A stretch of 35,957 nt of DNA, taken from the NCBI GenBank assembly GCA_900088475.1, contig FLMG01001713.1, positions 1 to 35,957 on the forward strand, read 5' to 3'. The notes under the pieces were generated by a model. That model was not told the origin of the DNA and ran no database searches. It was given only the letters and a program-made list of their open reading frames with translations. Of this stretch, positions 1 through 35,957 are shown one piece after another (position 1 is the stretch's first letter; every line of letters starts with the position of its first letter). The translations under genes and the position numbers were made by a program. The DNA is from Hyphochytrium catenoides (Eukaryota; Protista; Hyphochytriomycota).

Positions 1-1323
1 CTGGGCGAGGTGTGAAGGCTATCCGTGGACAACACCTACGTTGCCTTGGCTAGGACGGGTACACATTGGAGGAATGGAGGGACCTATTTCTGCTTGTCGG
101 AGCTTGACAGCTCCAGACTCATTGTTACATGTCAGACAACATGGATCATTCTAAAATAGATACCTTGTCCTATTATATTACCCTCATTCACCAGTTCAGA
201 GCCCCACGGACCCAAGCTGCTTAAGCCTCTGTGACACTTGGCGCCAGTGTTGGGCAGCCAGACTCCTTCAACTACCTTTAACTAAGGTAAAGAGTAGATT
301 AACGGTGATTGTCCGTAGGTCCCTCACGGTGCGCCCACAAGGTCGGTATTTTGAGTTCAAGGGTGCGGGTGGAAGGCTCCAAGGTCATCACATCATATGT
401 GTTTGAAGATCGTGAAGTTTAAAGCAGAGTGGTCTCTAGGCGCCAAGGCAAATAAGGTCCTGTCACGGTCAGGTCCATCCTGGCTACGTAAGGACCATGT
501 CTCTTCATGCGAGATACAGCTCTGGTCGTGGTCTAGGGAAAGAGTTTGTGGCCAATGTTCTGCTAGATCAGTAAGGTTGCCTGATGAGGTGCGCTCAACC
601 TGCTCAGTGGAAATAGGAGGCCGGAAGTACTCGGAGCATGGCTTGACGACATGGAGAAGCTGACCGACCGCATAGAAAATGATGGGCCGCCTGACATGAC
701 CAGATCGTCCTCGACTGGACTGGAAGATTGCCGATGGAAATCAAAGAACTTGATGGGATGGTCGGAGCGGGATGGGCTAACTATATCATTCATGTTCAGA
801 AGCTCTGCCAAAATTCATTATGGAAAGCTTCAAGTCAGACTCGCAGAGAAGGAAGAAGGAAGTTTGCATCAAGCAAATGAGCGAACGGAGAGGATGCTCT
901 GTCTCGGGTACCGAGCGAAAGAGAGGAAGTGCCTTTGGGAGACAAAGGTAATGAATGAATGGGCAGGACACGGTTCTGTCGTTACAGAGCCACGAGTAGC
1001 ATGAATCCTGGCCCTCCGGCCGGCGTCGAGACCAACCTTCTTTCCTCTCTTTGACAGCAAAAGAAGGTGTTCAGAACGTGGAGACAATCCTATCGTGTAA
1101 CTCTATCTAGCACTGAGGAACGCCTCCATCACGTCATTTTCCTTTAGAGTACTGAGGTCGTGCATATCTTGTCATTAGAATAAATAGATATGTAGAGGCA
1201 GAGGAAGCATCAAATTGGGCCATGGGGAGGTGAAAGAGAAAAGAGAGACCAGGAAAGCATCAGGACAGTAGACGATGGCATTCCAAAGAAAGAGAGAAGC
1301 AGATCCGGACAGCTGGAACGCCC

Positions 1324-1927
1324 TTAGAATGCCTTGACTTCGGTCAGAGGAGGGGCTACGTAATCTCCAGAAGGAGCCTTATGATAAAAGAAAGGCTGAG
1401 AGTAGACCATCGCCGCCTCTGGCGGAGGGTTCCTGACCAGCTCCAAGCGATATTGCTCTGCAAATAGACAAAGTCAGTCTGGACACCGAGCCACCGTCTG
1501 TCTAACCCTCTCCTCCCATTCTCCTGAGTCCGATTGTTCTCTTACCTGCTCGAAGAATGGCTGTGTAGGTGATGTAGAGCTCTAGACCAAAGCAGATAGA
1601 GCCGAAGAGAGCCATTGTCCAATCCCAGCCGCTAACAATCTCAAGCTCCGAGACAAAAATGATCAAGATAACAGCGGAGATGACTTGCAGGATCAGGATG
1701 AAGAAGTTCCCGAAGTAATAGAACCGAATAAAGTTTACTTTCGCCTCCACCACGGGGACTGACGCGCCATAGAGCCCTGCGAAGGCCACAAGCAGACCCA
1801 GAGTAGGCGCCCACCAGACCGTGTAAGTGAAGATGAAAGAGAAGAGATAGACTGCGATCTGCACCAGCGCGATGTTGGTGCAAGGCTCACGGTTCTCATA
1901 GAGAAAGTGTACACCGCTTGCCTCCAT
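1324..1927 (-). CDS. Uncharacterised small multi-pass (about 4 TM) membrane protein, paralog A, 171 aa; exons 1927-1546 and 1457-1324
   Basis: Hydrophobic ORF MEASGVHFLYENRE...FIFTYTVWW...YYFGNF...AILRA. An 88-nt intron (GTAAGA...CTGAC...TGCAG) joins it in frame to EQYRLELVRNPPPEAAMVY...EVKAF*. It aligns end to end with paralogs B and C. Confidence 0.88.
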
Positions 1928-2229
1928 GGATCCTTAAAGCGCTGTTGAAAGCTGCGAGGCAATCCCCAAGCACTTCGTCTTCACCGAGACAGCCAAGCCA
2001 ACCTGCTGATGTTTCTGGGGAGAAGGATATTAAAGCTCCTGATGATACCACTGATGAAGATCTTGGGAAGCTTTGAGAGAAGAGGATGGAGCCAGAACGG
2101 GGAGGGAAGAGAGTTACAGTATTATGAGTACGACTAGCGGAAAGACGAGAGGAAGCGCGGTTAGGACTTCCAGGACAGCAAAAGAGAGAACAAGCCCAGA
2201 GACAGCCAGAAAGATAGCTTGCCCATTCG

Positions 2230-2493
2230 ACACTCTCTATCGCTAAAAGAGAGAGGGGAGCAGAAGAAAGAGAAAGAAGGTGGAAGAGGGAGAGAGAGAG
2301 AGAGCAAGCTGATGAGAGAGCAGCCTAGCAAGACCTTCCAGTTTGAAGGCTCGTACTGACAGAAGAGAGAAACGGAAGGAAGAGAAAAGAGGTCAAGATG
2401 GAAGAGACACAGAAGGGGAGACACATGATGGGAGAGAGAAAGAGGGCGAGGGAGAGAGCGAACCGAGACAGAGAGAGAAAAAGAGAGAGAGAA

Positions 2494-2540
<47 letters not shown>
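2230..2540. repeat. (GA)n / polypurine microsatellite tract
   Basis: Directly visible GAGAGA/GAAA runs upstream of paralog A. Confidence 0.9.
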
Positions 2541-3177
2541 AGACAAGAATTCCTGTTCGAAGCGTCAAAGGTTCGAGGTTCGTTTATGGTGGGGCGAACC
2601 CCTTTTAGACTTTATGCTGAACTCCTAGAATGGCAAGATCCCGGCGGAAATGACCCAGGATCTCCTGAACAGGAAGGTTGCAGCCCAATTCTAAGACGAT
2701 TCTCGGCAGACTAGGTCCTCATAAGGCCCGCTGAAGAAGGCGAGACCCCTAGAAGAAGTTCTTGTACCAAAATTCACAGAATACCCATCCACCCCACAAA
2801 CCCTCTTCCTATTTCTTACACAGGTATCTATTATAATACTAATATACTGTGTTAACACAAGTAGCTTAGGTAATCGAAGGAGTAGTGTGTTTGATTCTTT
2901 GCTTCCCACACATGTCGTTGAAGTCACGAAAGGTTGTGTCGCTTGGGAGGAAGTTCTACCTTTTGTTCTGGTGCTACCCAAACGTTAACCGATTATATGT
3001 CTAAAAGAAGGTAATTGGTTTCCTATGGAGTCGATAATATTCCGGTCTAATGTGTATCTCTCTGTAAGCTTGGAGATGATGGAGCTCGAGCGCCGTCCGC
3101 CACCGCTGCCGCAGGGGAGAAAGGGAAGACAAGGAATGACTCAGCTTGAGACAGTGACAGACGGAGAAGTGAGCCCA

Positions 3178-3250
3178 AGAGAGTGAGAGAGTGAGAGAGA
3201 GAGAGAGAGAGAAGAAGAAGAAGAAGAGAGGGAGAGAGGACGAGAGACTG
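3178..3250. repeat. (GA)n-(GAA)n microsatellite
   Basis: Directly visible upstream of paralog B. Confidence 0.85.
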
Positions 3251-3426
3251 TCTGCTGTTCTCAAGAGGTGGGTTGACTATCCACTCAAGAGAGAGCAAAA
3301 ACTTTATAAAAATAAAGACCTTTGGGCCTGCTGCATCTCAACTTCACTTTCAAACTCCGCGCAGACGCCAAGCAAGTCGAACGATCCGATAAACTTCTTA
3401 GTTCCTCCGGCCACGTCGTAAAAGTC

Positions 3427-4292
3427 ATGATGGAATCGGGAGTAGCTCATCTCTATGAGCACCGGGGGGGCACGTACACTGTTGCTGCTATTCAGCTCGG
3501 TGTCTTCGTCCTCTCCTTCATCTTTACCTATGTCATTTGGTGGCAAGGCATCTTAGGTATGTTAACGCATGCGCGGTCTTCGAAGCAGTCAGTTTGTCTT
3601 CTCCCTACCCTCTCTATCGTCTTTCCAGTTTTTCTCTTCTGGCGAGTAACAAGCTAACCCCTATTCGTTACCTGCTCAGGTATCTTTGTCGCTTCCTGCG
3701 GTCTGTATGCAGCTTCAGAGCCTGTGGTGCGCCAGAAGCAGACCTTTGCTTCTCTCTACTACTACTGCAGCATCCTGTTGCTGCTGGTTTGCGTGCTTGA
3801 TGCCGCGCTCTTCCTCTGGATCATGCTGAGCGTAGCCGTTGTCGGTAATGATAATGTCCAGGGAATGTATTCATACTCTCCGGCTTGGTGGTGGGTCACC
3901 CTGGTACTTGGCTCGGCACTGCTTCTCTTCCACATCGCACTAACTAGCACCGGCATTTCCAGAGCAGGTGAGAAACTGCCGTTACCTCTGTCTACCCTAC
4001 CTCCCCGTTTCCAATATGGATTTGAACTTCTCCTTCCTACTTTTTATTATAAGCCTATCGCTCGCCCATGTCCATGCCTGAAGGGCAGTCTCTTGGTATT
4101 TGTCTAGTTCTTCCGTTGGCGGCAGAGCTCACTTTGTTTGTTTTATATGCCTCATCTCACACCATCCTTCTCTTTGTCCCTTTCTTAGCTTCTTACCGCT
4201 CGGAGATGCTCCGAAACCCCCCTCCCGAGGTGCTAGTCGTCTACCAGGCGGTGCCTCCAGTACAGCAGAGAATGGAGGTCAAGGCAATGTAA
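3427..4292 (+). CDS. Uncharacterised small multi-pass membrane protein, paralog B, 173 aa; exons 3427-3556, 3680-3967, 4189-4292
   Basis: MMESGVAHLYEHRG...FIFTYVIWWQGIL|GIFVASCGLYAASEPV...YYYCS...GISRA|ASYRSEMLRNPPPEV...EVKAM*. Two GT-AG introns (the first with a CTAAC branch site) restore one frame that is colinear with paralog A. Confidence 0.88.
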
Positions 4293-4705
4293 AATATGCG
4301 GCACTGCTAGCAACAAAATGAATGTAGCAGTATTGTTTCCCTATGAATCCTCTAAATACACTCTTTGGATTAACGGCAATCGGAAGAGGGACGTTGTGAG
4401 ATCATAGATAGGGACTGACTAAGTGTGTCGGGAGACGTGAAGACCACAGCAGCTACTTCTGAAGTTTCCTTTCATAGGACTTAGGAACAGGAACAGTAAT
4501 ACCAGCAGCAGGGCTAGCGAGGAGGTTAGCGGTAGGAAGGAGGATGCTTGCTAGTGCTTAATGACAAGGTGGAACCTAAAAGATAAACGGTGACCTGCCA
4601 CCTAATAAGAGAGGAAAATAGTGCATGGTTGAGAATGACCACAATGTGGAGCAACCTCTTCATTGTTTTCAGTAGGTCAAATCAAATCTTGCAGAGTTGC
4701 TGCGG

Positions 4706-5612
4706 TTAGGCACCCGAGAGGGGATTCGACAGCGACATATCTGTTTCTGTTCTCTTGGAAAGCAGCGTTTCCTTGATTAAGGGTTCCTCAATCATTAGCT
4801 TGTCAGGTGGAGGGCTCCTCATCATCTCGGCTCGAAAGTCGCCTGACTTGTGCAGGGCTTGGATCTGTCCACAAAGGATGGTTAGAGAGCCCAGGGTAGG
4901 GGGTGACGGCGGAGGGTTAGGTAGGCGCTAGCCTAGTTAGAGACAAGTTACGGAATAGCAAAGGCATGGAGAGTGTCAGAGTAACCTTGAGAGGGCATGT
5001 CAACAGAGCAGCTGTATCCATCAAGGTGCACCGCGAAGAGTTAATAAGGGCTTTGAGAGGAGCAACAGAAGGGGAAAGTCATATCTAGTCTTACTGTCAG
5101 CCATATCTCCGCGATGATGAAGGCAGTTCCAAAGACAATGCAAGTCCAAGTCCAACTCCTCTCCCAAGCTTGTTTGACCACTTCCAGATGTTTGAAGCGG
5201 TCAATTATTTGGAGCATCAGGCCAAATGCTCCCAACATGGCAACGATGAAGTTCCCATAGAAATACTTGATAGGAAACGGCAGAGTTACGGCAGAGTTAA
5301 GGGTCACAGTTGAGAGCTGGTCGAGGATGACAAAGTGAACGAAGAGATCTAACAAGAAATTCATGGGTGAAAGGATACGAATACTACGAAAGGCACTTTG
5401 GCGCTAGTGACGGGCAGAGATGATCCATGGTAGCCTAACGCTGCGACCGCCAGACCTACAGCAGCAGACCACCAGACTGGATAGGTGAATATGAAGCCGA
5501 TCCCAAAGAGAAGGAGCTGGAGAACTGCAATGTTATGAGCGTCCGCCCGGTGCTCATAGTGATCATAGATGGTGTCATAGCGGGGCACTGGAGCACTCCT
5601 AGATGGGATCAT
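4706..5612 (-). CDS. Uncharacterised small multi-pass membrane protein, paralog C, 187 aa; exons 5612-5379, 5265-5095, 4864-4706
   Basis: MIPSR...HYEHRADAHNIAVLQ...FIFTYPVWW...GYHGSSLPVTSAKVPFVVF|YFYGNF...EIWLT|IQALHKSGDFRAEMMRSPPPD...LSGA*. It has two phase-0 GT-AG introns and shares the family motifs. Confidence 0.85.
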
Positions 5613-6397
5613 CGTTCGCTAGCCTGGGCGCTCCGGATAACACTTTGAGATCCCGACCCTATTAGGACCGCGTATAGTTTCTGCCCTCGAGTAGGCAGAA
5701 GCCTTGCACCTTGTCTATGCAGAGAACCAGCTAGAAACTCCTCTTATTGGGCAAACTGTACCACGTTTCAACTGTGCACTTCCGACAGAGATCCCGGCTC
5801 GCAAGACAACCTCTATTTGTGGGAATATACACCGCCAGCTCTGTGTCAGACCTTTGGGATGAGCGACGACACTGTACCAACGAGCCGCCTTAGTTAGTAG
5901 TCTAGTATAGTGAAGCCGAGAACTGATGGCGTCGTTTCTCTTGCTGTCTTCTTACTTTGCTTACACTGTCCCACTCGCTTATTATCCTCATTGACCTTCA
6001 GCAATGAAGGTGAAGATTAAGCTCGCGCGTCAGTTCAGAGGCAGCCCCACAGCTGCCGCTGTTGGCGCCTTCCAGGGAACTTTTTCCTCTCGAACATCTT
6101 TTCGCTGCGCGCGGCCGTTACCCGCTCTAAGTCTGGTTATCAGACCTAACACAAATACAGTTACTACTGTCGAGGCCAACCGCCAAAAGGAGTGTCAATG
6201 TAGACAGCCAAAGGCCATTACACAATCATAACGTTTACAAGAAGGGTCACGGGCGGGGCGGATTACGTCTGAGATTGTCTACGACATGAATCTATCTATA
6301 AGGCAATAATCGGCCTATGATCGGATTAAGGTAAAGCGGCGTTTGGAACACTGACAACCCCTCAGTCATACAGACGCATCCCGTCCAAAGTAGGCGA

Positions 6398-6629
6398 ACT
6401 CTCTCGCTCTCTCTTCCTGTCTCTCTCACATCCTCTCTCTCATTTTCTTACTCTCTCTCTCTCCCTCTTTCTCTTCCTCTCTCTTTCTTTTTCTCTCTCT
6501 TTCTCTCTCTTTCTCTCTCTTTCTCTCTTTCTTTCTCTCTCTCCCTCTCTCTTTCTCTCTTTTTCTCTCTCTCTCCCTCTCCCTCTCTTTCTCTCTTTCT
6601 TTCTCTCTCTCCCTCTCTCTTTCTCTCTT

Positions 6630-6660
<31 letters not shown>

Positions 6661-6780
6661 TCTCTTTTCCTCTCTCTTCTCTTCTCTCATTTCTTGTCGC
6701 TCTCTCTTTCTCACTCTCTTGGTCTCATAGTTTACTTCCCTCTCTGTCTCTCATCTCTCTCCGTCTTCCCTTTTCTTTCT
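6398..6780. repeat. Long (CT)n / polypyrimidine tract upstream of the GPAT gene
   Basis: About 300+ nt of almost pure C/T. Confidence 0.92.
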
Positions 6781-7318
6781 CCCTACAGTACAGCTTTCCT
6801 TTCTTGCCCTAAAGTTATCCCCCTCTTCTGTCGTTTCTTATTCCCGTCCAGGATGCCTCTCTCTCCTCCACACCTCTTTGCCTGGAATCCTTTCGTTCTG
6901 ATTGTCCAAGGCTCTCAAGGGTTCTTCTTCTCTCTCTTCTCCTGACTGCTCGGACGTTTCTCTTGGCTGCCATCTGGCGCAGGATACGTCATCAGCAACA
7001 GTCTGCCTTCTTCGCCTTGCCTCATCCTGTAGAAGGGGAAAGCGAGGAGAGAGAGAGAGAGAGAGAGAGAGAGGCATTTGATCATCTTCGTTCTTTCTTA
7101 AATAATTCATATGCCTTGTCCCCCGCCACATTGGCGCCGCCAAGAAATCTAAAGCTCTCTCTCCTCTTCTCGGCAGCCGCGCCGTAAGAGAAACAACAGA
7201 CTGAACTTGGAGTGTGAAGCATCTGTTCCTAACGCCAAGAGAGAGAAGGGAGAGAGAAGAAGAGAGAGAAGAAGAGAAAGAAGAAGGAGCTTAAAGGAAA
7301 GAGGGCGAGAAGAGGATC

Positions 7319-10300
7319 ATGATACTCCGTCCCTCCGACAAGTTTGTCTGGATCGACCCAGATGTTGACCGATATCTCACCCTCACCGGGCTCTATGGGC
7401 TCTTTCTCGTCTTCCATGAGGTCATTGGCCTGCCTCTCTCTCTCTCCGTAATCTTCGTCTGCGCCTTGTTCCTAAGTTATTGGTTCAGTGACCTCAGCGC
7501 CGCGGTGAAGGGCATTCTGCAGCTTTGGATTAGCATCTTCTTCAGGTTAGCCTCCGTCACATCTGCTTCATCTCTTTTCTCTCTCTCTCTCTCTCTCTCT
7601 CCCCTTGTCTCTCTCTCTTTGTTCTCTCTCTCTTTGTTCTCTCTTTCCTCTCTCTCTCTCNNNNNNNNNNNNNNNNNNNNNNNNNNNNNNNNNNNNNNNN
7701 NNNNNNNNNNNNNNNNNNNNNNNNNNNNNNNNNNNNNNNCCCCTCTCACTCTCTCTCTCTCTCTCTCTCTTTGTTCTTTCTCTCTCTGTCTCTCTCCCTT
7801 TCTCTCTCTGTCTCTCTCTCTCTCTCTGTCTCTCTTTCTTCTCTCCTCTGGGTGTGTCAGCCTATACGCTCACCTTCTGTTGTGTTGTGACTCTCTCTCT
7901 GGTGCTGCGTGTTCGCTTGCTCACATCAGCTATCCCTTCGTCTTCTCCTCTTTCTCTCTCTCTCACCTCTTACTTTCTCTCTTGCTTTCTCTCCCTCATA
8001 CTAAAACTCTCTTTTTCGCTCTCCGTCTCTTTCTCTCTCTCTCTCTCTCTCTCTTCGGGTCCTGGCCTCTCCTCTCAGAGAGATCGGCCAGCGCGGCCTT
8101 CACCACGTGCCTAAACGAGGCGCCGTCGTCTTTGTCTGCGCGCCTCACGCCAACCAGTTCCTGGATCCTCTGGTCGTGATGAAAACCTGTGGGAGAGATG
8201 ATCTGGGCTTCCTCATCGCGGCGAAGAGCTATAGAAAGAAGGTTATTGGAGACTTTGCCAAAGCTGTGGGCTCCATTCCTGTCGAGAGACCTCAGGTCCG
8301 CTCTCTTTCTTTAACGTATCAATCTTCCGGGGCTACACTCTTTCTGCTTCTTGCGCATTCCTAGTTATCCTGTTGTACGGGCTCTCTCTTTCATTCACCT
8401 CTCTCTTTCATTCACCTCTCTCTCTCCTCTTCTCACTCTCTCTCTCTCTNNNNNNNNNNNNNNNNNNNNNNNNNNNNNNNNNNNNNNNNNNCCTCTCTCT
8501 CTCTCTCTCTGTCTGTCTCTGTCTGTCTGTCTCTCTCTCTCTCTCTCCCTCTCTTCCCAGTTCCCGTCGTTCCTTTTCACCTCTTTCTCCCTCCTTATCT
8601 TCCCATTGCAGCGATCTCTCTCCCTTCCTGTCATCCTACAGCCTCTTACTTGACCCTTGCCAGTATGTGCTTCTCTACCTGATTCCTAGCTGGGAACACT
8701 TCTCTTCTTACTCAGTCATCTTGCCAACCACAAAGGGCAAACTTCTCTTTCTTATGTAGCTACTTGCTGCCACTTCTGGCTTTGATTATTCACTCCGTCG
8801 CTCTCTCTACTCTCTCTTGAGCTTTACTGCCGCCATCACTTCCTCCTTCTAGAGCAGGAGAATGGCTTGCTCATGTGTTGCACGCAGGATCTCGCCAAAG
8901 CTGGTCCGGGCATGGTAACGTATCAGGCAGGAAGCAAAGTATTGAAGGGAATGGGCACAGCATTTCAGACCTTACCGCCAGGTAAAGCTTAGCGATACCA
9001 AGCGGACCAAGGACACGCTCTCTGAAAGGGATAAAGGGCAATGCTGGGACTGGGCACAGCGAGTAGAAGTGAGACGATATTTTGACGAAACAGAGAAGTA
9101 GTAAGCGACGGAGCGACTGTTCGCTTAGTGAAAGATGCTATCGAGGATAGCTGCAGAGGGAAACCAAAGATTGGGCTCAACTCTTTGCTTCGCTGCCTTG
9201 TTCTGGACACCCCATCGTACAGGCGCATCGCTCTTGGTAGACAGTGAGATGGTTGCCGTGGGCCGCGTCATCAGTGAGGTGGAGGTGGAGCTGAAGAAGC
9301 CGCTAGACTCTGGATCAATTGACACGCCAAAGCCCTATAAGATCGTTCCCAAGGTGGACCAGCAAGGTGAGGAGAAACAGAGGACTCGCCAAAAGCCTAG
9401 AAGAGGTTTCGGTTTAAGCAGACATAGCTAAGAGAGGTCCGGAGAGCAGAGCTCTCTTCCCTGAGGTTCTTAGTGCCTATCAGATCGGAACTCTGCTGCC
9501 AATCCTGGTTTTGAGCATTCCCTTACGTCGACGCTGTTTCTCTCTCTCATTCCTTCGCATTTCGCGTCCACGCGGTTGATCTCTCTCTCTCTCTTTCTCT
9601 CTCCTTGTTCTCTCTCTCTGTCGAACAGAGATGTTTGAGCACGTATTCCAGCACTTGAAGGAAGGAAAGGCTTTTGGCATCTTTCCTGAGGGCGGCTCGC
9701 ACGACCGCCCGGACCTTCTGCCTCTTAAGGCAGGCGTGGCGATCATGACTCTCGGCGCCATGGCAAGAACGCCTGGCTTGGATGTCACCATCATACCAGT
9801 AGGGCTCAACTACTTCTCAGGTAAAAAAGCTATAGGCCACACCTCTCTTAACAGCCTGGGAAAGAGACAAGGCTCCAAATTAAGAACATTAAGAGCTAGC
9901 AAGCAAGCAGGAGTTCCTCTAGGACGGCCAGACAAGAATATTAGCCCATCCGTTAGTTGAGAGCTAGTCTGACCACGGCTATTGCAGGGGACAAGTTCCG
10001 GAGTCGTGTCTACGCTGATTATGGCAGGCCAATTTATGTGAAGGAAGAAGCATTGAGTCGCTTTATGGAAGGTAACTCGTGCCAGAAGAGTTTATCTACT
10101 CCTTGTGTTTGCTCACAGTGTCAGCTTTTTGAGGCTGCAAATGTCTGGATTGCTGATTTTCTTACTGTTGATCCCTCTGACCATTCTTTGTCTCTTGGAG
10201 GCCCTCATGCCCTTGATTTCATGTTTAATGGCACCACCTGACCCTGAGTCTTGCCCCTGTAACTCTCTTGATGGACACCAGGAGGGGACGCCAAGCGGAA

Positions 10301-12294
10301 AGCTTGTGATGAGCTGATGGTGGAGATCGAAGACGGACTGCGGGCTGTCACGGTATAAGAACGCCTGGACAGTCTTAGTAGAAGAAAGAGAATGCTTCTC
10401 TTACCGCTGTGTCTCCTCTCCTTCTGGACTCTCCTCTCTCGTGCTCTACGACTCTACATACTTGCTTCTGCTTTCACTGGTTCTTTCACTTGTCTTTCTG
10501 TCATTCCCTCTATGGATAAGCTCTCTCCCGTGTTGTCATTCATCGGTGAACTTCTATATCATGACCTTTCCCGCCTCTGTCATTGTTTAGCTGACGGCCG
10601 AGGACGTCGAGACGCTTCATGTCATTTGGGCAGTCCGTAGACTCTATCTCCCTTTACACCAAAGAGCGGATACAGCTCTCGTCTACCGCCTGACACAGCG
10701 GTTCCTGGAAGTATGCTGCTCTCTTTACTAAAGCAACCTTTTCGCATTCTGGCTCTTCACTACTGACCTTGTTTCTTTCTCTTTTTCTGTTTGGCTCTTC
10801 TTACCAATGAGAAATATCTAGGCGACAGCTGTGTCTTTCCGCGTTATAGTTCTCTGATTCTCCTGTTCAAGCTTAGTTGGCTCTCTGAAGCCCTTGGCGT
10901 ACTAACCGTCTATTGTTAGGCGTACAAGCGCCGCAAGGACCATCCTCTTGTCAAGGAACTAAGAGCGGAAGTGCTTCGATACAATGAACTTCTCGAAGAG
11001 TATGGCGTCAGAGACCATCAGGTAGTTCCCTCTTCCCAGCAAGAAGCAGAGGAGGAGTAAAGAGAGAGCAGAACACTTTCTCTCGGCTTAGAAGATGTGT
11101 TTACATAGGACTACTTCTGTTTATTCCGACCATCACTATCTGCTAGCTCTGTCCTAACCTTTCTCTGGCGCAGGTTGCACATCTACCGGAAAAGAGCCAT
11201 AGGGCGGGGCGTCTCCTAGTCCGCAGATACATTTTCCTGATGGCTCTGGCAGCAGTGGCCGTGCCTGGTGCCTTCGTTCTCTTCCCTGTCGCTGTGGCTG
11301 CGATGCTGATCAGTGAGCACAAACGCAAGGAGGCTCTCGCGGGCTCTGTCGTCAAGATTGCAGCCAAGGTGAGAGTAAAGAGAGAGAGAGAGGAAGCCAG
11401 AGAGAGAAAAAGCCAGAGAAAGACGAAAACTAGATAACTGAAATGCACTTGGAGAAAGGGTGGCCATGGGCCGTCGAAGTAAATTCTCTCTCTCTTCTTT
11501 CTTTCTCTCTCTGTTCTTTCTTTCTCTCTCTCTCTCTCTTATCGGCATTCGGCGGAAGTGGTGTTGCCTGGACTTCAAAGACGGCACTGGCTCATCCCCA
11601 ATAGACTCAACCTCTCTGATCACCTCGTTCCCATGTTTACTGTCCCTAAACTGCAGGATGTGGTTGGCACCTGGAAGCTGCTTGTGTCTCTCTTCTTGGC
11701 ACCTCTTGTTGTCTTCTTCTACGCTTTGGTTATCGGGGTCTACTTGCACTCATTGGACTATGCGCTCTTCTTCCTACTTGTCATGGGTCCGTGCTTGCAC
11801 GCAACGTTGGTGGCTTATGAGACGATTCCAAGCCTGATGCGATCAGTCTCAGCACTGAGACGGGTAGTTCAGCTTAATAATGATGGCGAGGATCTTAGAG
11901 AGATCCGAGAGCACCTTAAGAAGAGCATCAGGAAGATCGTAGATGATGATATGCTTGGTGTACGACAGGAGGTAAGAGAGGGAGACGATGAAAGAAAAGA
12001 GGGCTACGAACATTCTTTAAGCGCTGATTTAAGCCTGAATGCTCCGGGACATTCATGTCCTTGCAATGTCACCTTCTTTGATGCTAAGCTTTCCCTCTCC
12101 CTCAGCCCTATTGCCCGTGAAAAGTGTCCTTCTTTTCCTTCTGCCATCATCAGAGGAATCTACTCTACGCTGGTGACATGTTTATCAGCTAACCATCGCA
12201 CATTTTATTCTAGGTCTACCCGCAGTTTGATAAAGAGAAGGAGCTGGCACTGCGTAGACAATATTCGTACACTCCATCCTCGGGTCCCAAGTGA
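7319..12294 (+). CDS. Glycerol-3-phosphate O-acyltransferase (fungal SCT1/GPT2-like GPAT/DHAPAT), about 613 aa; 12 exons: 7319-7545, 8079-8295, 8888-8981, 9223-9366, 9629-9820, 9988-10071, 10282-10352, 10591-10710, 10920-11021, 11174-11368, 11657-11971, 12214-12294
   Basis: The spliced product has the acyltransferase blocks IFFREI, PHANQFLDP (HxxxxD), IPVERPQD, GIFPEGGSHDR and IIPVGLNY. It also has the SCT1-type RRLY, RDHQV and EALAGSVVKIAAKDVVGTWK segments and C-terminal TM helices. All 11 introns are GT-AG and the exon lengths sum to 1842 nt (in frame). The start codon is the least certain part. Confidence 0.93.
7570..8055. repeat. (CT)n tracts in GPAT intron 1 (includes N gap 7661-7739)
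   Basis: Directly visible. Confidence 0.9.
8382..8555. repeat. (CT)n/(CTGT)n tracts in GPAT intron 2 (includes N gap 8450-8491)
   Basis: Directly visible. Confidence 0.9.
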
Positions 12295-12745
12295 CTCTTT
12301 AGAAGGAAGGCTGCTGTCTCTCCCTTGCACATCAGTGGCCCTCTCCTGTCCCTGTCGTACCTACTCCCATTGAAGAGAGTTTTTTGGGCGAGCGTTCCCG
12401 TCCTATTCCTGCGGAGTTCGTGTTGGAAGCCAAAGCTTTTCATGGACAGTGTGCGGAACCTATTTGCTCCACTGTCCTCTTTATCCTAATAGCACTGTGC
12501 AGCTTGTTACAAGTTAATGCCGATGTCACCTGTGATAGCTCTGTGGCCAAGGGATCCTCTCCACCTGCACATCGCCCTCTCTTTGCCACCCATACTTGTT
12601 GAAGGGAGGCCTGTCTTCTGTTTATTCTGATCATTCACGGTGGAGCCTTCTCCTCGCTCTTAGTGAAGCGGGGAATAGCAAGCAAGAGGACAGCAGGTAG
12701 AGAGAGAGTTGGCGACAGGAAAGTAGAGTGAGTTAGCGGGATAAA

Positions 12746-14422
12746 CTATCTTGCTTGAAGAGCTGCCCCAACGACAAATAAACCAACGAACGGGAAAAGG
12801 TTTGGCAGTGAGTGAGTCCCGGCTGCACTGCCCTCGGCTTTCTCTCCGTTCGTTGTCACGGGCCTCTCAACCGCGGCATCAGTTTCGTTCTTACTCTTCG
12901 ATCTATCAGTGTTATGAGCTACACTTCCTTGCTTCTTATCGGCAGCAAACTCTGTTGCAGGGGCCCTCCAGCTCTTTGCATCTTGACATTTCACTGCTTG
13001 TGAGCCATCCACAGGGATATGCGCACAGTACTCCTCTTTCGAGCCACCACTCAACGGCTTTGTGAAGGTCTCCGCCCAGGTCCAAGCGCTGTCGTCAGGC
13101 GATAAGAATCGGACCGTGGCCCATTCGGTGCCGAAATACATCTCTGTGTAAGCGTAAATTCCGCCAGACCTCCACACGCTAGCAGCGCCAGCGCCTTCGA
13201 TAGGCGCACCAGCACTTTCTGCGGTGATACCACCTCCTGAACCATCCATCAGATAGTGGACCTTGGTCGCATCTTGATAGTCATGGGAGGGCGCGTGGGT
13301 ATGGCCACACAGGAAGATATTGACTTTCCCCTTTATGGTCTCTGTGAGGAGCTTAAACTCTCTGCTCTGGGGATCAAAGTGTCTGACAGGGCAATAGTGG
13401 GAGCTCACCACCTTCCAGGTAGCTTGGGACTTGTCCAAGTCCGCTGCGAGCTTCTCCATCGACTCCTCGAACCAGCTTTGGATACATCGGCACAAGCTTT
13501 GAAGATGTTCATCGGTGCACAGAGCTCTGAGCCAGGTGAGGCGTCACTGCACAGCCCGCACTCTACTGCTGTCTTTCCCCCATCTGGGCAAGTAGCTTTG
13601 ACTTTCCCACCGTAGCCATAGCATTGACAGCAGATGTCTTTGACTCCGTGTACACTCGCGACATTGGTGTCCACTGTGTAAACATCCACTGTCACCCCGT
13701 TCTCTTCGAAGGATTTCTTATAGTACGCGCCCTCGAACTTCCACCGACCTGTCCTCGATCTCAAGCTGTAGTCCTTCTGTGCGTTAAAGTATTTCATCAG
13801 CGCCTCCTTGGCCTCATCAGCTGATGTACATTCCTCGTGCCAGCGGTCGTTCATCTTGGTCGTTCCTCGGTCTGTGCCGCATAGGTAGTGAGAGCCACCG
13901 AGGTCGTGATTCCCCAAGCACATAAGCCAGGGAATGTTCATTAGCGAGGGGGCATTATACTTGTCCTCGAAGACGGCTCTGAACATCTGGGAGTCTGGGT
14001 TAGCGACGCCGTCCCAGTAGAAGTTGTCTCCCTGTGTAATGACGGCTTTTGGCTTGATGTTGGTGGCTGAGTCTCCCATTAGGGCGGCGATGGCATCCTG
14101 GGCGTGCCACTGACGCCACCAGCCACTTGAGCCGCAGGCCACAACCCTTGTGATTCACCCCTGAGCCCCACCCTGGCTCGCCCTCTTCGGTGAGAGCTGC
14201 AGCACACATTGGATTCCGTGATTTCTTAGTCTTCGGATCCTCGTCTTGTGCTCCCTGTCCCGCGACAGTGGCGCCAAAGTCGCCAAGAGTAAGGAAAGTA
14301 AGAGAGCCATAGTCCTTGTTCGTGGCGGGTGGAGGCGTCACGACTGGGGCCTTTCTTGTGCCGCCGATGGCGCTGGGGAACGCGAGGCCCACGGTAAGGA
14401 TAAGGATGTCTTGCAACCGCAT
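12746..14422 (-). CDS. Secreted, probably GPI-anchored calcineurin-like metallophosphoesterase (purple acid phosphatase / tartrate-resistant acid phosphatase 5-like), about 558 aa; frame broken twice (near 14150-14105 and near 13484), so either a recent pseudogene or assembly indels
   Basis: Signal peptide MRLQDILILTVGLAFPSAIG. All five PAP metal-ligand motifs occur in order across three consecutive ORF pieces: GDFG, GDNFY, GNHD, VSSH, GHTH. There is a Cys-rich insert (DICCQCYGY), an S/T/A-rich linker and a hydrophobic C-terminus (LFPFVGLFVVGAALQAR). Confidence 0.85.
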
Positions 14423-14841
14423 GACTCTGATTTGCCTCTGTCTCGAGCAGCTTTTCTCTCTCCCGGCTGTCACTCTCTTCTCTCTCCTACCCGGCAAATT
14501 ACTTCTTGCCACCCTAGCACCAACCACGAAGGAAGCAATGAAAGATTGAAGAATCGATAAGACGGGTGTGAAGATAGTATCGGCAGTGAAGCCGTCTCTT
14601 GAAAGGCAAAAGCAAAAGAAAGAGTAGTGGGGAGACAGCCTTGACACGGTTGATGCCTAGCTCCCTTGCCGCCCTTGCCGCATGAATGACGGAAAGACTA
14701 ATAGGTTATAGCTTTCTATTAGTCGGCTCGCATGCCTCGTTACGCTTTACCCTATCTGGCGCTGACGAACATTTTCTTTTCATTCTAACTCTCGGTCTTG
14801 TCCGACTCCCGTTTCTTCTCCCACCTTCCATCGTTTACAAT

Positions 14842-14847
14842 CTTCTT

Positions 14848-14892
<45 letters not shown>

Positions 14893-14915
14893 TTCCTCTC
14901 TTTCTCTCTCCCTCC
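14842..14915. repeat. (CT)n microsatellite
   Basis: Directly visible. Confidence 0.9.
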
Positions 14916-17714
14916 GTGTCACTCCCGCCTCCTCCTCTTAGATGTGTCCCACTTCCCACATCCCTTCTTTCGTCCTTCCTTCGCTAGCTTCCAAGCACAT
15001 CTCTGCTCTCAACACCTCTTTCCCTCTCGTCCTCTTATTTCGTCCGCCTCTATCTCCTGCAAGCTCCATTCCTCGCTTCCCTCGCTAAAGCGCCATCCTC
15101 AATCTAAGGGGCTGCCGATGGTATGACGGCGTGATGGCCAATATCTTTCTTCGTCCTTCCGGAGCTTCAGAATCTTCGTCAGTCTCTGTCTGCATCTTCA
15201 TTTCTCCGAATCTTTTCCATCACCCAAAGCCGAGCCGTCACGGGTCAAAAACAACGCCAAACAGGGATTCGAGAAGCAAAAGGTACCGACAACAGTGTGT
15301 GGGAGAGAGAGTTCTTGTATTATATAACCCTAGGGCGGGTGTGTTAACTGCAATAGAATAGCAAAGATTTAATGCTGGGGAAAGCGTCAACCTCTTTAGG
15401 CATACGGAGACTACTGTCACTGTAAAATGCTTCGTTAATAATAGATTTCGTGGTTGGAGGCGCTTCTGGTACCTGGGAGGCTGACAACTCTCACTCTTTC
15501 TCTTCTATTGGCTGTTATTCTCATTTGATGGTTACCTGTCACATTGGTTGTAGCCATGTTGCAGTCCTACCCCAGGAACACAAGGTGGATACTTTGTCCA
15601 CTGGCTCTTTCTCAATCGACGCGAAACAAAAAAAAATCTAACTAAAGACAGGGGAGGAACCACACATTTTGAAGAGGAGTGGTGAGGAGCTACAGTAGCA
15701 GGAGAGAGGGAGAGACAGGAGACGATAGAATAAGACTGTGACAGAAAGAGAATGAGAGAGAGGAGACGAGGAGACATTTTATGGGGGCCGGCTGCTGCTG
15801 CTGTTAGCTTGCGGCGGGACGGACATGATTTATTGTTAATGATAAGGGAGCGAGGACGGACGACGAAGAAGGGAAAGAGAAGACAAGAAGAGAAGAATCG
15901 CGAGAGGTGGTGGTGTACTGTACGACGAAGCAAATGATGAAGAAGGGTATTCCTAGTCAGATGGCACAAGCAGTGCAGGAGGAAGAAACGATAACATTAA
16001 CACGTAGCAAGCGCCATCACCACCTTAATACTCAACCAAGACTAAATGATGATGACACCGACGATCTTTTACTAGGAGGGAAGACTGAAGAGGACTATGC
16101 AGTAGTACGACTGTAGTGCGTCACAGGAGGACGACGGAGGAGACAAGACGGGAATGAATGGAGAATATCGATCGAGGGGAGGAGGAGGCAGGAAGTAAGA
16201 AGAGGAGCGTGAAAAAGAAGAGAATGAAAAGTAGGACTAGTACTACTGATACTACTGGTTGGGCGTACCACGCACCAGAAAGAGCTCATTTGGTCCTGTT
16301 ACAAGCCCTGCCGCCGAGGATGACCTGGTCAGAAGAAGAGCTAGTTCAATAATAATGTAAATTTTTTTTTATTGAAAACAAATAGAAAGGCACAAATGCC
16401 ATCTTCTTATTATTAGCGTTCTCCCCGCCACCAATCGCCGCCGCCGCCTGTGACCTTCTTGTTTCTTCATTAAATTACATGCATGCGTCATAACCAGCAG
16501 AGTGGATGTTTCCCACTCAGGCCGTTGTTGCTAATTGTAAATTTTGTGAAGAAGTGGTAGGTCGCCTTCTTTGGACCTGGATGTGGGCGGTGCCTGCGAT
16601 CTAGTAAAGCGGGATGGCCGCTTTCTCCTCGCTCCTCTCCAGCACCTTTTCCATTTTGTTTTGTGAGATAGGACTTGTTTGTTGGCTTTGGACCTCGAAG
16701 ACTGATTGATGAGGTCAGCCACCAATGATCGATCTTTTATTACTTGTCTCGACATCAGGAATAACCCACCTATTGGGAAGGCTGCTTGCCGCGCTATCTT
16801 ATGCTGCTCCTCCATCATGAGATGAGAAAGTTATCACAATGGTCCCACGATTTATTGCTTTCTTTGCTTCTCGTCTTGATGGGGATGATGGCGCTTCTCA
16901 ATGCTGATAGATTCGCCACTGAACTAGAAGAAAGCGCCACAACGCGAGATAAGGGATGAATTCGAGAAGAAAGCGGTTGCCTGCCATGCTAATAAGCCCA
17001 TCATCCACCACACGCGCAACGCGGAACTGTGAATTGCGTGACTGTTGTGACTGAAGTATTGTTGCTTCGTTCGTCGCCATCAACCTACTTTGCTTCTTGC
17101 GATTATTAGTCATCTACCTTAAGCTCATCTTTGTTGATAGCTTTTCGCCATGATGACTCTTTTTCTCTCTCCTTGTATAATATTATAAGGAGAAAAAGAT
17201 GATGAAGGTAAACCTCACCACCACCAACAACAACAATCTTGAGCTCTATGGTAAGTTTATCAAACGTTGTGATCCACTACCGCTGTTTGCCTCTTCTTCT
17301 CTCTTAAGCCAATTCTTGCGCTCTGATTGACAGCCAAGCATCAGTGAGTGAGGAGAAAAGGAGAGAAGGAGGGAGTAGAAGAATAAAGAAAAAGATGATA
17401 TCGAAAGGAGGGCTACTACTCTTCTTCTTCTGAGGACTAGGAAATAATGATGTTGACGGGTCGTACACAGGTTATAAAACAGGAGCATTTTCACCAGTAA
17501 AAAAACGATTCTTTTCTACAAATGTAGTTGGTCCCCGCTCTAGCTTCTTGCATGATTGAGCGCGATGTGATGATGGTCTTGGGCCCACGCCCCGTTCTTC
17601 TTCTCCTCCTTCGTCTCCTATCATTATTGCGGGAAGAGCTCAACAACTATGATTCTCCTTCCTTTTCCGCCATTGATAATGGGCGGGGGAAAGAGAGTCC
17701 AGGGCTTTGTAGCT

Positions 17715-17787
17715 CTCGTCTTCTCTTCATTTTCCTTCTTCTTCTTGTTCTTGTTCTTCTTCTTCTTCTTCATTCACTTCTTCTTCC
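17715..17787. repeat. (CTT)n/(GTTCTT) trinucleotide tract
   Basis: Directly visible; a second (CTT)n tract lies at about 17960-18010. Confidence 0.85.
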
Positions 17788-18721
17788 TAGTTAGTTCTAA
17801 GAGAGCAGGAAAGAACATTATCATAGACTCACCTTTTTTTCTATAGAACTATCTTCCTAATAAAGATTTGGGAAGTCAATGATGATTCTCTGGAAACTTG
17901 ACAGAGAACTAGATTCGGCTCCTCTACTTGAAAATTAGGGAACTACTGAATAAAATATTTTTTTCTTCTCTTCTTCTTCCTCTTCTTCTTTTTCTCTTTC
18001 TTCTTCTTCTAGAATTAGTCTGTTATAAAGCCTAATACTTTTTAGCACTTTCAAAAAACGAAAATAAGTTACAGAAGAGGAATAAAAAGAAGTAAATAAC
18101 CCCGCATGTCGCGAGCCGTATAGGTTTCGGAACACAAATAACTTTCGGGTATCTTTCCAAAAGTGGTTGACTTTTGGCCATCACATTGTCAGGCCCTTGT
18201 GATGACCAAGAATAGAAGAGCCCTCTATTTCTTACCCGGTGACAGGTCACCTGGCTGGCTTCGTTTTCTCTATTGTGTTGCACACTGCCGCTCCCAACAA
18301 GCAGCGCGATACCTCTCCGCTCTGGCGTGTCAGTCCAGGGAAGCAGTGGAACAATCAAGAAAGGGCAGGAGTCAGCAGAAGTAGATAAACAGAGAAAGCA
18401 TGAAGAGGAAAGAGCCAGAAAATCAATGCGAAAGACAGAGCGAAGCCTTTCTCTTCAAAATCTCAAAAAAGCACTTTTGTTTCGAAGAAGAATAGACAGT
18501 GTGGACAGAAAGATACTCAAAATTACGGGACAATTAATGGAAAGAGACAGAGACAGAGGCAGAGAGATCATTTTGTAATCTGGCTTTTCGGGGGTTTGCC
18601 TTGGGCCTTGCAGGGCGGCAGTCTGGGACCTTGTGTCACGACATAAAAAGGCTTGAGCTTGAAAAAGAACAGGTACTATTGCACAAAATAGAGTTTTATG
18701 GCTTGGGGTATCTTAACCTTG

Positions 18722-18962
18722 ACGAGACAGAGTCAGGAACAGGGAGACAGAGATAGACAGAGTTAGGAACTGGGAAAGAAGAAGAGGGAGGGTAGAGAGA
18801 GCCAAAGAGAGAGGTACAGAGAGATACAGAGAGAGAGTGAGTGAGAGAGACAGAGAGACAGAAGACAGAGCGAGAGAGAGAGAAGAAGAAAGAGAGAGAG
18901 AGAGAGANNNNNNNNNNNAGAGAGAGAGAGAGAGAGAGTGAAAGGGAGAGAGAGAGGGAGAG
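18722..18962. repeat. (GA)n / GACA polypurine tract (includes N gap 18908-18918)
   Basis: Directly visible upstream of the 19419 gene. Confidence 0.9.
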
Positions 18963-19418
18963 TAAAGAATATCCTCGGTCTCATTTATAGAGCCAAACTT
19001 TTGCTCCATAGAGAGTGCCTTCCAGCTCCATACAAAGCAAAGGACACTGCGCACGGAGGGAGGATAAAAAGGTAAAAGGCAGGTCTCGTCATCGGCGTCA
19101 CAATCCTCTCACGGTCGCCCAAACCCCTTCTCAAGCTCTGTCGCGCCTTCTTCTTCCCAGCTTCCAGGGCAAAGAATCAGGGAGACAGTAGGCAGAGAAA
19201 CGCTGCTGTTCGCCTACATGAGATAGAGCTTTCTCAAGCCCATGCAACCAGACCTCCAAGAACTCTTTCGTGGCTTCTTCTCAGTCAAGTCCCTGGTATC
19301 TTGACACAAGGTACGGATCTCTGAGAAATCGAAGAAAGATAGAGACGAGCAACGAAGACCAAATACCCATACCGTAGGCAGCTTATCAGCTGGCCCTTTA
19401 GGGAGGGGAGGCTTCAAA

Positions 19419-20843
19419 ATGGTCCGCGCCAAGCCTCTTTTAGCGGCAGTGGCGACGTTATTGTTGCAGCTGTTGGATGCCGTGCAAGCGCAAAGTTCTG
19501 CGTGTTCGTCTCCCTGTGTCATTCAGGGAGGAGGAGGTACATGCGCAGGTTCCTGCCCAGAATATCCTTGCCGGGTTCCTGCTGCCACAGCGGGCTCTGC
19601 GGCGCCCTATGACTGTTATGTGACAAATCAAGGGCAGTGTGAGAATCTTTTCGGCTTTGGTCCAGTTCCAGGCGTTGTTGACTGCAGAAACAGCGCCAGC
19701 ACGCCTACCGTTGCTCCTAGTCCGTCCCCCACTCCTCCGCCACCCCCAACCCCTACCCCTTCTCCTCCTTCCTCTCCGCAGCCTTCGCCTTCCCCCGTCA
19801 CAAATCCAAAGCCAGAGCCACTTCCCAGTCCATCGCCAAGCCCTAGCAAAGGTCCACTTCAACCTCCTCCGTCTCCGTCTGCTCCTTCTCCCTCAACTAG
19901 CGAAACCCCGATCGGGCCCTCACCTTCTCCATCTTCTTCCACCTCTCCGTCGCCTCCTTCCTCTTCAGACTCAAATCCTTCCACCAACCCCGGCTCAAAG
20001 GATGCAAGCGTGTTGACTCCAACATCGTCTGCCCCTGGGACAACTCCCGGAGTCACGACTAAAGCTCCAACCTCCGAAGCAGATCCAACTACAGCGTCAC
20101 CTACAGAAGAGGGTGACAGTGAATCATTTTTCAGTTCGACCATTGGCATTACAATGACGGCACTTATAGGAGCTCTAGCTCTCATCGCTATTGTTCTTGC
20201 TTCTCTCTTCTTGATAAGGAGAAAGAAAAAAGGGGCAGCGAGTAAGAGAAGACAAGCCACTGATGCTGATAACGAGGGTGGCAGAGGAGGAGCGGGAGGA
20301 CGTCAAGCTCCACCAATCGTTGTTCTGCCTACGCATCCGGATGCAAACAACGGCAAAACGAACAGCGAGCTTGAGAGCTATCAGGGCTCCAGCATGGACA
20401 CTGCAGGAGGCATCCACATGTCGACCACCCCAGTCACCGCGTATGCCGTCTATGCAGAGGCTTCAAGAGCTTCCGTTCTAGATCCAGCAGCGGCTTCAAC
20501 TAGTGGCAGGCCTGCCGCTGTCACATTAGAACAGAAGATCAGAGAGCTTCAGCGGGAGAGGACAAGGGCGGAGTCCGTTACAGCTCCCGTTCCTGTTCGG
20601 GCACCTTCGTTGACAGAGGACACCGCTTCAGTGGGTCTGACCGATCGGCCTCCAAGCTTCAGCACATTTGACGGTACCGTTGATTTGGACGAGGTGATAG
20701 CCAAACAAGAGAACTATGCACCTACGCCAGAAGATAATTCAATGGGAAGCATGACCACGCATCAAGTATCAGATCTTTCTGGATCGGAAGTGCGCCATGG
20801 GGTTTCAGAAGGGCGATCAGAGCCGTCAGTAATCAACGTGTAG
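19419..20843 (+). CDS. Single-exon type I transmembrane cell-surface protein, 474 aa (signal peptide, 8-Cys domain, Pro/Ser/Thr stalk, TM helix, about 200 aa cytoplasmic tail)
   Basis: Uninterrupted 474-aa ORF with an N-terminal hydrophobic leader ending VQA-QS, a SPSP/PTP stalk, and a TM segment (IGITMTALIGALALIAIVLASLFLI) followed by an RRKKK stop-transfer cluster. Confidence 0.88.
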   Translation: MVRAKPLLAAVATLLLQLLDAVQAQSSACSSPCVIQGGGGTCAGSCPEYPCRVPAATAGSAAPYDCYVTNQGQCENLFGFGPVPGVVDCRNSASTPTVAPSPSPTPPPPPTPTPSPPSSPQPSPSPVTNPKPEPLPSPSPSPSKGPLQPPPSPSAPSPSTSETPIGPSPSPSSSTSPSPPSSSDSNPSTNPGSKDASVLTPTSSAPGTTPGVTTKAPTSEADPTTASPTEEGDSESFFSSTIGITMTALIGALALIAIVLASLFLIRRKKKGAASKRRQATDADNEGGRGGAGGRQAPPIVVLPTHPDANNGKTNSELESYQGSSMDTAGGIHMSTTPVTAYAVYAEASRASVLDPAAASTSGRPAAVTLEQKIRELQRERTRAESVTAPVPVRAPSLTEDTASVGLTDRPPSFSTFDGTVDLDEVIAKQENYAPTPEDNSMGSMTTHQVSDLSGSEVRHGVSEGRSEPSVINV

Positions 20844-21210
20844 CGAGTGAGAACCCATGAAGAAAGACAGCCATTCGTCTAGAGACACAGAGAGGGAGCC
20901 TGAAGAGCCTCCTCGTTCGGTGACCTATTTAATCGCCTATTAACTTATTTTCCTGCACCCACCCTTTGAGACCACTGGTATCTACATGCACTCGTAAGGG
21001 CTTGAGAGGTACTACAGAGACGTCAGGAAAGACCCTAGCCCACTGTCATATATTAGTGGGCGAAGAGAATAGAGTTCTTAGCGGATAATGGGTAACGCTT
21101 TGTGAGAAGGTCACAATCATTGTTTATTCGCTAAAAAGCAACCTGCGTTACTAAAGAGATTATAAGTGATGGGGCGATGATGGGACGCTGGGTCAGATGA
21201 GGTGGAAAGC

Positions 21211-22361
21211 TTAGAGGTTGAAGGGCAGCTTATCTCCAGCCACGAATTGTCGGGTCACTTGGTCCTTCTCAATGGTGACAAGACGGATGACGCCACCTGA
21301 GGAACCGTCCCGGGCCATAGCATGGGAGAGGGACCGCTTTACGAACTCCTGACATTCCTCTTTGGTCATGTTGGGCCTGTTCAGAGGGCAGCGAGAAATA
21401 CTGATTAGCGCCTAGTGCTGGAAATTTGTACACAGGAACATGTGCCCCAACAAAGCGGCGCTCAAGGCGTCACACGAGAGAGACAGAGAGAGGATGAGGA
21501 GTTCAAACTAACCTGTAGGCTGAGTCCACATAGCCATAGATATACGTGGACCCTGAGCCTCCAATAGCGAAATTCTGCTCGACCATCGCTCCTCCCAGAG
21601 GGATCGAATACACTTGTCCTCCTCGTACTGGATCCCAGCCAGCCACAATGATGCCAGCCATAAGCCTAAGTGGATGGAATAGATTACGCAGCAGAGGCAA
21701 ACATGAGAGAAGAGCAGTTACAATGATGCGGAACCCAGACCGGTGGTGGAAGAAAATGGCCAGCCCTTTAGAAGGAAGGACATAGTTCGTAGTTACCTGT
21801 CTTTGTATTGATAGCAGATGTTCCGGAAGAGATTGGATGCCGTCTTCACCGTCGGCAGCGTCCCTTTCTCGGTTGAGTGGGCAGAAAGATAGTATCGAAC
21901 AATGTCCGAAACGGCCTAGAGGGCAAAGCAATTGGATGAGCCTTTAGTGACAAGCTCTGTATCGGTATGGGAAAGACAAAAGGAGGAACTTAGCCCTGAA
22001 GAAAGCGTAAGGAGACGACACCGTTCTCAAGAGCACTATAAGACATTCCGTATCGAAGTTCATACCTGAGTATCAGCAGCAGAGCCAGATCTACAGCAGT
22101 ATATTCTGTCGTGCACGTAGGTAAGTTTATCACTGACACGGTTGGCTATGTAGGTGCCGGTACTTGTTCTTGAATCTGCCCCAAGCACCACGCCGCCGTT
22201 AAACTTCACCTAAGATGATCGTGTGCGACAGTTAAGCAACAGCTGCAATGCAGACATCAATAGACTGAGCATACCGCCATAATAGATGTCCCGGCATCTA
22301 TTTCATTAGGCTTGAGTCCAGAGTAGAGAGGATCATTATCGGCATTCTCTCTTTGAATCAT
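21211..22361 (-). CDS. PSMB6: 20S proteasome subunit beta type-6 (beta-1, PRE3 ortholog), 222 aa; exons 22361-22275, 22209-22066, 21915-21797, 21665-21513, 21376-21211
   Basis: The propeptide ends in G|TSIMA (catalytic Thr1), followed by [59 protein letters not shown] and [13 protein letters not shown]. It has four GT-AG introns and 669 nt in frame. Confidence 0.96.
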
Positions 22362-23992
22362 CCTTTTTTCTTCTAGCGTAGATGCGTATGCGTTAATATA
22401 ACCTTAGTCAATCTCTCAAACCTATGCCGACCTTCTTTCCCAAGACGACACTTGCTAAATACCAAGAGGGCAGTCACCAAAGCGGACTTGGGTGAGGATA
22501 GCACTGCTTATCGGAGACAATGCTTACAACTGTATCCAGAGATCTCTGTGGAGTTCATCTGAAGCTTTTGCTGGCATTTCCCAAGCTCAATCAGAGATCT
22601 CTTGGGACTTGGATCCTTCCATAACGGGCTATTACATATGAGTTATTCTCAATAATATGTATCGTCGCATCGTCGCCTCATATCGGTAAGAAGTTTATTG
22701 CTTAGCAATCTATAAATCTTTCATTCGTCCCTCTAACCTAATAGCGCGTCTTCACCTGTAGAAGTTTAAGGACTTCCCTTTCAAAAGTGAGAAAGAAATG
22801 AAATCTATTTCATTCCTAATAATCTTGGGAACCAACCCGACTTCTGGATTGTATACAGCACAGTACTGTACACTAAACATCACGTACACGGTCGCACGAA
22901 CCAAGCCGTCCTCTCATCCAAAACGATGTCTCCATTGCAGCGCCAGACGCAGCAGCGCATCGCCAACAGTCATCGGTCATCGGGTTTGTTGCCCAGAAGA
23001 ACCCGATGCCATCGCGATCGCGACTATTTTTTGCCTGATGATGGAAAGAGTTCAGTAGGTTTGTGCTGCTCATTGGCCGGTGCACAGCGGTACAGGGTAG
23101 ACATGAAGCTCATACTGTCACCGAGGAGTCCATGTGGACTAGCTGGGAGGTATGGCGAAGCGATGGCTAGCGGAAACGGCAGCAGCTCGACGGCACGCCC
23201 TGTGTAGTCATATGCTCGTGCAGAAAGCAATAGCTGCTTGGTAAAGGTGCAGCGACTGTCTTCTCATGGAAAGAAAGTGACGGGAATCGCGTTAGTGTGT
23301 ACTGGTAGGCACACGAACCTCAGTGACCTCCTAGGATGGGCTTCCCAAGCGAAGTAGGTCTCACTATATGGGAACAACTTTATTTTGGGCAATCAACGAT
23401 GGACTCTCCTCTCAGATGAAACCTATACTGCATGTCGACAGTAAGATGTCCGATATCACGATGTAAGTCCTTAGCTTTGCATTCAGAAAGTTTGATCATC
23501 CATGTCATTAGCTCCAAGCCGGGTGACATTCACCAGAGGGTTCAGCTGTTAGCCGACCATTGCTCGTGCTGTCGTCTCCAGTGACAATTTAGTAAAGATT
23601 GATGACATATAATGAATGTTGAGCCTAGATGCTGAAGAACAGTTACGATGCTCAAGCGGCCCCCTGAGATATGATCAGTTCTGACAAGCATCAGCACACA
23701 GGCACAAGCTCTTCGACCATTCCCTAGTCACCCTACGCCATGAGGCATAGCAGTGCTAGCCCAAACAACCCCGCCAGGTTGACGACAGAAGAAGATGCTT
23801 ACTAAACGACCTTATTATATTTTTGTTAGTAGAACGGTATGAACAACGGCATTCATTGCAGGAACTTCTGCAAGGTACCCTGTACCCTGCCAAGCATCTG
23901 TGGCCATTATCCTTGTCATATATCACCGGTTGCGCAATATCTGTACATTGCTTAATGGCCGCGCCATGGAGTCCTTTGGAGCTATTTTATGC

Positions 23993-25453
23993 TCAACAGA
24001 CCATAATGAACTTCCTAGGGTCAAAGCCTGCCTTTCTGGCAGCCTTGCACAGGTTTAGAATACCCTTCCCAGTTCCCCGCGTGTGAGAGATTCCTGGTAT
24101 CTGAAACATGAGGGGATCCGTGCTACTCAGCAATGCGTCCCGTACTTGAACATTGCTCCAGTTAGGGTTATAACTCCAAACTGTAGCTGCAGCCGCAGAC
24201 ACATGAGCTGCGGCAGAGGAGGTGCTTGAGAGGGTCGCGAAGGCCTTTTGAAGGAAGAAGCTGTAGATCCCGCTACCTGGGGCCGTGATATCAACCTCGT
24301 CATTTCTATGCGAAAAGGATGACAGCTTTCTGGTCCAGTCCACAGAACCGACGGAAAGAACAGTAGAATAAGCAGCAGGGTACCAGTAAGGAATTGCTTG
24401 GTCTGCACTACCAGCGGGAGCGACCGTGAGGACACCGTGCACATTGAAGAGCCGGGTGAAGTAAAATCTTTCTGCCTCCGACGCATTATAGCCGCCCACG
24501 TTGGCGTTGATTACCAGTCTTCTACCCTTGACCTGGTTTGCGACAGCCCTGCACCTCTCCGCAGCTCCGATAAGGTCGGACGAGAACGTCCATCTGCAGC
24601 TTGAGCTGCTGTAGACTTGAACATGGAACATGTTGATCCCTGGAGCGACCCCGATACCTCGATAGCCTCCGATAACGCCAGTCGTATGCGTGCCGTATCC
24701 GCACTGGTCCAAACCTAGTCCGATATCTCCACCAATGTTCTTCTGAATCTCTTGGATGCCCGGATGTTCTAGGTCCACTCCCGAGTCAATGACACAGACT
24801 AAAACTTTGGCCCGATTGCCTGAGTTAACAGGCACTACGTGGGCCTTGATAGCGGCAACATTCCATTGAGCAACCTGGAGAGATCGATGACTCTGATTTA
24901 AGAGGCTCTCCGGCGCAGAGGACGGACCCTGTAGATTGGGGTTTACTGTTGAAGCGCTCAGGGCCCTAGTAGGATTTCCAGATTGGTAGCTGACGTGCTC
25001 GCGTACTGAGTCATGCACCACCTTACCAAACTGGCTGAGGCTCTTTATAATAGCTGGGGCCTTCGAGTTTTTTATGTTAAAAGCCTTGATGTTGGCCGCG
25101 TCCAAGCTCGCGACTTCGGTAATATCTCCTTTAAGACTGTTCAGAAGCTTCTGCAATTGAGCACCCTTCGACGCAGTGAGGCCATCGAGGAAGAGCAAGT
25201 AGCGCTGTGCTCTTGCCTGGGCTTCTTGACAGGTGATTCTCTGAGAGGTCCTTGCCATATTGAAGAAGCCCTCTTCAAAGTCTGCTACGAGTCGTTGAAC
25301 ATTGTTTCTGGCAGGAGGCGGCTTAGTGGAGGTTGTGGCTGGGGCATAGGGGCTTTCGGGAGAGCTGTTTGCAGTTACCAAGCTTATTAGCATGGATGGC
25401 AATGTGCATACAGAAAGTGCGGAAAGGACCAAGAAGGACAGATTCGTCTTCAT
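23993..25453 (-). CDS. Secreted subtilisin-like (S8) protein 1, predicted inactive, 486 aa, intronless
   Basis: Signal peptide from MKTNLSF (ATG 25453) and an I9-like prodomain (RYLLFL...). Domain motifs are VCVIDSGVDLEHP, DQCGYGTH (His->Tyr), VAPAGS, YPAAYSTVLSVGSVD, SSFS..NDEVDITAPG and LSSTSSAAAHVSAAAA. Confidence 0.9.
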   Translation of the reverse strand: MKTNLSFLVLSALSVCTLPSMLISLVTANSSPESPYAPATTSTKPPPARNNVQRLVADFEEGFFNMARTSQRITCQEAQARAQRYLLFLDGLTASKGAQLQKLLNSLKGDITEVASLDAANIKAFNIKNSKAPAIIKSLSQFGKVVHDSVREHVSYQSGNPTRALSASTVNPNLQGPSSAPESLLNQSHRSLQVAQWNVAAIKAHVVPVNSGNRAKVLVCVIDSGVDLEHPGIQEIQKNIGGDIGLGLDQCGYGTHTTGVIGGYRGIGVAPGINMFHVQVYSSSSCRWTFSSDLIGAAERCRAVANQVKGRRLVINANVGGYNASEAERFYFTRLFNVHGVLTVAPAGSADQAIPYWYPAAYSTVLSVGSVDWTRKLSSFSHRNDEVDITAPGSGIYSFFLQKAFATLSSTSSAAAHVSAAAATVWSYNPNWSNVQVRDALLSSTDPLMFQIPGISHTRGTGKGILNLCKAARKAGFDPRKFIMVC

Positions 25454-28400
25454 CTTGGATGGCACTGGCACCGCGACTTTGGCGCGGGACAGGAGTAAGC
25501 GGTAAGGGTGGCGCGGGACAGGAGCAAGCGGCAAGGGAAACAAGGGCACGAAGCTGCTGGCGAAAGGAGAGGAATTTGTTGAGTCAGGATGTGTAGCCTA
25601 CTTCTCTCTCACAGGCTGTTGCGCATGTGAGGGTTTCAATGGCATATTTCCTTCTAAAGGTGCCTCTAGAGGTCCCCGGAGATGGATGTCTTTCACCAAA
25701 GTAGTCACACTTTGTAGGTTGCTTCAGGAGGCTACTAGGTCATTGAAGGAATAGAGTGGTTTAAGAACTCTAACTTTGCTGGGTGCCTGCAGGTAATAGG
25801 CTGCGTGACTCCCAGCAGTGAGCCATCAGGCACGATAGGTCAGACATCAAACAGCTTTAACATTCATTAAGTGAGAGATCCGTCAAAAATGGGTCGGGAA
25901 ACAAATTGACGGTGCCTGACCAGCAGCCGCACCTTCTCTGCACTCTGGGTGGAGACAATAGGTTCCATACCCTGCACCGGAAACCCCTGATGAGAGCCTA
26001 GTTAAGACCCACGTACCCGAAGGGTAGGATCTCCCTGTTCTTAGCGATCCATCGTCAGTTTACGAGCCGAACCTGTCTTGGCAGCCACTGTAGTGCTGGA
26101 AGGTGCCATAGGATACGTTTGCTCAGTTACTTCTTCGCACGACGTTTGGAGGCTGTTCTTTGACAGTAGATCGCAGAGATCTTTCTTAGTCGCCCCATAT
26201 TGGGTCACATATACCTCTACGCTGCTGCCATGGTCTTTATAGAATAAGACCACAGGGTAGTAGAACTACCTAGGAGCAAGACCATAGAGCCCTGGATCAG
26301 TAGTATGACTCAGCAACAAAGAGAAGAGAGGCTGATCCGCCCACACTTCTGGTCCGCCCTCTTGACGGTTTATTTCACAGGAGCTGGAACTTCCAAGCGC
26401 CGACTCTGGACTTCGAGTGATCCATTTCTCTCCTTTTGATAGGGACCCTAATCTTCAATCCTTGAAGGAGAGTTGCCCTACTCTATATTCGACTGTTCAA
26501 GCGTAACCAGCAGCTTGGCTAGCATTACCTCTGTAAGATGATGGCGATGATGGAAGGGTCAGGACTCCGGATCCACCGTCACTTTGTTCTGTTCCTAGGG
26601 GGCCCTGGTACAGGTTTGCAGAGCTTGCTGACATGTCTAAGTGCAGTTGAATTTTGGGGTGTCCGAGTAGGAAGTTGAGGATGAATGAAGTCCTTCGCAC
26701 GATCGTTGTTATACTAGTCCTAGCAAATTTTTCAGGGGCTCAGGGGCAATCAGTCCTCAGAGGCATTATTCCTCATCAAAATCAGCGATTCTCAGACTTT
26801 CGGCAGGGAAAACTGCGTATGTTAATCCGGATAATCTAACTCCACTTGGGAAAACAAAGGAGTAGCGCAGCGAAAACATGGTGTGCCGCAGCGTAGAGCA
26901 AGTGGAAGGTAGGAGGAGGTCGCTGGGTCCACTATTCTTCATTGCGTCGTAATCCTTCTCGGTCCTTCTGGCCCCATCCTGATGAAGAAGGCCTCTTATT
27001 GTTTCTCAGTATGGGAGCGGGGCAATGAATGACGAAGACCTTCTTGTACACTTCAAGCTGCTTAGCGAGCGAGCTAATAAACCGTTCGTCATCGTAGCAC
27101 TTGGATAGTACTACATCGACAGGACACTCGGACTACGCCCATAACATGCTCCCAATAACTTCGTCTTGTTTCTCTTAGCCTCGCCCATATTGACTAGAGC
27201 TAGCATGGCTGCCCGACGAGGGCATCAGACCAGACCACGTAATGCCGGTTATACAGCCAGTTTGTAGCAGTAGTCCCATTACCTGTCTCTATCTGTGAGT
27301 TTTTGAATGGCCACGCTTTCTGTTAGTCCCAAGTGTCCATTGATCCCGACCTGGATCAGGATTATAGGACTACACTCTACTTCATGTCCTGGAACCAGTG
27401 CCTGCAGCAGCAGCAGCTGGAAGTTTGGACGCAGCTAGGAAGTTCCTCTCATAGACATTGACCCCCAGCGTCGAACATACGTCCATTCTCCTAGTGGCTT
27501 GCCTTTGAATCCAGCGTCAAACACTATGTATCGAATATCCAAGACTTTCTTGTTGCAGGCAGCCTGATAGGAGAAAACATCGTCCGCCAAGAAGCTCCGA
27601 AGCATTATCACAATCTATCCTGTCACGTCGTCATCTAGGCATGTTCCTCCTGGTCGGCCGTTTCTGGAATGACCTCAGCGCTCTATCACCATGGTGGGGA
27701 AGACTCACCCGGACACGTCTGCTATCATTGATGCACATCGTGGCCATTGATTGACCGGAAGAGTCAGTCCAAAGTTAGGAAGAGAACGCTGTGCTTGTGA
27801 ACTGACTAATACACCCCCTGAAGGATACGGACACACTGCTACTCAAGCGCCACACTCTTCGGCACTCTTCTGCATGTTGTTGGAGCTGGGAGAGCAGGGC
27901 GGTATCGGTGTTGAGCACGACAATACCTGTGCTATGCTCTTTGAGGTTCTACTGACTCGACTTAGCTAGTAAGTGATCGGCTGCCTGCTGAAAGGACTGG
28001 TAAGTGATGGGCGGGCCATATTTCCTGCCGCTATTGTCGCTTGTTATTAGTCTCCCTATGATAAGAATCACCGGGCAGACCACCACCTGGGGGTGGCACT
28101 AAGGCAGTATCTAGCCTAAATTCCCCCATTGCGACAACTATACTAGTAGAAAAGAGACACCACTTTTTCAATCTCTCTCGTCTGTTGCTCGTAGGGTACC
28201 GCTCATTAATCATCATGACAATGCGAGATCATCTGTCTCGCAAAAGACGAAGACCAAGATGAACATAGATAGGTTCTGGGTCATGGTCTGTCCTCGCCGG
28301 GTGTCTTCATTATCAAAAGCACAGCTACTCGAAATAAAAGGGCGTAGCAGAAGGACTGTTTCCTTGTCATCATTGGACCAACTTTCGGATAGTCTCACCT

Positions 28401-29076
28401 TCTTCCCTACTAGCTACGCCTGCTTTAGGGGCTTGCTCGTAAATGATCACCTAGGTAAGTATCGCCATCAAGAGAAGCAATTGCCGCCTTGCCGTGCGCC
28501 GCATTGCGGCTGATTCTAACTCCTCCACGCCTTCAAATGTCGAGTTGAATAATGTCGCTCGATAGCGAAAGATGATTTCCTTATCGCGAGAAGTGACGCG
28601 AAAGCCAACAAGAGGTGTACATACTGGGGCAAGCCTGCTGCCGCCTAGCTCATCTCCGGAACAAGTCGTGTGCCCGACTGGGATCTTGAGCTTCAGTACA
28701 TACCTGCCATGTCGCGACCCGAGTGAAACAGCAAGGTAAGTATTATGGAGGAATTATCCATCGTCAGCAACATAGATGACGTCCGTTCCGCCTTGATTGA
28801 ATATAAGGAAGGGAAGACTGCAGTGACGATTCTTACGCCCGTCTTCCCATGACAATAACTGACGTTCTTTATGAAGCTTTGTACTTTAGAAATAAAAGCG
28901 ACTTGTTAACTCCTAGTCTACCCTATAAATAGAGCAGCTCCCAGCGATCCCAGATCCTATGTCAAGGCTATCACTTGCTGAAGAGGAAGCCGCTATACCA
29001 GAAGAGAGATCGGCAGCACAAAGGACGCCAAGGCTACGCTGCAAATCTTAAAAAACTACTGGGTGCACACTGCCAT

Positions 29077-30983
29077 TTAGAAGCCGCACCATAGCCAAGT
29101 TGGGAGAGCACCCGACTTTTTGGCTGCCTCGCACACGTTGACTAAACCCGCGCCGAAAGTGTTTGAGGGTCCTAAATAAGTGGCCGTGCTCGTCAGTGCA
29201 TCTCTGACTTTAGCACTAGTCCACCCGATGTTATGGCTCCACAGAATAGCAGCCGCCCCCGCCACATGTGGAGTTGCTACGCCTGGACCTGAGATTGTGG
29301 CAAAGGAGTTTGTAGGGGTCGTGGTATAGATTCCGACACCTGGGGCGGCAATATCAATCTGGTCATTCTTTGGAGAGAAAGGCGCTGCTTGATGCATCCA
29401 GTTTATCGCGGCGACGGAGATGACACTGGAATAGCTTGCCGGATACCAAACGGATGTTCCATCTACGTTACTTCCAGCAGTAGCCACGATTAGGACATTC
29501 TTCTTCTCGTAGAGATCCTTAAAGTAGTACTCCTCCAGAGCGTTGAAGTTTCTGCTGACGGCATTGTAGTTGATCACCAGCCTCGAGTTGTTCCTTGCAA
29601 CTGCTGCGGCTCTACATTGCTCAGCAGCGCGGATGAGGTCTGACCCAAAACTCCACTGACAGCTGCCTGAAGAACTATATGCATTGACTTGGTGAATGTA
29701 CACGCCAGGAGCGACTGCTAAGCCTCCAGTTGCTCCAATCACCCCAGTTAGTTGTGTGCCAGAGCCGCAATTGTCGCTCAGGTCTCCAGCTAAAAGCTTT
29801 CGGGAATTGAGAGTGGAAAAGCCGACATGATTACCCTGGGCACCCGTGTCAATAACGCAAATCATAACCTTGCCTGCGTTGAGAGCATTGACCGGGACCT
29901 TGTCTGCCTTTATTTTCAGTACATTCCATTTGGTCCACATAAGCTTGCGGCGGAGCCGCCTAATCCGGTCATCCGCTGGGGATGGTGAAGCTACCTCGAG
30001 GACGGTGGGATGCTTCTCTATGGTAGTTGATGAAGTGACTTGGGAATCATTAGTGGATGGTAAAGTAGAGTTTGTTTCATCACGCTCAAATTCCATCCCT
30101 TGAGCAAGTTTGTCGGTAGATGGTGAAGTACTTTCTGCGGAGGTCGGTGGGGTGGGCTCTGGGGTAGGAGCTGGAGTAGACTCTGGGGTAGGTGCTGGCG
30201 TGGGCTCTGGGGTAGGTGCTGGCGTGGGCTCTGGGGTAGGAGCTGGAGTAGACTCTGAGGTAGGTGCTGGCGTGGGCTCTGGGGTAGGAGCTGGCGTGGG
30301 CTCTGAGGTAGGTACNNNNNNNNNNNNNNNNNNNNNNNNNNNNNNNNNNNNNNNNGAGCTGGCGTGGGCTCTGAGGTAGGTGCTGGCGTGGGCTCAGGAG
30401 TAGGTGCTGGCGTGGGCTCTGGGGTAAGTGCTGGTGTGGGTTCAGGAGTAGGTGCTGGCGTGGGTTCTGGAGTAGGTGCTGGCGTGGGCTCAGGAGTAGG
30501 TGCTGGCGTGGGCTCTGGGGTAGGTGCTGGTGTGGGCTCAGGAGTAGGTGCTGGCGTGGCCTCTGGCGTAGGGGCTGGCGTGGGCTCTGGGGTAGGTGCT
30601 GTGATCGGACCACCATCCCACGTCAACGGAGGAATCTCCTCCGGCAGGGCCAAATTCACAGCGACCTGCTCATATTGGCTGTCATCAACGACGGTTGCTA
30701 CCTCTTTAAGCTGCTTAAGGAAGTTTTGGTCCTTTTTTTTAATCTTGATAGACTTGAACTTGACAGACTTCACGTCAACAACCTCATCGCCCTTGTCCTT
30801 GTTCCGGCCCCTGACTTGATTGTACTTTGCTTCGTCTTTTACCTGAATTAGGAGGCGGTCACGAGCAGGACGTTGTTCTTTCCGCTTCTTTAGAGTGGCG
30901 GCGGTGGCGTTCGACAAGAGAGTGCTCAACGTGATAATTGTTAGTAGCAGAAGGCATAACTTTGAGAAGAGGCTCTTTCCCAT
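29077..30983 (-). CDS. Secreted subtilisin-like (S8) protein 2, predicted inactive, with a long (APTPEPTP)n linker; one gene spanning the N gap 30316-30355
   Basis: Signal peptide [28 protein letters not shown] and prodomain (DRLLIQVK...). After the gap the repeat reads in frame into [13 protein letters not shown] and the S8 domain: [51 protein letters not shown]. Confidence 0.88.
30148..30600 (-). repeat. Coding 24-nt tandem repeat encoding (APTPEPTP)n, at least 17 units
   Basis: The unit GGGGTAGGTGCTGGCGTGGGCTCT (+ strand) occurs about 10 times above and about 7 times below the N gap. Confidence 0.93.
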
Positions 30984-32257
30984 GTTTCCAGCGAGCGCGC
31001 TGGCTGACCAGCTCTGTGTATGAGAAAAACACCCTAAAATGGTCTTCACGTGAGACGAAAGTTGTCAAATTGAAAATGATCGTTCAAGACGGAGGATGGA
31101 TGGCAATCCTCCGACCGTGTGGATCCCCCAAGGAAGAAGACTTCGTACCATAGAAAGAAATGGATGCAGAAGGTAGAACTGCCTATGGATTCTATCAAGC
31201 TTAAATGAAGCATTGCGAGCAACTGGACCCTGTTATTATCGGACAAGATGAGCAACGCATCTCCCGACTCGCTTCCCGACCTCCTTCCTGCCGTCAAATT
31301 TTTATCGGGAGAGAAAGGGAGGACTGAGAACAAAGAGAGAAGCGATATCCCAAAGATTCTCTTGCCCCTTTTTCTAATGCAGGCGTCTGAGCTTTCTCTC
31401 CTTGATCGGCCTCCTCGCTCATCCCACGCTCTAGGTCGAGCCTAGTAGTTCTACCATGACCGACAGGCAAGAATTTCGATCTTAGTTAGTCTTTCCTCAG
31501 TAGAACTCTTGCTAGAAGGACTCTCCGCCACAGACCACCTGGCAGTATGCGTATATATATTCTATTGGGCTCAACGTGACCGACTCCGAAGCACTACCGT
31601 TTATGACCTTCAGGTTAGGTTTTACATTATCTTGTCCCTCTCTCTAACTGGCGGAAGACGACTCCTTTGTACAAATTTTCTCAGCATGCAAGCGTAATAA
31701 GGTAATAATCCTGCTGGTTCTATTTCTTTCATTTTATAATCAGCTGATGATAGTCAAGAGCGAGTGGCAGAGCTCCTGAACCCGTGAGATTTTCAGTGAA
31801 AAAAAGTGTTAGCTCTTGTCTTCTAAGTTCTTCCCGCTCCTCTTCTATTCCTTTTTAACGCCGTCTAAAAAAAAAGAGAGTTTTCTTATCAGGTAAACCC
31901 TGCCTTCTTCTCAGCCCAGCTGCCATCTTCTTGCCTGCATTGCCTTTCCCTATGTTCTTCTTTCTCACAAAGTGGAGACCAAGGTGGAGACATCAAGTGG
32001 TAGAACTACTACTATCAAGCTTCATAGACAGTAAAGGCTTCAGCCGAGAAGTAAAGTCAGACTCTGCAAAGAGCATCATGGAGACGTGTAGAGCTACTAT
32101 TTTGCGCGACTGGATCACTCATAGAGAGAAGGAACTCTCTATTTTGTTCACAAGAAATGTAAGCCCGACTAAGATCCACTGGCTGGTTTCAAGCCGCTGA
32201 CATCTGTTCAAGCAGTCAATAGTTGGGGACACCTAGCACGCGCCATTTAGTTCAACG

Positions 32258-32680
32258 TCAAAAGATTCTCGCTACGCCTGCCACGGCGGCCGTGAGGCCA
32301 TGAGACACCCTTTGGTTCAGACCACTGATGCTGGTGAGCGAGCCTTCCACTGTGCTAAAAATCGGACACAGTGAAGTGGTAGTGGTGTCTGGGAGCATCA
32401 GTATCGTGATCGAGCCACTGCGACCGTGATGGGTCGCTCTGTGTTCAGCACCGCAAAGAGGCGTCCGGCAAAGGTGGCGATACACATTGCTCTCTTGTAG
32501 AGTGGATACACAAAACTTGAGAGCTCTCTCGCAAGCTCTTTTTAACTCTCGCTTCTGTTCTTGGTTGCTTCTTATTGCGATGTACCAAGAGTAGTTATAA
32601 TCCATAGGAGCTGGCAAGAGGAAACTTAGAAGCCTGGCCTTGTTGCATGCAGCAAGCACCCTACGCAAGCACCAAGCTCA
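32258..32680 (-). mobile_element. Possible decayed non-LTR retrotransposon fragment (region C-terminal to the RT core)
   Basis: WCLRRVL...LLSFLLPAPMDYNYSWY...QKRELKRACERALKF...YRHLC resembles the LINE ORF2 pattern L-R-R-L...P-x-L-D-Y...W...L-E-R-x-Q-x-R-A-L-R...Y-x-x-L. No RT core motif was seen. Confidence 0.35.
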
Positions 32681-34782
32681 AAAATGGGCTGGGAATTAAT
32701 ATTAAGAGACAGGGATCCTCAAGCAGTTTTATAGTCAGGGTCTCTCAGCCTGGGCCTCTATTACTAGATCAGGAGCCACGTTGTGAGCATCCTCACAGGT
32801 TGGCAGCTTATCCTCGGAAGTAAGGCGTCTCATCGCTTAATTTGACATCTGAAGCCACGCAGGTAAAGCCAAGCATGCCATTCGAAGTCAAGCTTACGGA
32901 GATGCAGGTTGCGGCTCATCTACGCAGCAGTAGTGTACACAAACAAAGCCGTGATCCCACCAAACACTGCTAACGCCAGTCAAAACCTTCGCGATTGTAG
33001 CCCTATTAGCTAACCCCTGGTCATGCAGTACTACTGAGAATTGGTTTGCGATCACTAGCAGTAGGAGCAAATCCGCCCTGCATCGCACAGATTACTTTCC
33101 ATGTCTTTTAGGTTGGAGGAGGCTGTCCCCAGGGCTTGAGAACAAGAAGTTGAATCAACTTTGTCGAAGCTATCTTTTAGAGGAGCTCGGCGATCTGTGC
33201 CTCTCCCTAACTTGTATGCAAGCCCCCCATTAGCTGAGGTCTCGGGCTTTTGGACGACATCACGCTCTAAAAATAATTCAACTGGATTATCAAGCGGTCA
33301 GACCGTTGTCTTCAGCCAACAGTCCTTTGGCGTTTCGATCCTTTGGCCTCCCGATCCCTGTTTGCCTTGTTGACCGTCGTCCTCAAGCTCAGAACGCAGG
33401 TATTGCGCGGGTCTTCTATTGCTACCCGCGAAGAGCACGATGTAAAACAACTAGACTAGGAAGTTGCAAGACAGGTAGCTAGATAGGCATACGTGTGGCC
33501 TTGGCCAACCAGATGTAGGCTTTAAGGTGGCACTTGCGCTACCTTGTTGAGGGTACAATGATGCTATTATAACCTTGAATGGAGTTCTCCAATTCAGAAC
33601 TGGGTTTCCTTATGGTGTTCCTGCAAGAGCTCTATTATCCTGATCTCCTTCATTCCTTCATTGCTGCTAGGGGGTAGACTACGGCTGATGAATGGAGAAG
33701 GTTATAGTGGAGACTTAGTCGGTTATGTAAGGTGGAGATGGCGAGGTAAGAGACCATAATAATAGACGGTCTCAAATAACAAGCTGCGGTCCCGCCCTGC
33801 TGCCTTGAGAAGATTTGGCAGACATATCTCATCGCGCCAGCTTGTTGGTCTAGTTTCCCTGTCGAGCCCTTTCTATATATCAGTAAGGACTTTGACTAGC
33901 CTGCCAATCTCCCTGAAGTGTCTTCGACAAAGAGTGATTGAGAGCGAAGCTACCGCTCGAAAGGGTTACTACTTATTGACCTCCCAGTGCAACCTCAAAT
34001 CTTCATGGGGGAGTAAGTGCAACCCAATTAACGACAAGAAGAGCTTCTAAAGGAGGTGGAATGAAGACATTTAATAGTAAGATCAGAATGTGAGAAAGGT
34101 GAACGACACACAAGAGCACCATGATGACCAGGTCTTACTAGATACACCCAGGACTCTTCATAGTAGCCTTCACCACATGTCACAGCGAGTTAGTGCTTTG
34201 GCTGAGAAGGCTGCGACGGTGCCATAGAAGAGCACCACTGCTTGCTATCAGGCGGTCAGGCGGTCGACTAACTCAATAGCCACCTTTGGACGCTGTTAAG
34301 TGGTATGCGCCCCGACTCTAAACGACACCGCGGCTTGTGATCCACCTCCTATATATAACTTCAACCAGAGTTGGAAGGTAAAGCAAGCTTCTTCAAGGTG
34401 AGACTTTAGGATTATAGAAGATGACGGCAAAACGACGGTTATTGCCCCCCTAATAATAAGAAAGGCAGAATAACGATGGCTTCTCCTATCTCCACCCAGC
34501 TGACACAGATCTGTGAACTGCTACTCTGCAGCATATGAGGAGCCTGTCAGCATGCAGTCCCAGTTGATAATAGATGAAGGCATAGCCTCTTTATTAGTTC
34601 AATGAAGAAAGATGAAGGCCGGTTATCGTCACAAACTTCGATCATTTGCCTTCCTTTCCTAAGAATATCAGAATAAAATCTTTTCATCGGTCATTCTTGC
34701 GACTTTTTCCATATAATAAGCATCAGGGACCAGAAAATGGGAGCGCCCATTCGCGACTAGGGCAGCAGGTCCCATTACCAGC

Positions 34783-35957
34783 CTAGCAGTAAACCCAGAA
34801 ATACGGGTCGAAGCCTGCTCGTTTCGCTGCATTGCAAACGTTAACCAAACCGGCACCGAAGGTGCTATCCCATCCTGCCACTCCTAGATCGGAAGCAGTG
34901 CTGAGTAAGGCATTTCGAACCTGTGCACTCGTCAGCAAGGGGTTATAACTCCACACCACAGCTGCGCTTGCGGAGATAAGCGGAGCAGCTATTCCTGCAC
35001 CCGACACTGTAGCGTACCAATGATAAGGCGTGGTAGTATAGAGCCCTACGCCTGGCGCTGCAATGTCAATCTGGTCATTTCTAGGGGAGAATGATGCAGC
35101 TTGGTTGAACCAGTCAACAGCAGCTACCGAGATGACGCTGGAATAGCTTGCCGGATACCAAACAGAGGTCCCATCAGCATTTGAGCCTGCAGGGGCCACT
35201 ATCAAGACGTTCTTGTTGGTATACAGATCTCTGAAGTACCAATCTTCAAACGCACTGTAGGTCCTGCTGACCGCGTTATAGTTGATTACCAGCCTTGCGT
35301 TCTTCGCTACGGCAGCCTGTCGGCACGTCTCTGCCGCTCTAATGAGGTCCGATCCGAAGCTCCATTGGCAGTTGCCAGATTGGTAGACGTTGACGTGATA
35401 CAAGAATACGCCTTTCGCAACGCCGAAGCCGCCGCCTGCTGCAGCCACTCCAGTGACCTGTGTGCCCGATCCACAACTGTCAGTTGCCCAGTTATTGGAG
35501 CCGCTGAAGTACTGCTGTGTATCCCAGAATTGCATATGATCCTTCTGTACGCCGGAGTCTATCAAGCATACCAGGATTCTGTCTCTATTGACCGCTTTAA
35601 GGGAAACCTTGTCTGCCTTTATTTTGCTAATGTACCAACTCTGTAAGAAGAGGGATAGTTCGCGTCGAAGATGGCGGTTGGTTGGAGCCGCATCAGTCGC
35701 TGGGGTTGTCTCCGTTGAAGGTCCGCTTGGGGGTTGCTCTGTAGGAATATCAGCAGGAGAAGTCGCGTTGTAGCTCATGGTGAGTTGTTCATAGAGGTTG
35801 TCAGTGTGAACTGTAGCCGCGTCCTCAAGCTCTTGAAGAAACGCTTTGTCGTTCTTCTTGATCTTCAAGGCCTTCACTCCAAGGTCGGGGAAGTCGTGGA
35901 CCTGGTCGAACTTGTCGTTGTGCTTATCCTTCATCTTACCAAACTTTTTGCTGTCCT
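34783..35957 (-). CDS. Subtilisin-like (S8) protein 3, predicted inactive; 5' end lies beyond the window edge
   Basis: The frame stays open to the edge (DSKKFGKMKDKH...) and aligns with the prodomain of protein 2. Domain motifs are [53 protein letters not shown] and FGAGLVNVC. Confidence 0.9.
   Translation of the reverse strand, partial: DSKKFGKMKDKHNDKFDQVHDFPDLGVKALKIKKNDKAFLQELEDAATVHTDNLYEQLTMSYNATSPADIPTEQPPSGPSTETTPATDAAPTNRHLRRELSLFLQSWYISKIKADKVSLKAVNRDRILVCLIDSGVQKDHMQFWDTQQYFSGSNNWATDSCGSGTQVTGVAAAGGGFGVAKGVFLYHVNVYQSGNCQWSFGSDLIRAAETCRQAAVAKNARLVINYNAVSRTYSAFEDWYFRDLYTNKNVLIVAPAGSNADGTSVWYPASYSSVISVAAVDWFNQAASFSPRNDQIDIAAPGVGLYTTTPYHWYATVSGAGIAAPLISASAAVVWSYNPLLTSAQVRNALLSTASDLGVAGWDSTFGAGLVNVCNAAKRAGFDPYFWVYC

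Follow-up and report, generated by a model that had tools for sequence, protein, structure and literature searches.

Three tandem subtilisin-like genes of Hyphochytrium catenoides as probable exported pseudoproteases

The window considered here, that is, the whole analysed stretch of 35,957 nucleotides from Hyphochytrium catenoides, contains three tandem genes of the subtilisin family (S8), none of which encodes a complete Asp-His-Ser triad. The locus thus raises the question of whether these genes are decaying relics, unusual peptidases, or functional genes whose products do something other than cleave proteins. Pseudoproteases are common in genomes, and few of them have been studied. In this work, we consider it probable that the genes, denoted g1, g2 and g3, are old tandem duplicates that lost catalysis stepwise and encode functional exported pseudoproteases, which would act by binding; this reading builds on four observed properties, namely gene integrity, substitutions, fold and selection.

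All three genes are free of introns and co-oriented on the minus strand, and no stop codon occurs in the coding frames. The first, g1 (23993-25453, minus strand), is a complete, intron-free gene of 486 codons plus a stop, recognised from its open reading frame (ORF) and a match to the Pfam family PF00082 (Peptidase_S8; E 9e-29). Its product comprises, in order, a signal-peptide-like N-terminus, an I9-like prodomain, a disordered linker and the S8 domain. The second, g2 (29077-30983, minus strand), is delimited from ORFs, from the reading of the flanks of an assembly gap and from a PF00082 match (E 3.6e-26); it consists of a signal-peptide-like N-terminus, a prodomain, a long gap-interrupted Pro/Thr repeat linker and the S8 domain. 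The third, g3 (34783-35957 and beyond, minus strand), is recognised from a PF00082 match (E 2.6e-30) and the alignment to subtilisin Carlsberg. It has 390 codons within the window, which encode the C-terminal half of the prodomain, a short Pro/Thr linker and the S8 domain; its frame is still open at 35955, and the gene continues past the window end, so that its N-terminus and signal peptide lie outside. The matches of g1-g3 cover positions 3-288 of the 288 positions in the PF00082 profile. The intergenic spacers measure 3.62 and 3.80 kb, in agreement with the initial annotation, which reported three co-oriented S8 genes about 3.6-3.8 kb apart with uninterrupted catalytic domains. Its description of all three as intact holds in that no stops are present, but g3 exceeds the window and g2 is split by a gap of 40 N (30316-30355). 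No Rfam families, tRNAs or Pfam domains were found in the spacers, which show no similarity to each other, and no further S8 copies or relics occur within the window; the array has exactly three copies.

The gap in g2 lies outside the catalytic domain, within a repeat of 24-nt period (30148-30601, minus strand) that encodes PTPEPTPA units in about 19 copies as assembled. This repeat, identified by Tandem Repeats Finder, a repeat search and the sequence itself, forms the linker that joins the prodomain to the S8 domain. The N-terminal ORF, which starts at an ATG at 30983-30981, ends with ...PTSEPTPA, and the S8 ORF starts with VPTSEPTPA; the repeat unit and the peptide register are the same on both flanks. 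With 40 N in place, the reading frames on either side of the gap are offset by one base. Because this gap length is an estimate, the simplest reading is a single ORF across the gap, and we regard the continuity of g2 as plausible.

To describe the active sites, we number residues by alignment to subtilisin Carlsberg. Asp32 is retained in all three copies with the codon GAC (24785-24787 in g1, 29848-29850 in g2 and 35557-35559 in g3; here and below on the minus strand). The His64 position holds Tyr in g1 (TAC, 24695-24697) and Ser in both g2 (TCT, 29761-29763) and g3 (TCG, 35467-35469), and the oxyanion Asn155 is replaced by Ser throughout (AGT at 24407-24409 in g1; 29470-29472 in g2; 35182-35184 in g3). 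At the Ser221 position, g1 keeps Ser (TCC, 24218-24220) in the motif S-T-S-S-A, and g2 (GGC, 29281-29283) and g3 (GGA, 34993-34995) have Gly. The states at the four positions are, therefore, D/Y/S/S in g1 and D/S/S/G in g2 and g3; in terms of the triad, His is gone from every copy and Ser from two of them. All residues and coordinates given in the initial annotation, which had suggested the alignment to subtilisin, are confirmed in this way, and the scaffold motifs quoted there (YPAxYSxVxSV, DIxAPG and WSxNxxxxxxxVRxAL) are present. Its view that the active sites are dismantled is correct for His64 and Asn155 in all copies and for Ser221 in g2 and g3, but not for the catalytic Ser of g1, since S-T-S-S-A aligns to G-T-S-M-A. 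Sequencing reads, also suggested there as a check on the catalytic codons, were compared over 23993-29992 (g1 and the S8 domain of g2). A contig of run X1, which is possibly the assembly's own data, spans 23993-25302 of g1 with 4 differences, none of them in a catalytic codon; in the metagenome runs X4 and X5, the matching pieces are only about 230 nt long, which is insufficient for dN/dS between orthologues.

The alterations extend to the substrate-binding strand: M124-S-L-G-G128 has become A-N-V-G-G in g1 and Y-N-A-V-S in g2 and g3. Among the 102 nearest relatives, positions 125-128 are S in 100%, L in 91%, G in 94% and G in 85%, and H64, N155 and S221 are conserved, like S125, in 100%; it is these same positions that are altered in the array. 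Between g2 and g3, the cleft segments have 75% identity versus 58% elsewhere (p 0.035). That is, they are more conserved than the remainder, and there is no sign of diversifying selection.

These properties of the cleft bear on the idea that g1-g3 are decoys that soak up canonical inhibitors (Kazal, I9 or serpin-like) of a host, prey or competitor and thereby shield active paralogues. The products do look like exported, catalytically dead derivatives of a secreted protease, and an analogy is provided by the GIPs of Phytophthora, secreted pseudoproteases of the S1 type that bind host enzymes. Canonical inhibitors, however, bind in a substrate-like manner to strands 100-104 and 125-127 and the oxyanion hole, and g2 and g3 read N-A-V-S at 125-128, where Val127 should, from general structural knowledge, fill the S1 pocket. 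The decoy idea is weakened for these two copies because the cleft strand S125-G128, to which inhibitors bind, has been rewritten; in addition, the conservation of the cleft segments is not what an arms race would be expected to leave. We therefore consider this explanation unlikely.

A structure model was made for g1. In this AlphaFold2 model, the mean pLDDT is 79.9, with most of the S8 domain above 90. A Foldseek search with this model gives unautoprocessed pro-subtilisin E (3whi) as the top match, 3whi_B having 414 aligned columns and a TM of 0.82 by target, and the subtilisin matches in general have TM values of 0.81-0.86 by target. The prodomain of g1 (residues ~75-152; 24998-25231, minus strand) is modelled as a beta-alpha-beta-beta-alpha-beta unit (pLDDT 84-94) that packs against the S8 domain in the manner of pro-subtilisin; Pfam Inhibitor_I9 gives no match at the E 0.01 cut-off. 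The fold of g1 is thus modelled with confidence and resembles that of pro-subtilisin. As to secretion, g1 and g2 have N-termini that resemble signal peptides by eye, six Cys are conserved throughout the clade to which the genes belong, and no transmembrane segment was found in g1-g3. From the N-termini and the Cys set, we infer that the products of all three genes are exported; the initial annotation, which called them secreted, is supported in this respect for g1 and g2, but the N-terminus of g3 lies beyond the window.

A second alternative is that g1, if not the others, has remained a peptidase, using a non-canonical general base or substrate-assisted catalysis, and that a genuine loss of activity is confined to g2 and g3. 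In addition to Asp32 and Ser221, g1 retains the G127-G128 pair and His67, and its linker has S-H-R-S ahead of the S8 domain, where a cut after Arg would put His at P2. In an engineered subtilisin in which His64 was changed to Ala, Carter and Wells reportedly found that a His at substrate P2 partly substitutes for His64. In g1, however, the His64 position is occupied by Tyr rather than a small residue, the oxyanion Asn is Ser, and both Gly219 and Met222 are replaced by Ser; to our knowledge, no natural S8 enzyme with this arrangement is active. An active g1 appears quite improbable on these grounds.

Whether the array is maintained as a set of functional pseudoprotease genes can be judged from the pattern of substitution. 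Synonymous differences between the copies are saturated (pS 0.73-0.78), compared with a pN of 0.24-0.39. Maximum likelihood gives omega values of 0.03-0.08, which are bounds rather than estimates since dS is saturated; for most pairs, NG86, LWL85 and YN00 fail or saturate. Under neutrality, 885 nt would remain free of stops with a probability of 1e-4 to 1e-6 per pair. Columns with a family-wide conservation of 80% or more are invariant across g1-g3 in 58% of cases, versus 23% of the variable columns (Fisher p 1.3e-6). Among 40 of 220 allelic variants that are listed, 10 are synonymous and 8 non-synonymous, and those in the S8 domain of g1 comprise 6 synonymous and 2 non-synonymous changes. Neutral decay after tandem duplication, which would make g1-g3 non-functional pseudogenes and could account both for the loss of catalytic residues in all three copies and for the absence of their proteins from public protein collections (likely because the genome is unannotated), is very improbable given that 390-486 codons remain without stops or frameshifts despite saturated synonymous sites, that chance openness has the low probabilities above, that pN is well under pS with core family columns preferentially conserved, and that synonymous changes predominate among the allelic variants listed for the S8 domain of g1. 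Since g2 and g3 share the His and Ser losses, their divergence wholly postdates those losses. The evidence thus supports diverged paralogues kept by purifying selection rather than decaying pseudogenes. The proposal in the initial annotation that such selection acts on a non-proteolytic role likewise finds support in ORF survival, the core columns, the g1 fold and the suggested pairwise dN/dS comparison, which gave values far below 1, at saturated dS; the specific roles listed there (inhibitor decoy, adhesin, wall component or regulator) would be candidates only. On the g1 branch, part of the constraint could predate the catalytic loss.

The order of events is suggested by the relatives, the useful ones of which came from an exhaustive profile search. 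Word-indexed protein searches, in which the very large S8 family filled the 8000 candidates considered, gave, among the matches listed, only relatives of at most 39% identity; a metagenome scan using the clade's own motifs gave nothing above 37% identity, and no exact match to g1 turned up in public assemblies. In the tree, the copies group as {g1,{g2,g3}} with support 100/98, and they lie within a 100/100 clade that nests among bacterial-type subtilisins and includes their two nearest relatives: P0080, a metagenomic homologue that is predicted to be active (D-H-N-S), and P0085. A search of relatives for active members had been advised initially, and P0080 is such a member in the same clade. 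P0085 (KAJ3416216.1, a hypothetical protein of Chytridiales sp. JEL 0842) is the nearest named relative. It resembles g1-g3 in its six Cys, C-terminal motif, signal-peptide-like N-terminus and catalytically dead state, but all four positions are replaced, by other amino acids than in g1-g3 (S/I/D/T), and it occurs as a single copy among arrayed I9-plus-S8 genes that are more distantly related. An AU test on a loss shared by P0085 and g1-g3 gives p 0.31.

Among characterised proteins, the subtilisins Carlsberg and BPN' and pro-subtilisin E (MEROPS S8A) are the best sequence matches (E 2e-30) and share the core motifs, and pro-subtilisin E (3whi) also matches the g1 fold best, prodomain included. 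The array differs from active subtilisins not only in the catalytic replacements but also in the replaced S125-G128 strand, the six clade-specific Cys and the long linker that separates the prodomain from the mature domain. Subtilisin-like pseudoproteases are already known in CspC and CspA of Clostridioides difficile (PMC7200643, PMC6636752), which share the S8 fold, arose by duplication beside an active paralogue, and act by binding and signalling. CspC has Thr170 at the His position and Gly485 at the Ser position, and its prodomain is uncleaved (PMC7200643); a small hydroxyl residue for His and Gly for Ser is also the pattern in g2 and g3, and prodomain retention without autoprocessing would be a further likeness. 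In contrast, CspC and CspA belong to the Csp clade and are intracellular proteins of bacterial spores, and they have no signal peptide, Pro/Thr linker or conserved set of disulfide Cys. Membership of the clostridial Csp family was considered and rejected: no Csp entry appears among the 60 top-ranked solved structures listed for g3, which comprise Carlsberg, BPN', savinase and further subtilisins; the genome looks eukaryotic; and a chytrid protein and environmental subtilisins are the closest relatives. The catalytic loss in g1-g3 is independent of that in Csp.

A eukaryotic parallel is PIMMS2 of Plasmodium, a subtilisin-like pseudoenzyme located between SUB1 and SUB3 (PMC5520436). It, too, is an exported or surface-located protein of a eukaryotic microbe encoded in a tandem subtilase locus, with degenerate HGT and GTS motifs; in PIMMS2, these vary among orthologues, and the triad residues are largely dispensable for the function of the protein. 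However, PIMMS2 belongs to the apicomplexan SUB lineage and carries a transmembrane domain as well as a C-terminal extension, whereas all three neighbours in our array are catalytically dead by sequence and lack a transmembrane segment.

Taken as functional exported pseudoproteases, g1-g3 may have arisen as follows. The ancestor would be a secreted protease gene of bacterial type (true subtilisin, S8A) in a eukaryotic microbe, which underwent an old tandem duplication. His64 and the oxyanion Asn155 would have been lost before the three copies split, and Ser221 and the substrate-binding strand S125-G128 later, on the branch ancestral to g2 and g3, with purifying selection keeping all three genes afterwards. 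The products would be exported, disulfide-stabilised proteins of subtilisin fold that bind rather than cleave, perhaps with a regulatory role in extracellular proteolysis. Because the triad is not working, the I9-like prodomain could not remove itself; it would either stay attached via the flexible Pro/Thr linker, as in CspC, or be removed in trans.

Calling the array an undescribed system, as was done initially, is an overstatement in view of CspC/CspA (PMC7200643) and PIMMS2 (PMC5520436): it represents no new kind of system. Nevertheless, homologues likely to be inactive were expressly excluded from the main survey of serine proteases in fungi (PMC5567314), and exported dead subtilases of zoosporic fungi and protists are consequently essentially undescribed. 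A further-reaching and doubtful suggestion is that the array encodes a small family of exported protease mimics, specific to its lineage, with which an early-diverging fungus-like microbe controls proteolysis outside its cells, for instance through binding of the prodomains, inhibitors or substrates of active paralogues, and that the long Pro/Thr linker evolved to reach a folded, prodomain-bound end state without self-cleavage; in a sharper variant, g1 would be a case of natural substrate-assisted catalysis. Within 12 kb, the locus offers an ordered series from g1, which keeps Asp and Ser, to g2 and g3, which keep only Asp and have a rewritten cleft, with an active D-H-N-S relative found elsewhere. 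As all members of the array are under constraint, it may serve as a convenient natural series for studying how the subtilisin scaffold is repurposed, and what becomes of a prodomain once its removal by self-cleavage is lost.

Three co-oriented minus-strand open reading frames, designated g1, g2 and g3, occupy the final 12 kb of the window. g1 (23993-25453) is complete, with 486 codons from its ATG; g2 (29077-30983) is read as two pieces on either side of an assembly gap; and g3 extends from 34783 to the window end, with its frame open at 35955 and its N-terminus outside the window. Pfam Peptidase_S8 is matched end to end by all three (E = 9e-29, 3.6e-26 and 2.6e-30 for g1, g2 and g3), and among solved structures the top matches are to subtilisin Carlsberg and BPN' (E ~2e-30). 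No fourth copy or relic was found anywhere in the 36 kb window. The intergenic spacers (3.62 kb and 3.80 kb) showed no similarity to one another, and searches of them for domains, RNA families and tRNAs found no recognisable one. A 29-nt unit occurs in two tandem copies (93% match) at 25480-25537, immediately upstream of the start codon of g1. None of the three genes has introns, in contrast to their neighbours in the window, which appear split.

In g2, a run of 40 N (30316-30355) falls within a tandem array of 24-nt period (30148-30601, ~19 copies) that encodes PTPEPTPA units. The N-terminal frame (ATG 30983-30981) opens with a signal-peptide-like segment, followed by a prodomain, and runs into the gap as ...PTSEPTPA, and the S8-domain frame leaves it as VPTSEPTPA.... 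As assembled, a one-base frame offset separates the two halves; however, since the 40 N are merely an estimated length and the same repeat lies in the same peptide register on both sides, a single continuous gene is the simplest reading. The gap does not affect the catalytic domain, whose start lies ~350 nt further downstream.

Active-site residues were called by alignment to subtilisin Carlsberg, a three-way alignment of g1-g3 and codon look-up, which together confirmed every coordinate in the initial annotation. In BPN' numbering, Asp32 is retained in all copies (GAC in each); His64 is Tyr in g1 (TAC) and Ser in g2 (TCT) and g3 (TCG); Asn155, the oxyanion residue, is Ser throughout; and Ser221 is Gly in g2 (GGC) and g3 (GGA). 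The earlier description of all three active sites as dismantled holds for His64 and Asn155 in every copy and for Ser221 in g2 and g3, but g1 keeps the catalytic Ser (TCC), because its S-T-S-S-A aligns to G-T-S-M-A. An exhaustive profile search supplied the 102 nearest relatives for comparison; columns with 100% conservation in them but altered here are H64, S125, N155 and S221, with G219 also altered in g1. Along the whole substrate-binding strand (124-128), M-S-L-G-G has become A-N-V-G-G in g1 and Y-N-A-V-S in both g2 and g3. Judged from these columns, both the catalytic chemistry and the canonical peptide-binding strand are lost.

Such losses might mark neutral decay, but the pattern of divergence argues for selection, as initially proposed. 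Synonymous differences between copies are saturated (pS 0.73-0.78), and non-synonymous differences range from 0.24 (g2-g3) to 0.39. Pairwise maximum likelihood gives omega 0.03-0.08, and NG86 and LWL85 give ~0.19-0.20 for the single pair with finite dS, all of these values being bounds rather than precise estimates. The most constrained pair is g2-g3; since these two share Ser64, Ser155, Gly221 and the Y-N-A-V-S strand, all of their divergence postdates the loss. With ~3.5-4% of single-base changes creating stops, a single lineage at the observed divergence would keep 885 nt open with a probability of 1e-4 to 1e-6. Core columns are also retained: of the 96 columns with at least 80% conservation across the family, 56 are invariant in g1-g3, versus 20 of 87 variable columns (p 1.3e-6). 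Between g2 and g3, identity in the rewritten cleft segments is if anything higher (36/48) than in the remainder of the domain (138/237; p 0.035). By these sequence measures, g1-g3 are not decaying genes.

An AlphaFold2 model of g1 (pTM 0.79) has an S8 domain mostly above pLDDT 90, preceded by a confident N-terminal beta-alpha-beta-beta-alpha-beta unit (pLDDT 84-94) and then a disordered linker. Its best Foldseek match, with TM 0.82 by target over 414 aligned columns, is unautoprocessed pro-subtilisin E (3whi), so in the model the putative prodomain packs against the catalytic domain in the manner of a pro-subtilisin. The Pro/Thr/Ser-rich linker between the prodomain and the S8 domain has grown to at least 150 residues in g2. 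By eye, g1 and g2 have signal-peptide-like starts; six Cys are conserved throughout the clade, and no hydrophobic tail was found at the C-terminus. Residues, constraint and fold thus support the core of the initial reading, that of intact pseudoproteases under selection.

The g1-g3 proteins themselves were not found in public collections. The exhaustive search, which covered 1.84 billion representatives, returned only two close relatives: P0080, from a metagenomic Logan contig, with D-H-N-S intact, and P0085 (KAJ3416216.1), a hypothetical protein of Chytridiales sp. JEL 0842 whose four catalytic positions read S, I, D and T. In a maximum-likelihood tree, {g1,{g2,g3}} (support 100/98) lies within a 100/100 clade that includes both. 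This five-member eukaryotic clade is nested among environmental and bacterial subtilisins, and a Chloroflexi MAG subtilisin ('Subtilisin Carlsberg precursor') is among its sister sequences; an ancient gene transfer from bacteria is possible. The tree order implies stepwise loss. His and Asn would have been lost first, ahead of the three-copy split, with the His codon able to pass from CAY through Tyr TAC to Ser TCN by single steps; Ser221 and the cleft strand would have been lost later, in the g2/g3 ancestor. An AU test of whether P0085 shares the first loss favoured neither alternative (p 0.31). P0085 lies within a seven-S8-gene array of the chytrid genome (JADGIY010000017.1, 1-14200), in which its six neighbours have introns and Inhibitor_I9 domains and are distant (E 1e-10 to 1e-22 versus the clade profile); it is therefore a dead bacterial-type subtilisin among more distant I9-bearing subtilase genes.

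Contigs of two organism DNA runs (X1, X2) show two haplotypes, and the spacers carry many indels. Across the g1-g2 spacer (25600-29100), one version is identical to the window and the second differs from it by dozens of substitutions and by small indels, and has segments of 63-108 nt replaced, with joints at 25729/25793, 26808/26875 and 27203/27312; the two look like diverged haplotypes of a heterozygous diploid. Among the variants listed (40 of 220), 18 lie within g1 and g2; 10 of these are synonymous (6 versus 2 non-synonymous in the g1 S8 domain) and none of them hits a catalytic codon, although one run may be the assembly's own data. Short g1 contigs (25088-25322 and 24129-24357; 100% and 97% identity) occur in metagenome runs X4 (2021) and X5 (soil, 2025), so the organism or a close relative is present in environmental samples.

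Elsewhere in the window, a minus-strand frame just downstream of g1 (21503-21931) matches part of the Proteasome subunit profile (PF00227, E 1.3e-8) and probably represents a single exon of a spliced housekeeping gene. Overlapping minus-strand frames at 12746-14647 weakly match calcineurin-like phosphoesterase (PF00149, E 5.5e-5) and are probably a spliced metallophosphoesterase gene. A 474-aa plus-strand frame (19419-20843) has no Pfam match; its language-model features resemble fungal Ser/Thr-rich wall-sensor proteins (Mid2, WSC and CFEM clusters, score 0.88), a weak lead.

Going by their residues, g2 and g3 cannot hydrolyse peptide bonds, and g1 almost certainly cannot. The products would be exported subtilisin-fold proteins retained for a binding role. 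Since autoprocessing fails in catalytic mutants of subtilases (PMC7200643), either the prodomain stays attached, as the long flexible linker would permit, or another protease removes it. The best-studied analogue, CspC of C. difficile, has Thr in place of the catalytic His and Gly in place of the catalytic Ser, where g2 and g3 have Ser and Gly; its prodomain is left uncleaved and it works as a signalling partner (PMC7200643). PIMMS2 of Plasmodium is a eukaryotic pseudoprotease within a tandem subtilase locus (PMC5520436). The products may have a regulatory or binding role toward active paralogues, or a role in the wall or matrix. Of the roles initially proposed, that of a decoy for canonical inhibitors is a poor fit to g2 and g3, given that the strand bound by such inhibitors is rewritten. 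Subtilisin-like pseudoproteases are a known class, of which g1-g3 are new and independently arisen members, and they place a tidy stepwise series of catalytic loss in a single locus.
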